From a virus (lineage: Duplodnaviria > Heunggongvirae > Uroviricota > Caudoviricetes): 42,302 nucleotides of DNA. Below are positions 1 through 42,302 of the stretch, in pieces. How positions within the stretch are numbered: position 1 is the first letter of the stretch; every line of letters begins with the position of its first letter. Location of the stretch: IMG/VR virus record IMGVR_UViG_2713896905_000008, one strand, 5' to 3'. The notes beneath the pieces are model-generated. The model was not told where the DNA came from. It worked only from the letters and a program-made list of their open reading frames with translations, and searched no databases. A program made the translations under genes and the position numbers.

Positions 1-759
1 TTAAATTCTGGTCCTTACAATATCAACCTGAAGATTCTTATCTTGTGCAGATTGATAAATGACAAATCTCTTATTTCCTGCATTAAAAGAAGTAGACAAA
101 ACCAGACAATTATCATAACGGGCAAGGACATAATACCAACCATCATTATAATTAATCATTTCATATTCTTTCTTAAACTGTGGTTTGTAATATCCTGTCA
201 GAAATGAAAAAAGCCAAAAGTATGCCACAAAAGAGACCATCACAATCTCAAAAAAATGTTTTTTTATAAATGGCTTATCATAAAAGCATGATACCGATAA
301 AAATCGCCCGTAAAATCTTATCGCAATTGTAACACCCAGTGCAATAGCAGCTGACAGTAGCAAAAGAGGTACCTGAATCTTCTGTCTCAATATAGAAAAC
401 TCAATAATAGCCGGTACAAACAATAATTCCACAGCAAAATAAAGGCGAAATACATTTAGCTCCTGCATAGAGTGTTTTCTTTTCACTGCGAAAAAAAATA
501 CAACGCCAACACCCCAGCCGATAAGAAATATAGCTATGACAATAACTGCAAAAAATAAACTTCTGGCAACATCATCAACACCAGCACCTACAATCCACCA
601 TGGAAAGCCGTAGTAAAAAGAAGTGCCCCAGCCATAGAAATAAGCACTCCCCCACCCAAGGCATCCCATGTAGGCAATAAAAAGTGAAGAACTCCTGAGC
701 AGCGCACCATCCTTCATAACCACCTCAAAACAAGATGATAACATTGATTTACAATTCAT
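1..759 (-). CDS. polytopic membrane protein of unknown function (accessory gene in prophage remnant)
   Basis: Complete 252-aa ORF with stop at 1-3. Translation is dominated by hydrophobic helices (FFAVIVIAIFLIGWGVGVVFFFAV, LLLLSAAIALGVTIAI, IVMVSFVAYFWLFSFL). A+T-rich by eye. No family recognised. Confidence 0.45.
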   Translation of the reverse strand: MNCKSMLSSCFEVVMKDGALLRSSSLFIAYMGCLGWGSAYFYGWGTSFYYGFPWWIVGAGVDDVARSLFFAVIVIAIFLIGWGVGVVFFFAVKRKHSMQELNVFRLYFAVELLFVPAIIEFSILRQKIQVPLLLLSAAIALGVTIAIRFYGRFLSVSCFYDKPFIKKHFFEIVMVSFVAYFWLFSFLTGYYKPQFKKEYEMINYNDGWYYVLARYDNCLVLSTSFNAGNKRFVIYQSAQDKNLQVDIVRTRI

Positions 760-1003
760 AACAAAAGCAATTCAATGCCGTCAAGAGGCTATAGGCTAAA
801 AAACTCTATTACATTGTAGTCAGCATGTTTACTGCACAAGTACAATTCAGAGCATAAAAAAAACCACTCGGCGGCGGGTTTATACATTTCTTATAACATA
901 TCAAATTTGCACAAAATACATGGCTTTCAATCCAGTTTTACAATATAAAACGTGCTTCATTACACCCCTGCATTCAGTAAATGTCTCAGACCTGTTTTTG
1001 ATG

Positions 1004-1246
1004 TCACTCCCACCAGTGATACCAGCTCCTGGTATTCATAGGTCTTACGTCCGCCAGTTCGTTCTTCACACCCTGTGCCGCCAGCCAGATTAACTTCTTC
1101 AGCCGCTCCAGTGTTTTACCTGCAATTTTTCGTGAGCCTGACAGAGCCTTAAACTCGCTCCATGTCCACTGCGTTATGGCAACCTGATGCTCCCAGCGAA
1201 CATTTTCACTGTAACTCCAAAAGAAGTTCTGCCATATAAGACTCAA
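1004..1246 (-). CDS. hypothetical protein (prophage remnant)
   Basis: 80-aa ORF downstream of rusA on the same strand. No motif recognised; may be a gene fragment. Confidence 0.2.
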   Translation of the reverse strand: MSLIWQNFFWSYSENVRWEHQVAITQWTWSEFKALSGSRKIAGKTLERLKKLIWLAAQGVKNELADVRPMNTRSWYHWWE

Positions 1247-1249
1247 ACA

Positions 1250-1675
1250 TCATTCATTCCCCAGTTCGGTGATGGTCAGTTCCAGCTTCCCATCTTTGGT
1301 AACAGGCATATTCACAACACGGTAATCAACGACCTGAGTATCATCCAGCCAGAAACCTGCTTTGGTGAGTGCATCAAAAGCGGCTTTTTGCAGATTATCC
1401 AGGTCACGGCGACGACGATCCGGCATATGGCACTCGATGCAGATTTTCACAGGAGTAACCAAACCCGATATCCAGCATTGAGTCTTTGATGATTCGGGCA
1501 ACGTTATCGCGGTATGCCTGCCCTTTTGCACTGATGTGCGTGCGCCCGCAATTATGCGATAGTAGCGATTATTGATCGACGGCCAGGGTAGTGTGATGTT
1601 GTAAGTATCCACACCTTGATTACCTCCTCTTTCAGCCAGATAACCAACTTTCTCGCCATACCTTCCTGTGCGCAC
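1250..1675 (-). CDS. rusA: RusA-family Holliday-junction resolvase, probably disrupted
   Basis: N-terminal [17 protein letters not shown] and C-terminal [38 protein letters not shown]...ELGNE match RusA as I recall it. The central ~31 codons match RusA only when read in another frame ([31 protein letters not shown]), implying two compensating frameshifts. True start is probably internal to the ORF-track span. Confidence 0.65.
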
Positions 1676-1857
1676 TCTTTTGCATACCCAGCGTCAACAA
1701 AGTGTGTGCGGTGATCGATGCTACATTTCACGTCTGAGTGCTGACTACTAACCAGTTCCACAATCTCAACACTGGTCATGGATGCCTTGTCGTTAAAAAT
1801 TTCTGTACTCACTCTTCCTCCTTTGGGATAAATTCTTTTGATAACGTGCGCATCCAC
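1552..1857 (-). CDS. YbcO-like (DUF1364-type) prophage protein, N-terminus atypical
   Basis: C-terminal [30 protein letters not shown] resembles the nin-region protein that precedes rusA in DLP12-type prophages. Overlaps rusA start as in that arrangement. Confidence 0.45.
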
Positions 1858-1930
1858 ACCTATTGGTGCCGAACCCGTCTTAAGTTATCCTTATGATTTA
1901 TATAAATAAAATAATCAAAGAAGGTTCGAC

Positions 1931-2182
1931 ATGGATTTTGCAACAATTACAAGTAGTGTTGTGTTGAGTGCATGTGTCGCAGGCCTGGCTTCGCTGATTA
2001 ATAGTGCCTGGCAGCGCAAATCAGAACGAAAAATTGAAGTAGAGCATCGGGCTGCAGAAACTCGGGCAAAAATCAGAGAAATGGCTCTTACCCTTGCATT
2101 GAAGGAATGGGAATCTCACCAGGCCGTATCGAAAGCTAAAGGCGGGACGGTCAGCGGCCCGGAAGTTTACGTATTTCGATAA
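1931..2182 (+). CDS. small membrane-anchored protein, unknown function
   Basis: 83-aa ORF with an N-terminal hydrophobic helix (ITSSVVLSACVAGLASLINSAW) followed by a charged helical region. Preceded by AAAGAAGG SD-like sequence. Confidence 0.3.
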   Translation: MDFATITSSVVLSACVAGLASLINSAWQRKSERKIEVEHRAAETRAKIREMALTLALKEWESHQAVSKAKGGTVSGPEVYVFR

Positions 2183-2633
2183 CTTCGTATGCTCAACTCG
2201 ATAGATTCATGATTGAGAATCTCAGACAGACTCAATACGACGCGATGTGCGCAGTCGCAGTGATTCAGGCAGAGATCGAGCGATATCGTGAGAAAAATGG
2301 GCTACTAATGCCATAACCACAGTCAGCGCTTGTCATCTTTCCAAATTCTCATATCAGACTTGCGCCCGATAAACCGACGAAAACTATTTAAAACCCATCG
2401 AGTGAAATAATCTCTAAAACCAAAGAGATACCAGGTGAAAATATTCACGATAAAATGCCCGGTCAGAGCCCCCGATACCGCATGCAAGAACAGTAAAAAA
2501 ATCATATGTGTTCATAAATATCAGCCCTCATCGTTTTGCCTGGCATATCCTTTACCGGCAATCTTCTGTATGCGCTAAGCCTGGATACCACATCACACTT
2601 GATTTAGATCTGTCACGGCGAACTGCCGTTCAA

Positions 2634-3134
2634 GATAAATGCGGGATGCTACTTGCTCTTGTTACTGGACAACGTTTAGGCGATATCTGCAATTTGAAAT
2701 TCTCTGATATCTGGGACGACATGTTGCACATTACTCAGGAAAAAACCGGTTCAAAACTTGCTATTCCGCTTAACCTGAAATGCGATGCTCTGAATATTAC
2801 CCTTCGTGAAGTTATATCTCAGTGCAGGGATGCTGTTGTTAGTAAATATCTGGTCCATTACCGTCACACAACCTCTCAAGCAAACAGAGGGGACCAGGTT
2901 TCTGCAAATACTCTGACAACGGCTTTTAAAAAGGCCAGGGAAAAATGTGGCATAAAATGGGAGCAAGGAACTGCGCCCACATTTCATGAGCAGCGATCTC
3001 TGTCAGAACGGTTATATCGGGAACAGGGTCTGGATACGCAAAAGTTGTTAGGTCATAAATCCAGAAAAATGACCGACCGATACAATGATGATCGTGGTAA
3101 AGACTGGGTTATCGTAGATATGAAAACAGCATAG
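2634..3134 (+). pseudogene. 5'-truncated tyrosine integrase (paralogue of the int at 41175-42302)
   Basis: Translation LLALVTGQRLGDICNLKFSDIWDD...HEQRSLSERLYREQGLDTQKLLGHKS...DRYNDDRGKDW aligns with the C-terminal ~165 aa of the full integrase at the window end. The N-terminal two-thirds are absent; the upstream ORF sequence is unrelated. Confidence 0.8.
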
Positions 3135-3144
3135 AAAATAGCCA

Positions 3145-3180
3145 GTTTTGGGGAAGGGTTTTGGGGAAAGTTTTGGGGAA
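3145..3180. repeat. three tandem copies of GTTTTGGGGAA between the truncated integrase and the icd terminator
   Basis: cagTTTTGGGGAAGGGTTTTGGGGAAAGTTTTGGGGAAga read directly. Confidence 0.7.
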
Positions 3181-3190
3181 GATTTTACAT

Positions 3191-3224
3191 CATCATAAAA
3201 CAACGGGCGTGTTATACGCCCGTT
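3191..3224 (-). terminator. intrinsic terminator following the icd 3' end
   Basis: Perfect stem AACGGGCG/CGCCCGTT with loop, followed on the minus strand by GTTTTAT. Lies about 20 nt past the icd-like stop. Confidence 0.6.
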
Positions 3225-3240
3225 TCAATATTTAACACAT

Positions 3241-3414
3241 GTAGTGATTACATATTCTTGATGATCGCGTCACCAAACTCTGAACATTTCAGCAGCTTAG
3301 CGCCTTCCATCAGACGTTCGAAGTCATAGGTTACGGTCTTCGCATTGATTGCGCCTTCCATACCTTTAACAATCAGGTCTGCGGCTTCAGTCCAGCCCAT
3401 ATGGCGCAGCATTA
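3241..3414 (-). pseudogene. icd: duplicated 3' end of isocitrate dehydrogenase gene (icdC-like att-site duplication)
   Basis: Minus-strand translation [54 protein letters not shown] is the Icd C-terminus. Homology stops abruptly at about 3414, where A+T-rich phage DNA begins. Confidence 0.85.
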
Positions 3415-3471
3415 GTTAGATAACTAAATCGTAACTATTTGACATAGCAGCATAATTTTACTAATTTGCAT

Positions 3472-3506
3472 ATAACTCATTAGCTCTTAGCATTTCCATA
3501 ACTCAT
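3472..3506. repeat. two direct copies of ATAACTCATT next to the att junction (candidate integrase arm-type sites)
   Basis: cATAACTCATTag at 3472 and cATAACTCATTga at 3497, within 100 bp of the icd/phage boundary. Confidence 0.35.
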
Positions 3507-3645
3507 TGATTATCAACATGTGTTTTTGAGTTTTGATAACCATTTTTAGCATAAAAATAGCAGTTAACATTTGCAGAAGTTAAGATCAGAGAAAATTTTT
3601 ACCCTGTAGGGTATTACGTCTTAAATGTGACTTTAATAAACAATT

Positions 3646-4479
3646 TTATTTCTGTAATCGATTTATATTAACGTAAAGCATCTCGATTAGTTCTTTTGCA
3701 TTTTTACTATAGTGCAATTCTCTATGGCAATTCGGACAAAGGGCAACACAGTTATCTGTTGTATCAGCACCACCTGAAGACAGGGGAATTACATGATGCA
3801 CTTCCAAGTATGGGCTTCCATCATTTAAATAAAACGGAGCATTTTTACCACAGTTTTCACATATACCTTTACTTTGCTGTAAAATCCAAGCTTTTACCAT
3901 CGGATCTCGGACATAAACTTTTTGTAGTCTTTCTACCTCAACTGGTTTCCTGGAGCCCTCGGGCTGACTCAACGTTTTCTTAATTAATTTACTAACCCTC
4001 ATATTCAGAAGCGATTCATCATCTGTAGGCTGAGAAAGCTCTGATAGTTCTCCACGTATTATAGACACCCAAAAACTGTCACTATAAATACCTGGAACAT
4101 TTATCAATATTCGTTTCGTTCTATTGCCGGAAGGAATTTCCTTTCTCCCCGTACGACTAAAATAAGCCTGATAACCACACATCTTCAAGCGTATATCGCG
4201 GGGGCTATTACCAATCAAAGTAAAATATTCACCAGGATGGATTTTTCTTTCATCCAAAGAATGCATATGTTTTCTGACTGATGATGACGCCAGATATACT
4301 ACGACTTGGGATACACCAGAATCAACCAACCGTTCAATGATATAATCAAGAGCGATATTGTAATCTTTGTTTCTGTCACCCGGCCCCCACGACTCAAGGA
4401 TTAGACCATAAACACCATCCTCTTCACCTATCAAACACTCAGCTTTCAGTTCAATTCCATTATTATCAAAAACATGCAT
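3646..4479 (-). CDS. mcrA: McrA, type IV 5-methylcytosine-specific restriction endonuclease (HNH)
   Basis: 277-aa translation matches E. coli McrA essentially end to end as I recall it (MHVFDNNGIELKAEC...CENCGKNAPFYLNDG...HHVIPLSSGGADTTDNCVALCPNCHRELH). Same position as in e14, next to pin. Confidence 0.9.
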   Translation of the reverse strand: MHVFDNNGIELKAECLIGEEDGVYGLILESWGPGDRNKDYNIALDYIIERLVDSGVSQVVVYLASSSVRKHMHSLDERKIHPGEYFTLIGNSPRDIRLKMCGYQAYFSRTGRKEIPSGNRTKRILINVPGIYSDSFWVSIIRGELSELSQPTDDESLLNMRVSKLIKKTLSQPEGSRKPVEVERLQKVYVRDPMVKAWILQQSKGICENCGKNAPFYLNDGSPYLEVHHVIPLSSGGADTTDNCVALCPNCHRELHYSKNAKELIEMLYVNINRLQK

Positions 4480-4585
4480 AATATTAATCTTTAATCAATT
4501 TTTTACGACAATACTACTTTTATTGATAAAATTGCAACAAGTTGCTGTTGTTTTATTTTCTTTTGTACACAAAGTGACTTTAACT

Positions 4586-5147
4586 TTATTTATCCCCTGC
4601 AGGAAACATCTTATACAAAGTTGACACACCAACATCATAGATGATCGCCACCTTCTGGCGAGGAACTCCTGATGCAATTAATCGTCCGGCCTGTTCCCAT
4701 TGTTCTGGTGTAAGTTTGGGACGACGTCCACCAATTCGTCCCTGTGCGCGAGCAGCTTCCAGTCCAGCTTTTGTTCGTTCAACAATCAGTTCACGCTCCA
4801 TTTCAGCCAGGGCACCCATCACATGAAAAAAAAAAGCGCCCCATTGGGGTACTGGTATCAATTGAATCCGTCAGACTACGAAAGTTAATGCCTCGTTCGC
4901 GCAACTCCTCCACCAGCACGACAAGATGCCGCATACTGCGCCCCAGTCGGTCCAGTTTCCAGACCACCAGCGTGTCACCTGCCAATAATGTCCTGAGCAG
5001 TTTTTTCAGTCCTGGTCTGTCGGACTTAGTTCCACTGATTTTATCCTCAAAAATCCGCTCACATCCCGCGCAGTTCAGTGCATTACGTTGCAAATCGGTG
5101 TTCTGGTCATTTGTTGACACGCGTACATAGCCAATAAGCATGATCAT
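4586..5147 (-). pseudogene. pin: Pin/Gin/Hin-family serine DNA invertase, interrupted by a +1 frameshift
   Basis: N-terminal ORF 4803-5147 (MLIGYVRVSTNDQNTDLQRNAL...SIDTSTPMGRFFF) and C-terminal ORF 4586-4861 (FFFHVMGALAEMEREL...) are consecutive parts of Pin. The frames diverge in an A10 run at 4826-4835; with nine A's the reading is continuous. Confidence 0.85.
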
Positions 5148-5168
5148 CCCTCTGAATAAAAACCAGAG

Positions 5169-5702
5169 ATGATGCCAGTTAGCCGTTATTTCTGCATTTT
5201 CATAAACGTTGGTTTGGGAGAAGGTTCGGCATTACCCGTTGGAGTGCCTGTTCCGTGGCCTTCTGCCACTCCGCCAACAGGCTGGCTGAAATGCAACGGT
5301 GCGGCATTTTCTGCTGAAGAATACCCGGAACTGGCAAAGGCTTATCCGGCAAATAAATTACCTGATTTACGCGGTGAGTTTATTCGTGGCTGGGATGACG
5401 GGCGTGGAGCTGACAGTGGTCGGGGATTATTAAGCTTTCAAAAAGCCACTCTGGTTGAAAGTTTTGGTCTGGTCAGATCACCAACCACTGGCTCTTATCG
5501 TCTGGTTACCAGACCGACAGAAACTGTTTCTGATAATACGTCTAACTATATGACGACTGATTATGATTCCCGTGAAGGTTTATATTCCCCTGCAACAGCA
5601 TACCCCTCTATCGAATTGCCACCAACTGGAGCAGGCGCAGGGGCTGGTTTTAGGGTTCGACCAAGGAATATTGCATTTAACTATATTGTGAGGGCTGCAT
5701 AA
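5169..5702 (+). CDS. alternative tail-fibre C-terminal domain (S'v-like), not joined to the constant region in this orientation
   Basis: Reads in frame through the hix-like site (INVGLGEGSA versus [10 protein letters not shown] in the expressed fibre). Followed by a Tfa-type gene. Confidence 0.7.
   Translation: MMPVSRYFCIFINVGLGEGSALPVGVPVPWPSATPPTGWLKCNGAAFSAEEYPELAKAYPANKLPDLRGEFIRGWDDGRGADSGRGLLSFQKATLVESFGLVRSPTTGSYRLVTRPTETVSDNTSNYMTTDYDSREGLYSPATAYPSIELPPTGAGAGAGFRVRPRNIAFNYIVRAA
5197..5222. promoter_or_regulatory. left recombination site of invertible segment (hix/gix-like, inverted relative to 7057-7082)
   Basis: Reverse complement TTCTCCCAAACCAACGTTTATGAAAA shares the half-site TTCTCCCAAACCAA with the site at 7057-7082. 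Presumed crossover dinucleotide at 5209-5210. Confidence 0.7.
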
Positions 5703-6304
5703 TGGATAACGCCATATTAAATAGCGAGATTATCGCCACCAAAGCAGGGAATATTACAGTATATAACTATGATAGTGAAACCCGGGAATATATTTCCACT
5801 TCAAATGAATATCTTGCTGTGGGTGTCGGTATTCCTGCATGTTCCTGTTTAGATGCACCAGGCACATATAAGGCTGGTTATGCTATCTGCCGTTCGATGG
5901 ATTTAAACTCATGGGAATATGTGCCAGACCATCGCGGTGAAATCGTCTATAACACCGAAACGGGAGACGCCAAAGAAATCACAACTCCGGGTGATTACCC
6001 CGAAAAAACAACCACTATCGCCCCGTTAACGCCATACGATAAATGGGATGGTGAGAAATGGGTGACGGATACCGAGGCACAGCATAGCGCCGCAGTAGAC
6101 GCGGCAGAAGCACAACGTCAGTCACTGATTGATACTGCAATGGCTTCCATTAGTCTGATTCAACTGAAATTGCAGGCCGGACGGAAGTTGACGCAGGCAG
6201 AAACAACCCGACTTAACGCCGTGCTGGATTACATTGACGCGGTGACGGTAACAGATACCAGCACCGCGCCGGATGTCATCTGGCCTGAACTGCCGGAGGC
6301 GTAG
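5702..6304 (+). CDS. tail fibre assembly protein (alternative copy, U'-like)
   Basis: 200 aa. C-terminal region (LQAGRKLTQAETTRLNAVLDYIDAVTVTDTSTAPDVIWPELPEA) is typical of the Tfa family and parallels the ORF at 6276-6719. Confidence 0.8.
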   Translation: MDNAILNSEIIATKAGNITVYNYDSETREYISTSNEYLAVGVGIPACSCLDAPGTYKAGYAICRSMDLNSWEYVPDHRGEIVYNTETGDAKEITTPGDYPEKTTTIAPLTPYDKWDGEKWVTDTEAQHSAAVDAAEAQRQSLIDTAMASISLIQLKLQAGRKLTQAETTRLNAVLDYIDAVTVTDTSTAPDVIWPELPEA

Positions 6305-6719
6305 GCCATTCAATATCTGGAGCACTGGAAGTATCGACCAGTTCCAGTGCGTCCAGATAATCCAGCCACAAATTATATTGCGCCAGTTCCTCACCTTTCA
6401 GACGACCAATAGCGGCTTTACCGGGCCATTGCTTACTGTTCATGTGTTCGTTGGCCTGATTAAGCAATAATTTTCTTTCTGATTCTGCCTGTTGAATAAG
6501 TTCTTCATGTGATGGTTGAGGTATTTCAGCCCATGTGGGAAAACCATTTACCCCTGCAACTCGGATTTTCCCTTGTGGCGGTTCCGCTATATATTTTACA
6601 GAAATGTTATCAGGAATATCTAATGCATCAGCGGGCCATGTTCCATTTACTTCATAAGTATTTTTTAAATTAACAGCATAAAATGCATTTTCCGAAGGGG
6701 AATAAATATATTGATTCAT
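6276..6719 (-). CDS. tail fibre assembly protein (U-like, in expressed orientation)
   Basis: 147 aa. C-terminus AIGRLKGEELAQYNLWLDYLDALELVDTSSAPDIEWPTPP is Tfa-like. Directly follows the tail-fibre gene. Confidence 0.8.
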   Translation of the reverse strand: MNQYIYSPSENAFYAVNLKNTYEVNGTWPADALDIPDNISVKYIAEPPQGKIRVAGVNGFPTWAEIPQPSHEELIQQAESERKLLLNQANEHMNSKQWPGKAAIGRLKGEELAQYNLWLDYLDALELVDTSSAPDIEWPTPPAVQAR

Positions 6720-6720
6720 A

Positions 6721-7359
6721 TTATCTTCCTATTGCGATAATCATAGTTCCATACAAACCATTTCCGGTTGATACTTTTAAGGTTACTGATGTCCTTGTTG
6801 TCGTGTACCCCATAAGTTTAAAGGTCGGAGCAGCCGTTAATGTGCCATCAGACCATAAGGCACTAACAGCCAGTGCACCTGAAGGAAATGCAATAGGGAA
6901 ATTACCAGTAGTTCCGTTAGTGTCCGCCCCATAAACATTCATCGAAAACATTTGAACAATATGACCACTTGGTAACTGAAACCAGTTTTTGCCAGATGGA
7001 AATGCAGACATATCTGGTATCTGATTTTCTCCTGTTCCCACATTCCGTTTTGCCGCTTCTCCCAAACCAAGGTTTTCGAGAGCCGTTTTCACCGTGCCAT
7101 CCGATTTGATATCGCCAAACGGATTATTGCGGCTTAACAGCAGCGCGCGAAGTGCGGTAAGCAACTGATCGTGCCGCCCCTTCTCCAGGCTGGCACCGGA
7201 TGCCTCCACCACGCTGCAAAGCTCCTCCTGCAACATGTCAAAGTAGTCATCATCCAGATCGGTGGCAGGCGTGCCGGTCTGGGGGTTACCACGGGTAAAA
7301 CCGTTCTTACCCGCGCCGAACTTATCCTTCTGCGCGGTTTTCGTGTCTATACGATGCAT
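6721..7359 (-). CDS. tail fibre protein (constant N-terminus joined to currently expressed variable C-terminus; stfP-like)
   Basis: 212 aa. The hix-like site lies in frame at ALENLGLGE. Sits between the gp48-like gene and tfa, as in e14 and Mu S. Confidence 0.8.
7057..7082. promoter_or_regulatory. right recombination site of invertible segment (hix/gix-like)
   Basis: TTCTCCCAAACCAAGGTTTTCGAGAG; imperfect dyad around a central AA, reminiscent of 26-bp hix/gix sites. Located inside the tail-fibre coding region. Confidence 0.7.
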
Positions 7360-7362
7360 GGA

Positions 7363-7947
7363 TTACTCCGGATATTTAAAAATTACGTAGGTATGCGACG
7401 GGCAGAGTTTGTTAAGCACACACTCGACAACGGTGTCACCCCAGATACGCAGTGCGGAATCACAGGGATCGCCACATGTCATCCAGGTGGTGTTGGCGGC
7501 GGCTGGCATGTTGACCTGCCAGTAATACCGCCATTCCGGCGCATTCACAGCGTCAGTACAGGCCGATGAGCAGGTGAACGTGCTTTTGTCGTATCGCGTG
7601 ATGGTGGCATCCGGTCTGCCCAGGGCAGCAAGCTGTGCAAGATAAAAATCCTCGTTGATGCCGCCCGCCAGGTTAACCTTCGCATCCAGCCGTTGCTGAC
7701 GCTGGCGAAGGGTCTGTGTCCCTGCGGGAATACATTCATCCGGCAGACCGCACAGACGCTCCCAGCGGTTTATCAGTTCATTGGTGGTGCGCGGATCCAG
7801 CTCCCGCATCAGGGCATCCGCACGCTGATGAACGCGGGTTAATGACGGTGCCGCACCGGCAATCGCCGGATCGCTGGCTGACCACGCCGGACCGGGGGGC
7901 AACAGTGCCGACAACAGACGGATGTAATCATCGTTTGTCACGTCCAT
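7363..7947 (-). CDS. Mu gp48-like tail protein (YmfQ-like, DUF2313-type)
   Basis: 194 aa, between the baseplate J-like gene and the tail fibre; this length and position match e14 ymfQ. Confidence 0.7.
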
Positions 7948-8996
7948 GAAATCGTCCCCAGTACCGCCAGTTCATTTTTTGCAATGGAGATATTGTCTGC
8001 CGGTGCAAGCAACTGATGGCTGTATTCCCCGTTCGCACCGGAAATCGCCTCACTGATACGCGATACCTTCAGTTCTCCCTGCGGATAACCATCACGCAGC
8101 AGGAACGAACGCAACTCCGCGGTAATGGCAGCCCGTATTTCCGGTGTGTCCGGCGTCACACGGATATGAAAATCCACCGTATGTGCCACCGGCCTGAATA
8201 CATACAAATCAGAGCCTGCCACCGGGGCCAGTGGCCCGATATGTTGTCTTGCTGCCGTTTCCGTTGATTCTTCCGGAATGGGATTAATCAGGTCACTGCT
8301 GGCAATCATCACACCGACAGTTCCCGTTCCCATCCAGTGACGGTATGTCCATGCGCGGGTAATGCCGGGCACTTCTTTAGCCCAGACGACATAGTCCCCG
8401 TCAGCCCCGCCCTGAGGCGTCCAGTAATACCGCTCAATGACGCGGGCGCGCCACGTTTCCAGCTCTTCAGTATCAAATCCACCTGTCAGGGTATCTGCCA
8501 CGCCGGAAGACGGCAGACCATTAACCGGCGTGACCAGGATTAATGCCGTACCGTCGTCAGCGTTACCGACCGCGCCTGCACTTGAGCAGGCGATCGGCAC
8601 GCGCAGGACACCACCGGAGCTGGTTGCATCGGCAGTTGCCGTGTACTGAACCAGGTCATCGCGCTGAATAACACTCCCGGCGGTCACCTTCAGGCCATCG
8701 CTGACACCTTCCCAGCGCATATACCCGCTGGCAGCCGTGGCCCCCTTGCGCGGACACCGTTTCATCGCAGCATGTCGCGCCAGCCAGGACTCATCGCACA
8801 GGTCAGGCAGCATGTTCATTGCCAGATAATCGATGTATCCGTAAACCGTATGCAGCGCCGCCGCATACACCTTTGCCCGCACGTCTTCATCCATGCGCCG
8901 GAGCGTGTCGCTGACGTCCAGCCTGGCGAATAAATCGTTACGGAGCATACTGATATTTTCTGCCAGCGTCGGGCGCTGAAATTCACTGTCCGCCAT
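7938..8996 (-). CDS. baseplate J-like protein (Mu gp47-like)
   Basis: 352 aa; position in the Mu-like baseplate gene order. Confidence 0.75.
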
Positions 8997-9411
8997 GCGT
9001 TATCGCACTCCACAGATCATCAAAAGAAATCATTACCGGTCCGTCACGACGCCAGAGAGTGATACTGTTACCCAGTTCATTAATCCCGGTGCGGCGGATA
9101 TCCAGATCAATACGGGACACCACGCCGTCATCAATCATCCATTGCAGGCATTCGCGGATATACCCCCTTACCGTCAGCACCAGCTGATTGGTCAGTTTGC
9201 TGCGCTGAAGCAGCCACAGCCGGGAGCCGTAACGGTCATTCTGTACCGCAGGCCAAGTATCCCCCCACCATCCCATCGGGACGTCGGCGTTGTCATCAGG
9301 CTCCGCCCGCCGCCAGGTAAACAGGGAAATCACCACGGCGCGGGTCAGCGGATCCAGCGGTGCGCTGGCGCAGGTGCGTTTACCGTTCACCGTCAGCCAC
9401 AGTTCCATCAT
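8983..9411 (-). CDS. baseplate protein, Mu gp46-like
   Basis: 142 aa between the gp45-like and gp47-like genes with overlapping stops and starts. Confidence 0.6.
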   Translation of the reverse strand: MMELWLTVNGKRTCASAPLDPLTRAVVISLFTWRRAEPDDNADVPMGWWGDTWPAVQNDRYGSRLWLLQRSKLTNQLVLTVRGYIRECLQWMIDDGVVSRIDLDIRRTGINELGNSITLWRRDGPVMISFDDLWSAITHGGQ

Positions 9412-9956
9412 GCCTCCATCGCTTTATCCGGTTTGTCGGTGTTACTGCCCTGACCGTTCTCTCTGTGACGATGCCCGTTATAGGCAAGCCGCATCGCTGA
9501 CATGGTGGTGCCGCCGGAGTCGCACAGGTCTTTCACCTGTCCTGTCACTTCCAGGTCCATTTCAAAACGTGCTTTAGGTGAATTGCGAAACGTGATCGTT
9601 TTACCTGCACCGTCCACCACGATCCCCTCCCGGGTCAGCGTCACGGACTGCCCCTGATCGTCATAGACCGCCACCTCACCCGTCTGCAGCCCTTTCAGGC
9701 GGTAGCGCCGGTCCGACACCGTAACAACCACCGCATGAGAACGGTCGCCATCCGGAAACAACACCACCGCTTCCGCACCGCTGTTTGCCCTTGCGGTAAA
9801 ACCGTAGGGTTCAAGATGTTCAACCCCGGCTTTGGGTTCACCGGCAATCAGGGACACATCCACGGTCTGACATTTCGTGGCGGCACTGATGCTTTTCACC
9901 ACTGCCCGCCCAATCAGGCCGAGAAGTTGTCGCTGCATGGCTTCAATCGTCCTCAT
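9408..9956 (-). CDS. baseplate assembly protein V / spike (Mu gp45-like)
   Basis: 182 aa; position after the hub-like gene; translationally coupled. Confidence 0.65.
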   Translation of the reverse strand: MRTIEAMQRQLLGLIGRAVVKSISAATKCQTVDVSLIAGEPKAGVEHLEPYGFTARANSGAEAVVLFPDGDRSHAVVVTVSDRRYRLKGLQTGEVAVYDDQGQSVTLTREGIVVDGAGKTITFRNSPKARFEMDLEVTGQVKDLCDSGGTTMSAMRLAYNGHRHRENGQGSNTDKPDKAMEA

Positions 9957-11035
9957 CAGAACGGGTCCTCCTGTACTCTGGCTTTTTTCTTTTTCCGCGC
10001 GCCGGGGTCTTCAGGTTCAGGCAGATAAGCATCAGGCGGGCCGACACGGATTTCCGTCAGGGTGCCGTTCTGGTCCTGAGTAAACGTGACTTCCGAAACA
10101 AGCAGTTCGGTATTGTCAAAACCACAGACCGGATCAAAGACAATCACCCGCTGGTTGGGTTGCCACAGCGTACCGTTACCCTGTCGCCAGCCCTGCACCA
10201 CATAGGTGGTTTCATCCGTCCGCGCCGCCCGTTGCCGGGCTTCAAAGTCAGCACGCGCAATACAGCCTGCCCCCGTAGCCTGCCCTGTCTGCCTGATATA
10301 CATCGGACGGTAACGGGCAATAAATGCGTCCTCTGTGCGGGCCCGCAGCGCGGTGGTGGTGGCCTCACCGAAATCATCGTCGTTTCCGGCACGCTGCCCC
10401 GCCACCTGGTAAACAGAAAACCGCTCCCGGATACTCTTCTCCGTATCGCAGGAAAGGATGTTTTCCCCAAGTACCAGCGCGGTATGTGCCCGCGTTGAGC
10501 CAATACCACCAATCACCAGCCTGCCGTGCGGGTCGTCGTAAGCCAGCGCCTGCTGCTGACCGAGTATTTTGTTGATCACCTCAATCACCGTTTCACCGTG
10601 ATCAGGCTGGACATCAGGAATAACACCCGACGGCGCACCGCTGTTCACCACCTCAATGCCGAAAGGCGCAGCAAGCGCCTGCGCAATCTGTACCAGCGAT
10701 CGTCCGTTAAACTGTGTCGGTTCGGCTGCACAGTCAATCAGGTCAGCGGTCAGACTACGTCCGGCAATACCGGTGCTGACCGAACGGGCATCGTAACGAA
10801 CGGGCGTCGCCTCCACCCAGCCGGTGATCACCAGCTCATCACCAATCAGCACCTCCACTTTTGAACCGTTTTTAATGCGCGACTGAAGCGTGGTAATACC
10901 CTCATCTCCCGGCCACTGGCGGGTGATCTCCACACTGAAATCCCGCGCCAGTCGTTCAACACCGGCACCGATGCGCACCGATGTCCAGCCATTCCACTCC
11001 CGGCCATTTACCCGTAGCGTGACGTTATCGTTCAT
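9956..11035 (-). CDS. baseplate hub / late-control D-like protein (Mu P, gp44-like)
   Basis: 359 aa with N-terminal TLRVNGREW motif and C-terminal lysine-rich tail; position after the DNA-circulation gene. Confidence 0.7.
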   Translation of the reverse strand: MNDNVTLRVNGREWNGWTSVRIGAGVERLARDFSVEITRQWPGDEGITTLQSRIKNGSKVEVLIGDELVITGWVEATPVRYDARSVSTGIAGRSLTADLIDCAAEPTQFNGRSLVQIAQALAAPFGIEVVNSGAPSGVIPDVQPDHGETVIEVINKILGQQQALAYDDPHGRLVIGGIGSTRAHTALVLGENILSCDTEKSIRERFSVYQVAGQRAGNDDDFGEATTTALRARTEDAFIARYRPMYIRQTGQATGAGCIARADFEARQRAARTDETTYVVQGWRQGNGTLWQPNQRVIVFDPVCGFDNTELLVSEVTFTQDQNGTLTEIRVGPPDAYLPEPEDPGARKKKKARVQEDPF

Positions 11036-11057
11036 TGCACTGGCACCTTCAGAGGGA

Positions 11058-12329
11058 TCACCGGCACAAAGCCGGGATGCGTAATGGCATTACGCCGGAT
11101 AATGTCCGCGTCACGCGCCGCGTTATCAAACCAGGTCGCCGCCAGCACCAGCGCGGGTAAAACCTCACCCGGCGCAGCGCCAGAAACAGCGCATCACTGG
11201 TTGTACGGGACAACTCCTTATCAATTGCCGTATTCAGTGTGTCGCGAATGTCGGTCAGTTCTTCCCACGTTGGCAGGTCAACCGTGTTTTTCACCGCCGG
11301 TGCATTGTTCAGTGCCGGATGCGTGACAGAAGGCCAGCCGGTGCTCTGCGCGGGTGTTGTTGACTGCCCCACTGTGGCATTCTGCATCACCGCGGAAGTT
11401 GTGGGCGCAGGCAATCGTGTGACGGCATACGCCGCTTCGCTGATTGCGGTCGTACGAAGGGTGCTGGCAACCACGTTACGCTGCTGCGTCGCCGTGGCGG
11501 TGGTTTTACTGTCCGTTTTCCAGACGCCGCGCGGTTGCAGATCGCTGCCGAGGCTGACACCGGAAAGCGTTTTGATCATGGTGACCAGGTCGCTGGCGTT
11601 ACCATAAAGGCGTTTCCCGGTACGCCACATTTTCTGCACCTGCTCAACGAAATTTTTGCCTGACGATGGCGGCGGCAGAAGTACCGAGATATCCCCCTGC
11701 AACAGCCTGGCGGCATCCGATACGGCAGAATCCACCACTTTCATCGCATCAGAAACATACCCAAGCATTGTGCTGGCATTACCGACGACGTCGTTCTGCA
11801 CAAAATCTGCCACGCCATCGATACTGAAACCACTGAAGCTGTCACTGATGCAGTCATCCAGTGCAGAACAGGATGACATCAGCGTCTGCGCCGTCGCCGC
11901 ACCTGAAGTGGGGTAAGAGAGTTCTCCCGCTTCGACAAACTTCAGGTCAAAGCGGACAATACGCCCTTCACTCTTCGATGTGCTGACCCGAACTTCCCCG
12001 TCAACACAGACTTTCAGCTCACCGTAAGTCGGATGGACAAGCGTGCCGGGACCGGGTTTATTCAGCGCGTCAATCAGGCGATCGCGCTGGTCAAAGCAGT
12101 CATCTCCCACCACATAAGCTGTGATGGACGGGCGGAAAGTGATTTTCCCCAGGTCTTCGGTATAGGGTTTGTCGCGGTTCGGATATTCGTGTGTTTCCAC
12201 ACGACGGCCGGTTCCCGCACTTTCTTCTTCAACCTTAAACGGCACACCGCGAAATGACGCGTCCTGAAGTCTGTCTTTCCACGTCATATAAACTCCGTAC
12301 ATAAAAAATCCCACCGGAGTGGGACTCAT
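11058..12329 (-). CDS. DNA circulation protein (Mu N, gp43-like)
   Basis: About 410 aa downstream of the tape measure gene. N-terminal WKDRLQDASFRGVPFKVEEES is characteristic. Start is probably an internal Met. Confidence 0.65.
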   Translation of the reverse strand: MSPTPVGFFMYGVYMTWKDRLQDASFRGVPFKVEEESAGTGRRVETHEYPNRDKPYTEDLGKITFRPSITAYVVGDDCFDQRDRLIDALNKPGPGTLVHPTYGELKVCVDGEVRVSTSKSEGRIVRFDLKFVEAGELSYPTSGAATAQTLMSSCSALDDCISDSFSGFSIDGVADFVQNDVVGNASTMLGYVSDAMKVVDSAVSDAARLLQGDISVLLPPPSSGKNFVEQVQKMWRTGKRLYGNASDLVTMIKTLSGVSLGSDLQPRGVWKTDSKTTATATQQRNVVASTLRTTAISEAAYAVTRLPAPTTSAVMQNATVGQSTTPAQSTGWPSVTHPALNNAPAVKNTVDLPTWEELTDIRDTLNTAIDKELSRTTSDALFLALRRVRFYPRWCWRRPGLITRRVTRTLSGVMPLRIPALCR

Positions 12330-12347
12330 TAACAGATTAATTTTTCA

Positions 12348-14183
12348 TTACCTGCCAAAGCGCGTATAGCCAACATCATGGCTGACATCAAAACCGCTGG
12401 ATCGCGTTTCCATAACCCGCATCCCCGGAGGCGAATTCACAAAAGAGACCTTGATCTCACCATCAACTTTTGGCGCAGAAGCTTTGTTAATCATGAAGGG
12501 ATTCGAGCCTGTGGCATCGGAGGCGTTGTTTGACTGAGCCGGATCCACCGCCGGATAAGGTGTGTATCCCCGCGCCGGTATTCCCGTCCCATAAGCATCA
12601 TAAGCACCCGCGCCCCACTGCGCAGAGTTAATGGCATCGACCGTGTCACCGGAACTGTCGGTAAACCACTCAATAATTGGCTTCAGCTTGTCCCACATAT
12701 CCTGAAACCACTTAACAACCGGTCCCCAGTTATTGATCACCATCCCCAGCGGCGACCAGGCAAAAACCTTCTTAAGAAGTTCCCAGCCAGTCTCAAAATA
12801 AGGACCAATGGTTTCCCAGAGTTTCTTAAAATAAGGTCCGACAACATCCCAGTTAGTGATAATTAATCCCGCAGCCAGGGCTATCGCCGTCGCAATCATG
12901 CCAATCGGCGTCATCGACATGATCCTGCTGACAATACTGATGGCACTGCCCACGCCCATCAATCCCAGTTTCAGAATCGCAAGACCGGCAGCAAGCCCGA
13001 CGACGCCGCGAATAACCCGGGGATTTTCATCCGCAAACTTCATGAATTTTTCCCCCAACTCCCCCAGCCATTGCGTGATATTTTTAGCGTCACCAGAAAA
13101 TGCGCCGCCAATAGCTGCAAGACCGTTAGTTGCGGTCCCCGTCATTGCCTCCCACAGGTTGGACAGCGTACCAAGCTGTGCCTGAACACGTTTATTCAGG
13201 CTGGCCTGTTTATTCATCTTCTGCTGGATCTGATCGTAACCATCCTTTCCTTTATCGATCAGGGCATTGACCACCTGAAGGGTTTCGGCATCATCACCAA
13301 ATATTGCCTTAAGTACACCTGTTCGCTTAACGTCGGTCAGTTTTCGCAGCTTTGCCAGTTGCTTAAACATGTTATCAAGACCGCCAAAACTCCCTTTGCT
13401 GTCAGTAAAATCGAGCTGCACCCCGAGTTTCTGGCGGGCCATGACTTTATTGACGTCCCTGATTTTCTTAACGCTTAATCCGGACTGGATAACTTTTCGC
13501 AGGGCATTACCTGCCGACTCCCCATTCATCCCCATCTGATCCATCATGACGCTGATAGGGGCAAGGCTCTGTGCAGCCTGAAGACCGTCCTTATTCACCA
13601 TCTTCAGAACAGAACTGGTTTTAGTGAAGAAGGACAACATGTTGGTATCGTCAACGCCCAGATAAAACGCCTTCTGGATAGTGTCGAACAGCCCCATCAT
13701 GTCTTCTGACGCCGTTCCGGTAGCATCCTGCATCTTTGCAGCAAACTCAGCAGCCGCTTCCGGTGTTTTTTTCAGTTGTACCGCAAGATAAGCTGTCGCT
13801 TTACCCACACCACCCAGAATGTTTTCTGCCGGGATCCCCTGACGCACCAGCATCTGCATCATGTTCTGGAAATCAGCCGTTGTACCGGGTAGCTGGTTAC
13901 CCAGACCAATAGCCAGTTTATTGATGTCCTGAAAGCTCTTTCCAACCTCGCCGTTCGCATCCATCATGGCGACTTTCAGCCCGGTGGCGGCGTTTTCCTG
14001 ATCGGCATAAGATTTCAGGGAAAGCGTCAGACCCGCTGCCAGTCCGCCACCAAGCGCCAGCCCACCCTGTGACGCTTCTTCCGCCTGGCGTTTAAATCCC
14101 CGGATTTTCTTTTGCATTTTCGACAGCGCGGGAGAAAGCCTGTCGACACCGGTGATCAACGCCTTAAGCTCAAATTCAGCCAT
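12348..14183 (-). CDS. tail tape measure protein
   Basis: 611 aa, Ala/Gly-rich helical with C-terminal hydrophobic segments. Follows the frameshifted chaperone. Confidence 0.8.
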   Translation of the reverse strand: MAEFELKALITGVDRLSPALSKMQKKIRGFKRQAEEASQGGLALGGGLAAGLTLSLKSYADQENAATGLKVAMMDANGEVGKSFQDINKLAIGLGNQLPGTTADFQNMMQMLVRQGIPAENILGGVGKATAYLAVQLKKTPEAAAEFAAKMQDATGTASEDMMGLFDTIQKAFYLGVDDTNMLSFFTKTSSVLKMVNKDGLQAAQSLAPISVMMDQMGMNGESAGNALRKVIQSGLSVKKIRDVNKVMARQKLGVQLDFTDSKGSFGGLDNMFKQLAKLRKLTDVKRTGVLKAIFGDDAETLQVVNALIDKGKDGYDQIQQKMNKQASLNKRVQAQLGTLSNLWEAMTGTATNGLAAIGGAFSGDAKNITQWLGELGEKFMKFADENPRVIRGVVGLAAGLAILKLGLMGVGSAISIVSRIMSMTPIGMIATAIALAAGLIITNWDVVGPYFKKLWETIGPYFETGWELLKKVFAWSPLGMVINNWGPVVKWFQDMWDKLKPIIEWFTDSSGDTVDAINSAQWGAGAYDAYGTGIPARGYTPYPAVDPAQSNNASDATGSNPFMINKASAPKVDGEIKVSFVNSPPGMRVMETRSSGFDVSHDVGYTRFGR

Positions 14184-14324
14184 GTGTGCGTTTCTCCTGC
14201 TCTATCCTGTTTGCCTGACTGACCAGCAAGGGAATTTCACTGATCGGCATATTCAGCAATTCGAAGGGATTAATGCGCCAGTAGCTGGCGCAGTCAAAGA
14301 AGCGATCAGTGAGGTATTCAGCCG

Positions 14325-14594
14325 TCAGGCCTGGAGGAAAAAACCGGCCACAAGCCACGCCGCTGCATTCAGGTCTGCCGGAGACATCTGGTCGACAGAG
14401 CTTTGCGGCACTTTCGCCAGCCGCACAATGTATTTCGACACCACATGCGCCAGAAGTCTGACGGACTCATCCTGATTCATCTGGTAGGGATACCCCAGCT
14501 CGCGGACATCCTTCCCGGTGGGTTCATCAAACTCCAGTACGGAGAGTGTCTCGCCATGAGCAATAATCGGTTTCTTTAACTCAAGCTCTTTCAT
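14325..14594 (-). CDS. tail assembly chaperone (upstream frame of a -1 frameshift pair)
   Basis: 89-aa ORF between tube and tape measure. The overlapping -1-frame ORF 14176-14358 continues to the tape measure start. Confidence 0.7.
   Translation of the reverse strand: MKELELKKPIIAHGETLSVLEFDEPTGKDVRELGYPYQMNQDESVRLLAHVVSKYIVRLAKVPQSSVDQMSPADLNAAAWLVAGFFLQA
14335..14341 (-). promoter_or_regulatory. slippery heptamer T TTT TTC for programmed -1 ribosomal frameshift
   Basis: Minus-strand GCC GGT TTT TTC CTC in the chaperone frame; the -1 frame is open downstream to 14176. Confidence 0.6.
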
Positions 14595-14950
14595 TACTGG
14601 TAATCCCCTTCTTCACCGTGGAACTCAAGATCAACCGTGCCTTCTTCGGCATTATGGTTCGCTTCGCCGTGCAGCCAGGCAGACGACAGTACATAGACCT
14701 GACCGTTCGCCAGCTCGGCAGTGATTGTCATCTCATCAGACGAGGTGATTTTGCTCACCGGAAAATTCTTCGGCACCTTGAAGGTCCCTTTGACATAAGG
14801 CGCACGGTGAGTTTCCTTGCGGTCCACTGAACCGTCCAGGCCGATGATGTCATCATTGACCGTCCTGTTCATGGGCACCTCAATGCCGCCGGTCAGCGAT
14901 AGCTGCTGACCGTCAATTTTGAAATAACAGGTTCCCCCGATACGGGCCAT
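14594..14950 (-). CDS. tail tube protein
   Basis: 118 aa immediately after the sheath gene; overlapping stop and start. Confidence 0.8.
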   Translation of the reverse strand: MARIGGTCYFKIDGQQLSLTGGIEVPMNRTVNDDIIGLDGSVDRKETHRAPYVKGTFKVPKNFPVSKITSSDEMTITAELANGQVYVLSSAWLHGEANHNAEEGTVDLEFHGEEGDYQ

Positions 14951-16446
14951 TATGCGGACTCCTCTGAATACTGAAGACGGAACTGGTTAACCACGGCAAA
15001 GACACGCAACTGGTTAACATAGTCAGGCGGGAACAGCGTGTTCAGGCGGTTCGGATCGCTGGCATCACGCTCCACAACCAGGTACTGCTTAAAAAGTTCG
15101 TAGTTTTCCACGATCCCCGCACGCTCAAGCTGACGGTAGGTTGCCAGCAGTTCCCCTTTGATCACCGCCGGGGTGACAATCGCCTGACCGGGACCAAAGC
15201 GGGTACCGTCGCTGGCAAGCTTGTGACGCCCGTACTTACTGGTAATGACGGATTTCAGTTTGCGCAGTACATACGCACTGGTATGCAGCGTCTCGCTGTC
15301 GAGGTAGCTGTTATCCGCAACCCCGTAAGCATTTTCCCTGTACGTGGTGACATCACGCTGAATGCGCAGCACCCCGCTTTCGACATACGCCGTTGCCACG
15401 CCATGAGACAGCAGGGTCTGCTGCTCGGTCATCGTGAACCGTTTCCCCTTCGGCGCAGGCAGCATACCCACCAGCTCACCGGTCTGCGTGGGACGTGCCG
15501 GATCGTTGCGGATAAACACCGCTGCGCGGGCGGTACGGCTTGCCGCCAGCTCGTCGGCAGGCGTCTGGGTCTCTTTTTCGTACCCCGCCAGGGTGATGTG
15601 CTGCTGGTTAAACTGGTCACCTGCGGTCACCAGTTCTGACAGCGTGCCGATCTTTGCCGTATACACATGACCATACAGCTGACGCGCATAGCTCCAGCGA
15701 CCGCTGGTATCGTTCATCTCGGTCACCAGCGTGTTAACGGAGGCCGTGTCGTTGAACGGCAGACCGATATAATCAAACGGCTCATCCGCCATTGCAGCCA
15801 CCGCACCGGTGAGAACCGGAGCGCCCGTTCCGGCGGTCCCCGTCGCCACGGCAATCTGTACGCCCGCTGGCAGCACTTCGCCCCCACCAAAGCCGTAGTA
15901 ATTGAGGCTGACAGGAATTTCATTCCCGCAAAGCCCCTTATGACGCGCGGTCAGTGTGACCACGCCTGCCGAAGATGAGGCCGTAAACGGCAGGGCCGGA
16001 ACGGCATTGATGGCATCCTGGATACTGCTGGCAATCGTCGTGACGTTATCGCCGTTGGTCACCGGTGCCTGCACGCGGGTACGTCCCACATAAACATTCA
16101 CCGTGCCGGTTTCGGTTGCTGCTCCGGTCACCGTCAGCGTAACCGTTGCCGCCGCGCCTGTGGCTTCCGGAACGGCAATCACATACAGCTCGCCAAACGG
16201 GTCGGTCTGGCGATAAGCCTCGACCATACGCGCCAGCTGACTTCCCGCACCACAAATCTGGCGTGCATAGTCTGCCGACGGCATCAGCACCAGACTGTTG
16301 GCAACAATCTCTGCACCGTTATTGGCGTGACCAATCAGCAGCGATGCTCCGCTGTCCTGTGCAGTATTCGCCGCCTGGTTATCCATTTCCGCATAAAACA
16401 GCGGAACCAGCGTATTCGACGGAATGGTGTTAAAGCTTATCGTCAT
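14950..16446 (-). CDS. contractile tail sheath protein
   Basis: 498 aa; largest protein upstream of the tube gene in the myovirus-type order. Confidence 0.85.
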   Translation of the reverse strand: MTISFNTIPSNTLVPLFYAEMDNQAANTAQDSGASLLIGHANNGAEIVANSLVLMPSADYARQICGAGSQLARMVEAYRQTDPFGELYVIAVPEATGAAATVTLTVTGAATETGTVNVYVGRTRVQAPVTNGDNVTTIASSIQDAINAVPALPFTASSSAGVVTLTARHKGLCGNEIPVSLNYYGFGGGEVLPAGVQIAVATGTAGTGAPVLTGAVAAMADEPFDYIGLPFNDTASVNTLVTEMNDTSGRWSYARQLYGHVYTAKIGTLSELVTAGDQFNQQHITLAGYEKETQTPADELAASRTARAAVFIRNDPARPTQTGELVGMLPAPKGKRFTMTEQQTLLSHGVATAYVESGVLRIQRDVTTYRENAYGVADNSYLDSETLHTSAYVLRKLKSVITSKYGRHKLASDGTRFGPGQAIVTPAVIKGELLATYRQLERAGIVENYELFKQYLVVERDASDPNRLNTLFPPDYVNQLRVFAVVNQFRLQYSEESA

Positions 16447-16600
16447 CGGTGTTCACCTTTTTATTCACGCGCCGGATATCACCCGCGGCTTCACGGCGCA
16501 GCCAGTAGTTGTTCTCATCAACATTTCGCCCCTCGGCGGGCAAAAGGTCGCCGCGGGCAGGGTCAGGAACTGACCGCCCTTTAACAGGTTTCACAAACAT
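16430..16600 (-). CDS. small tail-associated protein (not in the ORF track; about 56 aa)
   Basis: Minus-strand ATG at 16600 gives MFVKPVKGRSVPDPARGDLLPAEGRNVDENNYWLRREAAGDIRRVNKKVNTDDDKL*, overlapping the sheath start. Confidence 0.35.
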   Translation of the reverse strand: MFVKPVKGRSVPDPARGDLLPAEGRNVDENNYWLRREAAGDIRRVNKKVNTDDDKL

Positions 16601-16608
16601 GAAGATTC

Positions 16609-17169
16609 TCAGGAAGGAAGGGTTATTTCGGTGTGATGTTCGATATCGCCGTCAGGCCCGTTACCGGGCTCGAGATAATCAACATCAATCGCCAGCGTTT
16701 GCAGTTCATCCAGACTGTTCAGATCATCCTGCTGGCGGGTATCGTCTTCAGTCAGCTCGCTGATGACCGAAAAATCGAACTGATAAATCAGCTCATGACG
16801 ATTCAGATCCAGCAGCGTGCCGCCGTCATAGGTAATCGGGTTACCGCACGCCTCCGGGTTCCAGCCCAGCAGAGCCTTAAAGAGCATCTGCCGGACATCG
16901 TCCACCACATCATACGAGGCAAACTGACCGCGCTCATCACGCCCGTTACTCAGTATGACAACCACGGAGAAACCCTCTTTCAGCTCCTGCCAGTAGTCGG
17001 TCTGGCTTTTGTTTTCTCCCGGAGAATCATCACCCGGTACAACATATGCCGCCGGGAGTTTCAGCTTTCCGACCTCCGGCAGATTTTTGAACTGGGCCGC
17101 GCCTGCAACCCGGTTTTCAAAATACGGACAGCGGGCACGCAGTGCAGCAATAACAGGCGTCAGTTTCAT
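16609..17169 (-). CDS. tail-associated protein (Mu gp37-like)
   Basis: 186 aa between the morphogenesis gene and the sheath gene. Confidence 0.45.
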   Translation of the reverse strand: MKLTPVIAALRARCPYFENRVAGAAQFKNLPEVGKLKLPAAYVVPGDDSPGENKSQTDYWQELKEGFSVVVILSNGRDERGQFASYDVVDDVRQMLFKALLGWNPEACGNPITYDGGTLLDLNRHELIYQFDFSVISELTEDDTRQQDDLNSLDELQTLAIDVDYLEPGNGPDGDIEHHTEITLPS

Positions 17170-17672
17170 CTGTGTCGTCGCTCCGGCTTCAGTGATTTAC
17201 GCAATTCCCGCGCCAGAAAATAGCGTGTCCAGCTGCGGTTCTTTTCAAGCGTTTCCACCATGAAGTTATTACGTGGAGCCAGTCGCCAGCCGCTGCCACC
17301 GGATGCACCACGATGATGGCTGCGACGACGCTTTGCCCCTCGCCTCACGCCATAGAACAAAAAAGCCGGATAAAAATCACCGGTGATACGGCGGTTTCCC
17401 TCACCATTACGCTGGTTAGGGGCTATACGTGCCATAAAACCAGGGCGATGTTTACTGGCTCTGGGTACCATGTAACCAATCGAACGAGCCAGGCGTCCGG
17501 TCTGATAACCGGGGTTTTCACCCGGTGCCGACCGCGCACGGCGCATCACCAGCCGACGGGCATCACGCATATGACGCTGACCAATCGTGACAAACGCCCG
17601 CCGGACACGGGCGCGGTTAAAGCGCATCTCCGCGGGCTGCTGAAAATCAACGTGCGAAAAGGAAGTCGTCAT
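17166..17672 (-). CDS. virion morphogenesis protein (Mu G-like)
   Basis: 168 aa, very basic; position between head-completion and tail genes. Confidence 0.55.
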   Translation of the reverse strand: MTTSFSHVDFQQPAEMRFNRARVRRAFVTIGQRHMRDARRLVMRRARSAPGENPGYQTGRLARSIGYMVPRASKHRPGFMARIAPNQRNGEGNRRITGDFYPAFLFYGVRRGAKRRRSHHRGASGGSGWRLAPRNNFMVETLEKNRSWTRYFLARELRKSLKPERRHR

Positions 17673-18057
17673 TGTTGCCTCCGTGACTCTGCCTACATTC
17701 GCCCAGCTCCGTACACTCCAGCAGCAGAAAGCGCCGCGCCCCGTTCAGATCGCGCTGACGTTTCACCCGGTACACACTGTCACCGCAGACCACCTCATAA
17801 TCAGCGGTGATCCCCCGGCGATAACGAATGGTGATGTAATGGGTGATGGCGTCCCCTGTCTGCGCGGTTTCCTGCCAGGTGGTGGCACTGGTCTGGATAA
17901 CCTTCGCCCATGTCCGGAACGTAACCGGGTATTGAGGCTCCACGCCAAAGTTATCCGCGGGCATATCCACCCGCAGGCGGATCAGGACGCGTTTATTCAG
18001 TTCACCGGGGTCCGGCAGAATGTAGGTTGCGCTGGTCTGCGCCTGACGAATTTTCAT
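17647..18057 (-). CDS. head-tail joining / head closure protein
   Basis: 136 aa, between the connector-like gene and the morphogenesis gene. Confidence 0.45.
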   Translation of the reverse strand: MKIRQAQTSATYILPDPGELNKRVLIRLRVDMPADNFGVEPQYPVTFRTWAKVIQTSATTWQETAQTGDAITHYITIRYRRGITADYEVVCGDSVYRVKRQRDLNGARRFLLLECTELGECRQSHGGNNDDFLFAR

Positions 18058-18377
18058 TGCGGAAAGTACCTGTACGGGCCGACAAGCCAGCCAAAACTCT
18101 GCGGCATGTCGAGTTTCTCCACTTCCGTAACCGACGAGCGGTTTTCGTAAAAATGGCTGATAAGCATCAGCATCCCCAGACGAATATCATCCGGCAGGTG
18201 CAGCCCGTCCGGATCGCTGTCCGGAATGGATTCATCCGGTGCATAGAGCTTCCGGTTCAGATACGTTTCCGTCCGCTTTTGCGCCGCACAGGCCAGCAGT
18301 TGCAGATGGCGGTCATCAGCATCGAAATCCTCATCCAGCCGGAGTTGGGCTTTAATCTCTTCCATTGTCAGAAGCAT
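18054..18377 (-). CDS. head-tail connector protein (gp6-like)
   Basis: 107 aa, acidic; downstream of the major capsid gene. Confidence 0.5.
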   Translation of the reverse strand: MLLTMEEIKAQLRLDEDFDADDRHLQLLACAAQKRTETYLNRKLYAPDESIPDSDPDGLHLPDDIRLGMLMLISHFYENRSSVTEVEKLDMPQSFGWLVGPYRYFPQ

Positions 18378-18379
18378 AC

Positions 18380-18580
18380 TCAGCTCTCTTTACTGGTCGT
18401 GGCTTTTTTCTCTTTTGCCGCTTTACTGCTTTTTGCACTGGTTCCGCGCTCAGCTAACCCGGCCTGAAGTGCAATCTCCTGCACCCGGGCAGGAAGCGCC
18501 CCGTCGTCATACTCACCGGCCCGAATGACCTCAACACGCATACCGTCCGGTGACCATTTCAGATCTTGTTTCAGGATCAT
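18380..18580 (-). CDS. small head-associated protein, unknown
   Basis: 66 aa with Lys/Ala-rich C-terminus, directly after the capsid gene. Confidence 0.3.
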   Translation of the reverse strand: MILKQDLKWSPDGMRVEVIRAGEYDDGALPARVQEIALQAGLAERGTSAKSSKAAKEKKATTSKES

Positions 18581-18629
18581 GATTCTTCACCCGTCAGGAC
18601 AGGGGGCGCGGTTCCGCGCCCCTGAATGA

Positions 18630-19835
18630 TTACGCCGCTGCAATCTTCAGCAGTTTGATGGCCTGCGAATCGACCAGCATCCCGCCGGTGCGCTTGGTGG
18701 TATAAAAACCGACAAACGGTTTATTGGTGTACGGATCACGCAGAATGCGGGTGCCGATACGGTCAACGATGGTGTAACCCCGTTTGAAGTTACCAAATGC
18801 AATGGCTTTCGCATCAGCGGCGATATCCGGCATCTGTTCGTTTTCAGCGATACCGTAACCCGCCAGAGAGGACGGCTGCCCCAGTTCCAGCCCCGGACGC
18901 CACAGATAATTACCCTCGGTGTCTTTCAGCAGACGGATGGCAAACAGGCTGTTGTTGTTCATCATGAACTTCGCGCCAGTGCGGTGTGCCTTTCGCAGCG
19001 TGTAAATCAGTTTGATAATGGCGTCTGCGGTCACCGCAGTCGCGTCGCCGGATACAATATGCTGAAGTTTGCCGAACGCCCGGACCTTATCGGTTTCATC
19101 AGTGGATTCATACGCCAGGAACCCTTTTGGCTTCTTGGTACCATCGCCGGTGGTAAAGGCAATTTCTTCCTGTTCGGCAAATTCGGTTGCCAGCTCGCTG
19201 TTGATCCAGGCCTCCACGTTGAAAAAGGCATCATCCAGCATTTTCTGGGTGGCCTGCGGGTTACCGTAGATTTCCCCCATGAAAGGTTCAATCAGCCCCA
19301 GTTTTGAGGTGGCAGTCTGGGAGCGCGCGTCAGTCTCGCCAACCCATCCGGAAGCCGTGCCGCCCAGATTCACCAGTTTTTTGTAGTCGGAACCACCAAC
19401 GGTGATCACCGTGGCTTCCTGACGCATCACCACTTCATCTTTCAGCAAGGTCAGAATGTTGCGATCCAGCGCTTCCGGCACGGCATAGCCACCGTCTTCA
19501 TCGGTGCCCACCTGTAATGCCTTGCGCTCCAGATCGCGCAGACCATCTTCACGGCCTTTACGCAGGAAGCCCACAAACGCTTCTTTATGCTCGGTGGCCA
19601 GTTTATTTTGCGCACCACCTGCCGGACGTTTCAGCTCAAGCAGCTCTTTTTCAAGGTCGCTTTTGAGATTTTCCAGCTCGCTGAGTTTTCCGTTCAGGGT
19701 TTCCACCTGCCCGGCAAGTTTGCCTTTTTCCTGCTCAATCGCCTCAACGCGCTTGTCGTTCTTTGCTTTGAAGTCGTCAAACTTCTGCTGCAGCTCCTGC
19801 GCGACCTGTTCGACATCTTTAATATCAACCGCCAT
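18630..19835 (-). CDS. major capsid protein, HK97 family
   Basis: 401 aa with an N-terminal coiled-coil delta-like domain (KLAGQVETLNGKLSELENLKSDLEKELLELK). Follows the prohead protease. Confidence 0.85.
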   Translation of the reverse strand: MAVDIKDVEQVAQELQQKFDDFKAKNDKRVEAIEQEKGKLAGQVETLNGKLSELENLKSDLEKELLELKRPAGGAQNKLATEHKEAFVGFLRKGREDGLRDLERKALQVGTDEDGGYAVPEALDRNILTLLKDEVVMRQEATVITVGGSDYKKLVNLGGTASGWVGETDARSQTATSKLGLIEPFMGEIYGNPQATQKMLDDAFFNVEAWINSELATEFAEQEEIAFTTGDGTKKPKGFLAYESTDETDKVRAFGKLQHIVSGDATAVTADAIIKLIYTLRKAHRTGAKFMMNNNSLFAIRLLKDTEGNYLWRPGLELGQPSSLAGYGIAENEQMPDIAADAKAIAFGNFKRGYTIVDRIGTRILRDPYTNKPFVGFYTTKRTGGMLVDSQAIKLLKIAAA

Positions 19836-19849
19836 CGTATTTCTCCTGA

Positions 19850-20536
19850 TTAGAAGTTCAGATTTTTCAGTGCATTCAGTGCAGAGCCCACATCCTCAGC
19901 GTCGCGCAGGGACAGTGCGCCATAGCCCCCGGCCATGAATGCTTTGGCCTGGGTACGGGAGAGTCCGACATCACGCAGGACTCTTTCGATTTTTTTCTGT
20001 TCGGGGATTTCCCCGCGGGCCAGTGCGTTCTTGACGTCGCTGATCCGCGCCTCGTCGTTAGACGGGAATGTCACCAGACTGACTTCCCAGAGGTCGATTT
20101 CTTTCAGCAGAAAGGCTTCTTTCGTCCGGTCGTATTCCCAGTCCTTCAGGACGTACCCAATAGAAAGGCCGGTTAACGAACCGGCCTTCATGTGTGCATG
20201 TGCGCGTTTTGCGAGGGGATCATCATCAATGAGCAACCGCCCCCTGACGTAAAGCCCGACATCGTCTTCCTTCATTTCGGTGTAAACACCGATGGGCTCA
20301 TCCATGCGGTGCTGCCAGAGCAGCGCAGGTAACGCTTTTCTGTCACTCCACACCCGCAGGGAAGCAGCAAATGCCCCGGACATCACCACATCATCGTGGC
20401 TGTCCTTTACACCAAAGACGGAGCCATACCCTTCAAACTCACCGGAGTCACTGACAGATTTCAGACTCAGCGGTACATCAAGACGTTGTTTCGTCTGCAT
20501 TGGCGTTATCCTTCTGCTTACCGGCTTTACTGCCAT
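19850..20536 (-). CDS. prohead protease, HK97 family
   Basis: About 215 aa between portal and capsid. Start probably at an internal Met. Confidence 0.75.
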   Translation of the reverse strand: MAVKPVSRRITPMQTKQRLDVPLSLKSVSDSGEFEGYGSVFGVKDSHDDVVMSGAFAASLRVWSDRKALPALLWQHRMDEPIGVYTEMKEDDVGLYVRGRLLIDDDPLAKRAHAHMKAGSLTGLSIGYVLKDWEYDRTKEAFLLKEIDLWEVSLVTFPSNDEARISDVKNALARGEIPEQKKIERVLRDVGLSRTQAKAFMAGGYGALSLRDAEDVGSALNALKNLNF

Positions 20537-21719
20537 CGGAGGGTTTCGTGGTCATGTTCATCGGTGTGAGATAGACATCACCACCGGGACGCGGATTCAT
20601 ATCTTCCAGGTCGCGGCAGTCATTGGGAGAGTAAATTCCCCAGTTGATCCCGGTGGCGTAGGCTTCAAAACGGGACTTCATATCCCCGCGCAGTAACGCC
20701 CCGGCGTTAAATTTGGCGTAATAAACGCCCTGCTTACTTTTTCGTACCAGTCCGGTGTTGATCCGCTGTTCGATGCGGGTCAGATACGGCACCAGTGAAT
20801 AGTTGATAAATCCCAGCCCCAGCTCTTCGATATTGTTGAAGGTGGCTCGATCGGTGTTCTGCACCATGTGCAACGGCACCCGGAACAGACGACAGATTTC
20901 TTCAAGCTGAAACTTGCGGGTTTCCAGGAACTGGCTGTCCTCGGCGTTCAGCGCCATCGACTTCCAGTCCAGCCCCATCTCAAGGATCATCGGGCGGTGA
21001 GCATTGCCAAGCCCGGTGTGACGCTCCTCAAAATCTTTCTTCAGGCGCTCATAAGCCTGATCTGACAGCGTCTGCTCTGTACGCAACACACCCGACGTCA
21101 CCGCGCCATTGCTGAACAGTCTGGCCCCGTGCTCTTCGGTCGCTGCCGCCAGCGATATTGCCTCGCGGGCATAGGCGACGGGATTCAGTCCCACCAGACC
21201 GTCCAGCGTCAGCGTGCGCACATGCCAGATATCCTCCTGGCTCAGTACATCCGTGGAGCCGTCCGGGAATGTGACCTGATAGACCGGCTCCCAGCTACTG
21301 TTAAGCTTCGGTACCACACAGCCGGGATCGACGGGCAGCAGTTCAGCCACTTCGCCAAATGCTTTCACTTTGTAGGCGTAAAAGTTTCCCCGCAGGCACA
21401 GACAGGTGACCACCAGCTCCCAGAACTCCTGCGGCGTCATATAGCCATTGGGATGCGTGGAGATCAGCTTATGCAGACGCTCGCCGGTGGCTCTCTGTTT
21501 CAGGCTGCCGTTCAGGTGATACAGATTGCAGGGCAACATCCCGACCGACTCTGCCAGCACCCTGACGCAGGAAAAAACCGCCGTCAGTCGCATGGCCCGC
21601 TGGCTGCTGATCTGCTTTCCGGTATAGGTGTCGTAGGACAACCCGATAGCATCCGCCAGCTCTGCTGGCGTGGTCACCGGTGCGTCACTTTTTCGTTGAA
21701 ATAATCCCGAAAAGAACAC
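20478..21719 (-). CDS. portal protein
   Basis: 413 aa between terminase and protease, with an acidic C-terminus. Confidence 0.85.
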   Translation of the reverse strand: MFFSGLFQRKSDAPVTTPAELADAIGLSYDTYTGKQISSQRAMRLTAVFSCVRVLAESVGMLPCNLYHLNGSLKQRATGERLHKLISTHPNGYMTPQEFWELVVTCLCLRGNFYAYKVKAFGEVAELLPVDPGCVVPKLNSSWEPVYQVTFPDGSTDVLSQEDIWHVRTLTLDGLVGLNPVAYAREAISLAAATEEHGARLFSNGAVTSGVLRTEQTLSDQAYERLKKDFEERHTGLGNAHRPMILEMGLDWKSMALNAEDSQFLETRKFQLEEICRLFRVPLHMVQNTDRATFNNIEELGLGFINYSLVPYLTRIEQRINTGLVRKSKQGVYYAKFNAGALLRGDMKSRFEAYATGINWGIYSPNDCRDLEDMNPRPGGDVYLTPMNMTTKPSDGSKAGKQKDNANADETTS

Positions 21720-21901
21720 TATTTACCTCCGCCGACAGACGACTGTGTACGGTCGAGATATCGCGCCACCAGCCACGACCAGAACAGGCACAACGCCCCG
21801 GCAACAACAAACCCCGCCGGGGGATAAATCAGCCAGGCACCATACGCCAGCAAAAGCGCCCCCAGCACGCCCACCAGAGGCGCGAGAATCAGCATGATCA
21901 T
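21719..21901 (-). CDS. small membrane protein
   Basis: 60 aa with two hydrophobic helices; between terminase large subunit and portal. Confidence 0.35.
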
Positions 21902-21912
21902 AATTACCTCAG

Positions 21913-23646
21913 TTAAAGCGAGCGGATCCCATAGGACTCAATGTGGTCAGACAGCGTGTCTTCTTTCTCGTACAGCATGGCTCTGCCAACCGCCATAATC
22001 AGCGCAACTGCACCATCGATTTTGTTTTCCGCCTGCTCTTTGACGGGCTTCACCACATCATCGTTACCCGGAATGGTTTTGCCGACCACGTTGCCGATAC
22101 ACCAGGTCATGATGGGATTGCCATCATGATGAAAGCGCCCCGATTCAATTGCCGCTTCCAGCTCTTTCATCGGGTCGGACATGTTGGTGTAGTTCTGAAT
22201 GATAGTGATGGGGTTCAGGTCTTCATCAGCAAGGTCATGTGACAGCCCGGTCGCCCCGAAGGGGTCGATGGGTGACTCACTGACCGGGCTGATTTTGTTC
22301 GCCGCTTTGGCCTCCTCGAGGATGTAGCGATAATCCACTTCCGCACCATCGGTAACGGTCAGAACGCCCATTTCCACCCATTTCTGAAAGCGTTCGGCTG
22401 TCCGTCGATCTTCATTTTTCTCGACGCTGTACACCGTGTCATACGGTACCCAGAAACGCGGGGCCACACTGTAGTAATGCGTTTTACCGTCAATCTCGCG
22501 GGTATAAAGTCGCGCCATGCTGTTCATATCCAGCTTACGCGCCAGGTCAAAGGCCAGAATGCACGGCTGCCCCTCGAACTGCTCAAGGGTCAGTGATTTA
22601 TCCTCGCAGCTCTGCCAGCTCACCAGGTTGAAATAAGCCGAACGCGCCGACACCCAGATATTGAGGTGTTTTGTTTTAAAGACGTTTGCCAGACGGGCGT
22701 TATTTTTCGCACGCTGCTGCTGACTTAACAAAAATTCGCGATAAACCGACACGCCAATATTTGGATTGGCTTTTTCCAGCACCTGCGGGTCGGTCCAGTC
22801 GTCACCTTCATCAACGGTATAGATGATCCCGAACAGTTCATCGTTAGGCACCGAGCCGTTGAGCATCTCGATGACTTCCCGCCGTTTGTCGTAGCACGGC
22901 CCCTCAATGTTGTACCCGGCGGTAGTGATAGCCCACATCAGTGGCTGACGTCGCGCCCCCATCCCGGTAAGCATCGTGGTGTAAAGCGCATCGGTGGCGT
23001 GCTCGTGATATTCATCCACCACCGCACAGTGGGGTGATGATCCATCACCGGGGTTACCGATCAGCGGTTCAAACCGCGCGCCATCCTCCGGACGGTTCAT
23101 GTTTGAGGCGTTAACCTCAATCCCGAACGCTTCCGTCAGCATGGGTGTGCGTTTACACATCAGTCGCGCCGGGCGAAAGACTTCCCACGCCTGTTTCTCT
23201 GTCGTGGCACCGGAATACACTTCCGCGCCAAACTCGTTATCACAGGCAAAACAATACAGGGCGACACCGGCAGAGATTGCCGATTTGCCGTTCTTACGGG
23301 GGATTTCGGTATACACCTCACGGAAGCGGCGCAGCCGGGAGCCTTTATTGACCCAGCCAAACGCGCAGCAGATCACAAAGAGCTGCCACGGCTCCAGCGT
23401 GATGGGCATCCTCTTAAATGCCCACTCACCCTTGGTGTGCGGCAACAGCTGAATAAATTTGGCGGCCCGTTCAGCCAGGTCCTTGTCGAAGCGGTAACGA
23501 AACGACTTACTTTTTTCCGCCATCAGGTCATCAAGATGGCGCTGGCAGGCCTGAATCACAAACTGGCAGGCCACAATCTTTCCGCGCACGACATCACGGG
23601 CATACTGATTGGCAGCATTTACGTTGGGGTAAGATTTCCGGCTCAT
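21913..23646 (-). CDS. terminase large subunit
   Basis: 577 aa; ATPase-type N-terminal region and nuclease-type C-terminal region; overlaps the small subunit stop. Confidence 0.9.
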
Positions 23647-24146
23647 GACTCGATGATTTTCAGAAACGGGTTAGTTGCTTTTTTCTGCCCCGCCAGGCCA
23701 ATCAGACGCTGGCGGCTGCTGGGGTCGAGTCCGAGCATTGCCCCCGTGCTGCTCATTTCGGACTCCTGTTCTTTTTTGGCGGTCAGCTCCGGATTTTTGA
23801 CCATGCCGCCCATTGCACCGGTGATGGTGTTGCCCTGTCTGGCAATATTTTTCACGGCACGTCGCCAGAACTCATAGGCCACGCACCACCGCTCAAGTAC
23901 CGCCAGGTCAGTCACGCACAGCAGGCCCTGACCGCAGAGTTCTTTGGTTGTCAGTTGCCACATGATCGTGGCGAGAGGGAGATCTTCTTCTGCGAACCAC
24001 TCCGGTGGCTCAACACCTTTGATGGGCGTAAAAACAGGTTCATCTTTGTTCAGGGCTCGCTTGCCGGGGTTTCCGGCCAGCGCCTTGCGCGCCGTTGGCT
24101 TGGGGCGACGCCCGGAACGCCCCGCCGTTCCAGCCATATGCGGCAC
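23643..24146 (-). CDS. terminase small subunit
   Basis: 167 aa with basic N-terminus; immediately upstream of the large subunit. Confidence 0.8.
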
Positions 24147-24186
24147 TCCTGGTTAAATTTCATTTTTCGCGGGTATAAAAAAACGA

Positions 24187-24235
24187 TGGGGCGGGCAGTC
24201 CGGAAGACGTCAGGCCGCAGGGATTTGACCCGCCC
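24187..24235. other. GC-rich inverted repeat between HNH and terminase genes (candidate cos / packaging-site structure)
   Basis: GGGGCGGG ... CCCGCCCC flanking about 33 bp that include a GACGTC palindrome. Confidence 0.3.
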
Positions 24236-24262
24236 CTCCCCTCAGGCAGTTGAGAATTATTA

Positions 24263-24676
24263 TCACTTCAACCGTTCACGGGCCGTCTTCGCCTTATGAC
24301 ACGGCCAGCACAGACTCTGCAGATTACAGTCGGCATCAGTGCCGCCATGCGCTTTAGGGATGATGTGGTCAACGGTTTTCGCCTCGCGCACCACACCAGC
24401 ACGCAGGCACAACTGGCACAGGCCTTTGTCACGCTTGAGCACACGTTCACGGATAACATCCCATTTCGAACCATAACCGCGCTGGTGTCGGGACTGGCCT
24501 GGCTTGTATTGCTTCCAGCCTTCGCTTTTGTGGCTTTCGCAGTAGCCTGACGGGTCAGTAGTGGTATGGCGGCAGCCGCGAACACGGCAGGCTTTTGGGG
24601 TTCGTAGGGGCATTGCATAATCCTCTTGGATGGTTCGCGTACGATACGTGGCATCCTTCTCAGAATCGAATCGCAC
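24263..24676 (-). CDS. HNH homing-type endonuclease (terminase-associated)
   Basis: Cys/His motifs CRVRGCRHTT...GYCESH and DHIIPKAHGGTDADCNLQSLCWPCH. Start probably at MPLRTPKAC. Confidence 0.8.
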   Translation of the reverse strand: MRFDSEKDATYRTRTIQEDYAMPLRTPKACRVRGCRHTTTDPSGYCESHKSEGWKQYKPGQSRHQRGYGSKWDVIRERVLKRDKGLCQLCLRAGVVREAKTVDHIIPKAHGGTDADCNLQSLCWPCHKAKTARERLK

Positions 24677-24745
24677 TCCATTCCGGTTTTGCCATAAACG
24701 ATCTTTTATGCTTCGCTGGATGTAGTTGATAGTTGTTGAAACTCA

Positions 24746-25099
24746 ATGAACAGGAGTTCACAAATGAATAGTTATGAATGGGAATGGCTTTTGAACAAAG
24801 ATGACACCCTATACTTTTTCCCCGTAGGCCATTCTGTAGAAGGTAATTACAAAATTCACTTTGAGTTGAGCGGTAGTTGTAACCTTAGAGTCTCAGATGC
24901 TGAATGGCATGGTAAACCTGTACTGCTGTTCGAATACTTCGATGAAGATGATGACCGCCCTGCAATAATCGAAATATTAGAAACAACCACTACAACTGTG
25001 GAGGCGATGATCGCACATCTGAATAGTATCGATAGTATTTACCATGAACCGATTTACAAAGCTGTTTACGAGTGGGCTGTAAAGTTTTTCTATCGATGA
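24746..25099 (+). CDS. hypothetical acidic protein (opposite-strand cargo)
   Basis: 117 aa, A+T-rich, on the strand opposite the late operon; contains DEDDDRPAIIEILETTTTTVEA. Confidence 0.5.
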   Translation: MNRSSQMNSYEWEWLLNKDDTLYFFPVGHSVEGNYKIHFELSGSCNLRVSDAEWHGKPVLLFEYFDEDDDRPAIIEILETTTTTVEAMIAHLNSIDSIYHEPIYKAVYEWAVKFFYR

Positions 25100-25142
25100 T
25101 ACTTCGTTATCTTTCTGGTATTCACAATACCTTTACATATTA

Positions 25143-25769
25143 ATGACATGCCAGCACAATACTGTCACTTACAACCGTTCGGATTACCTAGAGAAAAGTA
25201 TGATTCAGGATTTACTGATCGAAGCAATTAGTCACGATAGGATGCATAAAAAGTTAAATGAACTGAATGGCTACTTCTACAATCGCAAACATGAAACACA
25301 AATACGTGATGAGTTAGTTGTTATACTCAATCAAATCAGCACACTAACTGCTTTAAGTGAGCATCCAAAACTCGGTATCGGCGCTGTTGACATATCACTT
25401 TATAACCAGTCGATATTAACGTCTGAACATAATGGCAATGTTGCAACCATCGAGATAAAACACCATTACCCAAAGGATTTACTTTATCGGCAAGTTCAAG
25501 AAGACATCATTTCCGATATTTCAAGAGTAATAGTTTCACCAACTACACATTTTATCCATATAATCCAGCAAAGAACCAGGATTAATACTCCTTCTTTTGG
25601 CCAAGTGAAATTCCTTGAACGTGATGCAAGTGATATCAGCACTTATGTGCAATACCTTGAAGAGCTAAGTTCATTTCCCAGTAATTTTCATAAAAAAAGT
25701 ATATGTATTGAGGTACTTGGTGAAATTATGTCGACATATACCTTTAACGTATATTCATTTGACAACTGA
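25143..25769 (+). CDS. hypothetical protein (opposite-strand cargo, co-oriented with 24746-25099)
   Basis: 208 aa, A+T-rich, no family recognised. Start may be at an internal Met. Confidence 0.5.
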   Translation: MTCQHNTVTYNRSDYLEKSMIQDLLIEAISHDRMHKKLNELNGYFYNRKHETQIRDELVVILNQISTLTALSEHPKLGIGAVDISLYNQSILTSEHNGNVATIEIKHHYPKDLLYRQVQEDIISDISRVIVSPTTHFIHIIQQRTRINTPSFGQVKFLERDASDISTYVQYLEELSSFPSNFHKKSICIEVLGEIMSTYTFNVYSFDN

Positions 25770-25790
25770 TCAATTTGACAATTTTATTGC

Positions 25791-26048
25791 TTAATGGTTA
25801 GTTCTCTCTGCATCTATTTTACGAATATCAGCTTTATCCCGATTGCAGTTAGCCAGTGCAGACAACAGACTCACATTCAGCTCCAGGCTGGCACCATACG
25901 TCAGAGGATTTGGTATGAACGGTACAGGTGTTTCAGAAGTCAGACTAGTCGGTAATGTTGTAGCCGGAGTGCTCACGTAAACTGTCCGCGTACTTCCGCA
26001 ACCGCTCAGCAGCGGCAGCAGGCACAAGGCGTGCAGCACAATCATCAT
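25791..26048 (-). CDS. Rz1-like outer-membrane spanin lipoprotein (overlapping Rz in another frame)
   Basis: Lipobox LLPLLSGCGS after a signal-like MMIVLHALCLLP; Pro/Thr-rich mature part. Confidence 0.55.
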   Translation of the reverse strand: MMIVLHALCLLPLLSGCGSTRTVYVSTPATTLPTSLTSETPVPFIPNPLTYGASLELNVSLLSALANCNRDKADIRKIDAERTNH

Positions 26049-26325
26049 CCGCAACAGCCACTTTGATATCTTTCTGGGTTCTCTGTGACTCCAGTGCGAT
26101 CTGCTGTTTTGCATGCTGGTTAACCTCTATAACTGTATTGACGATTTGCAGTGATTGCAGGACGTTACGGGTAATGGCTGTTGCAGATTCAGCATTTTGT
26201 ACAGCCTCATCAGCACGTTTCTTTTCGTGCTGATATTTGCTGTAGTAGTGGTTGGCAGACCAGATGAAAGAACCGATGACAGTAAAGATGAATGCAGAGA
26301 TAGCCAGCTTATAGCTCAACTTCAT
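25945..26325 (-). CDS. Rz-like inner-membrane spanin
   Basis: 126 aa with N-terminal transmembrane helix then coiled coil; immediately after the endolysin. Confidence 0.6.
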   Translation of the reverse strand: MKLSYKLAISAFIFTVIGSFIWSANHYYSKYQHEKKRADEAVQNAESATAITRNVLQSLQIVNTVIEVNQHAKQQIALESQRTQKDIKVAVADDDCAARLVPAAAAERLRKYADSLREHSGYNITD

Positions 26326-26785
26326 TTACCACCCCACCAGCCTCTTTAAACCGGGAAATCAGGTCACCGATTTTATGTTCATACTGACCGTAACCTGCAC
26401 CAGGTAACGACGCCCAGATATTGCTGCAACGATCGATAGCCTGACGAATATCGCCGCGATCAATCATCGGTAAAGCGCCACGCTCTTTAATCTGCTGTAA
26501 TGCAACAGCATCCTGGCTTTTAGGAGAGAAGTCTGTCAGCCCTAACTGCTTGCGGTAAGCATCCCACCAGCGCGAAAGAAGTTGATAACGGCCTGCAGCT
26601 GTTGATTTGAGTTTCGGGTTTAGCGTGACAAGCTTGCGAGGGTGATCGGAGTAATCAGTGAAGAGTTCTCCACCGACAATAACATCATAACCGTGGTTAC
26701 GTGTCGGTTGTCGCCCGTTATCCGTTCCTTCTGACCATGCCACCATATCGAGGAAAGCTTTACGCTGGGAATTTAGTACCTGCAT
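26309..26785 (-). CDS. endolysin, lambda R-type lytic transglycosylase
   Basis: 158 aa closely matching lambda R as I recall it (NSQRKAFLDM.AWSEGTDNGRQ.TRNHGYDVIVGGELFTDYSDHPRKLVTLNPKLKST.AGRYQLLSRWWDAYRKQLGL). Confidence 0.9.
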   Translation of the reverse strand: MQVLNSQRKAFLDMVAWSEGTDNGRQPTRNHGYDVIVGGELFTDYSDHPRKLVTLNPKLKSTAAGRYQLLSRWWDAYRKQLGLTDFSPKSQDAVALQQIKERGALPMIDRGDIRQAIDRCSNIWASLPGAGYGQYEHKIGDLISRFKEAGGVVNEVEL

Positions 26786-26788
26786 AAA

Positions 26789-27115
26789 TTACTCCTTAGA
26801 GCCACCAAACTTATTACCGATTACTCTCATTGCAGCCCCACGAATAGCATCGACCCCGATCAGCCCAACGCCGCCACCAATGGCAACAGAAAGAGATTTA
26901 GGCCATCCGACATACTCAAGAGCGGATGCAAAAGTCAGCGTCAGAGCACCACAGAGCAAAATCTCGAGCGTTTTTCGTTTCCAGCCACCACCACCGCCAA
27001 AATAGGCAATGCGCAAGCCAGCCATAACGATCGACATAATCACTGCGCCCAGCGGTGTGTCTCCACGCCACCAGCTCTGGACCAACTCCAGCCAGGTATT
27101 TGGGTTATGAGGCAT
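26789..27115 (-). CDS. holin
   Basis: 108 aa with three hydrophobic segments and a charged C-terminus, immediately upstream of the endolysin. Confidence 0.6.
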   Translation of the reverse strand: MPHNPNTWLELVQSWWRGDTPLGAVIMSIVMAGLRIAYFGGGGGWKRKTLEILLCGALTLTFASALEYVGWPKSLSVAIGGGVGLIGVDAIRGAAMRVIGNKFGGSKE

Positions 27116-27266
27116 TTGTAGTTATCTCTCACCTCGCTGATACAGCAGGTGCAAATTGAGGAAACATCATGTACCGCAAATCAGATGCGGAAACGTCAAA
27201 GAAGCCGAGTCAATGGATAACTGCGGGATAGGCTAGGACCAAGGAATCCCCAGACCCAGAAACGAC

Positions 27267-27290
27267 AAAACCCGCTCGATGGCGGGTTTA
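27267..27290. terminator. GC-stem hairpin between holin and the cargo operon (candidate tR'-like terminator on the minus strand)
   Basis: AAACCCGC-tcgatg-GCGGGTTT; on the minus strand the stem is followed by TTTTGTCGTTTCT. Confidence 0.4.
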
Positions 27291-27406
27291 AGCTGTGTGG
27301 CGAAGTGAGCACACTTAACAGATTACGATATTTTTTGCGTACGCGTTAGTGTTTTGATAGAATTTTCAGCCACATAAAAATTCATTCTTATAATTCGGGA
27401 TATATA

Positions 27407-28582
27407 ATGGATATAACTTGTTTAGAATGTGGCAATGTTCTTGACGACCCAACTGTAGCTTGCGATAAATGCGGCGCCACGCCTCATGTTGTAGTGCTGG
27501 GCAAACAATCGTACTTTCCTATTGGTGCTGTAACAGCAAATCTTGAAAAAAATGATTCAAGAGCATTTGATTATCGATTAGGTGAAGTTTGGGATCTAAA
27601 AAATGAAGTCACATCTGAATTCATAACCAGAATTGAGAAAAAATTTAGCCGAAAAAACAAATTTCATAACTTCCTAGACTCAGATCACAACCCTTCATCC
27701 ATTCCTACGATCCTAAAAAAATACATTAATAAAAATAATGAATTCATTGATTTATCTAGAGCTATAATAGAGAAGCTTAAACATAATGCTAATAACGAAT
27801 CGAGAGTTGCCCAACTTCAGGGGGGGAGCGTTGTTTTCATCCACTATAAGTCTACCGAACCAGAGGATTTGGGAAAACTTCTAATCGTAATGGTTGATAA
27901 ACAAAGCGCCTATGACTTTGATTCGGATAAGTTGACCCCAACAAGATTAAATCCAATTAATACCGATGCCTTACGGCAGGCTGCGATGTTCGATTTAACT
28001 TTATTCGAAGCCAGTTATCCAGAAAACAAGGGTGACTCATATGTACATTTCTTGCAAGGTAAATCTAAAAGCGATTTTTTCAAAGACTCATTAGGTTGCC
28101 GACATGATTCGGACAATAAAAGAAGCATTCAGCAATTATTCAGTGCTATAGATATTTTTGCTAGTAAAAACTCACTCGGTCGTGTACTGCGTGATACTAT
28201 TGACAATGAAGTTAAATCCTTACTGGAAAAAAAATCAAAAGATAAATACGGAAATAAGTCCGTTAAGATAGAGGATATTTCAAAAATAATTGACTCATGC
28301 CTGACTGATTCACACAAATGTAAGGGAACGTTTGTCGATTTTGTTAATCTTAATGGTTTCCAGATTGATCCTCAATTTGAACCAACTCCTAAAGCAGCTG
28401 AAAGCGCGCTTACAATTGAAGTGGCAGATAACGACAATAATTTTAAGTTGAAAATAATGCGTGGAGCTATTGGAGACGAAAAGTCAAATAAGCCTGTAAT
28501 TCTCACTGACAACAAATGCGAAATTGTGATAAAATTGAGTCAGGCAAATTATGATGAACTCAAAAGATATAGAGACAGCTAA
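27407..28582 (+). CDS. zinc-ribbon protein with NdpA/YejK-like (NA37-type) region; first gene of a cargo pair
   Basis: 391 aa. N-terminal CLECGN...CDKCG four-Cys ribbon. Central region aligns by eye with YejK: GGSVVFIHY / GGFVLFCHY and YVHFLQGKSKSDFFKDSLG / [22 protein letters not shown]. A+T-rich. Confidence 0.6.
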   Translation: MDITCLECGNVLDDPTVACDKCGATPHVVVLGKQSYFPIGAVTANLEKNDSRAFDYRLGEVWDLKNEVTSEFITRIEKKFSRKNKFHNFLDSDHNPSSIPTILKKYINKNNEFIDLSRAIIEKLKHNANNESRVAQLQGGSVVFIHYKSTEPEDLGKLLIVMVDKQSAYDFDSDKLTPTRLNPINTDALRQAAMFDLTLFEASYPENKGDSYVHFLQGKSKSDFFKDSLGCRHDSDNKRSIQQLFSAIDIFASKNSLGRVLRDTIDNEVKSLLEKKSKDKYGNKSVKIEDISKIIDSCLTDSHKCKGTFVDFVNLNGFQIDPQFEPTPKAAESALTIEVADNDNNFKLKIMRGAIGDEKSNKPVILTDNKCEIVIKLSQANYDELKRYRDS

Positions 28583-28584
28583 TA

Positions 28585-29799
28585 ATGACAATTGCTGATG
28601 ACTTATCAAGATTAGCGCAGATTATTAACGGAGCCTCAAGCAGAGTTGAGGGCTACTACACTGTCATAAGTCTTGAAGAAAGCATTGTTATTGTAAATAG
28701 TTCTGAAATAATTAGACTGTTACAATCTATAGGTTATAAAAAGGCAACAAACTGCATCGAAAATAATGAAATTTGGCTAGATCGCCAAGCTTCATCTTGG
28801 GATGACGCTATAATTTATGAGAATGTTGAGTCTTTTTGGTCTAGAGTAAACACCCAAAACGCTCTTCCGAAAAATTATATCATCGGAACGCCGTTAATAC
28901 TCCCTACTTCTAAGAATGAAAGCATCGAAAAAATCCATATTTTCTTTATGTGGAAAGATATCCTTTCATTAATTGCTGATCATCATAACAGTGACTGCTC
29001 TGTCTTATTTTTCACCAATGAAGACAAAAGTTATACAGTCGAACTCACGCATTTTTTACAATATAGCGAGATTAATCGCTTATCGAACTCGTCTCTTAAA
29101 TATGAAATTATAAAGGAGCTTCTCGACACAATAAAAATCAATGATTTACACAAAAGCGAGCGCAAGCTCGTTATACGTTCAGCCATAAACGAAGTATTTA
29201 AAGCAAATGGTACATTCAATTTCTTTGACTTGCTTAACTCTACTGAACTCGTCAGAAAAAAATATGATGAACTATATGAGATTTACACAAAGAGGTTTTC
29301 TGTAAATAAAATTCTTAACGAACTCGATGAGAAAAATCTTGAGTTCACGAGTAAAATTAACGAATTCATATCATCTAATCAGACAAAAGCATTGACTATT
29401 CCCGGTGCATTAATAGCAGCTGGTGGCTTAGTGAAGGCTAATGAAACAACCGAAGCAATATTGATTATCGCAGGACTTTGGATGATAAAAAAAGTCAATT
29501 ACATTTCTATTGAGATATTCAATGAAACATTCGACAACTTACGTTCTCGAGTGGAGTCCGCTTTCGATAAGTATTTAAAGTTTGAAGAAAATAAAGAAAT
29601 CAAAGATAATGCAGATAGTATTAAGAGTAGCATTACAGGTTTGATTGATAAAGCTAAAAAAAGGATGAGAACTGTTAAATATCTCGCATCAGCCATGTTT
29701 TATGGAGGCCTTATTTACGTTGGATATAAACAGTTCCCAGTCTTTTTTGAAAAATCGGCAGTAAATCTATTTTATTTTTTATGCCATACTATAAGCTAA
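28585..29799 (+). CDS. protein with C-terminal two-helix membrane anchor; second gene of the cargo pair
   Basis: 404 aa, starts 2 nt after the upstream stop. Hydrophobic helices ALTIPGALIAAGGLV...AILIIAGLWMI and YLASAMFYGGLIYVGY. No enzymatic motif recognised. 3' end overlaps the Q gene stop convergently. Confidence 0.6.
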   Translation: MTIADDLSRLAQIINGASSRVEGYYTVISLEESIVIVNSSEIIRLLQSIGYKKATNCIENNEIWLDRQASSWDDAIIYENVESFWSRVNTQNALPKNYIIGTPLILPTSKNESIEKIHIFFMWKDILSLIADHHNSDCSVLFFTNEDKSYTVELTHFLQYSEINRLSNSSLKYEIIKELLDTIKINDLHKSERKLVIRSAINEVFKANGTFNFFDLLNSTELVRKKYDELYEIYTKRFSVNKILNELDEKNLEFTSKINEFISSNQTKALTIPGALIAAGGLVKANETTEAILIIAGLWMIKKVNYISIEIFNETFDNLRSRVESAFDKYLKFEENKEIKDNADSIKSSITGLIDKAKKRMRTVKYLASAMFYGGLIYVGYKQFPVFFEKSAVNLFYFLCHTIS

Positions 29800-30150
29800 C
29801 ATTGCTAAACAGCCGTCAACAAACCCCATGGCAGTCTGCAATTCCTTCCTAATTGTGCCATCTGAACATCTTCTCTTCTTGGCAATAGTGCGTAATGAGA
29901 TACCAATAACAAAGTGAGCTATGAGCAGCTCATATTCCTCTGGTTTATACTTTCGCAACCGAGCCACACAACCGTCTATCATGATGCCTTCATCATCATC
30001 ACACTGGAGACGTGACTTTTTACCGTGTGGTAAAAGTCCCTTGAAACCAGCCGCTATCGGCTGCCAGTCCACACCACTATTTTCTGCTGCAGCCCATGCT
30101 CCCCAGCGGTCCAATACTTCATACATATCACGCATCAACTTTCTCCACAA
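29779..30150 (-). CDS. late-gene antiterminator Q (QuuD / phage-82 type)
   Basis: 123 aa matching the QuuD family as I recall it (LDRWGAWAA...SIAAGFKGL...CDDD...CSDG). Confidence 0.8.
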   Translation of the reverse strand: MWRKLMRDMYEVLDRWGAWAAAENSGVDWQPIAAGFKGLLPHGKKSRLQCDDDEGIMIDGCVARLRKYKPEEYELLIAHFVIGISLRTIAKKRRCSDGTIRKELQTAMGFVDGCLAMLAYSMA

Positions 30151-30152
30151 AA

Positions 30153-31148
30153 TCAGGCCAGCACGCCAATTGCCAGCGCACGATCGATAAAACGAAATAT
30201 CAGCTCCAGCTGGGAGCCATACTTCTCTTCAAATGCCACGGTATCCGCATGCAGCTCGTCGTGATGCTTTCTGCACAAAGGCAACACAAAAAGGTCATGC
30301 GCTTTTGTTCCCATTCCACCCTGACCGTAACCTATCAGGTGATGGGGATCATCAGCGGGCCTTCCACAACATGCACACGGCTGTGTCTTAACCCAGCGCG
30401 TGTACTTTTCATTAACCCAGCGGCGACGTTTGGGGCGTAACATAAAAGACTCCGGCGACTCCGGATCCACTTTCAGCGCCAGCACCTTTTTCGCCTTATC
30501 CAGGATGATGCTGGTGGCAGGAACCGAAGGCACAAGGTCACTTTCCCGGGTGACAGACGGCACAACAGGCTTCGGTAATCTCAGTGCCTTACGGGCTGCA
30601 CTTTCCGGTAAGGCATCCGCCAGATCATTACGAATCAGCCACCAGCACAGTTCCGGCATTGTCACAACGTGACTGTCATCAAAACCGAGATCCCGACGCA
30701 CAACAGACAACACCCAGCGGGCACAGTTATCCGTTGCCATTGTTTCCAGCCGTTCCGTGAACTGATCGCGCAGCTGGTTATCGCAGTGCCAGCACAGACG
30801 GATTGCGCCCGGAGCGTGCCGCATTGTGGTCATGTTCTCGCTGTGCCAGTCGGAATGAGGCCACTGACAGCCCTTTTCACGAAGTAACCAGCTTTCAAGA
30901 CATTCCACGCCACCAGCACGACGGATCACTGCCTCATAGCGGAACACGGCCCGAACGGCAGGATCATCCGCCAGCGGTTGTGATGCCGCCGGAACGGCAC
31001 CACTGGCGAAAGATGAATAACGTTCTGGCTCAGGCTCCAGCAGGACACGCCCCTGCATAAACAGGGGCATCAGCTCTGTACCTGGTCTGAACAATACGAT
31101 CCCCATACGCGGGGCAATTTCAGGGGTCAGTAGTGCTCTCACGGTCAC
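30153..31148 (-). CDS. DUF968-like protein with C-terminal HNH-type Cys/His motif
   Basis: 331 aa; C-terminus CACCGRPADDPHHL...LCRKHHDELH; nin-region position. Confidence 0.5.
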   Translation of the reverse strand: MTVRALLTPEIAPRMGIVLFRPGTELMPLFMQGRVLLEPEPERYSSFASGAVPAASQPLADDPAVRAVFRYEAVIRRAGGVECLESWLLREKGCQWPHSDWHSENMTTMRHAPGAIRLCWHCDNQLRDQFTERLETMATDNCARWVLSVVRRDLGFDDSHVVTMPELCWWLIRNDLADALPESAARKALRLPKPVVPSVTRESDLVPSVPATSIILDKAKKVLALKVDPESPESFMLRPKRRRWVNEKYTRWVKTQPCACCGRPADDPHHLIGYGQGGMGTKAHDLFVLPLCRKHHDELHADTVAFEEKYGSQLELIFRFIDRALAIGVLA

Positions 31149-31149
31149 C

Positions 31150-31947
31150 TCAATGAACGGTATCGAGCAGCTTTAACAGCTCAGGGAATCGGGATTCGAA
31201 GAAATGCGGCTGCGTCTCGCGTGGATTTGCAGGACTGGTGATGTTCTTGCCGAACATGCAGCCTTTCGCTGTCAGCGACCAGAATTTTTTGATGTTGTTA
31301 ATCGCGGTACGGCTGTATCGTTCGCGCTGCTCGACGATCCCCAGCTTCGCCATCTGGTGATATGCCTGATTAGCCGTCAGGCAGATACCATACTGTTTCA
31401 GCAGTGCACTCAGTGACAGTGTCGGGCGACTTGAGCCATCGTGTGCATCAGCAGGAGCATCAATGGCATAGCGCGGTGCCAGATTCGGTAAGCCAACAGC
31501 CTCCTGGAGTTTCTGACAGGCACCAAGCACTGAAGAGTTAGACAGGTTTAACTCCCGGCGCATAAAGTCCAGCAGGATCACGCCAGCCTGCATCTTGTCA
31601 GCAGCCTGCCCGGATAATTTTTCCGGTGCGCTGGTTACCATGTCGAAAGTACGGATCACCTTCAGATGGAATGACGGGCTGATCCACATTGCATAGGCAT
31701 ACACCAGTTCTTTGCAGACATACGTCCCCTGGTTATTTCCGCCACGAATAACGTTAACTGGCTCTATATTGACCGAGTTGCAAATCTGCAACTCGCTTAT
31801 TAAACGCTCAGTTTGCTCATTGCGGAGCCAGAATGCAGGCTTATGCTTATCCAGAGAACCAGCAGCCCTGTGCAGATCGTTCAGGCTGTAACGCCCATAA
31901 GCATCACGACGAACTTCAATACCATCAATAACCATCAGATTATTCAT
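31150..31947 (-). CDS. KilA-N domain protein (putative)
   Basis: N-terminal MVIDGIEVRRDAYGRYSLNDLHRAAG...PAFWL resembles KilA-N; 265 aa. Confidence 0.5.
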   Translation of the reverse strand: MNNLMVIDGIEVRRDAYGRYSLNDLHRAAGSLDKHKPAFWLRNEQTERLISELQICNSVNIEPVNVIRGGNNQGTYVCKELVYAYAMWISPSFHLKVIRTFDMVTSAPEKLSGQAADKMQAGVILLDFMRRELNLSNSSVLGACQKLQEAVGLPNLAPRYAIDAPADAHDGSSRPTLSLSALLKQYGICLTANQAYHQMAKLGIVEQRERYSRTAINNIKKFWSLTAKGCMFGKNITSPANPRETQPHFFESRFPELLKLLDTVH

Positions 31948-31966
31948 ACTTCGTTTCTCCTCTTAA

Positions 31967-32356
31967 TCAGGCGGCTGCACCCGCCGGTTTCTCATACTTA
32001 CTGATAGTGATCTCGACCTTCCCTTCCGGGATAACCGGTCCCCACTCCACCAGCATTCTTTTCACCTGACTGTCGTCTTCCCACCCCCCCGCGTGGGTCA
32101 GGGCGTCAAACAGCGCCTTGTTATAGTTGTCCAGATCGCGGATCCTGTTATCCGGAGGAAACAACACGATCTCCACTGAAGCAGGTGCCGACGTTGGTTT
32201 CGGCAGACGACGTAACTGTTCAACTATTGCTGCGCACGCCGCGCTCTGGAATTTTCGCCCCGCCGCGCTTATCAGGCTCTTACCTGCAAACGCCCCTTTG
32301 TTGGGGTGTCGCCAGTACGTGTTCACGCTGGGCGGAAACGGCAGAATCAGCTTCAT
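31967..32356 (-). CDS. rusA: RusA-family Holliday-junction resolvase (intact copy)
   Basis: 129 aa with PPSVNTYWR and DLDNYNKALFDALTHAGGWEDDSQV, parallel to the RusA catalytic region. Confidence 0.75.
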   Translation of the reverse strand: MKLILPFPPSVNTYWRHPNKGAFAGKSLISAAGRKFQSAACAAIVEQLRRLPKPTSAPASVEIVLFPPDNRIRDLDNYNKALFDALTHAGGWEDDSQVKRMLVEWGPVIPEGKVEITISKYEKPAGAAA

Positions 32357-32679
32357 ACTTTCAGGCCCCTCTCATGTAACCAGTGGGCTGCACGCAGCCT
32401 GGCGTTTTCCTCACCGGCAAGCAGTGAGCGGATAATCCCGGCCGCCTCGCTGTCGTCGTCCTTCACCGCGGTATGAAGAGTGATACCCCGGGCCACGCCA
32501 CGCTTTATCGTGATGACGCCTTTTTTCTCCAGTGCGCGAAGATGCTCCACCGCTGCATTCACTGAACGGTATCCCAGCATGGTTGCCACCTCCTGATTGG
32601 TTGGCGGAAAGCCACGCTCTTTCTGGTAAGAAATCAGCATATCCAGCACCTGCTGCTGGCATTGAGTTAACGTCGTCAT
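32353..32679 (-). CDS. LexA-like winged-helix DNA-binding protein (no peptidase domain)
   Basis: 108 aa; QQQVLDMLISYQKERGFPPTNQEVATMLGYRSVNAAVEHLRALEKKGVI parallels the LexA N-terminal domain. Confidence 0.55.
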   Translation of the reverse strand: MTTLTQCQQQVLDMLISYQKERGFPPTNQEVATMLGYRSVNAAVEHLRALEKKGVITIKRGVARGITLHTAVKDDDSEAAGIIRSLLAGEENARLRAAHWLHERGLKV

Positions 32680-33362
32680 GCCGCCATCTCCCTGACCAGT
32701 TTTTCTGCCTGCTGGCGAACCTGCGCCAGAAAGGCCTCACCACATGCCTCAAGTTCATCGCGCCCGATGTAGCTGATTGCCGCTCCCTTCCAGGTCTTAT
32801 CGAAAACAGCAATAGCACCAGCGAAGAACGCTCCTGTCGGCACCTGCTTCTCATCCTTCGGGATAAACCAGACAGGCAGTTCAAAACCAATACGCCCGCG
32901 AATAAAAGCAATATGGTCCGCATCTTCCGGCCACCACACTTCGCTGGTGGCAGCTTTGATCAGGAAAACATAGCGCCCGCCCTTATCACGCATGGAACTG
33001 GCATGTTTCATGATGTAACGCATGCCGGTGATGTATTGCCCCTCATGCTGACTGGCGCGGCTGTATGGGGGATTACCAAAGGCAGCACCTTTAAGCTCCG
33101 CAAGACGTTCTGACCAGTCATGCGCCAGCGCGTTATCTTCCGCCGTGTAATACGCGGCACATTTGGCGTTATCACCGTCAGTAAACAGATCCAGAACAAA
33201 CGGGCCAAACAGGGTGTTAATTCCCCAGAAAATGTTGTCCGGCGTGCGCCACTGATCGCCCACTTCCTTCAGTTCATGGGCTGGTTTGTTCCGCAGTTCC
33301 ACCAGCGCCTGGCAATATTTATTACTCATTAAGCCCCCACGTAATTCCCTGACAGATACCAC
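32676..33362 (-). CDS. phage DNA N6-adenine methyltransferase
   Basis: 228 aa with NPPY catalytic motif (AAFGNPPYSRA). Confidence 0.7.
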   Translation of the reverse strand: MVSVRELRGGLMSNKYCQALVELRNKPAHELKEVGDQWRTPDNIFWGINTLFGPFVLDLFTDGDNAKCAAYYTAEDNALAHDWSERLAELKGAAFGNPPYSRASQHEGQYITGMRYIMKHASSMRDKGGRYVFLIKAATSEVWWPEDADHIAFIRGRIGFELPVWFIPKDEKQVPTGAFFAGAIAVFDKTWKGAAISYIGRDELEACGEAFLAQVRQQAEKLVREMAA

Positions 33363-33823
33363 TCTTCACCCGATGCAGCGCGCTTGCTGCTTTTCCGTAA
33401 GCACCGCTCACGACGCGTCAGAAAATTGTTTCGTTCTGGCTGGGAGTGGCTTTCACGGAATGCCGCCATCCACACGGTTGCAGCACGACGGTATAAGCCC
33501 CTTGACTCCAGTTCTTCAGCCTGGCGGGTCAGGCACAAAATCACCCGGGGATCGTTAGTGCCGACATAGAAATTGCGCACAGGTCTGGTTTCTCGAACTG
33601 GTTGTGGTTCCGGTTCCTGCGCTCTCTCAGTCAGGCGCGGGAAATGTCTGCGTGTATCTCCTTCACAACGGTGAGCCACACGCCCACTCTGACGTAACTT
33701 GCTTGCTGACTGCAGAACGCGCTGCCGTGAGTAACCAGCAAAAGCATCCGCAATGTCTCCGGAAGTGCACCCCGGATGGGCTTCAATGAATTTCTGAACG
33801 TCATTTAACAGACTCATGATCAC
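33329..33823 (-). CDS. hypothetical phage protein
   Basis: 164-aa ORF between the replication and methyltransferase genes; Arg-rich. Confidence 0.35.
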   Translation of the reverse strand: MIMSLLNDVQKFIEAHPGCTSGDIADAFAGYSRQRVLQSASKLRQSGRVAHRCEGDTRRHFPRLTERAQEPEPQPVRETRPVRNFYVGTNDPRVILCLTRQAEELESRGLYRRAATVWMAAFRESHSQPERNNFLTRRERCLRKSSKRAASGEEWYLSGNYVGA

Positions 33824-34761
33824 CCCCTAAATCCTGCCGGGATCTGGCTGTAGTCCACGTTGTCGTAACTGGCTTTGAAGTACGGGTCTTCACGTTTTTC
33901 TGTGTGCGTGCTGACGGACGGCGATAAGCGCAGGGAAAGCTCATCCCATTTTTCCCGCAACTTCGACGGGCTGAGCACGTTACGGCACCAGAACGGATCG
34001 CGGCTGACGCGGCTGTACATCTCGCAGATTTGTTTGTGAGTACGACCATCCTGCACACACATCAGGCGAATTTCGTTTGCCCAGGCTGTCCAGTTAGGTT
34101 CTTTGGGACGAACCACCTCGCCGTCACATTCGGCGGCCTGCTCGTACAGGGCGATGATTTTTTTCCAGAGCCACTGTGCGCAGGTCAAATCATCCTGCGT
34201 CCCCCACTGGCGCTTTTTAGGGCTGAATACAACCGCATCAGGATGGCGAGTTAAAAAATCCTGTTCATCCGTCTGCGTGTCCGGTTGCGAAGCGTCCGGA
34301 CGAGAAGGTTTTTTATCTGACGGATCATGTTTTGATTTTACTGACGGATCCCCGCCAGATTCTGACGGGTGAAAACCCGCTTTTTTGCCAGATTTCGACG
34401 CATCAAATTTTGACGGGTCAGATTTTGATGCGTCAGATTTTGACGGGTCAGAATCTGACAGTTGAGAAAATGCCGCTGCCTGAAGCTTCGCAACGTTAAG
34501 CTGATAAACATTCGACGCATTGCGGTTACCCTGGCGACGCGCCTTACGCGTTAACCAGCCTTCTGCTTCCAGCCGTGCGATAGCCGTCCTGACGGTACTC
34601 ATCCCCGCGCCAATCTGACGGGCAATAGTTTCAATTGATGGCCAGCACACACCTTCGTCATTACTGAAATCAGCCAGGCGGGCCATAATTGCCACGCTGG
34701 ATAATTTCATGCCTGACGCTGCGCAACCATCCCATACATAGCCGGTTAATTTAGTGCTCAT
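33820..34761 (-). CDS. replication initiation protein (O-like) containing iterons
   Basis: 313 aa; N-terminal winged-helix-like region; central low-complexity SDSDPSKSDASKSDPSKFDASKS encoded by tandem DNA repeats. Confidence 0.6.
   Translation of the reverse strand: MSTKLTGYVWDGCAASGMKLSSVAIMARLADFSNDEGVCWPSIETIARQIGAGMSTVRTAIARLEAEGWLTRKARRQGNRNASNVYQLNVAKLQAAAFSQLSDSDPSKSDASKSDPSKFDASKSGKKAGFHPSESGGDPSVKSKHDPSDKKPSRPDASQPDTQTDEQDFLTRHPDAVVFSPKKRQWGTQDDLTCAQWLWKKIIALYEQAAECDGEVVRPKEPNWTAWANEIRLMCVQDGRTHKQICEMYSRVSRDPFWCRNVLSPSKLREKWDELSLRLSPSVSTHTEKREDPYFKASYDNVDYSQIPAGFRG
34356..34463. repeat. iteron array (candidate replication origin) inside the replication gene
   Basis: Six or more roughly 15-bp units of CAGATTTTGACGGGT type (CAGATTCTGACGGGT, CAGATTTCGACGCAT, CAAATTTTGACGGGT, CAGATTTTGATGCGT, CAGATTTTGACGGGT, CAGAATCTGACAGTT). 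Confidence 0.6.
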
Positions 34762-34770
34762 GACCGACCT

Positions 34771-35109
34771 CTATTTCCCTGAATTTACGACGAAACTGTT
34801 CGAGCGGGCTGAAGCACTCATGCTCATAGCCTTCACGGAGGTAGATAACCCGTTGTGTTTCCGGCTCCCAACGAATGACTCTGACGGGCACTCCGTAGTG
34901 ATCTTTGAACCAGCGGTTAACTTGTCGCAAAGGACTGTCTCCTTCTGCCGGTTGAAATCACCCACAGCCCACTCAGCAAAGCTGTGGGTTACAATTTCCC
35001 TGTCACCTGGTACATTCACTGCATAGCAATACTCCACCTTCGCTTTTCCACCCGGTACAGGAAGCGCAATCAGTTGCGAGCGACGGTAGTGTGTTGTTAA
35101 ACTGTTCAT
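34771..35109 (-). CDS. hypothetical early protein (YmfM-like by size and position)
   Basis: 112-aa ORF between the CII-like and replication genes. Its C-terminal third also reads plausibly in another frame, so the boundary is uncertain. Confidence 0.4.
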
Positions 35110-35696
35110 GCGTTAGTTTCTCCACAACCAGAAGCAATCGACGCCACGACGCCCGGAGCTGCACACTCGCGGGCGTCATTACTTTCTGAAATGCAAAAAA
35201 TTTTGTAGACAAGTGCTGCATGCTCCTGCAGCTTCGAAATTGAGAGGTACAGCTCGTCGTTAATTGCTGTCTTCTCATGCGGTTCCACTACACCGTCTTC
35301 GATTGCTGAACGAATCTGTTTTGAATAACTGCCGATCTGTTCAATGACTTCCAGCAGACGCTGGTTAATATCGGCGTTGTCCACATCCTCGACGTCAGGA
35401 AGAGACACAAAGACGCCATTTGCAGACTGCGCCACAGCGTCAGCAATGAAGTGAGTGCCACCAGCACGTTGTAAAATCATTGCCCATCCCAGCGGGAAAA
35501 TTTGATCGCCATCGGCACGAAGGCGATTAAATAATGCGTTCTCTGTTACATCCAGCCAGTCAGCTGCTTCAGCGTAACCCCCCGGCAACGCTGCGATAGT
35601 TTTTCTGACAGCTTTCACGTACCACTTAGGCTGTTTTTCTACTTTCCAGTGATGCTTACCCACGGCTATCTCCTTAAAACTGTGGTTACTTTTCAT
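35106..35696 (-). CDS. early regulatory protein (YmfL/CII-like, putative)
   Basis: ORF-track span 35106-35768; likely start at MKSNHSFKE. Second gene of the rightward early operon after cro. Confidence 0.45.
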
Positions 35697-35934
35697 CTGA
35701 TGAATCTTTAATCTTTTGAAAAATATCTGGACGTAATTTTTCTTTTGATATGCCAGTGGTCTTTTCAATGAATATCGAGAGCTTTGCAGGGGGACGCTTT
35801 TCTCTGTTCAACCAGTTCCAGACATGTTGTTGCTTTACTAAATGACCGCTGCTGGCTGTGAGCTTCCGAGCCAATTCTGATTGACCACCAGCCAGAGCGA
35901 TTGCCTCCGATAAGGCTAATTGCTCAGGTGTCAT
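35686..35934 (-). CDS. Cro-like repressor (YdaS-type HTH)
   Basis: 82 aa; helix-turn-helix LSEAIALAGGQSELARKLTASSGHLVKQ; divergent from the CI-like gene across the operator region. Confidence 0.7.
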   Translation of the reverse strand: MTPEQLALSEAIALAGGQSELARKLTASSGHLVKQQHVWNWLNREKRPPAKLSIFIEKTTGISKEKLRPDIFQKIKDSSDEK

Positions 35935-36069
35935 AGCTTTCTCCTTTTTAGGTAGTTAAGTTGTTACGAGTTGCAAGAATACAACATTAACAACTTTTAT
36001 CACAACTTTTAGGTGTTGGAAAGCTAAAACATAAAGTTGTAACCTCATCAAAAAAGAGAGGGATATGTT
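35935..36069. promoter_or_regulatory. OR-like divergent promoter/operator region between cro and cI
   Basis: Multiple copies of the half-site ACAACTT / AAGTTGT (AAGTTGTtacg..., ACAACAttaACAACTTttatcACAACTTtt..., ataAAGTTGTaac) in the 135-bp intergenic region. Confidence 0.6.
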
Positions 36070-36756
36070 GTGAAAACACTGGCAGAACGATTAAAGATAG
36101 GTAGAGAGAAAGCTGGCATGAGCCAAGCTCAACTAGCTGAAAAAATTGGACTTTCACAACAATCTGTAGCCAAAATAGAGAATGGCGAAACTCTACAACC
36201 GCGCAAAATTAAAGAAATTGCAAAAGTTTTAGGTGTATCACAAAAGTGGTTACAACTTGGTATTGAAGACAACGCATCCATACCTGATCTTGTTGTAAAA
36301 GAAGCAGAAAGCACCGCATTAGACCCCGATATTTTCGTAAACATTCCTGTTTTAGATGTCGAGTTATCGGCAGGTAACGGATGTCTGGCTGAAATAGTTG
36401 AATCAGCTATTGACTGGTTTCCGTTAAGAAGAGCAGATTTGAGAAAATCTGGCGTATGTGCATCTAATGCCAAGATCGTAAAAATATGGGGGAACAGTTT
36501 ATTACCGGTTCTCAATAATGGAGATCTTGTTGCCGTTGATATTTCTCAAACCATTCCTATTCGTGATGGCGATCTTTATGCCGTACGAGATGGTGTATTG
36601 CTAAGGGTTAAAATACTTATCAACTTACCTGACGGTGGCTTGATTCTTAGAAGCTTCAACAAAGATGAGTACCCAGATGAAATACTCACCTTTGAAGATA
36701 GACGAGCCAGAATTCATGTTATAGGTAGGGTATTCTGGTCATCGCGAACTTGGTAA
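36070..36756 (+). CDS. CI-like prophage repressor (HTH plus LexA/S24 peptidase-like domain)
   Basis: 228 aa; N-terminal HTH MSQAQLAEKIGLSQQSVAKIENG; C-terminal S24-like region (IWGNSLLPVLNNGDLVAVD). Probable GTG start. Confidence 0.8.
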   Translation: MKTLAERLKIGREKAGMSQAQLAEKIGLSQQSVAKIENGETLQPRKIKEIAKVLGVSQKWLQLGIEDNASIPDLVVKEAESTALDPDIFVNIPVLDVELSAGNGCLAEIVESAIDWFPLRRADLRKSGVCASNAKIVKIWGNSLLPVLNNGDLVAVDISQTIPIRDGDLYAVRDGVLLRVKILINLPDGGLILRSFNKDEYPDEILTFEDRRARIHVIGRVFWSSRTW

Positions 36757-37659
36757 TGCATCGAAAAGCATTTCTTCAGAAATAATTTTAAGTTTTGCAC
36801 CATTATCATCCCTATAAGATATAGCTTTTTCGATCTTCCTTCCGTGACTTGAGAATTTCCAATCACGGGAGGAAAGCGTCCCAATTACTAAAAAATCCAA
36901 CTTTTGAGTAATTCCACTACTGATGTTCCCACCAGCATTTTTAATCAAATTTTCAACTACGGCTCTCTTTCCTGCAACAAAAGTGCCTGTAAGACAATAG
37001 GTTTTACCCTCTAACTCTATCGAAGCCCCTACATCAATAGGCAGCCTGGTCGCCAAACCATCCACCACCCCACTTTCCAAGTCACATCCTGTGAAGTCTA
37101 CTAATGCCTTATGTAGAGTTAAACTCTCATCTTCAGTAATAACCCCATCTTTAAGAATTTCCTTTACAAGTGCATAAAGTTTTTTTCCTGGGTAGTTGTT
37201 CTTCAAAGCTCCATTTTGCTCAAGCCACCAATTAAGATATCTTATTTCTTCTTGAGTTAAGTTCCGATCAGCAATTAATCCTTTACATAGTCCATTAAGT
37301 AAATGGACATCTACATCCTTGGAGTAAAAATCAATTTCAGGGATATCAAGAATTTCCCTCTGTATTTGGAGAAGGCTATTTTTAAGGTCATCACGTTCTT
37401 CTGATGTGATTATTCCATCCGCAAGAATATCCGACACCCGTGCTGATAGACTTTTTATAACTCCATTATTGATAATCTGCTTTGCTTCAAGTAACCATGT
37501 ATCTAAGTAAAGAACCTCCTCTTCACGGACAACTCCATCTGCAATGATTCCATCAATGATGCTAATCAAGTTAGCAAATAACTTGTCCCGGTTCTGTGTG
37601 TAATTAAAAGCGTAAAGCGCGTCTTCCATACAACCTCCTTTTTTTGATAATCCTTGCAC
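36739..37659 (-). CDS. BRCT-domain protein with four N-terminal ~35-aa repeats, unknown function (cargo at rexAB-equivalent position)
   Basis: C-terminus LEGKTYCLTGTFVAGKRAVVENLIKNAGGNISSGITQKLDFLVIG...KLKIISEEMLFDAL parallels the LigA-type BRCT fold. N-terminal repeats each contain ..ADG.IT.EE...L.. A+T-rich; convergent with cI. Confidence 0.55.
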   Translation of the reverse strand: MQGLSKKGGCMEDALYAFNYTQNRDKLFANLISIIDGIIADGVVREEEVLYLDTWLLEAKQIINNGVIKSLSARVSDILADGIITSEERDDLKNSLLQIQREILDIPEIDFYSKDVDVHLLNGLCKGLIADRNLTQEEIRYLNWWLEQNGALKNNYPGKKLYALVKEILKDGVITEDESLTLHKALVDFTGCDLESGVVDGLATRLPIDVGASIELEGKTYCLTGTFVAGKRAVVENLIKNAGGNISSGITQKLDFLVIGTLSSRDWKFSSHGRKIEKAISYRDDNGAKLKIISEEMLFDALPSSR

Positions 37660-37692
37660 TCCTTGACTACACGTTCAAACCACATAAAGTTG

Positions 37693-37721
37693 TTGACAAT
37701 GTTCAAAATCACAACTAAATT
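37693..37721 (+). promoter_or_regulatory. pL-like promoter candidate with flanking operator half-sites
   Basis: TTGACA (37693-37698), 17-bp spacer, TAAATT (37716-37721). Flanked by AAAGTTGT, ACAACT and ACAACTT motifs shared with the OR-like region. Confidence 0.5.
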
Positions 37722-37880
37722 ACAACTTAAAGATGTTAAAAACAACAAACAGGCAGGACGCCCACGAAGTAGCCGCCTGGGGCATATGAAGTCCAGGATG
37801 ATTCGTTAGCAACAAAAAAGCGCCCTACAGGACGCTTAGCTCTTTAACAATCTGGTCCCCATCAACAAGTAACTGATAAC

Positions 37881-38102
37881 TTGAGGAGGTGTGAAATGCA
37901 CAAAACAGAACCAAAAATCGTCGCGCCCGGATACACAAATGAGGAAATTTACGAGTGGATGGCAAAGAAGCTGGCAGCTATAAACCAGCTTCGTGAAGTG
38001 CTGTCTTATCGACAGAAAACAATAGACTCCTTAAAAAAACTGGATCAGGAAATCACGGTTTTATCACAGGATGTTACTTTAGATATTGTGCAGACAAATT
38101 AG
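37881..38102 (+). CDS. small hypothetical early protein
   Basis: About 68 aa from MHKTEPK; first ORF downstream of the pL-like promoter. Not Arg-rich, so not N-like. Confidence 0.35.
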   Translation: MRRCEMHKTEPKIVAPGYTNEEIYEWMAKKLAAINQLREVLSYRQKTIDSLKKLDQEITVLSQDVTLDIVQTN

Positions 38103-38508
38103 GATCCCATTCATTTTCGTCAAAATCATCAAAGTGATGAATTTGTGATCTCCAGTCTCGATAATCTAAAAATTTCTGGGCGGTTACGCTTATTTTATCA
38201 AGTGTGAGTTCATCCTGAATTGAAAGAAGAAGTTCATCAAATTTCATCTCATTAATCTGTTTTGGCATCCAGTGATGCTTCATCAGAATAAGGTGAACCA
38301 GAGCCTTTTTCCCATTCAACTGATTATAGGGAGTGCCGAATTTCTTCCGGTGCTCATGTAAGACAAGGTCCAGAAGAGTAAGTAATGTTGCCCTTGATTC
38401 AACTTTGCTTATTTCGACTGATGACACTACCCCACTGATTTCAATGCCCCGATACTTTCCAACATTTTCACAGTGGGATTTGTACAGCGTATAGATATTA
38501 CCGGACAT
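38074..38508 (-). CDS. hypothetical protein with Rx6H motif (possible HEPN-like)
   Basis: 144 aa, A+T-rich, opposite strand to the surrounding early genes; C-terminal RDWRSQIHH. Confidence 0.4.
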   Translation of the reverse strand: MSGNIYTLYKSHCENVGKYRGIEISGVVSSVEISKVESRATLLTLLDLVLHEHRKKFGTPYNQLNGKKALVHLILMKHHWMPKQINEMKFDELLLSIQDELTLDKISVTAQKFLDYRDWRSQIHHFDDFDENEWDPNLSAQYLK

Positions 38509-38639
38509 TTCTTTTCCTTTTGCGTTGTTGGGGATAACCAGATTAACCGAATCCTTGTTGTTGGGGAATAACCAGGTCCACCTCGCCTGATGTGGCTAAA
38601 AGCAGGCACATAACAGCTAAGTATTTTCAACCAGAGAGA

Positions 38640-38930
38640 ATCCTTAGCGTTGTGGTGAATGCGGCTCAGCGCACGCGGGTAAAGGTTGAGGCTGACAGTC
38701 GACCTTCTGTGGATACCCACCCGCCTGGTGTGCAACCTTCGCTAGGCACCGGGAGGCGCCCGGCACCACAACTTTATGCTGTGTGTAGTCTTGGCGGTAC
38801 CAGCTTGTACCCTTGCTTCCGGCTGGTACCGTCCTTTTTACAAAACAGAGAAGAGCATCACCGGACGACGGGCTCATAACCCAATCCATCCGGGCGGCTG
38901 CCACCGCAGGTGTTCTTCTCTGTTTTGTGG
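38640..38930 (+). ncRNA. candidate structured non-coding RNA / RNA regulatory element (strand uncertain)
   Basis: GC-rich region with no protein-like frame. Nested complementarity GTTGTGGTG (38650)/CACCACAAC (38765) and GCACGCGGGT/ACCCGC..GTGTGC; hairpin GGTACCAGC-16nt-GCTGGTACC followed by GTCCTTTTTAC; stem ACAGAGAAGA/TCTTCTCTGT around a 58-nt insert. Confidence 0.35.
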
Positions 38931-38976
38931 AGAAACCAACCGGCCTTGCAGGGTCGATATGATGAGGAGCAGCAAA

Positions 38977-39339
38977 ATGGCTAGCGAACGCAGTACTGAT
39001 GTGCAGGCATTTATCGGGGAGCTGGACGGCGGCGTATTTGAAACCAAAATCGGTGCAGTTCTCAGTGAAGTCGCTTCCGGTGTGATGAACACGAAAACCA
39101 AAGGTAAGGTCTCACTCAACCTGGAAATCGAACCATTTGATGAGAACCGTGTGAAAATCAAACACAAACTCTCATATGTTCGCCCGACTAACCGCGGGAA
39201 AATTTCCGAAGAAGACACCACCGAAACGCCGATGTATGTCAATCGCGGTGGTCGCCTGACTATTCTGCAGGAAGACCAGGGACAATTACTGACTCTTGCC
39301 GGTGAACCTGACGGAAAACTCCGCGCAGCAGGTTATTAA
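38977..39339 (+). CDS. YfdP-like early protein
   Basis: 120 aa from MASERSTDV with GAGGAG SD 7 nt upstream; precedes a YfdQ-like gene. Confidence 0.5.
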   Translation: MASERSTDVQAFIGELDGGVFETKIGAVLSEVASGVMNTKTKGKVSLNLEIEPFDENRVKIKHKLSYVRPTNRGKISEEDTTETPMYVNRGGRLTILQEDQGQLLTLAGEPDGKLRAAGY

Positions 39340-39404
39340 TATCGTTCTTAATTAACTGATTATTTACCTCATCACTGAATATCTTTATATAGTGAGGACT
39401 TATT

Positions 39405-40229
39405 ATGTCTCAGAACTTAGACGCAACCGCAATTAATCAAATCCATGCCCTTATTTCTGCTCAGGGTGTTAATGAAATTATCAGTAAGATTGGTGCCGAC
39501 GCAGTGGCATTACCTGAAAATTTCCGCATTCATGATCTGGAAAAATTTAATTTAAATCGCTTCCGTTTCCGTGGTGCGCTTTCCACTGCCAGCATCGATG
39601 ACTTTACCCGTTATTCTAAAGATCTTGCAGATGAAGGCACCCGCTGCTTTATCGATGCCGATAATATGCGAGCCGTCAGTGTGCTTAACCTAGGCACTAT
39701 TGATGAACCTGGTCATGCAGATAACACCGCCACTCTCAAACTGAAAAAGACAGCACCGTTCTCTGCTCTGTTGTCTGTTAATGGCGAGCGTAACTCCCAG
39801 AAGTCACTGGCAGAATGGATTGAAGACTGGGCCGACTACCTTGTAGGCTTTGATGCTAATGGTGACGCTATTCAGGCAACAAAAGCGGCTGCGGCTGTCC
39901 GTAAAATCACGATTGAAGCAAACCAGACCGCTGATTTTGAAGATAATGACTTCAGCGGAAAACGCTCCCTGATGGAGTCTGTCGAAGCGAAGACCAAAGA
40001 TATTATGCCAGTGGCATTTGAATTTAAATGCGTTCCGTTTGAAGGTCTGAAAGAACGTCCGTTTAAATTACGCCTCAGCATTATCACTGGCGATCGTCCT
40101 GTACTGGTTCTGCGCATTATTCAGTTGGAAGCAGTCCAGGAAGAAATGGCTAACGAATTTCGTGATCTGCTTGTTGAGAAATTCAAAGACAGCAAAGTAG
40201 AAACCTTTATTGGTACTTTCACCGCCTGA
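39405..40229 (+). CDS. yfdQ: YfdQ-like protein (DUF2303-type)
   Basis: 274 aa; size and position as in the yfdP-yfdQ-yfdR arrangement of the CPS-53 prophage; assignment by family from memory. Confidence 0.5.
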
Positions 40230-40241
40230 TTTCATTACTGC

Positions 40242-40263
40242 AAATGCCCCTGCGGGGGCATTT
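40242..40263 (+). terminator. stem-loop after the yfdQ-like gene (possible intrinsic terminator or attenuator)
   Basis: AAATGCCCC-tgc-GGGGGCATTT perfect hairpin 13 nt after the stop; weak U-tract. Confidence 0.35.
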
Positions 40264-40329
40264 ATGGAAACGTAATTTACTCAATAATCGCCGGATGGTA
40301 AGGGATTCTTTTTACCAGAATTCAGCGCG

Positions 40330-40893
40330 GTGCAGGGCATATACGTGGAGAACAAAATGTCATTTATTAAAACTTTTTCCGGGAAGCATTTTTATTATGA
40401 CAAGATAAATAAAGATGACATCGTTATTAACGATATCGCGGTTTCCCTTTCAAATATCTGTCGTTTTGCAGGACATCTTTCACACTTCTACAGCGTCGCC
40501 CAACATGCGGTGCTTTGCAGCCAGCTGGTACCGCAGGAATTTGCTTTTGAAGCGTTAATGCATGATGCAACAGAAGCATATTGCCAGGACATCCCCGCAC
40601 CACTGAAACACCTTCTTCCTGACTATAAACGGATGGAAGAAAAAATAGACGCCGTAATCCGTGAGAAATACGGGTTACCCCCAGTTATGAGTACGCCCGT
40701 GAAATATGCCGATCTCATCATGCTGGCAACCGAACGCCGCGATCTCGGACTTGATGATGGCTCTTTCTGGCCTGTACTGGAAGGTATCCCGGCAACAGAG
40801 ATGTTCAAAGTGATTCCACTGGCACCGGGTCATGCCTACGGAATGTTTATGGAACGATTTAAAGAGCTGCATAAGATACATAAACAATCCTGA
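40330..40893 (+). CDS. yfdR: HD-domain phosphohydrolase (YfdR-like 5'-deoxynucleotidase)
   Basis: HD motifs SVAQHAVLC and LMHDATEAY; likely start at MSFIKTF. Confidence 0.65.
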   Translation: MQGIYVENKMSFIKTFSGKHFYYDKINKDDIVINDIAVSLSNICRFAGHLSHFYSVAQHAVLCSQLVPQEFAFEALMHDATEAYCQDIPAPLKHLLPDYKRMEEKIDAVIREKYGLPPVMSTPVKYADLIMLATERRDLGLDDGSFWPVLEGIPATEMFKVIPLAPGHAYGMFMERFKELHKIHKQS

Positions 40894-40933
40894 CAGCGAA
40901 ATTAACTAGTGAAATAGTTTTGTAGCAAAAGAA

Positions 40934-41194
40934 ATGAGGTTATCAAAAATGCTTCAAATGCTGACACTTGAGGAATGGGCTGCGGAAAAATTTAGGAGTA
41001 ATCCTCCAAGTGTGTCCACATTGCGTCGTTATGCTAAGCAGAATTTATTTTGTCCACCAGCAATGAAACAAGGTCGACTCTGGCGAGTACGTGAGGACGC
41101 AGAGTTAGTTGGGGAATTAGTTACTCCTGTCATCAAGAAAAGTGATTCTATTATTCTACAAAGGATTTTAAGTAATGGCAGCCAGACCACGTAA
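40934..41194 (+). CDS. xis: excisionase (lambda Xis-like)
   Basis: 86 aa; LTLEEWAAEKF...STLRRYAKQNLFCPPAMKQGRLWRVREDAEL parallels lambda Xis; overlaps the int start. Confidence 0.75.
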   Translation: MRLSKMLQMLTLEEWAAEKFRSNPPSVSTLRRYAKQNLFCPPAMKQGRLWRVREDAELVGELVTPVIKKSDSIILQRILSNGSQTT

Positions 41195-42302
41195 AAATAA
41201 TGTCTCAGTCCCGAACTTGTATCCGCTCTATAGCAGAAAAGTAAATAAAGTCTATTGGCGATATAAGCATCCAGTGACCGGGAAGTTTCATTCTTTGGGC
41301 GCAAACGAAGCTGAAGCCATTGCTATTGCCACTGAGGCCAATACACGCCTGGCTGAGCAAAGAACCCGGCAGATTCTGGCTATCAGTGACAGGATCGCAA
41401 CCAGCAAAGGAAAAGCAATCACAACGTCAACCTGGTTAGATCGCTATCAAGCAATCCAGGATGACAGACTGAAAAGTGGCGATATAAAGCTCAACACCTA
41501 TAAACAGAAAGCCAAACCAGTATCCTTGCTCAGGGAACGAGCAGGAATGAAGTTAATTTCATCCGTTGATGTAAGGGATATAGCACAATTGCTTGACGAG
41601 TATATCACTGCTGGGCAACCGAGGATGGCGCAAGTAGTCCGCTCCGTTCTAATTGATGTATTCAAGGAGGCACAACACTATGGGGAGGTCCCTCCTGGCT
41701 ATAATCCAGCATTAGCGACCAAACAGCCCAGAAGAAAAATTACCCGACAACGGTTAAGCCTTGAAGAATGGCAAAAAATCTTTGATATCGCAGATGCCAG
41801 TCATCGTTATATGGGGAATGCCATGCTGTTAGCACTGGTTACCGGTCAGAGGTTAGGTGATATCTCGCGTATGAAATTTAGCGATATTTGGGATGATCAT
41901 CTCCATATCATTCAGGAAAAGACCGGGAGCAAAATCGCAATTCCTCTTTCTCTTCGTCTCAACGCGATTAACTGGAGTTTACGCGATGTAGTCGCTCGCT
42001 GCCGTGACTATGCAGTCAGCCCATACCTTGTACATTTTTTCCGTACTACTTCACAGGCTGAACGTGGCGCGCAGGTTAAATCCAATACATTGACCATGAA
42101 TTTCAGTAAAGCAAGGGATTTGGCAGGAATCGACTGGGGGGATGGATCGCCCGCAACATTCCATGAACAAAGATCTTTATCTGAACGTCTTTACAAACAA
42201 CAGGGGTTAGACACACAAAAACTACTTGGTCATAAATCACAACAACAAACCGATCGTTATCATGATGATCGAGGTAAAGGATGGAGCAAAGTAGCATTGT
42301 GA
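41175..42302 (+). CDS. int: tyrosine integrase (lambda Int family, e14 IntE-like)
   Basis: 375 aa, complete, with stop at the last three bases of the window. C-terminal catalytic region (HEQRSLSERLY, LLGHKS, DRYHDD). 3' end faces the window edge, where the att site is expected. Confidence 0.9.
   Translation: MAARPRKNNVSVPNLYPLYSRKVNKVYWRYKHPVTGKFHSLGANEAEAIAIATEANTRLAEQRTRQILAISDRIATSKGKAITTSTWLDRYQAIQDDRLKSGDIKLNTYKQKAKPVSLLRERAGMKLISSVDVRDIAQLLDEYITAGQPRMAQVVRSVLIDVFKEAQHYGEVPPGYNPALATKQPRRKITRQRLSLEEWQKIFDIADASHRYMGNAMLLALVTGQRLGDISRMKFSDIWDDHLHIIQEKTGSKIAIPLSLRLNAINWSLRDVVARCRDYAVSPYLVHFFRTTSQAERGAQVKSNTLTMNFSKARDLAGIDWGDGSPATFHEQRSLSERLYKQQGLDTQKLLGHKSQQQTDRYHDDRGKGWSKVAL

What the first reader, a model, noticed from the sequence alone, without database searches (positions are those of the whole stretch)
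14176..14594. Programmed -1 frameshift in the tail assembly chaperone
The heptamer T TTT TTC lies in the zero frame of the chaperone ORF just before its stop, and the -1 frame stays open to the tape measure start. This is the conserved chaperone arrangement of lambda G/GT and P2 E/E+E'.
Basis: partly seen in the sequence, partly recalled or inferred. Interest (0 to 1): 0.35.

Follow-up and report, generated by a model that had tools for sequence, protein, structure and literature searches.

The report
Tail chaperone -1 frameshift site
This is the usual programmed -1 frameshift that lets a phage make a short and a long tail-assembly chaperone from one gene, here in a common SfV/e14-like prophage of E. 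coli and Shigella; the site is real and conserved but ordinary.

Summary
On the minus strand an 89-codon tail assembly chaperone gene (14594..14325, Pfam PF10109) lies between the tail tube and tape measure genes. It carries T TTT TTC (14343..14337) in X_XXY_YYZ phase, three codons before its stop. The -1 frame runs 53 more codons to a TGA (14178..14176) that overlaps the tape measure ATG (14183..14181).

Comparison supplies the support, since the heptamer alone is common in the window.
- All 20 related genomic loci (38-100% protein identity, one betaproteobacterial) and 80 viral contigs keep GGTTTTTT[C/T] in the same phase.
- In all 20 genomic loci the -1 frame ends within a few bases of the tape measure start; in most it overlaps it.
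- The 141-nt "gap" evolves as coding sequence only in the -1 frame (pN/pS 0.25, against 1.45 and 1.23).
- Several relatives have no start codon in that frame, so it cannot be a separate gene.
- Phage P2's proven E/E+E' site (GGT TTT TTG) sits at the homologous Gly-Phe codons.

No conserved stimulatory RNA structure was found. Efficiency, and ribosomal versus transcriptional slippage, remain untested. None of the public records examined annotates the fusion. Verdict: a new, unannotated member of a well-known kind, of low interest.

The parts
14325..14594 (-). Zero-frame tail assembly chaperone gene (89 aa, gpE-like). Its ATG overlaps the tube gene stop as TAATG.
   Evidence: Pfam PF10109 Phage_TAC_7 E = 2.4e-15. 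PHROG 166 'tail protein' E = 4e-23.
14337..14343 (-). Slippery heptamer T TTT TTC in X_XXY_YYZ phase (last base of codon 84, then codons 85 and 86).
   Evidence: GGTTTTTT[C/T] is invariant in 20 related loci and 80 viral contigs. It is homologous in position to P2's GGT TTT TTG.
14176..14337 (-). -1 frame extension (E'-like): 53 codons, PPGLTAEYLTDRFFDCASYWRINPFELLNMPISEIPLLVSQANRIEQEKRTHG, then TGA at 14178..14176.
   Evidence: PHROG 32181 E = 6.6e-41. pN/pS is 0.25 in the -1 frame against 1.45 and 1.23 in the other frames. Pairwise differences by codon position are 599/368/1276.
14176..14594 (-). Span encoding the predicted frameshift fusion protein (139 aa, 15.8 kDa; residues 1-86 from frame 0, residues 87-139 from frame -1).
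12348..14183 (-). Tape measure protein gene (611 aa). Its ATG (14183..14181) overlaps the -1 frame stop as ATGGCTGA, and its AGGAG Shine-Dalgarno lies inside the extension.
   Evidence: Pfam PF10145 E = 3.5e-27. PHROG 28/17727 tape measure.
14594..14950 (-). Tail tube gene (118 aa), immediately upstream (context).
   Evidence: Pfam PF10618 E = 2.4e-33. PHROG 185.
14950..16446 (-). Tail sheath gene (498 aa), upstream (context).
   Evidence: Pfam PF04984, PF17482 and PF17481. PHROG 165.
14275..14291 (-). Local hairpin GCGCCAG-CUA-CUGGCGC inside the extension, 45 nt 3' of the heptamer. It is probably not part of the signal.
   Evidence: The stem is invariant in 13 closer relatives, is lost in 4 more distant ones that keep the slip site, and shows no covariation.

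Best explanation
The site is a programmed -1 ribosomal frameshift in the tail assembly chaperone gene of an SfV/e14-like myovirus prophage.

Most ribosomes translate the 89-aa chaperone and stop at TGA 14327..14325. In a minority, the two tRNA-Phe molecules on UUU (P site) and UUC (A site) slip back one base. They re-pair with UUU UUU, and decoding resumes at CCU CCA GGC. This adds a 53-residue C-terminal domain and gives a 139-aa fusion that ends at the tape measure start.

By analogy with lambda gpG/gpGT and P2 gpE/gpE+E', the short and long forms would both coat the tape measure protein. The extra domain of the rare long form would recruit the tube protein. Both would leave before the tail is finished.

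Shown here:
- the anatomy of the site;
- conservation of the slip site;
- protein-coding constraint on the -1 frame;
- absence of an independent start codon in several relatives;
- positional homology with the P2 site.

Inferred:
- that the shift is ribosomal;
- its efficiency;
- the roles of the two products.
For: Anatomy.

Identity and synteny: the gene order is sheath, tube, PF10109 chaperone, PF10145 tape measure. The region is 98% identical in DNA to phages SfV, SfII and SfI.

Conservation of the slip site:
- All 20 genomic loci at 38-100% protein identity, including Derxia gummosa, carry GGTTTTTT[C/T] in the same phase. In all of them the -1 frame stays open 41-49 codons past the zero-frame stop and ends within a few bases of the tape measure start, overlapping it in most. 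In most of them the +1 frame closes within a few codons.
- Among 12 ungapped loci, 75 of 83 third-codon positions in the chaperone body vary. None of the 9 slip-site bases varies.
- All 80 viral contigs have exactly T6 and an intact extension.

Coding constraint: in the 141-nt gap, pN/pS is 0.25 in the -1 frame, 1.45 in frame 0 and 1.23 in frame +1. The chaperone body gives 0.20.

No independent start: L014, L022 and L023 have no ATG, GTG or TTG anywhere in the -1 ORF. In L007-L011 the first one lies after the conserved FDCAxYWRINP motif.

Comparison with P2: the annotated -1 site is GGT TTT TTG at the homologous ...GF codons of a PF10109 protein. Six P2-like phages keep T TTT TTG or T TTT TTT there.

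Motif competence: U_UU.U_UU.C is a frameshift-competent motif in E. coli. It gave 0.12% alone, 0.9% with the IS911 stimulator and 7.6% with the IS3 pseudoknot (PMC4066793).

Generality: G/GT-type frameshifting is widely conserved in long-tailed phages (PMC5009743; PMC3091744).
Against: - No protein or RNA data exist for this phage in anything I could search.
- The bare heptamer is weak in a reporter (0.12%), and no conserved stimulator was found. The yield is therefore unknown.
- The extension does not reach Pfam's P2 E' model PF06528. Profile comparison with P2-like E' domains is only suggestive (P = 0.004-0.005).
- A one-base insertion by RNA polymerase in the U run would give an identical protein, so sequence alone cannot separate the two mechanisms.
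Confidence: 0.85

Rival explanations
1. The same fusion protein is made by transcriptional slippage. RNA polymerase adds one extra U in the U6 run, giving GGU UUU UUU CCU CCA, so a fraction of mRNAs encode the long form directly and ribosomes do not shift.
For: The predicted protein (…GFFPPGL…) is identical to the ribosomal -1 product, as the sequence shows directly. Homopolymeric U and A runs are known slippage sites, and UUUUUUU is under-represented in all frames in E. coli genes, possibly for this reason (PMC4066793). Two relatives (L018, L019) have T7.
Against: - The run is only six bases long in 18 of 20 diverged loci and in all 80 viral contigs. From general knowledge, efficient slippage usually needs longer runs.
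- The phase of the run relative to the zero frame is strictly conserved as X_XXY_YYZ. This matters for tRNA re-pairing but not for polymerase slippage.
- The homologous P2 site is accepted as translational (record annotation; PMC3091744).
Confidence: 0.07
2. The downstream ORF is an independent small gene. The 60-codon ORF 14358..14176 would start at GTG 14358, as annotated ('hypothetical protein') in phage vB_EcoM-689R6.
For: the ORF listing reports a 60-aa GTG ORF at 14176..14358. ON470584 annotates the equivalent ORF as a separate CDS. PHROG 32181 is built from such calls.
Against: - The GTG is not conserved.
- In L014, L022 and L023 the -1 ORF contains no ATG, GTG or TTG at all.
- In L007-L011 the first candidate start lies about 90 nt past the slip site, after the most conserved motif.
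- In several loci the -1 frame opens only 13-28 nt upstream of GGT.
- No Shine-Dalgarno sequence precedes the GTG (one search shows ACCTGAATGCAGCGGC).
Confidence: 0.03
3. There is no recoding. The heptamer and the open -1 frame are coincidental and the 141-nt gap is a non-coding spacer, as RefSeq, SfV and SfII annotations imply. A variant of this view is that the weak hairpin plus T-run acts as a transcription attenuator ahead of the tape measure gene.
For: None of the SfV or E. coli RefSeq records I opened annotates a fusion. TTTTTTY is frequent in the window (53 copies). A 53-codon open frame has roughly an 8% chance probability (my estimate, (61/64)^53). A terminator-like pattern, TGGCTTGTGGCCG followed by GTTTTTTCCT, was flagged at 14357..14345.
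Against: - The gap evolves as coding sequence in the -1 frame only.
- The peptide motif FDCAxYWRINP…QANRI is conserved down to 38% chaperone identity.
- The slip nonamer is invariant.
- The terminator-like hit is no more than shuffles give (1 found, 0.9 expected), and its stem is not conserved in relatives.
Confidence: 0.03

Closest known systems
Phage P2 gpE / gpE+E' (-1 frameshift at T TTT TTG in the FETUD tail operon; Christie et al. 2002, cited in PMC3091744)
   Same: - The N-terminal Pfam family is the same: PF10109, window 2.4e-15 and P2 gpE 1.5e-12.
- The gene sits in the same position, between the tube and tape measure genes.
- The slip site is at the homologous ...(A/V)GF(F/L) codons, with GGT TTT TT shared.
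- The product sizes match: 89/139 aa here, 91/142 aa in P2.
- The extension ends at or overlaps the tape measure start.
- Neither family has a conserved downstream structure.
   Different: - The last base of the heptamer is C (TTC, Phe), not G (TTG, Leu).
- The extension does not match Pfam PF06528. It is only weakly similar by profile comparison (P about 0.005).
- The full-length proteins are not significantly similar by BLASTP (E = 0.65).
- The tube (Pfam PF10618) and the Mu N/P-like baseplate genes around it are of the Mu type rather than P2 FI/FII.
Phage lambda gpG / gpGT (-1 frameshift at G GGA AAG; Levin et al. 1993; Xu et al. 2004, 2013, 2014)
   Same: The logic is the same: a chaperone gene before the tape measure gene, a low-level -1 shift near its 3' end, and a long form carrying an extra domain. 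Both are thought to bind the tape measure, and neither is present in virions (PMC5009743).
   Different: The heptamer differs and the virus is a siphovirus. No sequence comparison was made here, so this is analogy only.
Phage Mu gp41 (Pfam PF23746), reported to use a -2 frameshift (Xu et al. 2004; PMC5009743)
   Same: The tail module around it is of the same type: sheath, tube, DUF2635, and DNA-circulation and baseplate genes annotated as similar to Mu L, gp38, N and P. The chaperone is in the same position.
   Different: - Mu gp41 belongs to PF23746 and only grazes PF10109 (24.7 bits against a cut-off of 25).
- Its extension lies in the +1/-2 frame and it has no T run.
- In the window the +1 frame closes after 2 codons.
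U_UU.U_UU.C frameshift motif of bacterial IS elements (Sharma et al. 2014, PMC4066793)
   Same: The heptamer is identical and the host translation machinery is the same. The motif has measured -1 frameshifting in E. coli.
   Different: IS elements pair the motif with a downstream hairpin or pseudoknot or an upstream SD. No such conserved element was found here.

Membership tests
G/GT-type tail assembly chaperone frameshift (Xu, Hendrix & Duda 2004) | The gene pair lies between the major tail or tube gene and the tape measure gene. | tested here: met
   The order is tube 14950..14594, chaperone 14594..14325, tape measure 14183..12348, all on the minus strand.
G/GT-type tail assembly chaperone frameshift (Xu, Hendrix & Duda 2004) | A second ORF overlaps the 3' end of the first in another frame and has no start of its own. 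| tested here: met
   The -1 ORF overlaps the last codons of the chaperone. Three relatives have no start codon in it, and five others have none upstream of the conserved motif.
G/GT-type tail assembly chaperone frameshift (Xu, Hendrix & Duda 2004) | A slippery sequence lies in the correct phase inside the overlap. | tested here: met
   T TTT TTC at 14343..14337 is in X_XXY_YYZ phase. In some relatives it lies within a shift window of about 40 nt.
G/GT-type tail assembly chaperone frameshift (Xu, Hendrix & Duda 2004) | The slip site and both reading frames are conserved among relatives. | tested here: met
   20 of 20 genomic loci and 80 of 80 viral contigs keep the site. pN/pS is 0.25 in the -1 frame only.
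G/GT-type tail assembly chaperone frameshift (Xu, Hendrix & Duda 2004) | Two products are made in a fixed ratio, both are required for tail assembly, and neither is in the virion. | not testable with these tools
   This needs a reporter assay, mass spectrometry and genetics.
P2 gpE / gpE+E' family | The N-terminal domain belongs to Pfam PF10109 (Phage_TAC_7). | tested here: met
   E = 2.4e-15, 56.7 bits against a cut-off of 25. P2 gpE gives 1.5e-12.
P2 gpE / gpE+E' family | The -1 slip is on a T-run at the conserved Gly-Phe codons near the C-terminus. | tested here: met
   The window has GCC GGT TTT TTC, P2 has GTC GGT TTT TTG, and six P2-like phages have xxT TTT TT[G/T]. The Z base differs: C here, G in P2.
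P2 gpE / gpE+E' family | The extension belongs to Pfam PF06528 (Phage_P2_GpE, the E' domain). | tested here: not met
   None of 13 family members scores at E up to 10, whereas P2 E' scores 2.1e-22. hhalign of the two extension families gives P = 0.004-0.005 over 32 co-linear columns, which is suggestive only.
Mu gp41 type (-2 frameshift) | The chaperone belongs to Pfam PF23746 (Gp41_Mu). | tested here: not met
   The Pfam scan of the window protein returned only PF10109 at E up to 0.01. Mu gp41 gives PF23746 at 9.1e-35.
Mu gp41 type (-2 frameshift) | The extension is encoded in the +1/-2 frame. | tested here: not met
   In the window the +1 frame closes 2 codons after the zero-frame stop and the -1 frame runs 49 codons past it. 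In Mu the reverse holds.

The most novel reading that the evidence does not exclude
In an E. coli reporter the bare U_UUU_UUC heptamer shifts only about 0.1% of ribosomes. P2's U_UUU_UUG is equally weak there, yet P2 is reported to shift more often than lambda's roughly 1-in-30. These gpE-type sites may therefore depend on a stimulator that has not been recognised. One candidate is the nucleotide-invariant hairpin 45 nt downstream (14291..14275), together with the 10-bp long-range stem around it (14312..14303 with 14246..14237). Others are a nascent-peptide or trans-acting effect. Any of these would be an unusual distal or non-RNA-structure stimulator of -1 frameshifting in bacteria.
Probability: 0.1. 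Interest if true: 0.45.

Novelty: new member of a known kind. Interest (0 to 1): 0.15.

Why it matters
The main value is for annotation. The same 471-nt region is present in 919 of 5,426 complete E. coli genomes and in the Shigella serotype-converting phages SfV, SfII and SfI. The records I opened either leave the 141-nt extension blank or call it a separate hypothetical gene. Marking it as a -1 frameshift product would correct the gene model of a very common prophage family.

It also shows that a Mu-like contractile tail module can carry a P2-type chaperone and slip site, rather than Mu's own -2 arrangement. That is a small example of mosaicism within tail modules. It does not open a new biological question.

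Tried and rejected
1. A conserved stimulatory RNA structure.
- RNAalifold on 17 loci finds only 6 pairs and no covariation.
- The window's own fold is more stable than shuffles (z = -4.4). However, its outer stem pairs in only 62% of cells across relatives, and its covariation score is within the range of the slid controls.
- The best hairpin position differs between relatives and between P2-like phages.

2. An upstream SD-like stimulator. None is visible in GCGGCGTGGCTTGTGGCC.

3. A known RNA family. Rfam gives nothing relevant in 13900..14800.

4. Database proteins that look like direct fusions (P0001-P0006). These come from single low-coverage contigs with other indels and are assembly errors, not natural fused genes.

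5. Homology of the extension to P2 E'. Pfam is negative and hhalign is weak.

6. Solved structures. Neither domain has a sequence relative in the PDB.

7. NCBIfam. There is no model for either part.

8. Literature on this particular phage family's frameshift. Full-text searches found nothing. Christie 2002 and Allison 2002 are not held, and Xu et al. 2004 appeared only as a citation and was not read, so I cannot say whether its survey already listed SfV.

9. The other two GGTTTTTTC copies (2739..2747 and 21571..21579). By my reading of the coordinates, the second is out of phase in the portal gene and the first is not in any minus-strand ORF of at least 110 aa. Neither appears among the in-phase heptamers.

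10. Structure prediction was not run.
Full report
**What the window is**

Region 12348..16446 is 98% identical in DNA to the Shigella flexneri serotype-converting phages SfII, SfI and SfV and to several E. coli phages. The 471 bases around the finding occur in 919 of 5,426 complete E. coli genomes. In E. coli H22 the identical segment sits in a prophage. That prophage carries e14-type genes (ymfK, ymfT, ymfL, ymfR, ymfQ) and ends next to a truncated isocitrate/isopropylmalate dehydrogenase-family gene fragment, presumably icd. The window also encodes a McrA-type restriction enzyme and a lambda-type integrase. It is therefore an SfV/e14-like temperate myovirus.

**The observation**

All late genes here are on the minus strand.
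- The sheath gene (14950..16446) matches Pfam PF04984, PF17482 and PF17481.
- The tube gene (14594..14950) matches PF10618.
- An 89-codon ORF (14325..14594) matches PF10109, "Phage tail assembly chaperone proteins, E, or 41 or 14", at E = 2.4e-15.
- After a 141-nt stretch with no zero-frame gene comes the 611-aa tape measure gene (12348..14183, PF10145).

The chaperone ends ...GCC GGT TTT TTC CTC CAG GCC TGA. The heptamer T TTT TTC (14343..14337) is thus in X_XXY_YYZ phase, three codons before the stop. Re-reading C14337 gives CCT CCA GGC CTG ... for 53 codons. The frame stops at TGA 14178..14176, which lies inside ATGGCTGA, the tape measure start. The stated range 14176..14594 is exactly the span of the predicted fusion: 139 aa, 15.8 kDa, against 89 aa, 9.9 kDa.

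**Is it more than chance?**

The heptamer alone is not informative. The window has 53 TTTTTTY and 3 GGTTTTTTC. Context and comparison are informative.
- Of 92 in-phase X_XXY_YYZ heptamers in ORFs of at least 80 aa, nine have a -1 frame that continues at least 20 codons past the zero-frame stop. The other eight lie in small ORFs that mostly overlap the long structural genes on the opposite strand. This site alone lies three codons before the stop of a gene with a family match.
- A scan of one genome per species gave 20 loci with 38-100% chaperone identity, from Shigella to the betaproteobacterium Derxia gummosa.
- All 20 carry GGTTTTTT[C/T] in the same phase.
- In all 20 the -1 frame stays open 41-49 codons beyond the zero-frame stop and ends within a few bases of the tape measure start, overlapping it in most. 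In most of them the +1 frame closes within a few codons.
- In 12 ungapped loci, 75 of 83 third-codon positions in the chaperone body vary. For example, the Ala codon just before the site is GCC, GCT, GCG or GCA. None of the nine slip-site bases varies.
- All 80 viral contigs have exactly six T's and an intact extension.

**The gap is coding, in the -1 frame, and not a separate gene**

Pairwise differences in the extension fall 599/368/1276 on codon positions 1/2/3 of the -1 frame. The chaperone body gives 899/539/2772. A Nei-Gojobori estimate gives pN/pS 0.25 in the -1 frame, against 1.45 in frame 0 and 1.23 in frame +1. The chaperone body gives 0.20.

The peptide keeps a motif, F-D-C-A-x-Y-W-R-I-N-P-x-E-L-L ... 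Q-A-N-R-I, down to the most distant relatives.

One phage record calls this ORF a separate hypothetical gene starting at a GTG. That start is not conserved.
- Three relatives have no ATG, GTG or TTG anywhere in the -1 ORF.
- Five others have none upstream of the conserved motif.
- In several the -1 frame opens only 13-28 nt before the heptamer.

The extension can therefore only be reached from the chaperone frame, within a window of about 40 nt that contains the heptamer.

**Mechanism**

E. coli reads UUU and UUC with the same tRNA-Phe (established knowledge). After a one-base backward slip, both the P-site and the A-site tRNA face UUU, so pairing is kept.

U_UU.U_UU.C belongs to the efficient H_HH.U_UU.Y class in E. 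coli and is used by IS elements. In a reporter it gave 0.12% alone, 0.9% with the IS911 stimulator and 7.6% with the IS3 pseudoknot (PMC4066793).

I found no conserved stimulator.
- The alignment fold has six pairs and no covariation.
- The window's own fold is unusually stable (z = -4.4). It has a 10-bp stem (14312..14303 with 14246..14237) around a hairpin (14291..14275).
- The outer stem pairs in only 62% of cells across relatives and is no better than slid controls. The inner hairpin is invariant in close relatives, lost in four distant ones that keep the slip site, and never shows a compensatory change.
- Both elements start 24-45 nt from the heptamer, which is too far for a classical stimulator.

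The absence of a stimulator matches P2 and its relatives (PMC3091744).

A one-base insertion by RNA polymerase in the U run would give the identical protein. This cannot be excluded from sequence. However, the strict conservation of phase and the short run favour the ribosomal route.

The functional model follows lambda. Both forms bind the tape measure, and the extra domain of the rare long form recruits the tube protein (PMC5009743). For this phage that model is inference.

**Comparison with known systems**

The closest relative is P2 gpE/gpE+E'.
- P2 gpE is also PF10109.
- Its annotated -1 site is GTC GGT TTT TTG at the homologous ...VGFL codons.
- Six other P2-like phages keep T TTT TTG or T TTT TTT there.
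- Product sizes (91/142 aa) and the ending at the tape measure start match.

There are three differences from P2.
- The last base is C rather than G.
- The extension does not reach Pfam's E' model PF06528 and is only weakly similar by profile comparison (P about 0.005 over 32 co-linear columns).
- The surrounding sheath, tube and baseplate genes are Mu-like.

Mu itself is different. Its gp41 is PF23746, and its extension lies in the +1/-2 frame, in line with the reported -2 shift (PMC5009743). This tail module is therefore Mu-like but carries a P2-type chaperone and slip site.

**Annotation status and novelty**

Neither SfV record (RefSeq and GenBank) nor the RefSeq annotation of E. coli H22 joins the two frames. 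One phage record lists the extension as a separate ORF. The feature names returned for the SfII and SfI records show no joined product either.

Database proteins that look like direct fusions are indel-ridden low-coverage contigs.

I found no paper in the searchable library that reports this site. Christie 2002 and Allison 2002 are not held, and Xu et al. 2004 was seen only as a citation, so I cannot rule out that SfV was already in its survey.

The phenomenon is textbook. This is an unannotated member of a known kind.

**Verdict**

My confidence that a -1 recoding event at this heptamer makes a functional long chaperone is about 0.85-0.9. Interest is low, at 0.15.

The only mildly open point is what sets the frameshift efficiency, given how weak the bare heptamer is in reporters.

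Noticed in passing
window 14275..14291 (-), with 14303..14312 and 14237..14246 (-): A perfect 7-bp hairpin, GCGCCAG-CUA-CUGGCGC, lies inside the -1 extension and is enclosed by a 10-bp inverted repeat. The local fold has z = -4.4. The hairpin stem's synonymous sites are invariant in 13 relatives while the loop varies. The hairpin is lost in 4 distant relatives and shows no covariation.
   Followed up: yes
window 14345..14357 (-): A weak terminator-like pattern (a 5-pair stem, then G plus the T6 run) lies immediately 5' of and including the slippery run. It is no more than shuffles give, and the stem is not conserved in relatives.
   Followed up: partly
window 14329..14337 (-): The first three codons read after the shift are Pro-Pro-Gly (CCU CCA GGC). 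From general knowledge this is a motif that stalls ribosomes without EF-P. It is not conserved: relatives have PAG, PQG, PSG, PRD or SGL.
   Followed up: partly
window 3646..4479 (-): A 277-aa HNH protein matches the PADLOC type IV methyl-directed restriction enzyme model end to end (E = 1.9e-200). From general knowledge, McrA of the E. coli e14 prophage has this length. It is a prophage-borne defence gene.
   Followed up: partly
window 27407..29799 (+): A two-gene block lies on the opposite strand to the late genes and is rich in A/T homopolymer runs. It encodes a 391-aa NA37-like nucleoid-associated protein and a 404-aa protein with no Pfam or PADLOC match. It may be a moron or cargo insert.
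   Followed up: partly
window 41175..42302 (+) and 2508..3134 (+): A lambda-type integrase with an Arm DNA-binding domain sits at the right edge of the window. A second, 208-aa tyrosine-recombinase-family ORF lies near the left end.
   Followed up: no
L104 (phage Mu NC_000929) 3053..3640: The ORF following Mu gp41 lies in the +1/-2 frame. It carries a W...P...F pattern loosely like the E' domains. Mu gp41 now has its own Pfam family, PF23746, and only grazes PF10109.
   Followed up: partly
L018/L019 (uncultured proteobacterium MAGs), about 2740..2770: These relatives have T7 (GGTTTTTTT) instead of T6C. A strong 8-bp GC hairpin (dG -15 kcal/mol) starts 2 nt after the heptamer. This is a possible lineage-specific stimulator.
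   Followed up: no
L106 (P2 NC_001895) 2179..2186: The RefSeq record places the P2 frameshift one base after the TTTTTTG heptamer. If the join re-reads that base, it would imply ...GFLF AEL rather than the ...GFLV AEL expected from tandem tRNA slippage. This is a small annotation inconsistency.
   Followed up: no

Follow-up and report, generated by a model that had tools for sequence, protein, structure and literature searches.

A very probable SfI-type cos site between the HNH endonuclease and P27-family small terminase genes of a temperate phage, with a right-hand core apparently common to HK97 and many Enterobacterales prophages

Among the described packaging systems with which the present locus can be compared, phage HK97 has 10-nt 3' overhangs, and its gp74 is the only HNH protein for which a requirement for, or a stimulation of, cos cleavage has been shown. 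The HK97 small terminase (TerS) binds positions +15 to +29 and needs an A-tract; it has also been considered possible that one strand is cut by gp74 and the other by the large terminase, TerL (Chechik et al., PMC11331095). As for the length of the ends, Fung et al. 2022 (PMC9410871) indicate a 10-nt 3' overhang for HK97 in a figure legend, yet '12-nt 3'' for HK97 and '10-nt 5'' for lambda in their Discussion, where the numbers of the two phages appear to have been swapped. Several zinc-ribbon HNH enzymes encoded next to cos sites nick CG^GT, with AC^CG on the opposite strand, and HK97 gp74 was termed non-specific in the same study (Xu and Gupta 2013, PMC3592412).

The second reference point is the group of phages formed by SfI, SfII, SfIV and SfV. 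Their site was reportedly first postulated for SfV, by Allison in 2002. Run-off sequencing of the termini of SfI virion DNA revealed that 10 nt, 5'-TGCCCGCCCC-3', are missing with respect to the prophage; the paper gives the length of 10 nt, the 3' polarity not being explicit in it (PMC3636060). In the SfIV paper, SfI, SfII, SfIV and SfV are said to have one common cos site, and the SfI and SfIV papers both describe a site-specific cos mechanism rather than headful packaging.

The window (the whole stretch of DNA that was analysed, 42,302 nt in length) carries intact genes for an HNH endonuclease, a P27-family TerS, TerL and a portal protein, whose coordinates are given in Table 1 together with those of the parts of the cos site. 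The first-pass annotation had put a candidate cos in the gap between an HNH gene and a small terminase gene; the identity of these two neighbours was confirmed by their matches to PF01844 and PF05119, and both lie on the minus strand. The HNH translation displays an N-terminal zinc-ribbon-like CxxxxC...CxxH segment, followed by CxxC...DH...N...CxxCH, the domains being grouped as in PMC3592412. Concerning terS, a mechanical list of open reading frames starts the gene at a GTG at 24146, within the AGGAG ribosome-binding site (24146-24150); the start is likely the ATG at 24137, which matches the annotation of SfV and SfI. For the P27-family TerS, no relative of solved structure was found by sequence.

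Table 1. Window coordinates of the genes around the HNH/terS gap and of the parts of the putative cos site
Feature	Position	Strand	Length or basis
HNH endonuclease gene, 116 aa	24263..24613	-	PF01844, E 5e-15; phrog_144, E 2e-44
Intergenic gap HNH/terS	24138-24262		125 nt
Small terminase gene, P27 family, 164 aa from ATG	23643..24137	-	PF05119, E 2e-21; phrog_83, E 2e-60
Large terminase gene (TerL), ATPase and nuclease domains	21913..23646	-	PF03354 and PF20441
Portal gene	20478..21719	-	PF04860, E 1e-107
Putative cos region, about -56 to +31 around the top-strand cut	24157..24243	-	delimited by conservation and by satellite-like islands
G-run GAGGGGAGGGGCGGG, holding the distal repeat arm	24229..24243	-	conserved in HNH-chosen loci and in HK97
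TCAAATC box, directly after the G-run	24222..24228	-	common to HK97 and to Klebsiella and Salmonella phages
21-nt spacer, variable in sequence and fixed in length	24201..24221	-	80 loci with 99%-identical TerS; also across genera
GAC just before the cohesive end	24198..24200	-	(G/T)AC^YGCC conserved in the HNH-selected set
10-nt cohesive end TGCCCGCCCC (plus strand GGGGCGGGCA), holding the proximal repeat arm	24188..24197	-	equals the SfI run-off gap
Left-end half ATCGTTTTTTTATACCCGCGAAAAATGAAAT, candidate cosB-like side	24157..24187	-	near-invariant in 80 close relatives

A megablast comparison with phage records showed the region to be 94-99% identical to SfI, SfII, SfIV, SfV and related E. 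coli and Salmonella phages. The 10 nt mapped in SfI are found unchanged in the window, on the minus strand and between the HNH and terS genes (24197-24188), and the SfI record ends with these same 10 nt, its first base corresponding to window position 24187. Resting on this identity with SfI and on the intact packaging genes, the assignment that we favour is that the gap would very probably be the cos site of a temperate phage of the SfV/SfI kind, whose host genome is of the E. coli/Shigella type and carries it in integrated form. The initial proposal that cos lies between the HNH and terS genes, now supported by the SfI-mapped end and by its 94-99% identical flanks, is correct, and the site was already known, the 10-nt end having been published in 2013.

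Gene order (HNH, cos, terS, terL), the 10-nt end and the G-run/TCAAATC box are the same in SfI, SfII, SfIV, SfV and the window, and the left half differs by single bases. The 21-nt spacer shows a few substitutions, reading CCTGCGGCC in the window and TCTGTGACC in SfI and SfV. Immediately after the cut, the window and SfV have A, and SfI has G. The database records of these phages begin at various places of the gap, which correspond to window positions 24204 for SfV (U82619) and SfIV (KC814930), 24262 for SfII (KC736978) and 24152 for ST64B (AY055382). Among the five records compared, only that of SfI (JX509734) begins directly after the mapped cohesive end, and the starts of the other four are taken as arbitrary linearisation points rather than genome termini. 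A 221-nt stretch around the site is present in 1121 of 5426 complete E. coli genomes, where the annotation reads 'HNH endonuclease | phage terminase small subunit P27 family'. A literal search of the literature for the overhang sequences returned unrelated papers only.

Outside the packaging genes, the window differs from SfV by two extra AT-rich ORFs (117 and 208 aa, GC 36-40%) on the opposite strand, located between Rz/Rz1 and HNH (24746-25769, +), a slot that is empty in SfV. Neither Pfam nor PADLOC gave a match for them, and the segment looks like a moron insertion. Another AT-rich pair on the opposite strand (27407-29799, +; GC 33-36%) is found between a Q-like gene and the holin gene. 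It consists of a 391-aa protein matching PF04245 (37-kDa nucleoid-associated protein, E 1e-23) and of a 404-aa partner for which no family was found; PADLOC had no match for either.

The GC-rich inverted repeat described in the first-pass annotation is indeed present in the gap. Its plus-strand arms, GGGGCGGG (24188-24195) and CCCGCCCC (24229-24236), are complementary at 8 of 8 positions, consist of G and C only, and are separated by 33 nt. Taken alone, the repeat is within chance expectation: when the intergenic stretch was shuffled 5000 times with its dinucleotides preserved, a perfect 8-nt inverted repeat with a loop of 3-40 nt appeared in 314 cases (6%), about 5% of the 116-nt windows of the whole sequence contain one, and the folding of the region is unremarkable when compared with shuffles (z = -0.43 as DNA and -0.52 as RNA). 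Rfam covariance models gave no match in 23900-24750 at E up to 1. This chance level would suit a reading in which the repeat is fortuitous and the prophage packages by headful or from a site elsewhere, but we regard that reading as extremely improbable. The 10-nt end is identical to the mapped SfI site, with flanks at 94-99%, TerL is of the HK97 kind with an HNH gene adjoining, and a site-specific cos is reported for these phages in the SfI and SfIV papers. Furthermore, the composite motif GGRTCAAATC-N21-GACYGCC has a single exact match in the window, at this very place, with 0.02 matches expected even at 2 mismatches, which is far beyond chance.

Another reading makes the repeat a hairpin or cruciform whose structure would be recognised by terminase or by the HNH enzyme, the pairing of the arms being then the functional feature of cos. 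The arms are perfect and all G/C, one of them is part of the cohesive end, and the 42-kb window holds just one further perfect 8-nt inverted repeat made of G and C alone. However, among 26 representative cos sites, the longest perfect complement between the G-run and the cut region reaches 8 nt in the SfV type only, and it is limited to 3-7 nt in 24 of them, HK97 included (3 nt). In close relatives whose G-run contains GGGGGAGG, the overhang is unaltered and the pairing is lost, Salmonella phage 118970_sal3 has TGCCCGCCTC facing an unchanged G-run, and relatives with the overhang CCCGCCTC break the pairing as well. No compensatory change between the arms was seen in the relatives compared. With, in addition, fold z-scores of about -0.4 to -0.5 and 6% of the shuffles giving an equal repeat, a role for the pairing seems very unlikely. 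From the comparison of relatives, the 8-bp repeat would be a by-product of two conserved boxes and not a required hairpin, arising from a fortuitous complementarity between the G-run and the cohesive end, which is C-rich in this subtype. The earlier view of the repeat as the cos structure could consequently not be maintained: the proximal arm sits inside the cohesive end, the distal arm belongs to the separate, conserved G-run, the pairing is not conserved, and the region folds as shuffles do. The other all-G/C repeat of the window (GGGGCGCG, 18603-18622, 4-nt loop) lies among the structural genes, where it may form a hairpin resembling a terminator.

The stem, followed on the coding strand by AUCGUUUUUUU, may also be viewed as an intrinsic terminator between HNH and terS, either alone or overlapping cos. 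RNA folding places a G/C stem of 8-10 bp directly before the U7 run, and predicted rho-independent terminators are mentioned for the genome in the SfIV paper, the text examined giving no positions for them. Yet the stem encloses 33 nt instead of the usual loop of 3-8 nt, a consensus scan for terminators and promoters found nothing in the gap, and the RNA energy is no better than that of shuffles (z = -0.52). In HK97 and in other classes, the T-run adjoins no such stem, and the HK97 A/T tract is needed for TerS binding (PMC11331095). A terminator at this position would also be expected to split a late operon whose genes need co-expression, and we give this reading very little credence.

Under the preferred reading, i.e. 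a cos site of the SfI type, the top-strand cut falls between 24188 and 24187 (SfI register), and the 10-nt SfI gap would set the bottom-strand nick between 24198 and 24197 (plus strand GGGGCGGGCA^GTCC). The cut region would then be GAC^TGCCCGCCCC^A, with a bottom-strand nick context of CA^GT in the window and of CG^GT in HK97 and most relatives. The run-off gap and the HK97 precedent both point to 10-nt 3' overhangs as the probable end polarity, since a gap, and not an overlap, in the run-off reads corresponds to recessed 5' ends. The left half contains a T7 tract at 24177-24183 (+5 to +11) and an A5 tract at 24163-24167 (+21 to +25), and it is likely the TerS binding side.

The mechanism proposed would be as follows. 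Late in growth, terminase would act on concatemeric DNA and two nicks would be made 10 nt apart: the coding strand, which is the minus strand of the window, would be cut between 24188 and 24187, and the plus strand between 24197 and 24198. This would leave 10-nt 3' overhangs, the right end carrying TGCCCGCCCC-3' and the left end the complementary sequence, and packaging would proceed leftward in window coordinates, with terS entering first. The left half (24187-24157, T7 and A5), which matches the small-terminase type, would be bound by TerS, while the right half, with its G-run/TCAAATC box, would probably be read by TerL and/or the HNH enzyme at the time when packaging ends. The attribution of each nick to one of these proteins is speculative.

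The distribution of the right half was analysed in two sets of loci. A scan of viral contigs for GGRTCAAATC-N21-GACYGCC provided at least 120 stretches (L092-L211). Among the matches listed, the G-run precedes all but 4 of the 117 that have enough flanking sequence, and most of the representatives tested are flanked upstream by an HNH gene and downstream by terminase genes. Because a motif-based search is biased, a second set of 80 loci (L212-L291) was picked in species-representative genomes by HNH protein similarity alone; the genome scan relied on a narrower HNH alignment, the one including gp74 being too divergent. The genera thus covered include Serratia, Providencia, Xenorhabdus, Photorhabdus, Morganella, Pantoea, Edwardsiella, Klebsiella and Shigella. 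The HNH stop could be recognised in 79 loci, and 69 of these have, downstream of HNH, a G-run located 28-30 nt before AC[CT]GC; no such pair at this spacing was present on the reverse strands of the same loci, used as control. In this HNH-chosen set, the base before AC is G (53 loci) or T (12 loci), and the overhang opens with C (57) or T (8) and invariably continues with G and C. The TCAAATC box becomes degenerate in the more distant relatives, e.g. TCGAAAG or TAAAATC.

These comparisons argue for a right-hand cos core common to HK97, the SfV-like phages and many Enterobacterales prophages, whatever their TerS type. It is made of the G-run, 28 nt from the end of the G-run to GAC or TAC, and (G/T)AC^YGCC, and spans 24198-24243 in the window. 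Counted from the end of the G-run, the two nicks would be 31 and 41 bp away, or about 3 and 4 helical turns. No description of a G-run with a fixed spacer and an AC^YG core was found in the literature examined, a corpus to which Allison 2002 and Kala 2014 do not belong. We tentatively suggest that the G-run box could be a so-far undescribed, cosQ-like right sub-site read by TerL/HNH, with the zinc-ribbon HNH nicking the bottom strand at AC^YG and TerL the top strand at a distance of 10 nt, although we would put this possibility at clearly less than even.

The left half behaves differently. Clustering was done at 50% identity for the first TerS-sized ORF after the cut and at 72% for positions +1 to +40. 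The +1 to +40 classes and the TerS clusters corresponded one-to-one (74/74, 60/60, 13/13 and 6/6) among the listed loci of both scans, the second left-half class being found with two singleton TerS as well. The 60 nt that precede the cut, in contrast, fall essentially into a single cluster, whichever of the four main TerS types is present. Near-identical right halves are joined to different left halves, as in two 'AATGAGAATGAATGTCAAATAGGCC...' representatives, which indicates a module or mosaic boundary at the cut, that is, at the cohesive end. The pattern is consistent with a left half specific to TerS and a shared right half. Since terS is only 40-100 nt away from the left half, their association could also be due to physical linkage rather than to recognition.

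Some contigs of the viral set (L150, L124, L148 and L106) have the cos core, from about -57 to +31, with no terminase, portal or intact HNH gene nearby. They encode instead Nu1-like or DUF1441 'small terminase-like' proteins and a phrog_1561 protein, and the L150 site (cut at 1755, in reverse-complement orientation) is about 500 nt from the host clpS/clpA genes. L150, L124 and L148 keep the sequence from the G-run to about +31 and then diverge from the phage, their left half being SfV-like in L150 and L124 and of a different type in L148. The four contigs look like satellite (PICI-like) islands borrowing this type of cos, and such islands seem to copy exactly the core defined above. The published E. 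coli PICIs that were examined have a lambda/phi80-type cos.

For the window itself the site matters little, and the conservation of the right-half module adds to it in a modest way. The site fixes the genome ends of a very common type of E. coli/Shigella prophage, which is of use for annotation and for the prediction of packaging strategy, and it reveals that, in several database entries for this phage group, the genome has been linearised arbitrarily within the cos gap. The HK97 cos moreover shares its right-hand module and nick context with hundreds of prophages carrying three other small-terminase types. Such natural chimeras bear on which protein reads which half of cos and makes which nick, and may help work on HK97 packaging.

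With respect to lambda, the cosQ-cosN-cosB arrangement follows a like modular logic, having a cut site with a TerS-specific segment on the packaging-start side and a separate conserved element on the packaging-end side (PMC6739421). The 12-nt 5' overhangs, the Nu1-type TerS with its R sites, the IHF requirement and the lack of an HNH partner set lambda apart, none of these applying here: the TerS of the window matches PF05119 and not PF07471, and the mapped end is 10 nt long. The HNH enzymes of Xu and Gupta 2013 (PMC3592412) are, as that of the window, small proteins with an N-terminal zinc-ribbon encoded beside cos, but they come from Gram-positive phages, and nicking by the window HNH is a prediction. 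The resemblance between the predicted nick context of the window HNH and that of these enzymes is only a lead, not evidence.

The comparison with HK97 is closer. TerL is 26% identical to gp2 over about 520 aa (E 2e-29), both having the two Pfam domains, and the HNH protein is 41% identical to gp74 over 46 aa. In HK97 and in the window alike, the HNH gene adjoins cos and the terminase genes, although gp74 does not have the zinc-ribbon segment (the N-terminal CxxxxC...CxxH of the window HNH) and the distance from HNH to cos is about 320 nt in HK97 vs. 65 nt to the cohesive end in the window. As for TerS, no similarity to gp1 was detectable (blastp E 6.2), and gp1 has no PF05119 match.

At the DNA level, position 1 of the HK97 record fits the published cos numbering (T16, C:G 21 and an A-tract at 24-29), so the end of the record can be equated with the top-strand cut. 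The right end of HK97 has GGATCAAATC 34 nt before its end, as does the window: it runs ...GGGCAGGGGGGGGGATCAAATC, followed by 34 nt finishing in ...ATGACCGCCGCCAAA, and the window runs ...GAGGGGAGGGGCGGGTCAAATC, followed by 34 nt finishing in ...GGACTGCCCGCCCC. A G-run plus a (G/A)TCAAATC box 34 nt before the top-strand cut is hence common to both and, the ends of HK97 and SfI having been determined independently, the cut lies at an equal distance from the shared box. GAC^YGCC is also present in both at the putative bottom-strand nick. On the left side, both have an A/T tract, the left halves being otherwise unrelated in sequence; the HK97 overhang, deduced from the record end to be CGCCGCCAAA, differs from TGCCCGCCCC, and the 8-bp inverted repeat is absent from HK97. 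The HK97-type packaging put forward in the first-pass annotation was therefore retained as regards the TerL homology, the HNH match and the shared box 34 nt from the cut, but not as regards TerS, which is of the P27 family and unlike gp1. As judged from these alignments, the element would work like HK97 while carrying a different TerS module.

Follow-up and report, generated by a model that had tools for sequence, protein, structure and literature searches.

We propose that the late genes of the Caudoviricetes virus IMGVR_UViG_2713896905_000008 are controlled by a minus-strand unit at 27261-27355, close to the start of the holin gene and upstream of it, and that the late transcript starts past the neighbouring DS-1 defence cassette and does not cross it, a reading to which we assign a probability of roughly three in four. 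The DNA analysed, 42,302 nt in total, is referred to as the window. A sequence-only reading had argued that the late transcript would run antisense through the cassette (27407-29799) unless the late promoter is located at about 27290-27400. The first layout is not supported, as the DNA following Q is cassette-specific and changes with every cargo class, whereas the alternative is favoured by an element that travels with the Q family across genera. The features on which the argument is built are:

26309-26785: endolysin, following the holin
26789-27115, minus strand: holin, first late gene (PF05106, E 5.7e-25; annotation of relatives)
27116-27260, minus strand: leader, from the terminator to the holin start (comparison of relatives)
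27261-27355, minus strand: conserved late-control element of ~95 nt (alignments, nhmmer profile, Q linkage)
27261-27289, minus strand: intrinsic terminator, tR'-like (stem 27289-27268, T-tract 27270-27261)
27288-27319, minus strand: conserved block GTTAAGTGTGCTCACTTCGCCACACAGCTTAA with the inverted repeat nTAAG...CTTAn' (alignment)
27320-27325, minus strand: invariant hexamer TAATCT (TAnnnT), putatively -10-like
27333-27348, minus strand: invariant 16-bp site TAACGCGTACGCAAAA, candidate Q-binding element
27335-27363, plus strand: predicted divergent cargo promoter (read from sequence)
27356-29805, no strand: hypervariable cargo slot, filled here by DS-1 (BLAST boundaries, composition, other cargo classes)
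27407-28582, plus strand: DS-1 gene 1, anti-phage, with a nucleoid-associated (YejK/NA37-like) domain (NCBIfam NF053868)
28585-29799, plus strand: DS-1 gene 2, anti-phage (NCBIfam NF053869; phrog_5023)
29779-30135, minus strand: late antiterminator Q, Q21 family, 118 aa from the ATG at 30135

Judged by two equivalog models that both score above their cut-offs, the cargo is the known two-gene DS-1 defence system. Gene 1 reaches 451 bits against NF053868 (DS1_1_antiphage, cut-off 330) and gene 2 375 bits against NF053869 (DS1_2_antiphage, cut-off 315); gene 1 also matches Pfam NA37 with an E-value of 1.4e-23, and its identity is further backed by the RefSeq name in H38. Phage protection by the DS-1 family has been validated in the DefensePredictor paper (PMC13092281), and models for it are available in NCBIfam but not in PADLOC v2 (2023). 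The G+C content of the cassette is 33-36%, compared with 50-58% in its flanks, a foreign composition. The Q protein belongs to the recognised family PF06530 (Phage_antitermQ, E 2.6e-47) and is also assigned to phrog_79, whereas the solved Q21 structure (6p18/6jnx) is a distant match (E 2e-3). Its open reading frame (29779-30150, minus strand) extends upstream of the ATG to a TTG at 30150. As had been read from the letters alone, the holin begins at 27115, and Q and the second cargo gene share 21 nt (29779-29799) at their stop ends.

The slot boundaries were set by BLAST against 11 relatives with other cargo or without cargo. Homology of Q to its relatives ends at about 29806-29813, and the final ~9 Q codons (29779-29805) fall in swapped cassette DNA; the C-terminal tail of Q changes with the cargo class. 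The same slot is used by ~32 cargo classes in other loci, where the gap between Q and the element measures 0.6-3.0 kb, has a G+C content of 30-43% and, in most loci, is covered to more than 90% by opposite-strand ORFs. Known or candidate defence systems found in it are DS-1, PD-Lambda-5 and PDC-M53, and further cargo proteins carry GmrSD, TIR, caspase, HEPN and RelA/SpoT or KwaA-like domains; porins are found as well. The slot is a defence hotspot. Our literature search found no published description of a hotspot between Q and the element, although one may still exist.

These boundaries bear directly on the layout in which the late promoter is located at about 29700-29800, directly after Q, with a transcript running antisense through DS-1 and the hairpin at 27267-27290 acting as a distant tR'. 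Such an arrangement would agree with lambda, 21 and 82, in which the late promoter adjoins Q, and with the lack of intergenic space between Q and the cassette in the window. However, as the DNA after ~29806 is cargo-class-specific, no conserved Q-linked sequence can be present there, and promoter-like matches on the late strand after Q occur at chance level (12 found versus 10.6 expected). The sole Q-linked conserved non-coding element is 27261-27355, and it is this element, not cassette DNA, that adjoins Q in cargo-less phages. We therefore regard a promoter directly after Q as hardly credible.

Q and the element are linked in both directions. An nhmmer profile of the element matched 127 of the 138 sequences searched. 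In a forward survey of 123 loci that encode a homologue of Q (43 in species genomes, 80 in IMG/VR contigs; from many Enterobacterales), the element was located downstream on the Q strand in 116, and six of the seven exceptions have less than 1.5 kb of downstream DNA. Conversely, among 120 IMG/VR contigs found by the site alone, 92 contained enough upstream DNA, and a Q-family gene was present upstream on the same strand in 91 of these. In two contigs (L103 and L201), only one of the two partners, Q or the element, is present. The Q family itself ranges over Escherichia, Shigella, Klebsiella, Enterobacter, Citrobacter, Yersinia, Serratia, Erwinia, Pantoea and Providencia. In the window the element does not follow Q immediately but begins 2428 nt after its stop codon; it adjoins Q solely in rare cargo-less relatives (1720a-02 and L097-L099), in which it starts 7-14 nt past the Q stop. 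The DUF968 gene and the holin are shared by SfV-type relatives, whose Q, however, is a different one of 250 aa, and homology to these relatives is lost exactly over 27143-30140, indicating that Q, cargo and element have been replaced together; no copy of the element was found in SfV-type or phage 21 loci. In SfII, which has the same Q type and a different antisense cargo, the sequence 26305-27355 is kept. Both the position next to Q in cargo-less phages and the joint replacement speak for a late promoter in the element. Since the cassette is placed in opposite orientation in a slot between the Q stop and the element, the late transcript would start downstream of the cassette; as this layout is the norm for the Q family, such a start is more probable than a passage through the cassette.

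The element combines several directional parts. Each position of the 16-bp site is 96-100% conserved among 76 unique elements, and the site, which contains the palindrome GCGTACGC at 27337-27344, occurs once in the window. The T, A and T of the hexamer show 100% conservation, its three middle bases vary freely, and an invariant G follows; the distance from palindrome to hexamer is exactly 11 nt in all elements where it was measured. Positions 6-17 of the block at 27288-27319 are more than 87% conserved. The TAAG/CTTA core of its inverted repeat is retained in 44 of 46 cases, and an A-T to G-C double change is compensated in 4 of 4; this count of pairs in the first inverted repeat is no more than suggestive of a structure. 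With 44 elements, RNAalifold found no consensus fold, the alignment being spoiled by indels in the terminator region.

The hairpin at 27267-27290 had been likened to a tR'-type terminator upstream of the holin, and this is borne out by a minus-strand hairpin and T-run at 27289-27261 that are conserved. The stem, AAACCCGCCATCGAGCGGGTTT, has 8 pairs, 5 of them G-C, is followed by TGTCGTTTCT and is the best such site in 26700-30300, a region with 8 terminator-like sites compared with 2.7 +/- 1.6 in shuffled sequences. The 68-nt stretch folds with -18 kcal/mol (z-score -2.3). A hairpin with a T-run 3' of the hexamer is present in at least 68 of the 85 unique elements, in which the sequence varies but the structure is kept; the T-run starts at a median of 65 nt after the hexamer, mostly 55-75 nt, and the hairpin together with ~65 nt upstream of it is conserved in more than 100 related loci. 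As in a Q21-type cassette, the minus-strand terminator is followed by late genes (holin and endolysin). That the element ends in a conserved terminator, and that its counterpart upstream of essD in DLP12 has been studied experimentally, also fits a late promoter at this location. The leader at 27116-27260 is common to SfII and SfIV and is found in part in PA-2, 434 and DLP12; it is not shared by cdtI or Stx phages, in which other late genes follow the element. Overall, the late-strand genes 3' of the element in relatives include a DNA methylase gene, tRNAs, stx1 or stx2 and lysis genes.

We infer that the element contains both a promoter and a Q-loading site, and TAATCT may represent either the -10 box of the late promoter or a sigma-dependent pause element. 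If it is the -10 box, transcription would begin only past the 5' arm of the conserved inverted repeat; if it is the pause element, the sole upstream -10 candidate, AAAAAT (27335-27330), is 2-3 nt too close. No convincing -35 box was seen for the minus-strand hexamer, the candidates TAACGC and CTAACG matching in no more than 3 of 6 positions, and a consensus promoter scan returned no minus-strand promoter at 27290-27400 and nothing above chance. An Rfam search of the element gave no meaningful match (best E-values 0.6 and 0.98, far below the gathering scores), and a literature search with its sequence strings retrieved only an unrelated HPV paper.

The absence of a good -35 box would be expected if the element had no promoter, and polymerase instead arrived from the early operon through Q and antisense through DS-1, was modified by Q at the element and then passed the terminator, in which case late expression would have to cross DS-1. 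This would also explain why the inverted repeat starts 2 nt after the hexamer, which suggests a start further upstream; moreover, the Q transcript of cargo-less phages would enter the element directly, and Q and the cassette are not separated by a terminator in the window. However, the known Q proteins, including Q21, load on a sigma-containing complex paused near a promoter, and such loading is unlikely once polymerase has made 0.6-3 kb of antisense RNA that is untranslated and AT-rich, against a convergent cargo promoter. It would also have to tolerate ~32 cargo classes of very different length, and in some relatives Q is directly followed by a bidirectional-looking hairpin. In DLP12, quuD and essD are separated by IS5 and nmpC, and nevertheless what is described as the upstream regulatory region of essD served as an expression reporter (PMC7918800). 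We consider a promoter-less element improbable and favour one that contains its own late promoter; given that ~32 cargo classes are tolerated, the slot can be argued to be neutral for late expression.

The defence genes, for their part, are most likely expressed independently from the predicted divergent sigma-70 promoter, with TTGCGT as -35 box (27335-27340), a spacer of 17 nt and TAGAAT as -10 box (27358-27363), preceded by a TG at 27355-27356. Its -35 box is invariant and sits inside the conserved element, and TAnnnT is found at exactly this -10 offset in 19 of 32 cargo classes, compared with at most 3 at other offsets. Part of the conservation of the 16-bp site may serve the cargo promoter instead. 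The conservation of TTGCGT-17 nt-TAnnnT on the cargo strand across cargo classes, together with a palindrome that could be an operator and the conservation of 27130-27260 among phages with this holin, might indicate that the element is mainly a regulatory region of the cargo slot (-35 box and operator) with an insulating terminator, and that the late promoter is located elsewhere, for example in 27116-27260. We judge this very unlikely, as the hexamer with its G, the TAAGAGTGG block and the terminator are oriented towards the late strand and lie beyond the cargo promoter, cargo-less phages keep the element, and what follows the terminator in cdtI and Stx phages is unrelated to 27116-27260.

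For the control unit as we propose it, the putative recognition helix of Q and the site co-vary across three classes, which is consistent with binding of Q to the candidate 16-bp site. The motif CSDGT(I/V)RK and the site GCGTACGC are kept in Q proteins down to 60% identity, whereas Q proteins of 56-57% and 49% identity have a different helix and the sites GCGGTCCGC and ACGTACGT, respectively. Diffusible Q protein made from 29779-30135 would act on the element 2.4 kb away and let RNA polymerase continue past the terminator to transcribe the holin and endolysin genes and those that follow. One might speculate that the 16-bp site doubles as Q-binding element and as -35 box plus spacer of the cargo promoter, with overlapping back-to-back promoters that polymerase cannot occupy simultaneously. 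The cargo promoter would prevail in the lysogen, so that defence would be made, while upon induction Q would occlude TTGCGT, switch the cassette off and load late transcription. We regard this dual role as doubtful; if true, the junction between Q and the late promoter would be a standard expression socket for inserted defence systems, restricting their expression to lysogeny and silencing them automatically once the lytic cycle begins.

DS-1 is not downstream of the proposed late promoter unit but lies between Q and this unit. Because there is no terminator between the overlapping stop codons, the Q transcript probably extends some way antisense into the cassette, and any antisense transcription of DS-1 would stem from this read-through and not from the late promoter. 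The terminator scan of 26700-30300 likewise found no plus-strand terminator after 29799, such as an autonomously expressed moron would have besides its foreign composition and own promoter. Coupling of prophage induction to cassette expression, which the sequence-only reading took to be implied by either layout, is possible. If it exists, it would act via read-through of the early/Q transcript or via Q bound beside the cargo promoter, not via the late transcript.

In layout and size, the element appears to correspond to the unit of QBE, -10-like element and tR' of phage 21. Both phages have a Q of the same family (PF06530) and a compact unit of ~90 nt, the distance of 12 nt between QBE and SDPE compares with 11 nt between site and hexamer here, and in both a terminator within ~50-65 nt is followed by late lysis genes. 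On the other hand, pR'21 starts 6 nt past the Q21 stop while the unit is 2.4 kb from Q in the window, the TTGACA-like -35 box is absent here, and no sequence similarity between the element and pR'21 was detectable. The QBE of Q21 consists of two direct 8-bp repeats, whereas the site in the window is a palindrome, which counts against reading it as a Q site.

A closer counterpart is found in DLP12, PA-2 and 434, in which a Q-family gene, an opposite-strand moron, an element of 74-76% identity and a holin are combined; in E. coli K-12 DLP12 the order is quuD, antisense nmpC, element and essD. The cargo of these phages is a porin (nmpC/lc) and not a defence system, their Q is 49% identical and the site is the ACGTACGT variant. 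According to PMC7918800, which refers to Rueggeberg 2013, the essD operon of DLP12 is controlled by a Q-type antiterminator, and a lux reporter was built from a fragment said to contain the essD upstream regulatory region; initiation is attributed to RpoE by work cited in this context. By eye, we saw no sigma-E-type promoter in the element, with spacings of 14 or 20 nt that do not fit. A SELEX peak of the RpoS holoenzyme between insH/nmpC and essD was set aside, being too coarse and probably reflecting the nmpC promoter.

The noncontiguous Tai/Ati operon of phi80 also has a prophage defence gene antisense beside Q-controlled late genes, and expression of Q lowers the defence protein, which is coupling of the kind proposed (PMC11364771). 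In phi80, however, the antisense gene lies between the late promoter and the packaging genes and is crossed by the late transcript, whereas DS-1 is upstream. The PR'-tR' unit of Stx phages, which gives rise to StxS, resembles the element in that a late promoter is terminated at once in lysogeny, yielding a short RNA, and in that the unit tracks the Q phylogeny (PMC7547250). It differs in its Q family (144 aa), its 258-nt transcript processed to 74 nt and its position directly downstream of Q, and it has no sequence similarity to the element of the window; StxS was rejected as a counterpart owing to the different Q family. The EHEC anti-sRNAs AgvB and AsxR were also discarded as possible products of the element, as they lie after moron genes, convergently, and not at a late promoter. 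Lastly, the defence hotspots of P2 and P4 prophages are likewise hypervariable slots with fixed flanks that hold many unrelated defence systems (PMC9122126), but they belong to another phage group, whereas the slot described here is flanked by the gene of a regulator and by that regulator's own target element, and nearly all its cargo is encoded antisense.

For the window, this layout resolves an apparent paradox, since the late operon need not be read through a convergent defence cassette. More broadly, in the family of PF06530-related Q proteins the regulator is normally split from its target by a hypervariable, almost always antisense slot, which is a rich source of defence genes and which, in some Shiga-toxin phages, immediately precedes the stx-driving unit. 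The handle TAACGCGTACGCAAAA-N7-TAnnnTG can be used to find late-promoter units and the adjacent cargo in prophages, and the element offers a testable case of a bidirectional control region common to cargo and late genes. The window contains a second cassette at 24746-25769, which, by its position, is an opposite-strand gene downstream of the proposed Q-dependent promoter; it is this cassette, not DS-1, that holds a phi80-like position.

In the window, Q and the holin are separated by the DS-1 cassette, a two-gene defence cargo on the opposite strand with a G+C content of 33-36%, as compared to 50-58% in its surroundings:

30153-31148, minus strand: DUF968 gene, in the phage gene run
29779-30135, minus strand: Q (PF06530, E 2.6e-47)
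28585-29799, plus strand: cargo ORF 2, between Q and holin
27407-28582, plus strand: cargo ORF 1, between Q and holin
27289-27268, minus strand: stem of the region's top terminator-like site in the terminator scan, tail TGTCGTTTCT
26789-27115, minus strand: holin (PF05106)
26309-26785, minus strand: endolysin, in the phage gene run

Q and cargo ORF 2 converge, with 21 nt shared by their stop ends, and the 68-nt stretch of the terminator has a folding energy of -18 kcal/mol (z -2.3). The features noted in the sequence-only reading, namely the overlapping Q and cargo stops, the holin and the minus-strand hairpin, are thus all present. Two further terminator-like hairpins on the Q strand (30219-30201 and 30177-30157) lie within the 3' end of the DUF968 gene, directly before the Q start codon, and might restrict Q expression. 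The conserved leader that links the terminator to the holin contains a hairpin, CCGCA-TCTGATT-TGCGG (27174-27190, minus strand); SfII and SfIV have this leader too, and PA-2, 434 and DLP12 have it in part.

SfV-type phages have the DUF968 gene and the holin in common with the window, but an unrelated Q of 250 aa and sense-strand cargo; the homology gap spans exactly 27143-30140, and no copy of the element described below was found in them. SfII, which has the Q type of the window and a different opposite-strand cargo, retains 26305-27355 and Q down to 29846. Another eleven relatives all lose homology within Q at 29806-29813 and regain it at 27355-27356, from where it extends to the foot of the terminator at 27267. 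Based on these comparisons, the variable slot comprises 27356-29805. It takes in approximately nine final Q codons (29779-29805, minus strand), which are therefore swapped cassette DNA, and each cargo class has its own version of the Q C-terminal tail. Overlaps of 4-30 nt between the cargo and Q stops were seen in several cargo classes.

A ten-phage alignment revealed a sharply bounded element of about 90 nt next to this slot (27261-27355 in the window, minus strand). We searched its profile in 123 loci with Q homologues, of which 43 came from one-genome-per-species contigs representing many Enterobacterales and 80 were IMG/VR contigs. The element was found downstream of Q and on the Q strand in 116 of them, and in six of the remaining seven less than 1.5 kb of downstream DNA was available. 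Reciprocally, 120 contigs were identified by the site pattern alone; upstream DNA is long enough in 92 of them, and 91 of these encode a same-strand Q-family gene 0.6-3.0 kb upstream of the element. Locus L103 has no element within 7 kb after Q, which is followed by a bidirectional-looking hairpin (7340-7420) instead, and contig L201 has the element but no Q within 4 kb upstream. It had been proposed that the late transcript crosses the cassette antisense. This is not supported, as the Q-linked element is located beyond the cassette; the linkage instead supports the other layout considered, with a late promoter past the cassette, near the holin. A promoter adjoining Q inside the cassette is one of three rival explanations that we regard as unlikely even when taken together.

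The gap between Q and the element is 0.6-3.0 kb long with 30-43% G+C, one to three opposite-strand ORFs cover more than 90% of it in most loci, and the cargo stop mostly lies at -30 to +46 nt relative to the Q stop. Cargo is lacking only in 1720a-02 and three IMG/VR contigs, in which the element starts 7-14 nt past the Q stop. In a few loci (L087:7369-8440 and relatives, L018 and L128), a sense-strand ORF of 346, 288 or 149 aa lies between Q and the antisense cargo, and the slot is therefore not exclusively antisense.

The anatomy of the element was deduced from 76 unique copies, in which one site is near-invariant:

27348-27333, minus strand: TAACGCGTACGCAAAA, found once in the window

The hexamer TAATCT (27325-27320) follows exactly 11 nt past the palindrome GCGTACGC; the T, A and T never vary and the three bases between A and the last T are free, a pattern characteristic of elements read by sigma region 2. 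Past the hexamer come an invariant G, a conserved block starting with GnTAAGAGTGGT, the inverted repeat nTAAG...CTTAn', and a hairpin with T-run, present in at least 68 of 85 unique copies. The stem sequence is variable, and the T-run starts a median of 65 nt, mostly 55-75 nt, past the hexamer. No good -35 was found for the hexamer, and a consensus scan called no minus-strand promoter; a promoterless element read from the early operon is the second of the three rivals. If TAATCT is the -10, transcription would start near 27313 and leave the 5' arm of the inverted repeat untranscribed. If, by analogy with lambda and phage 21, it is a pause element, the sole upstream -10 candidate, AAAAAT, would be 2-3 nt too close. 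With neither register fitting well and no good -35, the position of the unit, which we assign with confidence, is firmer than its internal register.

Q proteins with at least 60% identity retain both the motif CSDGT(I/V)RK and the site GCGTACGC, whereas Q of 1720a-02 and cdtI (KSEKAIRIE, KDEKLIRIE) are paired with GCGGTCCGC and Q of 434/DLP12 (CSDGYIGKR) with ACGTACGT. This pairing of Q motif and site, a correlation over three classes only, is compatible with a Q binding site. The Q protein of phage 21 is a distant homologue, and its late unit has the size of the element but directly follows Q, in the order -35, QBE in the spacer, -10, start site, pause element 12 nt past the QBE, and terminator within 50 nt. 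E. coli K-12 DLP12 has the architecture of the window: quuD, the opposite-strand nmpC (IS5-interrupted), the element (577,192-577,289) and essD. PMC7918800, in which the regulatory region preceding essD was placed in a lux reporter, attributes control of the essD operon to a Q-type antiterminator (Rueggeberg 2013) and RpoE (Rueggeberg 2015).

On the cargo strand, a spacer of 17 nt separates an invariant TTGCGT (27335-27340) from TAGAAT (27358-27363), with TG ahead of the latter. Of 32 distinct cargo classes, 19 have a TAnnnT at exactly this offset, and at most three have one at any single other offset. The slot boundary at 27356 lies within the spacer of this predicted promoter, and thus the conserved element appears to provide the -35 of a putative divergent promoter for any inserted cargo, which would overlap back-to-back with the late unit. 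The third rival holds that the element serves the cargo only. Most likely, the 27261-27355 unit is the target of the Q product in trans; late transcription would begin there and, without Q, stop at 27261-27289, or, with Q, continue into the holin. DS-1 would be transcribed divergently in the lysogen. Since the Q and DS-1 ends overlap with no intervening terminator, the Q transcript should run antisense into the cassette and the cargo transcript antisense into Q. Either antisense transcript could link induction to cassette expression; in phi80, Q couples induction to Tai (PMC11364771).

The position of phi80 Tai equals that of a second cassette in the window:

24746-25769, plus strand: low-GC cassette with two ORFs (117 aa, phrog_14397; 208 aa, phrog_12494)

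Its ORFs had no match in Pfam, PADLOC or NCBIfam, and it is absent in the CP104371 relative. It is flanked by Rz1 (25791-26114) on one side and the HNH/terminase genes (24263-24676, 23643-24146) on the other, which places it within the late operon in antisense orientation. The cassette that the late transcript would need to cross is this one, not DS-1.

The cargo of the 116 loci forms 59 protein clusters and about 32 cargo classes, with matches including PD-Lambda-5 and PDC-M53 (PADLOC), NA37, GmrSD_N, AAA_15/21, ThsB_TIR, caspase, RelA_SpoT, HEPN and SDH protease (Pfam), and KwaA-, PtuA- and MAD3-like proteins (NCBIfam). A limited literature search found no published description of the slot, although single cases (nmpC, lc) are old. 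Such a layout is usual in this Q family; what is modestly new is that an antisense defence hotspot routinely separates Q from its late-control unit and that one control element seems to act in both directions. The genes after the element in relatives are on the late strand and include stx1, stx2 and lysis genes. Stx2a_1447/WGPS2 and Stx1a phages (L009, L012, L006) have opposite-strand cargo of 1.6-2.2 kb between Q and the stx-preceding element, and this difference from the cargo-less 1720a-02 may matter when toxin expression of Q types is compared.

DS-1 itself is an already known defence system. Both cargo proteins exceed the NCBIfam equivalog cut-offs (DS1_1, 451 versus 330 bits; DS1_2, 375 versus 315), and identical neighbours are labelled 'nucleoid-associated anti-phage protein' and 'anti-phage protein' in RefSeq. 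DS-1 stems from the DefensePredictor study, in which the YejK nucleoid-associated domain is among the newly validated defence domains (PMC13092281). The block of Q, DS-1 and holin is also found in about 80 complete E. coli genome records. Some E. coli genomes (H32 and H53-H56) have IS1 or IS3 insertions inside the matched Q-to-endolysin block, of which DS-1 is a part, and several IMG/VR contigs (L058, L068, L071 and L078) carry frameshifted DS-1 genes; part of the population has a decaying cassette.

Follow-up and report, generated by a model that had tools for sequence, protein, structure and literature searches.

GIL01, a tectivirus of Bacillus, encodes gp6, a truncated homologue of LexA that activates the late promoter P3 via a palindrome of its own (PMC6182141), and the nin region of phage lambda encodes NinH, a mimic of Fis that forms a homodimer and displays a Fis-like site preference (PMC7166090). 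In the Gifsy-type operon an SOS box is followed by dinI, an antirepressor gene and irsA (PMC3121763). The locus described here lies in a stretch of viral DNA of 42,302 nucleotides, the whole of which we refer to as the window, and encodes a small LexA-like protein. Like gp6, this protein is a phage-encoded LexA DNA-binding domain that lacks the catalytic domain, yet gp6 belongs to another type of phage, another host and another genomic setting, and is described as a bare winged helix-turn-helix without a helical tail. Like NinH, it is a small nin-region copy of just that part of a global host regulator which binds DNA, although the two folds are unrelated, NinH having a Fis-type helix-turn-helix and the window protein the winged helix of LexA.

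The closest described relatives carry the very same module. Phages SfV (dam-orf42-orf43, the last being rusA), SfII, mEp460 (gp45-47), cdtI and the Stx2c/Stx2a phages, as well as E. coli prophages with yfdN-type (PerC-family) genes, share the order PerC-Dam-LexA-like-RusA-KilA-N-DUF968-Q, and in the named phages nucleotide identity is 95-99% throughout. Nothing material differs among the sequenced phage variants; they vary only in the presence of the Dam cassette or, in SfIV, by a frameshift in rusA. Of 5426 complete E. coli genomes, 2703 likewise carry the block at 95-99% identity. The module is already known, common and annotated since phage SfV, in which orf42 is the LexA-like gene (PGAP names it "LexA family transcriptional regulator"). 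That the block is well known and widespread was missed in a first-pass annotation of this DNA, as was the fact that, judged by conservation, the LexA-like gene is linked most strongly to rusA/DUF968 and not to the methylase. We found no publication on this LexA-like protein.

Layout of the gene block and its RusA

The three genes named in the first-pass annotation, a rusA, a lexA-like gene and an adenine methyltransferase gene, were all found on the minus strand where it had placed them, and the profile matches agree with their naming. RusA, a Holliday junction resolvase family protein of 129 aa, is encoded at 31967-32356 (PF05866, E 8.3e-14; phrog_34, E 9.9e-57), the LexA N-terminal-domain mimic of 108 aa at 32353-32679 (PF01726, E 3e-19; phrog_362, E 1.1e-58) and the methyltransferase at 32676-33329. 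Upstream stands a gene for a PerC/YfdN-like protein (33329-33823, minus strand; PF06069, E 5.5e-9; phrog_1324). ATGA overlaps join the PerC/Dam, Dam/LexA-like and LexA-like/RusA pairs, and the Dam, LexA-like and RusA genes, all on the minus strand, are translationally coupled.

The block is bordered on the left by an O-like replication initiator (33820-34761, minus strand; phrog_391, E 1.4e-135), within which iterons at 34397-34459 consist of inverted and direct repeats of GTCAGATTTTGAC. Downstream follow, on the same strand, a KilA-N domain protein (31150-31947; PF04383, E 2.2e-26), a DUF968/HNH-like protein (30153-31148; PF06147, E 5e-80) and, at the right edge, the antiterminator Q (29779-30150; PF06530, E 2.6e-47). 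As the region spans the O-like replication gene to Q, the label "nin-like" that it had been given is apt and its placement stands. The block forms the distal part of the early-right (nin-like) operon in a lambdoid prophage of E. coli, one of the SfV/mEp460/Stx2c-phage type; transcription from the early promoter reaches its three coupled genes once it has passed the replication genes. The identities of the genes of the block are hardly in doubt.

RusA scores 52.7 bits against PF05866 (gathering cut-off 22.8) and its alignment to 1Q8R, the RusA of E. coli, has an E of 7.5e-18 and keeps the acidic catalytic motif RDLDN..K..DD; RDLDN-x2-K and DD correspond to D70, D72, K76 and D91 of RusA. The exception model for the E. 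coli K-12 orthologue, NF007305, gives 69.7 bits, as compared to at least 200 needed, and judged by these scores the protein is a member of the family and not the DLP12 orthologue. It would resolve branched replication or recombination intermediates ahead of packaging.

A facultative Dam cassette

The longest open reading frame of the methyltransferase extends over 32676-33362 with a GTG start at 33362. The ATG at 33329, giving a protein of 217 aa, is most likely the start, because PGAP annotates it so in a 99.3% identical E. coli locus. The product is an orphan phage N6-adenine DNA methyltransferase of the T1/HP1/VT2 Dam family. It matches PF05869 at E 5.1e-45 (153.6 bits, gathering 28.1), TIGR01712 at 254.4 bits over profile positions 1-165 of 165 (cut-off 97.05) and the PADLOC model MTase_II at E 9.8e-157. 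With the phage Dam family PF05869/TIGR01712 it shares the full-length match above the equivalog cut-off, the NPPY motif and its orphan status in a temperate phage. NPPY, the catalytic motif IV, is read by direct translation at 33063-33074 (minus strand), corresponding to residues 97-100 of the long reading frame, in keeping with the first-pass annotation. That annotation had also stated that the enzyme is without a partner restriction gene; its neighbours are indeed the PerC-like and LexA-like genes, and no cognate restriction endonuclease gene was found near it in profile and PADLOC searches of the 42-kb window. The sole restriction-type gene in the 42 kb, at 3646-4479 and some 29 kb distant, encodes a McrA-like type IV enzyme. 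A sequence search of the PDB found no solved structure related to the methyltransferase. RefSeq phage records mislabel this Dam as "phosphoadenosine phosphosulfate reductase".

Comparison with SfIV shows the Dam gene to be a precise 654-bp indel with ATGA at its borders. Of 80 near-identical loci 49-51 carry it, about 36% of otherwise identical modules do not, and in the variants that lack it the stop of the PerC-like gene overlaps the start of the LexA-like gene. Dam is a facultative, ORF-sized cassette. In relatives its place is occupied by three unrelated methylase families, suggesting a general "methylase slot".

Orphan phage methylases are classically protective, and protection of phage DNA, as the first-pass annotation had thought probable, is plausible for this one. 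The enzyme would act on phage and host DNA at its site, probably GATC as in characterised relatives, and the methylation would either shield the DNA from GATC-type restriction or ensure full methylation of fast-replicating DNA. GATC is the target of the characterised members of the family (Dam), among which we count T1 Dam, and it is methylated by the Dam of the E. coli host as well. Against protection at GATC stand this redundancy with host Dam and the modules, about 36% of otherwise identical ones, that do without the gene. It is possible, if somewhat doubtful, that the methylase is used mainly outside anti-restriction, in DNA transactions or regulation (full methylation for packaging, replication or gene control), or that its specificity is other than GATC. 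Such a use fits a host that already has Dam, a gene that is optional among otherwise identical phages, a slot filled by three unrelated methylase families and the frequency of GATC in the window, where 155 sites were observed as compared to 217 expected from a Markov model and no enrichment is seen. It has to be set, however, against the classic protective role of orphan phage methylases and against the relatives, the cloned HP1 and VT-2 enzymes being named Dam methyltransferases in the family's reference list.

The LexA-like protein and its relatives

PF01726 spans residues 1-65 of the LexA-like protein over the complete profile (65 of 65 positions) at 69 bits, as compared to a gathering cut-off of 23.7, and the 106-position profile phrog_362 matches the protein end to end. 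Its sequence is about 50% identical to the N-terminal domain of E. coli LexA. In an AF2 model, the winged helix-turn-helix comprises residues 1-69 (32473-32679, minus strand), with helices at 6-22, 28-35 and 40-52 and strands at 56-59 and 65-68, and Foldseek superimposes it on the LexA-DNA complex 3JSO (3jso_B) at E 6.4e-6 and an rmsd of 1.5 A. The recognition helix, SVNAAVEHL, is encoded at 32539-32565 (minus strand).

The profile search found no Peptidase_S24 domain in the protein, which stops at residue 108, so that the S24 peptidase/dimerisation domain with its Ser119/Lys156 dyad is not present; the cI-like repressor of the same window (36070-36756) does carry PF00717. The LexA equivalog TIGR00498 matches only at profile positions 1-91 of 203 and reaches about 68 bits, well below its cut-off of 110.95. 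The earlier description of the protein as LexA-like and lacking a peptidase domain is therefore borne out, whereas its description as a winged-helix domain only falls short, since residues 75-102 (32374-32457, minus strand) add a conserved, family-specific tail of two helices. These are predicted by AF2 at 75-87 and 93-102 with pLDDT of about 85, in a monomer model whose pTM is 0.52. No Pfam family matches the tail; its A97 and L101 never vary, and relatives at 38-49% identity share its hydrophobic pattern. Such conservation argues for a functional extra element, and the modelled helices may serve in dimerisation or another interaction. E. coli LexA (TIGR00498; PDB 1LEA, 3JSO) thus shares with the window protein the winged helix, S39, N41, A42, E45 and the wing residue R64, but it has the S24 peptidase/dimerisation domain and the Ala-Gly site where the window protein has its private two-helix tail.

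HMMER aligned "LLAGE" of the LexA-like protein to the cleavage region "VAAGE" of LexA. We considered a cryptic LexA cleavage site, or a substrate for cleavage in trans, and rejected it, as the AG is AN, VG or another pair in relatives; the self-cleavage site Ala84-Gly85 is not conserved, and the aligned AG ends a predicted helix.

The base-contacting residues of LexA were taken from PMC3091678. Four of the five are kept in the window protein (Ser39, Asn41, Ala42 and Glu45), while Glu44 is replaced by V. Among 50 sequences of the family, S39 and the wing residue R64 are found in all, N41 in 49 and A42 in 47. Glu44 is kept in none, and Glu45 is Leu in 26. As Glu44 is never kept and Glu45 is often lost, operator specificity may have diverged or relaxed; genes with the Glu45 to Leu exchange still stand behind canonical SOS boxes.

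Relatives were sampled through representatives of 50% clusters. The family as defined here consists of proteins of about 105-135 aa with a winged helix-turn-helix and a helix-loop-helix tail (A97 and L101 invariant), whose genes precede rusA and/or DUF968 and Q in the nin block, and the window protein belongs to it. The family is conserved over 38-99% identity, the non-LexA tail included, and the window protein is a member of a genuine family and not a gene fragment. In the subfamily of the window protein (A), all 80 near-identical loci have the LexA-like gene directly upstream of rusA, in most cases with an overlap, and the same position was seen in all the more distant subfamily-A clusters examined, in one case with a reverse ORF inserted. 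Across both subfamilies the gene found most constantly downstream is DUF968, which accompanies all 38 types of subfamily B and most subfamily-A loci. A strict LexA-like/RusA coupling as a rule for the whole family was rejected, since it fails in most of subfamily B: rusA is missing from 31 of the 38 types, and also from the Klebsiella phage ST846-OXA48phi9.1.

A near-consensus SOS box (heterology index, HI, below 9) is found within 1.2 kb upstream in 28 of 38 distinct subfamily-B sequences, and in 36 of 38 when sites with HI up to 9.1 in the fetched flank are counted. In most cases dinI follows the box, directly beside which lies a promoter-like site. The presence of LexA-like relatives in SOS-box/dinI operons fits an SOS theme. 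The subfamily-B cassette, SOS box-dinI-small ORF-X-phrog_1212-resolvase/HNH-Q, in which X is the LexA-like gene, parallels the Gifsy-type operon in architecture, but in Gifsy-2 the position X is held by irsA (DUF1367, NinB/Orf-like), whose product has no relation to the LexA-like protein, with NinG next. The small ORF (phrog_1813) is unrelated to the Gifsy protein GftA (phrog_4847), and unlike the Gifsy operon the window has neither dinI nor an SOS box. That the subfamily-B protein is Gifsy irsA was rejected, the two having no similarity, and the assignment of phrog_1813 to the Gifsy antirepressor family is unsupported, tblastn giving no match and position alone being analogous. The SOS box of subfamily B is explained more simply by a Gifsy-like module of dinI/antirepressor type inserted upstream.

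Possible roles of the LexA-like protein

We propose, tentatively and somewhat short of an even chance, that the LexA-like protein is a RecA-insensitive mimic of LexA that binds SOS-like operators. It would dimerise via its tail and occupy operators of the LexA type, resembling SOS boxes. Lacking both the S24 peptidase domain and a conserved cleavage site, the mimic would escape inactivation by RecA* and would thus restore or retune the repression of SOS-controlled promoters during phage development. Its targets could be host SOS genes; LexA-controlled promoters of antirepressors or morons in this or co-resident prophages are other candidates. In favour of such a mimic are the identity of about 50% to the LexA N-terminal domain, the rmsd of 1.5 A, the contact residues kept, the conserved tail, the SOS context of subfamily B and the phage precedents lambda NinH and GIL01 gp6. 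Against it are the lack in the window of an SOS box beyond chance, Glu44 never kept and Glu45 variable, the simpler account of the subfamily-B SOS box as part of an inserted Gifsy-like module, a dimerisation via the tail that rests on a monomer model with pTM 0.52, and gp6 itself, a precedent in which such a truncation acquired a new operator and the role of an activator.

The first-pass annotation had suggested that the protein could bind SOS boxes, and LexA-box-like sites were sought in the 42-kb window by motif and by matrix; neither revealed any beyond chance. The motif CTGT-N8-ACAG with up to one mismatch gave 22 matches, as compared to 13.1 +/- 3.5 expected, and not a single exact copy. 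In a scan with a heterology-index matrix derived from 26 E. coli sites, the best site of the window had an HI of 12.8, which was equalled in 57 of 100 shuffles, and no site fell below 10. With no SOS box in the window, any target of the mimic would be outside this prophage. Likewise, a search of 29700-36200 for internal promoters, terminators and palindromic operators found none above chance except the ori iterons and the cro/cI operators.

The missing SOS box equally suits a phage-specific transcription factor in the manner of gp6, with a LexA fold but an operator of its own, acting on a phage promoter (late, Q or moron, for example) and not on the SOS regulon. We regard this as rather unlikely. 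The gp6 protein shows that a truncated LexA homologue can activate a late promoter from its own palindrome, positions 44 and 45 of the recognition helix vary across the family, and the gene's place in the operon is always shortly ahead of Q; yet the early-right region holds no conserved candidate palindrome, its inverted repeats being only the ori iterons and the cro/cI operators, and the window protein departs from LexA at just one of five contact residues. In addition, the conserved tail has no equivalent in gp6, and the two truncations are not known to have a common origin. The constant neighbours of the gene would instead point to a DNA-binding accessory of a recombination/DNA-processing block (RusA, DUF968/HNH), which would target or modulate junction resolution instead of regulating transcription. 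This would explain a position directly upstream of rusA in every near-identical locus and every distant subfamily-A cluster examined, with DUF968 next in all subfamily-B types; in Gifsy-2 irsA, a recombination mediator that is NinB/Orf-like, takes up the equivalent slot and NinG comes next, and lambda NinH is another DNA-binding protein of a nin region. However, in mosaic lambdoid operons the neighbours of a gene say little about its function, rusA is absent from most subfamily-B types and the Klebsiella phage, SfIV keeps an intact LexA-like gene beside a frameshifted rusA, the RusA of E. coli and of phage 82 needs no partner, and the conserved sequence-reading residues S39, N41 and A42 suggest site-specific binding, all of which makes an accessory role distinctly improbable.

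A decaying, functionless fragment of a captured host lexA might also match the first 90 or so residues of LexA and place "LLAGE" opposite "VAAGE". Conservation effectively refutes this reading, which we hold to be scarcely credible: the protein is full length against its PHROG profile, the family is conserved from 38 to 99% identity together with a tail that is not derived from LexA, and the gene persists in thousands of genomes with its translational coupling intact, while an identity of only about 50% to host LexA indicates that the capture was not recent.

As a sequence feature the block is ordinary, about one in two complete E. coli genomes having it, as do Stx2c/Stx2a-converting phages, and the LexA mimic is its one part of possible interest. 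For the annotation of phage genomes it offers a precisely bounded facultative Dam cassette and a slot that takes three unrelated methylase families. If the mimic binds SOS boxes uncleaved, a common prophage gene would modulate the SOS response, and with it mutagenesis, filamentation and persistence; the induction of Stx phages and the cross-talk between prophages would be modulated too. It is conceivable, though doubtful, that the LexA-NTD-plus-tail proteins of enterobacterial lambdoid phages act in general as a phage "uncleavable LexA" which re-closes the host SOS regulon and the LexA-gated switches of prophages. Together with DinI, co-transcribed from an SOS-box promoter in one subfamily, they would form a two-component, self-limiting shut-off of the SOS response, by which a single prophage may fix the threshold at which the cell and its co-residents are induced, in about half of E. 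coli genomes.

The block and its setting

The interval 31967-33362 consists of three consecutive minus-strand ORFs, which encode a RusA-family resolvase (31967-32356, 129 aa; PF05866 E 8.3e-14, phrog_34 E 9.9e-57), a LexA_DNA_bind-only protein (32353-32679, 108 aa; PF01726 positions 1-65 of 65, E 3e-19), hereafter the LexA-like protein, and a phage Dam-family methyltransferase (32676-33362 as the longest ORF, 228 aa; PF05869 E 5.1e-45). The resolvase aligns to E. coli RusA (1Q8R, E 7.5e-18) with its acidic motif RDLDN-x2-K...DD intact. Every junction, PerC/Dam, Dam/LexA-like and LexA-like/RusA, is an ATGA overlap, indicating translational coupling. As the block is preceded by an O-like initiator, CII-like and Cro-like genes and a cI-like S24 repressor and is followed by KilA-N, DUF968 and Q, its setting is the nin-equivalent region of a lambdoid prophage, and ORFs, profile matches and flanking genes together confirm the nin-like combination of RusA, LexA-like protein and adenine methyltransferase described in the first-pass annotation.

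The block is an already known, catalogued and extremely common prophage module. DNA 95-99% identical to a 2-kb query across it occurs in 2703 of 5426 complete E. coli genomes, with at least 80% of the query covered in 1675 of the 2703. The same query matches 51 phage records, Stx2c- and Stx2a-converting phages among them, and a query with the LexA-like protein adds SfV, SfII, SfIV, cdtI and mEp460. The genes are named dam, orf42 ('unknown') and orf43 in SfV and gp45-47 in mEp460.

Several other features lie in the same prophage. Four GTCAGATTTTGAC-like iterons, in inverted and direct repeats, are found at 34397-34459 inside the O-like replication gene, where they coincide with a repetitive peptide stretch (DPSKSDASKS); they are the probable phage origin. 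A minus-strand gene at 36739-37659, convergent with the cI-like repressor gene (36070-36756) and overlapping its end, encodes a protein of 306 aa that has a BRCT domain at its C-terminus and matches PADLOC PDC-S48 weakly; it is possibly expressed in lysogens for defence or exclusion. Between Q and the lysis genes, the moron slot is occupied by two low-GC (~35%) ORFs on the opposite strand (27407-29799, plus). The product of one resembles the nucleoid-associated protein NA37/NdpA (391 aa; PF04245, E 1.4e-23), and that of the other, 404 aa long, matches no family and no PADLOC entry.

The methylase as an optional gene

The methyltransferase scores 254 bits against the equivalog model TIGR01712 (cut-off 97) and matches PADLOC MTase_II at E 9.8e-157, and the catalytic NPPY motif previously assigned to it is present at 33063-33074. 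In a 99.3% identical genome PGAP places the start at the ATG matching 33329, in overlap with the stop codon of the PerC/YfdN-like gene upstream. Cloned family members from phages HP1 and VT-2 are cited as Dam methyltransferases. A sequence search of the PDB returned no relative with a solved structure. T1 Dam is, we assume, another member of this family, whose target is presumably GATC; as GATC is already modified by the Dam of the E. coli host, such a target would be redundant with the host. That the enzyme shields phage DNA is a plausible proposal. The methylase is indeed an orphan, with regulatory genes as neighbours. The sole restriction-type gene in the 42-kb window encodes an McrA-like type IV methyl-directed restriction enzyme (3646-4479, minus, 277 aa; full-length match to PADLOC PDLC03656, E 1.9e-200), which is not its partner.

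Dam is a facultative gene of the module. Dam is present in 49-51 of 80 IMG/VR loci with a LexA-like gene of at least 98% identity and missing from about 36% of them; in 29 the PerC stop directly overlaps the LexA-like start. The difference is an exact 654-bp indel with ATGA on both sides (window 32676-33331 versus 2450-2545 of the SfIV locus), so that the variants with and without Dam share identical translational coupling. In distant relatives the slot holds PF02086, PF00145, PF00145+PF02086 fusions or no methylase. Altogether three unrelated families fill the position directly upstream of the LexA-like gene (loci L002, L004, L009, L095 and L100), namely PF05869 Dam, PF02086 D12-class and PF00145 C5 enzymes, the last including C5+D12 fusions of 609-846 aa; the slot is either an insertion hot spot for methylases or reflects an unexplained functional link. 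Several RefSeq phage records label the 217-aa Dam methylase 'phosphoadenosine phosphosulfate reductase' (e.g. mEp460 locus, 1851-2504), apparently because phrog_33262 is a fusion family in which the methylase forms the C-terminal 210 positions.

A LexA head with its own tail

The LexA-like protein aligns with residues 2-69 of E. coli LexA at ~50% identity. It lacks a peptidase domain, as had been noted from the sequence: a profile search gives no Peptidase_S24 match, and the score against the LexA equivalog model, 68 bits, is below the cut-off of 111. Its AF2 model (mean pLDDT 77) has three helices and a wing of two strands and can be superposed on 3JSO, a LexA-DNA complex, with an rmsd of 1.5 A. 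Two more helices, modelled with confidence at residues 75-87 and 93-102, follow the wing as a tail covered by no Pfam family. Homologues 64-99% identical occur in Escherichia, Citrobacter, Salmonella and Hafnia, and a HMMER search of 1.84 billion representatives found clusters of 38-49% identity in Cronobacter, Enterobacter, Cedecea, Klebsiella and Salmonella, in which the tail pattern persists and A97 and L101 never vary. This conservation excludes a decaying lexA fragment. Homologues do not conserve the 'AG' placed by HMMER opposite the LexA cleavage site, and together with the conserved fold and tail this points to a RecA-uncleavable mimic of the LexA head with its own C-terminal module. 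Judging from the model, the tail may stand in for the dimerisation function of the absent LexA C-terminal domain. We found no published work on this protein in the literature searched.

Many proteins of 140-350 aa among the deep-search hits (P0127-P0235) carry a tandem pair of LexA_DNA_bind stretches. This suggests LexA-head pseudo-dimers formed within a single chain, which, if true, would be another route to dispensing with the LexA dimerisation domain.

LexA contacts bases through Ser39, Asn41, Ala42, Glu44 and Glu45 (PMC3091678). Over 50 family sequences, S39 and the wing residue R64 are kept in all 50, N41 in 49 and A42 in 47; position 44 is A, L, V or F and in no case Glu, and position 45 is Glu in 17, including the window protein, and Leu in 26. 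The window protein thus keeps four of the five contacts (SVNAAVEHL versus SPNAAEEHL in LexA), which makes a LexA-like half-site plausible but not assured.

Operators, neighbours and candidate roles

The window contains no exact CTGT-N8-ACAG and no site with a heterology index (HI, a score for SOS boxes) below 10; its best HI, 12.8, was reached in 57 of 100 shuffles, the matrix being built from 26 E. coli SOS sites. Any SOS-type target would therefore lie on the host chromosome or in other prophages. The first-pass interpretation is upheld in part: the missing domain, the solitary methylase and a plausible connection to SOS all stand; the search for LexA-type sites that it proposed is negative for the window. 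A strong box lies within 3 kb in only 7 of the 80 near-identical loci. One of these is SfIV (L013), where a near-consensus box (TACTGTATTTATGAACAGTA, HI 4.6) lies ~100 bp ahead of a KilA-N gene whose N-terminus differs; this placement suggests that the antirepressor-like gene beside the LexA-like gene is LexA-controlled.

The short proteins of the window type (subfamily A) are encoded directly upstream of rusA, normally overlapping it, in each of the 80 close loci and throughout the distant clusters examined (P0123, P0124, P0125, P0150, P0163 and phage mEp390; P0122 with a reverse ORF inserted), and the strongest conserved partnership of the gene is with rusA/DUF968, a point that the first-pass annotation missed. 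No strong box (HI < 11) was found in the six subfamily-A loci scanned. Relatives with an N-terminal extension (subfamily B: P0131, P0132, P0134 and P0146 types) reside in Klebsiella, Enterobacter, Salmonella and Cedecea prophages (L101-L180, L003, L008, L096, L097), in the order SOS box, (dinI), phrog_1813, LexA-like gene, phrog_1212, (rusA), DUF968, Q. Over 38 distinct sequences, a box of HI < 9 lies within 1.2 kb upstream in 28 and a box of HI up to 9.1 anywhere in the fetched flank in 36; dinI is present in 28, DUF968 in all 38 and rusA in only 7. In L003 the box adjoins a promoter-like site, and in L008 it is preceded by a terminator-like hairpin; Q lies downstream of a predicted LexA-gated promoter. 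In L097 a 95-aa ORF with a RecA_C match (PF21096; 4310-4597) immediately follows tandem SOS boxes and precedes the phrog_1813 and LexA-like genes, in place of the dinI of other loci. The cassette parallels in architecture the LexA-controlled Gifsy operon dinI-antirepressor-irsA (PMC3121763), yet phrog_1212 is the only element common to it and Gifsy-2: phrog_1813, in the antirepressor position, is unrelated to GftA, and irsA (DUF1367, NinB/Orf-like), in the LexA-like position, is unrelated to the LexA-like protein. The SOS-box context indicates that subfamily-B relatives are transcribed in an SOS-induced unit beside the SOS modulator DinI; it is not proof of binding to the boxes.

The role of the window protein can be read in several ways. 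The best supported, which we hold tentatively, is that of an SOS-box-binding mimic. Phage mimicry of this kind has precedents in lambda NinH, a nin-region Fis mimic with a Fis-like site preference (PMC7166090), and in gp6 of GIL01, a LexA-NTD homologue (PMC6182141). As gp6 has come to use a new operator and is an activator of late transcription, it also supplies the main rival, a phage-specific regulator, which we regard as possible but unlikely here. That the protein is a recombination accessory acting with RusA and DUF968 would suit the tight adjacency to rusA in subfamily A; rusA is, however, often absent from subfamily B, and SfIV keeps the LexA-like gene beside a rusA frameshifted into 33-aa and 71-aa pieces (2824-3385 of its locus), so that we consider this role quite improbable. 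Some other function is improbable as well.

Under the SOS-box-binding reading, we propose that the protein would imitate, on behalf of the phage, the DNA-binding head of LexA, occupying LexA-type operators as a tail-mediated dimer; as RecA* would be unable to inactivate it, it could retune SOS-gated promoters during phage development. This LexA mimic is a cheap and reasonable experimental target.

Follow-up and report, generated by a model that had tools for sequence, protein, structure and literature searches.

Lambda O dimers bind palindromic iterons. Iteron plasmid origins (the RepA/RepE/pi class) and P1 oriR also present repeated sites for a winged-helix initiator beside an A/T-rich unwinding region. 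In these replicons the origin is not part of the rep gene, monomers bind iterons that are 17–22-bp direct repeats, and DnaA boxes are usual. The lambda sequence record carries four annotated ori iterons at nt 349–433 of gene O, followed by an A-rich tract and by recombination points. The origins of lambda and of the Stx phages are situated in the middle of O and consist of 4 or 6 iterons with an AT-rich tract, and lambda O acts as dimers (PMC7466680).

An origin inside the initiator gene is textbook knowledge for lambdoid phages; for the family described in the current study it is simply unannotated. The locus was identified in a phage sequence of 42,302 nt (IMG/VR record IMGVR_UViG_2713896905_000008), referred to below as the window. 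Comparative analysis suggests that positions 34306–34461 are, in all probability, the cis-acting replication origin of an SfII/SfIV-type lambdoid prophage, located within the linker-coding part of its own O-like initiator gene. Of 5426 complete E. coli genomes, 1950 contain the 191-bp segment of the putative origin, and in none of them does its annotation go beyond a 'helix-turn-helix domain-containing protein'; the module is also found in the serotype-converting Shigella phages SfII and SfIV. The SfIV and SfI genome papers and the SfII announcement make no mention of an origin. No description of this N-domain/iteron family was found in the literature within reach, in which searches with motif strings gave unrelated primer sequences only, and a search for 'initiator-solo' replication modules gave nothing useful.

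The initiator gene and its repeat array

Judging from nucleotide identity, the window is an SfII/SfIV-type lambdoid (pro)phage. The initiator gene (33820–34761, minus strand, 313 aa), delimited by ORF listing, Pfam, PHROG and BLASTP, is 98.9% identical at the nucleotide level to the 'O protein family protein' gene of Shigella phage SfII, and its SfIV counterpart is 98.8% identical. It is set in a standard early region, in the order cI (36070–36756, plus strand), cro, a CII-like gene (35106–35768), a small ORF, the initiator gene, a PerC-like regulator (33329–33823; Pfam, PHROG) as the next gene, a Dam methylase (32676–33362), a LexA-DBD protein and RusA. Tblastn revealed no P-, DnaC- or DnaB-type gene in the 42-kb window; as helicase-loader queries, lambda P, RAH1 P, Min27 P and the phiP27 DnaC-like protein all gave no match. 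No sigma-70-like promoter was found in the region 33700–35200.

In the predicted protein, an N-terminal winged helix is joined by a linker, encoded by the repeats, to a lambda-O-like C-terminal domain, and this is followed by a DnaT-like tail. The initial annotation had called the gene a replication initiator, and this is borne out by a full-length match to PHROG 391, 'replication initiation O-like' (E 1.4e-135, aa 1–313 against profile positions 1–298), by BLASTP similarity to lambda O (E 8e-26, 31% identity over aa 70–277) and by an HTH_36 winged-helix domain at aa 23–70 (Pfam, E 4.3e-11). The N-terminal domain, encoded at 34468–34761 (minus strand), also has Pfam matches to GntR, MarR, DnaD_N, HTH_29 and PaaX, together with a sub-threshold match to RP-C (17.2 bits, against a cutoff of 24.4), and a PDB sequence search with the initiator gave weak matches to MarR-type winged helices only. 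There is no match to Phage_rep_O in the Pfam scan of this domain, and no N-terminal similarity to lambda O by BLASTP. The STVRTAI segment (aa 55–61) is the presumed recognition helix and would be the reader of the iterons. The C-terminal domain (about aa 166–280; 33922–34266, minus strand) aligns by BLASTP with aa 177–270 of lambda O and, on this alignment, is homologous to the C-terminal domain of that protein; tblastn of lambda O against the window gives a match at 34554–33931. The last nine codons (33823–33849, minus strand) encode SQIPAGFRG, which agrees with the E. coli DnaT C-terminus, SQIPPGFRG, at eight of nine positions.

Tandem Repeats Finder places a repeat of period 15 at 34389–34452 (4.3 copies, 81% matches), with a consensus, CAGATTTTGACGGGT, that is exactly the unit given in the initial annotation; a period-30 reading of the same array scores 100, the top of the 10 rows that the program returned for the window. 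In conjunction with consensus and dyad searches and with the 63-locus comparison described below, this defines five in-phase tandem 15-bp iterons at 34461–34387 on the minus strand: I1, CTGTCAGATTCTGAC (34461–34447); I2, CCGTCAAAATCTGAC (34446–34432); I3, GCATCAAAATCTGAC (34431–34417); I4, CCGTCAAAATTTGAT (34416–34402); and I5, GCGTCGAAATCTGGC (34401–34387). A sixth iteron, CCGTCAGAATCTGGC (34368–34354, minus strand), has two mismatches to the consensus and is nearly invariant in relatives. It is separated from the tandem array by an 18-bp spacer, AAAAAAGCGGGTTTTCAC (34369–34386, minus strand), which is variable among relatives except for its TTT-SAC end. Read on the plus strand, the spacer contains a small hairpin and a T-run, with a terminator-like match at 34366–34379. 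The earlier description of 'six or more tandem ~15-bp repeats' holds for the repeats themselves but was slightly generous in its count, as only five units are strictly tandem, a sixth stands apart and the other two are incomplete copies.

The repeats lie within the initiator ORF and encode a low-complexity segment, as had been proposed; the five tandem units specify LSDSD-PSKSD-ASKSD-PSKFD-ASKSG (aa 101–125). Each unit opens with a spacer codon whose three nucleotides are free, and the remaining 12 nt form the core, TCA-AAA-TCT-GAC. Within each core there is an 11-bp dyad, TCARA-W-TYTGA, with TCARA as the half-site; counted from the dyads, the free spacer is 3–4 nt. I4 (TCAAAATTTGA) and I1 (TCAGATTCTGA) are perfect 5-1-5 palindromes, and the iteron 6 core differs from the reverse-complemented iteron 1 core at one position in 11. 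By analogy, this dyad symmetry would suit reading by a dimeric winged-helix protein. With a period of five codons, the array could grow or shrink while the frame is kept, and relatives carry 3–10 copies. The array exceeds chance. A search of the whole window with the consensus CCGTCAAAATCTGAC, allowing up to three mismatches, gives eight matches (six sites), all inside 34352–34461, against an expectation of 1.24 ± 1.02, and none of 100 shuffles reaches eight. Similarly, TCARAWTYTGA has four exact matches in the window, all of them in the array, where 0.12 would be expected.

Immediately distal to iteron 6 are two boxes at a spacing of 24 bp, GGGGATCCGTCAGTAAAATCAAAA (34353–34330) and CATGATCCGTCAGATAAAAAACCT (34329–34306), both on the minus strand, which form a candidate unwinding region. 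Each box combines a Dam site (GATC), an iteron half-site (CCGTCAG) and an A-rich run. The half-copies in the boxes (34353–34306) take the form GATCCGTCAG plus an A-run, and GATCCRTCAG occurs nowhere else in the window. The gene's stretch of lowest GC content (0.27–0.33) and its least stable 40-mer are found here, at 34303–34342. The dG of this 40-mer is -47, where the mean for the window is -55 ± 5, and an equal or lower stability is seen in 7% of all 40-mers in the window. The iterons are therefore directly followed by an A/T-rich tract, if a weakly marked one. There is no DnaA box in or beside the array, and the sole one-mismatch match in the region 33500–35200 is at 35118, some 650 bp away.

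Constraint on the DNA sequence and linkage to the N-terminal domain

A scan of one genome per species, ranging from Shigella to Providencia, Proteus, Yersinia, Erwinia and Pantoea, revealed 76 loci encoding the same N-domain at 60–100% amino acid identity. The scan was seeded by a protein search with the 98-aa N-domain; the matches from that search were mostly truncated, frame-shifted or fused fragments and were used for seeding only. An SD-x-SK-type linker is kept in all 76 loci, of which 63 non-redundant loci were used for codon comparison. Synonymous codon diversity was measured at columns in which the amino acid is conserved. In the N-domain it is saturated, with a mean of 0.57 (61 columns, 63 loci). 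Across iteron 6 and the two boxes the mean is 0.106 and the median 0 (14 columns, 63 loci), and the difference between this segment and the N-domain is significant (Mann-Whitney p = 1.5e-7).

Individual linker codons are near-fixed: GAT in 63 of 63 loci, GTA in 62 of 62 Val codons, TCT in 60 of 62, TTT in 61 of 61 and CCG in 60 of 63 loci. Around the GGDPS anchor, synonymous diversity is 0–0.26 at codon columns -4 to 0. The GGN codon between the boxes serves as an internal control, with a diversity of 0.60, and the first codon of every tandem unit is unconstrained: all four Ala codons occur there, along with codons for Pro, Thr, Gly and Leu. Since the GGN codon is diverse and the first codons of the units are free, the linker segment must be as old as the N-domain.

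The 63 loci contain 335 units, with a mode of five per locus, and the spacing between units is exactly five codons (15 bp) in 269 of 272 cases. In these loci the unit cores are conserved even at third codon positions, while the first codon is free. The per-position unit matrix is partly circular, because units were picked by core similarity; this does not apply to the codon-usage and anchored-column tests. Lys is encoded by AAA in 98% of linker cases, against 60% in the N-domain and 63% in the C-domain, a count that is independent of unit picking. TCA and TCT together account for 84% of Ser codons in the linker (19% in the N-domain, 32% in the C-domain), and GTA for 73% of Val codons (17% and 10%, respectively). 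The near-invariant synonymous sites and the codon bias therefore indicate that the nucleotide sequence is under selection, with 12 constrained and three free positions per unit. Codon comparison of this kind shows that the cores and boxes have been subject to purifying selection at synonymous sites across the Enterobacterales. Such conservation demonstrates that the DNA itself has a function, but not what that function is.

Comparison with two phages that each share one half of the gene reveals how the array is inherited. Citrobacter phage phiNP has the N-domain in common (83% nucleotide identity) and the same repeats, in identical blocks of 44–45 nt, together with another C-domain. In phage mEp460 (LR595868, 'Primosomal protein I') the situation is reversed: the C-domain is the same (95.8% nucleotide identity across the distal 500 nt), the N-domain is unrelated, and the corresponding position is occupied by 5.4 copies of a different, unrelated repeat of about 23 bp (core GGTCAAAATG), which lead into an AT-rich run. 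The Megablast query ranges (1–500 for mEp460 and 464–941 for phiNP) define a mosaic junction zone just distal to the putative origin, at 34283–34320 (minus strand), where mEp460 homology begins and phiNP homology ends, both just past the boxes.

The same pattern is seen in the wider set. Amongst 62 complete loci, the C-domain joined to the same N-domain and iterons is TIGR02220-like in 49 and lambda-O-like in 12, the types having been set by assignment to reference domains, as single-linkage clustering had merged them all. The genes downstream of the N-domain and iterons in these 62 loci fall into 13 different clusters. The C-domains and the downstream genes vary, and the N-domain is therefore the only constant partner of the repeats. 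The STVRTAI helix is essentially invariant across the 63 loci that keep the same iteron core; a single locus, L074, has STVITAI instead, and its cores are altered (TCAGATTCCGAA). Amongst more distant HTH_36 initiators, L17 of phiP27 (NC_003356), which is 62% identical and has the STVRTAI helix, retains CCGTCAAAATC repeats of 15 bp. Identity falls to 39–45% in Min27, RAH1 and Vibrio D75, where the helices differ and each initiator has different 24-bp repeats, at nt 263–355. These comparisons show that the array is inherited as one module with the N-terminal winged helix, independently of the C-domain and of neighbouring genes. They are a clear natural case of joint transfer of a DNA-binding domain and its sites.

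Proposed origin function and alternative explanations

The proposal in the initial annotation that the repeats mark the likely origin gains support from comparison, namely from their position relative to the lambda iterons, from the constraint at the DNA level and from their co-segregation with the N-domain. In the mechanism envisaged, dimers of the initiator would bind the iterons via the N-terminal winged helix to form an O-some-like complex, which would strain and open the adjacent A-rich/GATC boxes. The C-terminal domain and the DnaT-like tail could then recruit the DnaB loading machinery of the host, on which the phage would have to rely, since it encodes neither P nor DnaC nor DnaB itself. 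Several observations count against this reading: the A-rich region is just moderately unstable, no helicase loader is encoded, the 15-bp period is unlike that of lambda, and the transcript of the region has an unusually stable predicted fold.

Of 62 related initiators, 39 end in GFR[GSTA], irrespective of the type of C-domain. This tail is absent where a loader gene follows, as in locus L049 (DnaC-like Walker motif), phiP27, RAH1, Min27 and lambda; it is also absent from L039, which shares its tail with RAH1. It could be speculated, as a tentative and rather doubtful idea, that in O-like initiators without P the IPxGFRG tail copies DnaT and plugs the opened origin into host DnaT/DnaC-DnaB loading, and that the phage Dam methylase might gate firing via the two GATC sites. 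If true, such lambdoid origins would have their own distinct means of capturing the host helicase. The binding partner of the last residues of DnaT is not stated in reviews or in a 2026 preprimosome structure paper. How DnaT recruits DnaB/DnaC is itself unresolved (PMC13377028), and the DnaT-like tail is for this reason a lead only. The comparative data point to the helicase-recruitment step as the one still to explain in phages without P.

The serious residual rival to origin function is that the array binds the N-domain of the initiator for regulation, with the true origin elsewhere. Binding might serve autoregulation (as a roadblock to the transcript), copy control by titration or handcuffing, or exclusion of related phages. 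The comparative data prove constraint at the DNA level and linkage to the N-domain, not initiation, and the modest instability of the A-rich region is also compatible with a regulatory array. In addition, ectopic lambda ori fragments inhibit rep-lambda phages, according to two reports (PMC3349717, PMC4488673). Against this, there is no second motif cluster in the 42-kb window, the position of the array, the order of iterons then A-rich tract and the module boundaries match those of oriLambda, and repeats are found at this same place in every initiator type examined. Position, order and the lack of another motif cluster appear to favour an origin, and a purely regulatory array is considered unlikely.

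Alternatively, the conserved sequence may act as RNA, with a structured initiator mRNA controlling translation (for example, by pausing between domains) or mRNA stability. The region 34300–34470 (minus strand) does have a stable predicted fold, with an energy of -53.2 kcal/mol and a z-score of -5.5 relative to shuffled sequences (-4.1 for the DNA strand), and the linker has a strong bias to particular codons. However, on 24 gap-free loci the proportion of pairing is 84.3%, whereas shuffling of the columns gives 84.6%, and 423 of the 500 shuffles equal or exceed the observed value. The covariation score of 0.050 shows no excess over the 0.055 of shuffles, and variable columns usually lose pairing. 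As pairing is no better than in shuffles and is lost where columns vary, the fold is therefore best regarded as a by-product of dyad-symmetric repeats. No Rfam family is above threshold, the one miRNA match being spurious and far below its gathering score. The choice of codons is also position-specific, with TCA or TCT and GAT or GAC at fixed places, and does not resemble a general rare-codon effect. An RNA function is thus highly improbable.

It is slightly less probable still that the repeats are simply a low-complexity protein linker (SD-x-SK), generated by slippage and with no function as DNA. Such a linker would be consistent with a five-codon unit encoding a Ser/Asp/Lys-rich peptide, with a copy number ranging from 3 to 10, and with the AlphaFold2 model of aa 1–161, built from a nine-sequence alignment, which is of low confidence (mean pLDDT 48) and has no secondary structure beyond aa 104. 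It would not account for synonymous sites in the cores and boxes that are near-invariant where those of the N-domain are saturated and the adjacent spacer codons are free, nor for the unrelated repeats that accompany unrelated N-domains at the same place and encode quite different peptides. Finally, a second gene overlapping the array in another frame can be dismissed as a source of the synonymous constraint, since the mechanical ORFs at 34332–34499 (plus strand, 55 aa) and 34338–34520 (minus strand, 60 aa) are not matched by frames kept open in relatives (sense +1 and +2 in 0 of 63 loci, antisense frames in 0, 28 and 34 of 63) and the variable positions form contiguous triplets instead of a shifted third-position pattern.

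If the array and boxes are indeed the origin, they would provide a defined cis element for building mini-replicons. They would also aid in predicting replication incompatibility or interference between prophages and in reading deletions in cryptic prophages, and they carry a warning against 'harmless' synonymous recoding of the initiator gene.

Comparison with known phage and plasmid origins

Within the 942-nt initiator gene the repeats occupy nt 301–408 and the boxes extend to nt 456. With the lambda iterons at nt 349–433 of O, the parallel drawn with lambda in the initial annotation is therefore exact in position. As in oriLambda and the origins of Stx phages 933W and P27, the putative origin lies mid-gene, with the DNA-binding domain encoded on one side of it and the C-terminal domain on the other, and the number of iterons differs among relatives. 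As in oriLambda, several dyad-symmetric repeats are followed by an A/T-rich tract in the direction of transcription, and recombination junctions lie just after the origin.

The parallel thus stands for the architecture, and for homology only in part: the C-terminal domain is homologous to that of lambda O (31% identity, E 8e-26), whereas the N-domain belongs to a different family, HTH_36, and not to Phage_rep_O as in lambda. The iterons also differ, being 11-bp dyads at a strict 15-bp period here and 18–19-bp sites some 20–24 bp apart in lambda. At a period of 15 bp neighbouring sites face different sides of the helix, while the lambda spacing is roughly two turns. Unlike the lambda O/P system, the locus lacks a P gene and encodes a DnaT-like C-terminal tail, and, unlike both lambda and the Stx origins, it has conserved GATC sites in A-rich boxes. 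The locus is not, in the strict sense, a member of the lambda O/P system, from which it departs in two defining features, the N-domain family and P.

GATC sites in the unwinding region recall P1 oriR and oriC. The locus nevertheless differs from the origins of iteron plasmid Rep proteins, in that the array is inside the gene, there is no DnaA box beside it and the match to RP-C is sub-threshold only.

Other phage initiators of the HTH_36 type are phiP27 L17, Min27 O, Klebsiella RAH1 O and Vibrio D75, all of which have such an N-domain with a repeat array directly after it. In phiP27 the CCGTCAAAATC repeats of 15 bp are accompanied by a 24-bp GATCC repeat, as here. The gene after the initiator is annotated as a DnaC-like loader in phiP27 and as replication protein P in Min27 and RAH1, and the initiators of all three are without the GFRG tail. 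The 'P27' of PMC7466680 was considered as a relative of phiP27 L17 and ruled out, as it is a lambda-like O. The mEp460 initiator is the counterpart by C-domain. It has the same C-terminal domain, tail and gene neighbourhood, and repeats with an AT-rich run at the same position, but its N-domain and repeats are unrelated to those described here, and it constitutes a natural domain-swap control.

GATC sites and phage-encoded Dam

Two GATC sites (34323-34326 and 34347-34350), 24 bp apart, lie within the A-rich boxes that follow the iterons in the initiator gene, and both are kept in almost all of the 63 related loci. The phage encodes a Dam methylase (32676-33362, minus strand) as the second gene downstream of the initiator, and in 18 related loci dam is the first gene 3' of it. 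The conservation of the GATC pair, the presence of a phage Dam and the placing of dam next to the initiator in relatives together suggest that the proposed origin could be under methylation control.

Variation in and around the iteron array

In one relative, L074 from Trabulsiella odontotermitis (2501-2962), STVITAI replaces STVRTAI, the only alteration of the presumed recognition helix among the relatives. The iteron cores of this locus are also altered (TCAGATTCCGAA / TCAGATTTTGAA), making it a single possible case of co-variation between protein and site. Many cores in the Providencia/Proteus group end in GTY instead of GAC, and in L067 (Providencia sp., 2501-3025) a higher-order duplication of 45 bp, equivalent to three units, gives ten iteron units.

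Iterons 5 and 6 are separated by a spacer that contains a terminator-like hairpin (CGGGTGAAAACCCG followed by a T-run; 34366-34379, plus strand), antisense to the initiator gene, the stem of which is not kept in most relatives. A match to the mir-5880 microRNA precursor (Rfam) at 34386-34460 is spurious; it is sub-threshold, scoring 30.7 bits where the gathering cut-off is 97, and arises because the repeats are palindromic.

Fused and frame-shifted N-terminal domains

In many database proteins, unrelated sequence is fused after residue ~78-79 of the initiator N-terminal domain (…RRQGN). Examples include P0045, P0062, P0063, P0074 and P0107, among others, and loci L071 and L078; the fusion partners include RusA (39 contigs) and a tail-fibre-like, Gly-rich sequence, as well as others. 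These fusions point to repeated deletion or rearrangement of cryptic prophages, starting just before the origin. Five further proteins (P0001, P0004, P0007, P0031 and P0040) are frame-shifted variants of 140 aa, all ending …AGIRQ at a TAA stop within GTCAGTAAA, in box B. The frame shifts are located at homopolymer runs (T4, A6 and G7), and the variants are probably sequencing errors or pseudogenes.

The initiator C-terminus and neighbouring genes

The initiator ends in SQIPAGFRG (33823-33849, minus strand), identical in eight of nine residues to SQIPPGFRG, the sequence with which host DnaT terminates. GFR[GSTA] forms the C-terminal end of 39 of 62 related initiators, with both TIGR02220-like and lambda-O-like C-terminal domains, and is absent from those relatives in which the next gene carries a P or DnaC-like annotation. 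Elsewhere in the window, a 306-aa ORF (36739-37659, minus strand) adjoins cI and overlaps its end.

The gene directly 3' of the initiator (33329-33823, minus strand) encodes a 164-aa product with a MarR-like N-terminal part and a PerC/ANR-type C-terminal domain, labelled 'transcriptional activator' in PHROG. A PerC/ANR-type gene is the most frequent downstream neighbour of the initiator among relatives (25/62); compared with lambda, it stands here in the position of P.

Follow-up and report, generated by a model that had tools for sequence, protein, structure and literature searches.

The window, a stretch of 42,302 nt, carries what is very probably the immunity (lysis–lysogeny) switch of an Escherichia coli lambdoid prophage, in which dimers of a CI repressor would act on operators of the form ACAAC-N5-GTTGT. 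Its most likely interpretation is an uncharacterised immunity specificity mounted on an essentially ordinary lambda/434 switch. The region under study (positions 35935–36069) separates a leftward cro gene (35686..35934, minus strand; 82 aa) from a rightward cI gene (36070..36756, plus strand; 228 aa), and a second cluster of the same motif lies on the far side of cI, beyond a leftward gene for a BRCT-domain protein (36739..37629, minus strand; 296 aa). These flanking genes are as the original prediction had described them. The window is an E. coli prophage with a backbone of the SfV/SfII/SfIV/e14 (ymfL) type. Its DNA similarity to SfV, SfII and SfIV ends at ~35675 and resumes at ~37740, and the segment from cro to the second cluster therefore constitutes a distinct, exchangeable immunity module. 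Beyond cro lie a cII-like gene and an O-like replication gene, and beyond the second cluster the plus strand carries phage early genes, a layout that supports the promoter assignments described below.

The original prediction counted at least five copies of ACAACTT or its complement in the cro–cI gap. As an exact heptamer the motif occurs there four times, at 35958 (−), 35990 (+), 36002 (+) and 36034 (−); the stated count holds for the 5-bp core ACAAC/GTTGT, which has five copies, or when one mismatch is allowed, which adds ACAACAT at 35981 and 36065 and brings the number to six. The recurrence of the motif at a second site was borne out, with two exact copies at 37687 (−) and 37722 (+) and a one-mismatch copy, ACAACTA, at 37711, as was the near-consensus promoter described at that site (TTGACA at 37693–98, a 17-bp spacer and TAAATT at 37716–21, plus strand, 10 of 12 consensus positions). 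Across the window we found 12 exact copies of ACAACTT or its complement against 5.8 expected, a number reached by 2 of 100 shuffles. Local clustering is stronger: when the 135-bp region was shuffled with its dinucleotide content preserved, none of 5000 shuffles reached four exact copies (mean 0.11), and local shuffles of the second site reached two exact copies in 0.4% of cases. The window-wide motif search that had been suggested as a check found no equal to this clustering elsewhere, because the two 135-bp intervals with the highest ACAAC/GTTGT density over the 42 kb are exactly these two regions, both of which have a G+C content of only 32–34%.

Within a 15-bp inverted repeat, ACAAC-N5-GTTGT, the heptamer ACAACTT proved to represent the strong half together with two bases of the centre. 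We examined half-site spacings from N0 to N13 in both inward and outward orientation. The inward N5 arrangement places four dyads in the two regions, two in the cro–cI gap (OR) and two in the second cluster (OL), and no other spacing in either orientation gives more than one. We rejected the other spacings and the outward-facing pairs; the single N8 match overlaps one of the N5 dyads (OR-b), and its extra conserved bases are accounted for by the −35 element TTGGAA of the putative cI promoter PRM. With up to one mismatch, the N5 dyad occurs eight times in the window against 1.3 expected (0 of 100 shuffles reach eight), and four of these eight are the OR and OL sites. By local shuffling, two dyads arose in 0 of 5000 trials for OR and in 0.06% for OL. 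A position-weight scan of the window scored the four sites at 21–23 bits, the next match at 14.8 bits and all others at 5 bits or less; because the matrix had been derived from the same sites and their relatives, the scan is partly circular. Every dyad has an A/T-rich centre and combines one perfect half with one that departs from the consensus at a single base. Of the six exact ACAACTT copies, four are halves of these dyads, and the other two (s1 and s3 below) are conserved lone half-sites.

Two further candidate elements were discarded. The 14.8-bit match at 38768–82 (ACAACTTTATGCTGT) was considered as a fifth operator and rejected because the surrounding 400 bp are shared with other immunity types: they are 96–98% identical in SfV, SfIV, Kati and others, so this match does not travel with the repressor described here. 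The sequence TTATCACAA was considered as a DnaA box and, judged by eye, does not fit the consensus.

To place these sites in an evolutionary context, we collected related loci. The whole module is present in 48 of 5426 complete E. coli genomes (~1%) at 98–99.6% identity. Four diverged loci from species-representative genomes (L001–L004), whose assemblies are labelled Pseudomonas lundensis, Proteus terrae, Providencia rustigianii and Serratia microhaemolytica, encode CI proteins 58–71% identical to that of the window, and IMG/VR contributed 80 further viral contigs with CI proteins 76–100% identical. Throughout these ~84 related loci from several genera, the order cro–OR–cI–OL and the four dyads are kept, with variable spacers separating the dyads, and with the exception of a single clade the BRCT gene is found between cI and OL. 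Of 15 representative relatives, 14 have two dyads each in OR and OL, L003 having only one in OR at the threshold used; in the 15 representatives together, the N5 dyad occurs 60 times inside OR and OL and 0 times in the 92.6 kb outside. For a phylogenetic footprint we used 42 distinct OR and 42 distinct OL sequences, in which the operator cores are nearly invariant and the promoter spacers and the stretches between elements vary. One 55-bp block, 35989–36043, is conserved throughout, so conservation within it cannot separate operator, promoter and other constraints. Taken together, the sequence statistics and the comparative evidence support the OR/OL-type architecture that had been proposed for this motif.

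The two OR dyads are positioned over a pair of predicted divergent promoters. PR, the promoter of cro (36005..35976, minus strand), comprises a −35 element TTGTGA (36005..36000), an 18-bp spacer and a −10 element TATTCT (35981..35976). It scores below the threshold of the promoter tool in the window, and we therefore place it by homology: the tool calls TTGTGA-18-TATAAT, with 10 of 12 consensus positions, in the relatives L050 and L001, and ATTATA occupies the −10 position in 30 of the 42 distinct sequences. The putative PRM (36016..36043, plus strand), likewise below the tool's threshold in the window, consists of TTGGAA (36016–21), a 16-bp spacer and TGTAAC (36038–43). Of the 42 distinct sequences, 41 share its −35 hexamer and 39 have TGTAAC or TGTAAT as the −10, TGTAAT being the form in about half of the relatives. 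The dyad OR-b (36002–16; ACAAC-TTTTA-GGTGT, ACAACTTTTAGGTGT; 22.6 bits) overlaps the −35 element of PR and abuts that of PRM. Its left half is invariant in 42 of 42 distinct sequences, its right half reads GGTGT or GATGT, and its centre lies at about −41 relative to the predicted PRM, a position like that of OR2. The dyad OR-a (36026–40; AAAAC-ATAAA-GTTGT, AAAACATAAAGTTGT; 21.3 bits) overlaps the spacer and −10 element of PRM, as OR3 would, and is kept in 40 of 42. The two centres are 24 bp apart. At the canonical OR1 position, ~24 bp from OR-b towards cro, we found no dyad at any tolerance, and the PR core promoter thus carries only single half-sites in direct orientation.

In OL, the two dyads bracket PL (37693..37721, plus strand), which is the near-consensus promoter noted above and was called by the promoter tool. 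Its hexamers are conserved, whereas the spacer takes 32 different forms in the 42 distinct sequences. The dyad OL-A (37679–93; ACCAC-ATAAA-GTTGT, ACCACATAAAGTTGT; 22.7 bits) lies between the −35 element of a putative BRCT-gene promoter and that of PL, abutting the latter. Its centre and right half do not vary among the 42 distinct sequences, it has the 12-mer ACATAAAGTTGT in common with OR-a, and in L002 and L003 it becomes a perfect AACAAC-ATAAA-GTTGTT palindrome (6+5+6). The dyad OL-B (37722–36; ACAAC-TTAAA-GATGT, ACAACTTAAAGATGT; 22.8 bits), centred 43 bp from OL-A, covers the PL start site. In relatives OL-B pairs either ACAAC with G(G/A)TGT or ACACC with GTTGT; it is a perfect dyad in 0 of 42 distinct sequences and carries exactly one mismatch in 40 of 42, a pattern in keeping with both halves being read together and with selection for an affinity below the maximum. 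Each region thus has two dyads scoring above background rather than three operators. The PL leader (37728–37860) was also considered as a structured RNA, a candidate that we rejected: it has no Rfam match and folds no better than its shuffles (z = −0.63).

Both regions also carry half-sites outside the dyads. The exact copy s1 (35958..35964, minus strand; AAGTTGT) lies at about +6 to +12 of the predicted PR transcript. Among the 42 distinct OR sequences, 41 retain its GTTGT, and since both flanks vary, s1 stands out as an island of eight conserved letters, AAAGTTGT; it has no partner half-site at N5. The one-mismatch copy s2 (35981..35987, plus strand; ACAACAT) abuts the −10 element of PR and keeps its ACAAC core in 39 of 42. 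The exact copy s3 (35990..35996, plus strand; ACAACTT) sits in the PR spacer, with its core kept in 41 of 42, and forms a direct repeat with the left half of OR-b 12 bp away, ACAACTTTTA occurring twice at that spacing. The OR1 position is accordingly occupied by two direct half-sites, s2 and s3, 9 bp apart. At PL, a lone ACAACTA (37711..37717, plus strand) abuts the −10 element on its upstream side, forms a direct repeat with the left half of OL-B at a spacing of 11 bp, and keeps its core in 39 of 42. A further half-site-like sequence, s6 (36065..36071, minus strand; ATGTTGT), overlaps the cI start codon, GTG. Most relatives have AAGTTGT in its place, and AAGTTGTG is found by eye in ~16 of 22 representative sequences; s6 is less conserved than the other lone copies, and its significance is uncertain. 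A symmetric dimer should read half-sites in direct orientation poorly, and our best guess is that the two at the OR1 position provide auxiliary contacts in a cooperative oligomer.

The lone copies also invite a different reading, in which the recognised unit is a single 7–9-bp element, ACAACTT(T/A)A, in any orientation, CI or Cro subunits joined through flexible linkers and higher-order oligomerisation assemble on arrays of it, and the dyads are incidental. We consider this improbable, although several observations speak for it: the four lone copies s1, s2, s3 and 37711 are conserved to the same degree as the halves of the dyads, two of them (s1 and s3) rank in the top three half-site scores of the window, a direct-repeat copy lies 11–12 bp upstream of each of OR-b and OL-B, and outward-facing pairs occur near cro in L002 and L003. 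It does not account for the conservation of the weak halves (GGTGT, AAAAC, ACCAC and GATGT), which are always found at exactly N5 from their partners, or for the finding that this is the only arrangement to recur in OR and OL. The exchange of the imperfect half of OL-B between relatives, with the single mismatch retained, can be understood only as a joint reading of the two halves, and the perfect OL-A palindrome in L002 and L003 points the same way. Moreover, 434-type DNA-binding domains bind as symmetric dimers (PMC1636474). These observations favor the reading in which the dyad is the operator and the lone half-sites are accessory to it.

The candidate protein for these dyads is CI, which contains an HTH_3 domain (Pfam, 1.4e-15) and a Peptidase_S24 domain (1.7e-14). 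Its Ala-Gly site and Ser143/Lys181 dyad are conserved, and the prophage should therefore be induced by the SOS response. The best solved relative of its N-terminal domain is the 434 repressor (phmmer, E 4e-13). In the alignment of the recognition helices, SQQSVAKIENG of CI faces TQQSIEQLENG of 434, both with Gln-Gln-Ser, and the Pro-Arg that matches Arg43 (R43) of 434 is kept in CI. The recognition helix does not vary among the related CI proteins, and residues Q30, Q31, K35, R45, S143 and K181 of CI are invariant in the diverged relatives. In 434 repressor, Gln28, Gln29 and Gln33 have roles in the co-crystal structures.

Comparison of the operators extends this likeness and sets its limits. 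OR and OL of phage 434 each contain three 14-bp sites, in which the outer 4+4 bp, ACAA...TTGT, are conserved and the centre is uncontacted and tunes affinity (PMC1636474). The operators described here likewise end in ACAA...TTGT around an A/T-rich centre, and both features, being common to the two systems, have a structural rationale; divergent cI and cro genes and a second operator cluster at PL are shared as well. The spacing differs. The 434 sites are 14 bp long (ACAA-N6-TTGT), whereas all four sites here are 15 bp long (ACAA-N7-TTGT), and a search of OR and OL for ACAA-N6-TTGT with up to one mismatch returned none, so the 434 geometry is not simply transferable. The position of 434 Gln33 is taken by Lys35 in CI, a replacement that may explain why the fifth base pair (C/G) is fixed in these operators. 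Phage 434 also has three dyads per region where we find two full dyads and lone half-sites, and in 434 Cro and the CI N-terminal domain are paralogues, whereas the Cro encoded here is of the YdaS type.

Among sequenced-phage isolates we found no CI more than 44.5% identical to this one. The closest, from the Stx1-converting phage SH2026Stx1 and the Salmonella phage S.Kent 1-2-1, are 42–45% identical and have the same domain architecture, but their recognition helix reads SQPAIQK. Their OR regions contain a different dyad, the 14-bp ATAAC-N4-GTTAT with 5-bp arms, in three and two exact copies, respectively, spaced 24–25 bp apart. Neither phage has ACAAC in the cI–cro gap or a BRCT gene, and they serve as a negative control.

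Cro belongs to another family of DNA-binding proteins. It matches the YdaS/Cro-type helix-turn-helix family PF15943 only (Pfam, E 8e-15), and not HTH_3, and is assigned to phrog_35 (transcriptional repressor). It is homologous in all related loci, with a conserved helix, KQQ(H/Q)VWNWL. Its co-variation with the module and its KQQ helix speak for a reading in which the sites are bound mainly by a protein other than CI, such as a host factor, the cII-like activator or Cro by itself. We regard such a binder as very unlikely, given that the CI helix is 434-like and 434 repressor reads ACAA, that related CI proteins with another helix have other dyads in the same place, and that the sites recur 1.7 kb away around PL, on the far side of cI, where lambdoid CI operators lie. 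Because Cro and CI share operators in lambdoid switches, a role for Cro would be an addition to the binding of these sites by CI and not an alternative to it.

From these elements we can outline how the switch would operate. CI dimers, with their 434-like helix-turn-helix and Gln-Gln-Ser recognition helix, are predicted to bind the four dyads. At OR-b, CI would block the −35 element of PR and so keep cro, the cII-like gene and the replication genes off; the same site, ~41 bp upstream of PRM, is in the place from which lambda OR2 activates. At OR-a, CI would overlap the PRM core promoter and could confer negative autoregulation, as at lambda OR3. In OL, CI bound at OL-B would cover the PL start, with OL-A against the PL −35 element. 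The single half-sites s1, s2 and s3 at PR and 37711 at PL would widen the repressor-contact surface over the core promoters, s2 and s3 possibly standing in for the canonical OR1. Cro likewise has a Gln-Gln helix and probably shares the CI sites.

This scheme follows the logic of lambda, in which cro and cI are also divergent and CI also carries an S24 self-cleavage domain. In lambda OR the operator centres are 24 bp apart, and OR2 lies at −42, from where CI activates PRM. Both phages have one OR operator at about −41 of the cI promoter and one that overlaps this promoter. The PL operator cluster of lambda lies beyond an accessory gene (rexAB) next to cI, and the BRCT gene is similarly placed. 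The differences concern the operator sequence, its length and the subfamily of the DNA-binding domain, and also the number of sites, since lambda has a canonical OR1 and a third OL site, both of which are missing here. The accessory gene of lambda is co-transcribed with cI, whereas the BRCT gene is transcribed towards cI, from a predicted promoter of its own. The missing canonical OR1 is unusual, and the two-site OL has a precedent in the Shiga-toxin phage 933W, which lacks OL3 and has three OR sites (PMC5977221). Phage 933W thus also departs from the 3+3 operator rule, with a repressor and operators that are unrelated to these.

The BRCT gene converges on cI, and the 3′ ends of the two genes overlap by 18 bp. 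Its product matches the BRCT domain at 1.3e-6 and phrog_3989 at 1.5e-128, and is 56–77% identical in the diverged loci L001–L004; the family is spread across Enterobacterales, without functional annotation. The part that AlphaFold models of database homologues predict with confidence is the C-terminal BRCT domain alone, which is similar to the BRCT domains of RFC1, LigA and XRCC1. A counterpart exists in the P2-like Vibrio phage K139 (cI-orf2-glo-int), where orf2, directly after cI, encodes a 33%-identical BRCT homologue; in K139 the two genes run in the same direction within a lysogenic operon, unlike the convergent pair described here. A search of the accessible literature for the motif or module, or for BRCT proteins with a prophage repressor, returned nothing relevant.

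The one clade that lacks an intact BRCT gene is informative about both the gene and the operators. In L035–L049, whose CI is 93% identical, the gene is internally deleted and OL is unchanged. Both gene ends are retained, so its absence there is a deletion and not the ancestral state, and we rejected on these grounds the idea that the gene is a moron inserted into an older cI–OL unit. The persistence of the sites in this clade further indicates that they are independent of the BRCT protein. Comparison of the loci thus identifies the BRCT gene as an ancestral, conserved part of the module. The original prediction had the gene sandwiched between the two operator clusters; its position is as described, but it is more than a bystander, being a conserved member of the module with a putative promoter of its own that abuts OL-A.

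We infer for the BRCT gene a weak extended −10 promoter whose −35 element touches OL-A (37650..37678, minus strand; TTGAAC at 37678..37673, a 17-bp spacer and TGC-AAGGAT at 37658..37650). It falls below the promoter tool's threshold in the window. In relatives a single variable base separates a conserved ATCCTT from a conserved CA (TGnAAGGAT on the gene strand); a variable 12-nt stretch follows, and then a conserved ATCAAAC that directly abuts OL-A. The −35 element in the consensus is TTGATT. The contact between this conserved weak promoter and OL-A could suggest that the second cluster is a private regulatory region of the BRCT gene instead of OL and PL. This is highly improbable, because the 10-of-12 promoter that OL-A and OL-B bracket points away from the BRCT gene, towards the plus-strand early genes, and because cluster and promoter alike are intact in the clade in which the gene is deleted.

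With the second cluster taken as OL and PL, its arrangement allows a more speculative proposal. The centre of OL-A lies at about −43 of the putative BRCT promoter, mirroring OR-b at about −41 of PRM. OL-A might accordingly be two-faced, helping to repress PL while activating the BRCT promoter in the manner of OR2, and at PR the pair of direct half-sites might replace OR1, with non-palindromic arrays being read by the repressor. We offer this extension tentatively and think it rather less probable than its absence.

Chance, or the composition of A/T-rich intergenic DNA or its promoter elements, is effectively refuted as the source of the clustering: both regions are poor in G+C and the window-wide enrichment of the heptamer is modest, but the observed counts were never reached by local dinucleotide shuffles (apart from the two exact copies of the second site, as given above), the cores, unlike the bases next to them, are conserved between genera, and ACAAC is not a sigma-70 promoter element.

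Our analysis defines an operator code for an immunity type that is present in ~1% of complete E. coli genomes, is unrepresented among sequenced phage isolates and also occurs in prophages of other genera. It leaves the current understanding of phage switches unchanged and provides a natural comparison with 434 for how helix-turn-helix specificity and half-site spacing evolve. As judged from the sequence, control of the BRCT gene looks linked to the repressor, and the BRCT protein is a candidate for a lysogen-expressed function, such as exclusion or DNA-damage sensing. If OL-A does act in both directions, the repressor would positively control this conserved accessory protein in lysogens.

In the window, as in its closest relatives from E. 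coli, the −10 element of PR, the minus-strand cro promoter, reads TATTCT (35976-35981), whereas most other relatives carry a perfect TATAAT. Because of this difference, PR is probably weaker in this lineage, judging from promoter sequence. Upstream of the cI coding region the leader is variable, except that in most relatives a half-site-like AAGTTGT runs into the cI start codon, GTG; its counterpart in the window is ATGTTGT (36065-36071). This site could act as a roadblock or in autoregulation, or it could be a coincidence of start context. Several ACAAC/GTTGT cores also fall within the 5′ part of cI (36154-36295), the third-densest 135-bp segment for this core. One of them is supplied by CAACAA, the codon pair for Gln-Gln in the recognition helix of CI, and these cores are probably a coding coincidence.

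At its other end, cI converges with the BRCT-domain gene (36739-37629, minus strand), which is also present in four diverged loci with CI 58-71% identical (L001-L004). The two coding regions overlap by 18 bp (36739-36756) with no terminator between them, and transcription of each should run antisense into the other. The encoded protein combines helical repeats bearing a DG(V/I)xxxEE motif on its N-terminal side with an RFC1/LigA-type BRCT domain at the C-terminus. Its family of 354 homologues is conserved across Enterobacterales and unannotated, its members being frequently mislabelled 'NAD-dependent DNA ligase'; the protein weakly matches the PADLOC candidate PDC-S48. In one clade, an internal stretch of ~740 bp has been lost from the gene (L040, a member locus, 3690-3830). 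In Vibrio phage K139, a homologue likewise adjoins cI, within the lysogenic operon.

The leader of PL, the plus-strand promoter beyond the BRCT gene, contains an element of roughly 55 nt (CAGGCAGGACGCCCACGAAGTAGCCGCC...; within 37750-37850) that is kept in many relatives and is common to SfV-type phages of other immunity types. On its 3′ side lies a G+C-rich hairpin (37818-37837), which by sequence could double as a minus-strand terminator, followed directly by AGCTCTTTAACAA (37838-50), in which 12 of 13 positions agree with the rrn boxA consensus. With this hairpin and AGCTCTTTAACAA, the leader may constitute a nut-like antitermination site. An Rfam search gave no match for the leader (37728-37860), and its RNA folded no better than shuffled sequences. 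A further G+C-rich stretch of ~450 bp (38500-38950), shared at 96-98% identity with phages that include SfV, SfIV and Kati, contains no convincing ORF and has no Rfam match; an operator-like sequence inside it (38768-82) was rejected as a chance match.

The phages with the nearest repressors of different recognition helix, the Stx1-converting phage SH2026Stx1 and the Salmonella phage S.Kent 1-2-1, carry 14-bp ATAAC-N4-GTTAT dyads, 24-25 bp apart, in their cI-cro gaps (three and two exact copies; L088 2427-2489 and L089 2426-2488, respectively), which we read as their putative OR operators. The immunity module, otherwise enterobacterial, also occurs with near-identical operators in L001 (JAWQUI010000002.1), labelled Pseudomonas lundensis, reflecting either a mislabelled or contaminated assembly or a real cross-order host range.

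Follow-up and report, generated by a model that had tools for sequence, protein, structure and literature searches.

The 42,302-nucleotide stretch of viral DNA analyzed here (hereafter the window; IMG/VR record IMGVR_UViG_2713896905_000008, Caudoviricetes), from an E. coli lambdoid prophage, carries, next to its cI-like repressor gene, a gene for a BRCT-domain protein that is a fixed part of one lambdoid immunity cassette with the order OR-cI-BRCT-OL. This gene is a good candidate for a lysogen-expressed anti-phage sensor, and its most likely role, to which we assign a probability of roughly 0.4, would be that of a sensor or adaptor for phosphorylated DNA ends, expressed in the lysogen and acting in superinfection exclusion. 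The context for this functional idea is a conserved predicted phosphate pocket of the RFC1/LigA type, the association with phage repressors, and the nuclease, K+ channel and defense neighbors found in relatives of the gene.

An acidic helical half joined to a basic BRCT domain

An open reading frame at 36739..37659 on the minus strand is present in the program-made ORF list, and the first-pass annotation had begun the gene at its GTG at 37659. This start probably lies 10 codons upstream of the true one, since an ATG at 37629-37627 has the Shine-Dalgarno sequence AAGGAGG (37634..37640, minus strand) 4 nt ahead of it and homologues align from the Met that it encodes. The probable coding sequence, 36739..37629 (minus strand, stop codon at 36739-36741), specifies the same 296-aa product as RefSeq WP_000389078.1, named "BRCT domain-containing protein," and a 100% identical gene is present in E. 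coli NCTC9038. The product matches phrog_3989, a PHROG family without known function, over its full length (E 1.5e-128, aa 2-295 against profile positions 2-295 of 296). As had been noticed earlier, the gene is A+T-rich, with 38.0% G+C against 49.1% for the window, cI being at 39.9%. It is under strong purifying selection (dN/dS 0.055 against a copy 91% identical), and because of this ratio the reading as a pseudogene or hitch-hiker can be rejected, one copy with a premature stop being known. An Rfam search of the whole window gave no match reaching the gathering score.

The protein is cytoplasmic and two-part, consisting of an acidic, duplicated helix-loop-helix N-terminal half (pI 4.5) and a basic C-terminal part with a single BRCT domain (pI 9.4). 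The N-terminal half comprises two helical units, both on the minus strand, of which unit 1 (37339..37617, aa 5-97) contains the hairpins R1 (ADGVVREEE) and R2 (ADGIITSEE), and unit 2 (37072..37338, aa 98-186) contains R3 (ADRNLTQEE) and R4 (KDGVITEDE). Profile-profile comparison of the two units with HHalign gave a probability of 99.7% and an E value of 9e-26, and the sub-repeats were related at E 1e-18 for R1 and R3, 3e-13 for R2 and R4, and 3e-4 for R1 and R2. Hence the four repeats proposed from the sequence are upheld by the profiles; the motif they were said to share is exact only in repeat 2 and degenerate in the other three. In the models, with a pLDDT of 86 for the full-length AlphaFold model and of 91 for a model of the N-terminal part, the helices of unit 1 span residues 4-28, 36-50, 56-69, and 76-94. 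Short family members match only aa ~105-290, and unit 2 together with the BRCT domain is their common core of ~210 aa.

The BRCT domain (36757..37014, minus strand, aa 206-291) is matched by Pfam PF00533 with 29.0 bits against a cutoff of 21.3 (aa 206-290), and the same model matches 39 of 41 relatives. Its beta-alpha-beta-beta-alpha-beta-alpha fold superposes on solved BRCT domains, and the best Foldseek matches are the BRCT domains of E. coli LigA and of RFC1, so that the ligase-like C-terminal BRCT fold proposed in the first-pass annotation is borne out by profile and predicted structure alike. Residues conserved throughout the family are T214-G215, R222, S254-R255-D256-W257, and G263-R264-K265. 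When aligned with RFC1, T214-G215, R222, and R255 fall on its TG, R, and SK positions, each of these pocket columns being invariant in the family or conserved to 90% or more. The domain thus belongs to the LigA/RFC1 class, with the Thr-Gly, Arg and basic positions of the predicted phosphate pocket retained, while the SRDW and GRKIE motifs set the family apart from RFC1 and LigA. The isolated RFC1 BRCT domain binds DNA with a recessed 5′-phosphate with a Kd of ~10 nM (PMC9293004).

Two names in use in some sources are rejected because only the BRCT tail matches. "NAD-dependent DNA ligase," under which certain databases list homologues, rests on a TIGR00575 match of 28.5 bits against a cutoff of 444, restricted to model positions 584-634 (the ~50 last residues), the adenylation, OB, Zn-finger and HhH domains of LigA being absent from the 296-aa protein, and the match behind "DNA polymerase III epsilon" is likewise confined to the BRCT tail.

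The immunity cassette and its operators

The cI-like repressor gene (36070..36756, plus strand; Pfam HTH_3 and Peptidase_S24) is convergent with the BRCT gene and overlaps it by 18 nt at the 3′ ends. Given this orientation and the positions of OL and pL, the BRCT gene lies between cI and OL/pL on the strand opposite to cI. Both the position equivalent to that of rexAB and the convergent orientation had been claimed in the first-pass annotation, and the ORF list, an operator motif scan and a promoter scan agree with them.

This arrangement is strictly kept. The convergent pair was found in 80 of 80 related IMG/VR viral contigs, as well as in sampled genomes of Serratia, Citrobacter, Providencia, Proteus, and Rosenbergiella. 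cI and the BRCT gene diverge together, their protein identities tracking each other across IMG/VR loci (BRCT/cI, 100/99, 82/84, 76/80, and 68/71%), and dN is similar for the two genes. Among E. coli genomes, 47 carry the BRCT gene and 48 carry this cI. Whether the gene might simply be a core gene of related phages was checked: of 5426 complete E. coli genomes, 47 have the gene and 1854 have parts of the 2.6 kb around it. It is therefore not a core lambdoid gene, yet it is invariably tied to one cI immunity type. Upstream of the gene, conservation ends at the operator OL-a, beyond which the sequence is mosaic among relatives.

Operator-like sites of the form ACAACTT-N-AAGGTGT are clustered only at 36002/36026 (OR) and 37679/37722 (OL), with a few single sites elsewhere in the motif scan. 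At OR (36002..36040), where the cI-cro intergenic alignment is conserved, the operators occupy 36002-36016 and 36026-36040, and the cI promoter has its −35 element TTGGAA at 36016-36021, with 1 nt shared with the operator, and a weak −10 element, TAACCT. At OL, the pL-like promoter (37693..37721, plus strand; TTGACA-17-TAAATT, 10/12 in the consensus scan) reads rightward and is conserved in relatives, and its start region is spanned by OL-a (37722..37736, ACAACTTAAAGATGT), seen in both the motif scan and the conserved alignment. The other operator, OL-b (37679..37693, ACAACTTTATGTGGT on the minus strand), repeats an OR site exactly over 12 nt and is nearly invariant among diverged loci. It lies between two −35 hexamers arranged back to back, that of pL and that of a candidate promoter for the BRCT gene, its center being at about −42 or −43 from the start of either.

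The candidate BRCT promoter (37650..37678, minus strand), a weak one, consists of the −35 element TTGAAC at 37678-37673, which is TTGATT in most relatives, a 17-nt spacer, and the extended −10 element TGcAAGGAT at 37658-37650. Across 18 diverged upstream regions both hexamers are conserved and the spacer is varied in sequence and fixed in length. A consensus scan found no sigma-70-like promoter on the minus strand; the candidate was missed because it matches at only 7/12 positions, in addition to the TG. The operator stands upstream of the −35 element, and spacer and −10 region are free of operators. Since the operator abuts the −35 element, with its center at about −43, as in this phage's own cI promoter and in lambda OR2/pRM, CI bound at OL would repress pL while activating the BRCT gene, whose product would hence be made in the lysogen. 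Expression from the immunity region, as had been proposed earlier, is thus suggested by the geometry of promoter and operators.

Relatives, proposed role and alternatives

The family counts 137 clusters at 50% identity with E<1e-30, and ~100 loci out of ~1600 family clusters were inspected for their neighborhoods. Among isolated phages (50,697 records) there is no close homologue, the best being Orf2 of phage K139 (NP_536630; 33%, or 32.6% identity over 95% of the length). Relatives are found beside repressor genes belonging to three or more families, in four or more phage lineages, including P2-like, D3-like, and K139-like phages. In the K139 record cI-orf2-glo-int is annotated as a lysogenic operon from PL; in Pseudomonas phage phi1 the repressor is followed by the BRCT gene, in PG1 an S24 repressor is followed by a 149-aa gene and then the BRCT gene, and one Aliivibrio prophage (n=1) has the order cI-BRCT-K+ channel-int. 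In all these the repressor gene directly precedes the BRCT gene, or in PG1 does so with one gene between, in the same orientation, and the two are presumably co-transcribed, which would again mean lysogenic expression. A 186-type CI gene precedes the BRCT gene in Pantoea and at the locus L167.

Other relatives are fused to, or encoded next to, nucleases, K+ channels or known defense proteins. One locus (L169) encodes in one direction a DUF4011 helicase-nuclease, an LmuB-like ATPase, a DEDDh exonuclease, the BRCT protein and a K+ channel; another (L175) combines a DUF4011 helicase, Lamassu LmuB (1.9e-165) and the BRCT gene; in a third (L167) bSEFIR and AbiU-like genes stand beside it, and in P0236 a helicase-nuclease is fused to the BRCT module. 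The channel, a K+-channel-type Ion_trans protein with the filter TTVGYGD, is a partner in L109, L126, L158, L167, and L169 according to an HMM, which found nothing in the window and nothing in the 80 enteric loci; indeed no effector, channel or nuclease, stands beside the BRCT gene in either. Other homologues, in ~30 Pseudohongiella MAGs, two syntenic Vibrio species, Aeromonas, and Leclercia, are chromosomal with no phage or defense genes nearby, and because of such ordinary neighborhoods the family is not exclusively one of conflict genes.

From these observations, a sensor of phosphorylated DNA ends acting in exclusion may be pictured as follows. During entry or replication of foreign phage DNA, a phosphorylated end, nick or gap junction in nucleic acid would be recognized by the BRCT domain, and the duplicated N-terminal domain would provide the surface for output or for binding a partner. 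In relatives this partner would be encoded alongside or fused (DEDDh exonuclease, DUF4011 helicase-nuclease or K+ channel). As no partner is encoded beside the gene in the window, its product would exclude superinfecting phage by sequestering DNA ends or through a host factor. Against this picture speak the lack of an effector beside the gene in the window and in the 80 enteric loci, the 7/12 consensus match of the candidate promoter, the homologues in ordinary chromosomal settings, the weak and partial PADLOC match to what is itself a candidate system, one natural prophage with an internal deletion of the gene and the copy with a premature stop. The evidence for the broader proposal of the first-pass annotation, that the protein senses DNA ends, phosphoproteins or ADP-ribose during superinfection, is circumstantial.

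A more far-reaching version, which we regard as rather unlikely, is that the helical-repeat-BRCT family is the sensor half of an unrecognised Rex-like class of prophage exclusion systems, sensing phosphorylated ends or nicks and switching on an attached or adjacent effector, be it K+ channel, DEDDh exonuclease or DUF4011 helicase-nuclease. In enteric lambdoids the sensor would then stand alone under a CI-activated, pRM-like OL promoter, where one repressor dimer pair would both silence pL and turn on the defense gene.

It is doubtful, though worth weighing, that the protein is instead a factor for lysogeny stability or DNA-damage tolerance, which would bind 5′-phosphate junctions at gaps or nicks in the chromosome of the host or of the prophage, aid repair or limit RecA loading, and so tune the cleavage of an S24-type CI and induction. 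The strict linkage and co-divergence with an autocleavable HTH-S24 cI and the similar dN would fit such a role, as would the chromosomal, apparently vertically inherited homologues in non-defense contexts and a homologue directly after sbcD-sbcC (L174), which suggests a broader role at DNA ends or in repair; moreover, RFC1-type BRCT domains recognize the 5′ junction of gaps (PMC9293004). However, in a Pantoea locus (L097) and in L167 the BRCT gene follows a 186-type CI without an S24 domain, so that the association is with the lysogeny module and not with RecA-dependent cleavage. The CI of phage 186 is inactivated by an antirepressor and not by cleavage. This alternative also leaves the repeated embedding among defense genes and the nuclease and channel partners unexplained, and a natural prophage (n=1) in which the BRCT gene is internally deleted has kept cI and the prophage, although this is compatible too with a merely modulatory role.

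The promoter itself allows another interpretation, one we hold to be quite improbable, in which the gene is an early lytic gene repressed by CI that fires on induction or infection and protects or processes phage DNA ends (e.g., against RecBCD, or at cos), its antisense transcript into the 3′ end of cI helping to shut off the repressor. The promoter does lie inside the OL operator cluster and is directed away from pL, and given the convergent 18-nt overlap, transcription of the BRCT gene must collide with that of cI or be antisense to it, no strong terminator separating the two genes and only a weak candidate being present at 36707-36684. But the conserved operator is placed upstream of the −35 element and not over the core promoter, and in four other phage types the homologous gene comes immediately after the repressor gene and is read in the same direction, an arrangement annotated in K139 as the lysogenic operon. 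Least probable is a non-DNA ligand, with the BRCT pocket reading a phosphopeptide, ADP-ribose or an NAD-derived signal and the acidic D-G...E loops binding metal in a signaling adaptor whose output is unrelated to DNA: such pockets bind phosphoserine peptides in many proteins (PMC10386641), and weak TerB matches in 11 of 41 relatives and EF-hand matches in 3 of 41 hint the same way, but by sequence and by fold the domain comes closest to the BRCTs of RFC1 and LigA, which bind DNA, the BRCT is single with no tandem pair, all fused or adjacent enzymes act on nucleic acids, and the relationship to TerB (Pfam PF05099) is not backed by the fold search.

The BRCT-protein family is apparently unstudied: a literature search found no paper on it and nothing relevant on BRCT domains with prophages or anti-phage defense, nor on K+ channels with anti-phage defense. 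A 2026 preprint on exonuclease defense leaves BRCT unmentioned, and the "Brc" proteins of an integron paper are unrelated. If the defense role holds true, a bacterial BRCT domain would be an immune sensor of DNA ends, a sensor and K+-channel pair would offer a Rex-like system with recognisable folds, unlike RexAB, and the candidate promoter would be a second example of a CI-activated promoter, at OL instead of OR.

Comparison with known systems

The interval between repressor and pL is a classic site of lysogen-expressed defense genes such as rexAB and bstA, and the BRCT gene is another occupant. Lambda rexA and rexB are abortive-infection or exclusion genes located between cI and OL/pL. The BRCT gene shares their map position inside the immunity region and presumably their expression in the lysogen, and in both cases a cytoplasmic component could sense a DNA-related signal; furthermore, the lambda order cI-rexA-rexB is mirrored by cI-BRCT-channel in one relative (L158). 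There is, however, no sequence relationship to RexAB, PADLOC giving PDC-S48 only. In contrast to rexAB, the BRCT gene is on the opposite strand, is not co-transcribed with cI and has its own candidate promoter beside OL-b; it stands alone, a membrane partner being absent from this prophage, and the K+ channel of its relatives is a different protein from RexB.

Both rexAB and bstA are found in the interval from cI to N, a known hotspot, and BstA of the Salmonella prophage BTP1, encoded downstream of cI, is a single-protein abortive infection system (10.1101/2020.07.13.199331). The likeness lies in one prophage protein with a putative DNA-binding domain that recurs in tight association with the repressor locus of prophages in diverse Gram-negatives (10.1101/2020.07.13.199331). 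BstA has a KilA-N-like domain and shares the repressor promoter, whereas the present protein has a BRCT domain, with no KilA-N match in a Pfam search, and its gene is convergent with cI; defense has been demonstrated for BstA (10.1101/2020.07.13.199331), while the BRCT protein is a candidate for it.

PDC-S48 of PADLOC consists of a DEDDh 3′-5′ exonuclease followed by the helical-unit/BRCT module. Exonuclease-bearing family members match it at 1e-21 to 1e-33, those with an RNase_T domain from position 1, whereas the match of the window protein is weak and partial (aa 119-251 against model positions 239-377 of 411, E 2.4e-7). The two have the C-terminal helical unit and the BRCT domain in common, but where PDC-S48 begins with the exonuclease the window protein has an additional helical unit and no catalytic domain, Pfam giving no RNase_T match; membership in PDC-S48, which we take to be a candidate system only, is ruled out because the DEDDh domain is absent.

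K139 Orf2 has the same architecture, and no assigned function was found for it. Its gene is a neighbor of cI within the region controlling lysogeny, ahead of glo, an exclusion gene, and int, yet it is on the same strand as cI, within the lysogenic operon of a P2-like phage, whereas the window gene is convergent with cI. Finally, RFC1 (p140) and LigA provide the best sequence and fold matches to the BRCT domain, with the TG, R and basic pocket positions kept, whereas the ligase and clamp-loader domains of these proteins are absent from the prophage protein.

Domain architecture of the BRCT protein

The domain architecture of the protein is established. The BRCT fold that the first-pass annotation had suspected at the C-terminus is borne out by Pfam above its cutoff (29.0 bits against 21.3, aa 206-290) and by an AlphaFold model computed with 51 diverse homologues (mean pLDDT 86, pTM 0.71), in which nine helices are followed by a beta-alpha-beta-beta-alpha-beta-alpha domain that Foldseek places closest to the BRCT domains of E. 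coli LigA and RFC1. A PDB sequence search also matched the RFC1 BRCT (E 2e-3), and in its alignment T214-G215, R222 and R255 fall on the TG, R and SK-lysine positions of RFC1. The general BRCT phosphate site is a pocket formed by Ser/Thr-Gly and a basic residue (PMC10386641), and the RFC1 BRCT in isolation binds tightly to recessed 5'-phosphate DNA (PMC9293004). As judged from the alignment, the predicted phosphate pocket is conserved in our protein, and across the family the columns of T214-G215, R222, R255, D256, W257, G263, R264 and K265 either do not vary or show a conservation of 90% or more.

The N-terminal half consists of two tandem copies of one unit (aa 5-97 and aa 98-186; HHalign probability 99.7%, E 9e-26), and each copy contains two weaker sub-repeats. 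Four repeats had been proposed, and a D-G...E loop indeed occurs in each of four hairpins; the exact motif ADG.IT.EE is found only once. A model of the N-terminus alone was confident (pLDDT 91) and matched nothing specific in the PDB. A relationship to TerB is possible, with weak hits in 11 of 41 relatives. The N-terminus is acidic (pI 4.5), whereas the BRCT domain is basic (pI 9.4), and no membrane segment was found in the protein. In YmfL and CII-type regulators, the C-terminal region shows a weak similarity to the repeat motif as well (NCBIfam YmfL 1.6e-4; phrog_6499 6e-5; Phage_CP76 in 5 of 41 relatives), and the YmfL-like CII gene of the window (35106-35657, minus strand) encodes EDGVVEPHE, a likeness that could reflect a shared helix-loop-helix unit or chance.

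Position, putative promoters and operators

An ORF is present at 36739-37659 (minus strand) as annotated, but its start is probably ATG at 37629 rather than GTG at 37659, because AAGGAGG lies 4 nt upstream of this ATG, RefSeq starts the identical gene of other E. coli (a 296-aa "BRCT domain-containing protein") there, and homologues align from its methionine. Its A+T richness holds as well, with a G+C content of 38.0% against 49.1% for the window. The cI-like repressor gene (36070-36756; HTH_3 and Peptidase_S24 in Pfam) is convergent with it, their 3' ends overlapping by 18 nt. On the side away from cI lies a near-consensus rightward promoter (TTGACA-17-TAAATT, 37693-37721), flanked by two copies of an operator-like motif (OL-a and OL-b). 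The region between cI and cro contains this motif too, with an exact repeat of 12 nt among the copies. This places the gene between cI and OL/pL, at the position of lambda rexAB and on the other strand, as had been proposed.

In an alignment of the sequences upstream of the gene in 18 diverged copies, conservation spanned the ATG to OL-a and then ended. On the minus strand, conserved OL-b (ACAACTTTATGTGGT, 37693-37679) is directly followed by a -35-like TTGATT (TTGAAC in the window, 37678-37673), a 17-nt spacer variable in sequence and constant in length, a conserved TGcAAGGAT (37658-37650), and a conserved A-run, Shine-Dalgarno sequence and ATG. A pattern in which the hexamers are conserved and the spacer keeps its length but not its sequence is typical of a promoter, so that these elements appear promoter-like. 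Measured from the inferred transcription starts, OL-b is centred at about -43 of the candidate BRCT promoter and at about -42 of pL, and so lies between two back-to-back -35 elements; in lambda, OR2 holds this position with respect to pRM and pR. The cI promoter of the phage itself is arranged likewise: an operator (36002-36016) shares one base with the -35 TTGGAA, and the -10 (TAACCT) is weak. From this common geometry we infer that CI at OL would repress pL, mainly via OL-a over the start site, and activate the BRCT gene, whose expression in lysogens would then be CI-dependent; that a generic promoter scan did not pick up the candidate BRCT promoter counts against this. Two extra operator-like sites, one about 1 kb left of OL (38768-38782, ACAACTTTATGCTGT, differing from the half-site pattern at 2 positions) and one inside cI (36222-36236), could be distant looping operators or chance matches.

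Directly after OL-a, the pL leader contains a conserved RNA element (37747-37805, plus strand) with a hairpin at 37776-37797, in whose inner stem (CCTGG...CCAGG) three base pairs show compensatory double changes among 14 variants (CCGGT/ACCGG, CCCGA/TCGGG, CCCCA/TGGGG). It had no Rfam match and could serve in antitermination as a nut- or put-like signal; no obvious N-like gene lies downstream. An ECs1072-family gene inside the leftward operon (38074-38508, minus strand; NCBIfam 1.7e-46; phrog_5286) has its own strong terminator (37837-37818, minus strand), overlaps the 3' end of a 68-aa ORF (37897-38102, plus strand; phrog_1744), and seems to be a second accessory gene with transcription of its own. 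Stretches of low G+C (35-38%, window 49%) at 1-1000, 3001-4000, 25001-26000 and 28001-30000 are possibly further accessory genes, and a replication-protein-like ORF (33820-34761, minus strand) carries a mid-ORF low-complexity run of SDPSK/SDASK repeats.

Conservation and relatives of the cassette

Among 5426 complete E. coli genomes, 47 carry the gene, in every case with no less than 98.4% identity, whereas parts of the 2.6 kb around it are present in 1854; hence it is not a core lambdoid gene, which the first-pass annotation had named as a finding that would refute its proposal. The cI allele occurs in 48 of these genomes. All 80 IMG/VR contigs retrieved with a 68-100% identical BRCT homologue carry a convergent cI homologue abutting or overlapping it, the pair is also found in Citrobacter, Serratia, Providencia, Proteus and Rosenbergiella genomes, and the two proteins co-diverge (BRCT/cI identities of 100/99, 82/84, 76/80 and 68/71%). 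The cI-BRCT-operator cassette is fixed, and the BRCT gene is under purifying selection (dN/dS against a 91% copy 0.055; cI 0.048). In one E. coli prophage the gene carries an internal deletion, with a 92.5%-identical cI and operators kept, and one copy has a premature stop, so the gene is dispensable for prophage carriage. Natural damage to the gene is of three kinds: in E. coli RMDEC465 (L165, 3688-3900) an internal deletion leaves only the start and aa ~251-269, the copy in L029 (IMG/VR) has a stop at codon 242, and the locus of hit H18 (strain PS1Thumoskin9) is interrupted by an IS3-family element. An assembly labelled Pseudomonas lundensis strain I31 holds an enterobacterial-type cI-BRCT cassette, 77% identical to the window protein, which could represent horizontal transfer or contamination.

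When clustered at 50% identity, the large family comprises 2857 clusters with E<1e-3 (137 with E<1e-30), in forms of ~295 aa and of ~210 aa with one helical unit. Relatives lie beside repressors in the annotated lysogenic operon cI-orf2-glo-int of the P2-like Vibrio phage K139, in Pseudomonas phi1, in phage PG1 (one gene from an S24 repressor), in Pantoea and metagenomic P2-like prophages (186-type CI), in Kosakonia (HTH gene, one gene, BRCT, integrase) and in Aliivibrio logei (cI, BRCT, K+ channel, integrase); in Sulfurimonas phage SNW-1 the gene is divergent from cII, with a thermonuclease gene next. The annotation of K139 orf2 goes back to the sequencing of the phage, and we found no function assigned to it. 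As counter-examples, the gene lies in an ordinary chromosomal setting in two syntenic Vibrio species, in Aeromonas and Leclercia, and in numerous Pseudohongiella MAGs. The A. logei locus (L158, 4284-7790, chromosome 2) is a K139-like prophage with cI (S24), BRCT protein, channel and integrase on a single strand, where a 251-aa K+ channel (Ion_trans, TVGYGD) replaces the exclusion gene glo and the order resembles cI-rexA-rexB.

Recurrent neighbours of the family are established. In five independent loci the immediate neighbour is a gene for a K+ channel with a TTVGYGD filter, and DUF4011 helicases matching PDC-S37 and Hhe adjoin in four. One relative (P0236) fuses the BRCT module to an AAA_11/AAA_12 helicase - MTES_1575 nuclease - DUF3320 protein, the helicase-nuclease type encoded by these DUF4011-containing neighbours, and DEDDh exonuclease fusions correspond to PADLOC candidate PDC-S48. 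One island runs helicase-nuclease, LmuB-like ATPase, DEDDh, BRCT and K+ channel in a single direction; in another island the gene lies downstream of a Lamassu LmuB. One copy has sbcD-sbcC upstream, and in a P2-like prophage the gene is separated from int by bSEFIR and AbiU-like genes. The window prophage has no effector beside the gene.

Proposed function and known systems

We favour, at a probability of about 0.4, a lysogen-expressed protein whose BRCT domain would recognise a phosphorylated DNA end, nick or gap and which would help to exclude superinfecting phage; with no effector beside the gene, it would have to act by sequestering DNA ends or via a host protein. A role in lysogeny stability or repair is unlikely, and an early lytic gene repressed rather than activated by CI somewhat more so. 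An adaptor for a non-DNA ligand is the least probable.

A literature search found no published study of this helical-repeat-BRCT family. The window protein is not a LigA, is no member of PDC-S48, whose exonuclease it lacks, and belongs to neither the rexAB nor the bstA family. The gene is moderately interesting now, and would be considerably more so if a Rex-like sensor-channel reading and a CI-activated OL promoter were confirmed. Genes of the rexAB/bstA type have a recognised hotspot between cI and N (10.1101/2020.07.13.199331), and the known systems nearest to ours in position and presumed logic are lambda rexAB and Salmonella BTP1 bstA.
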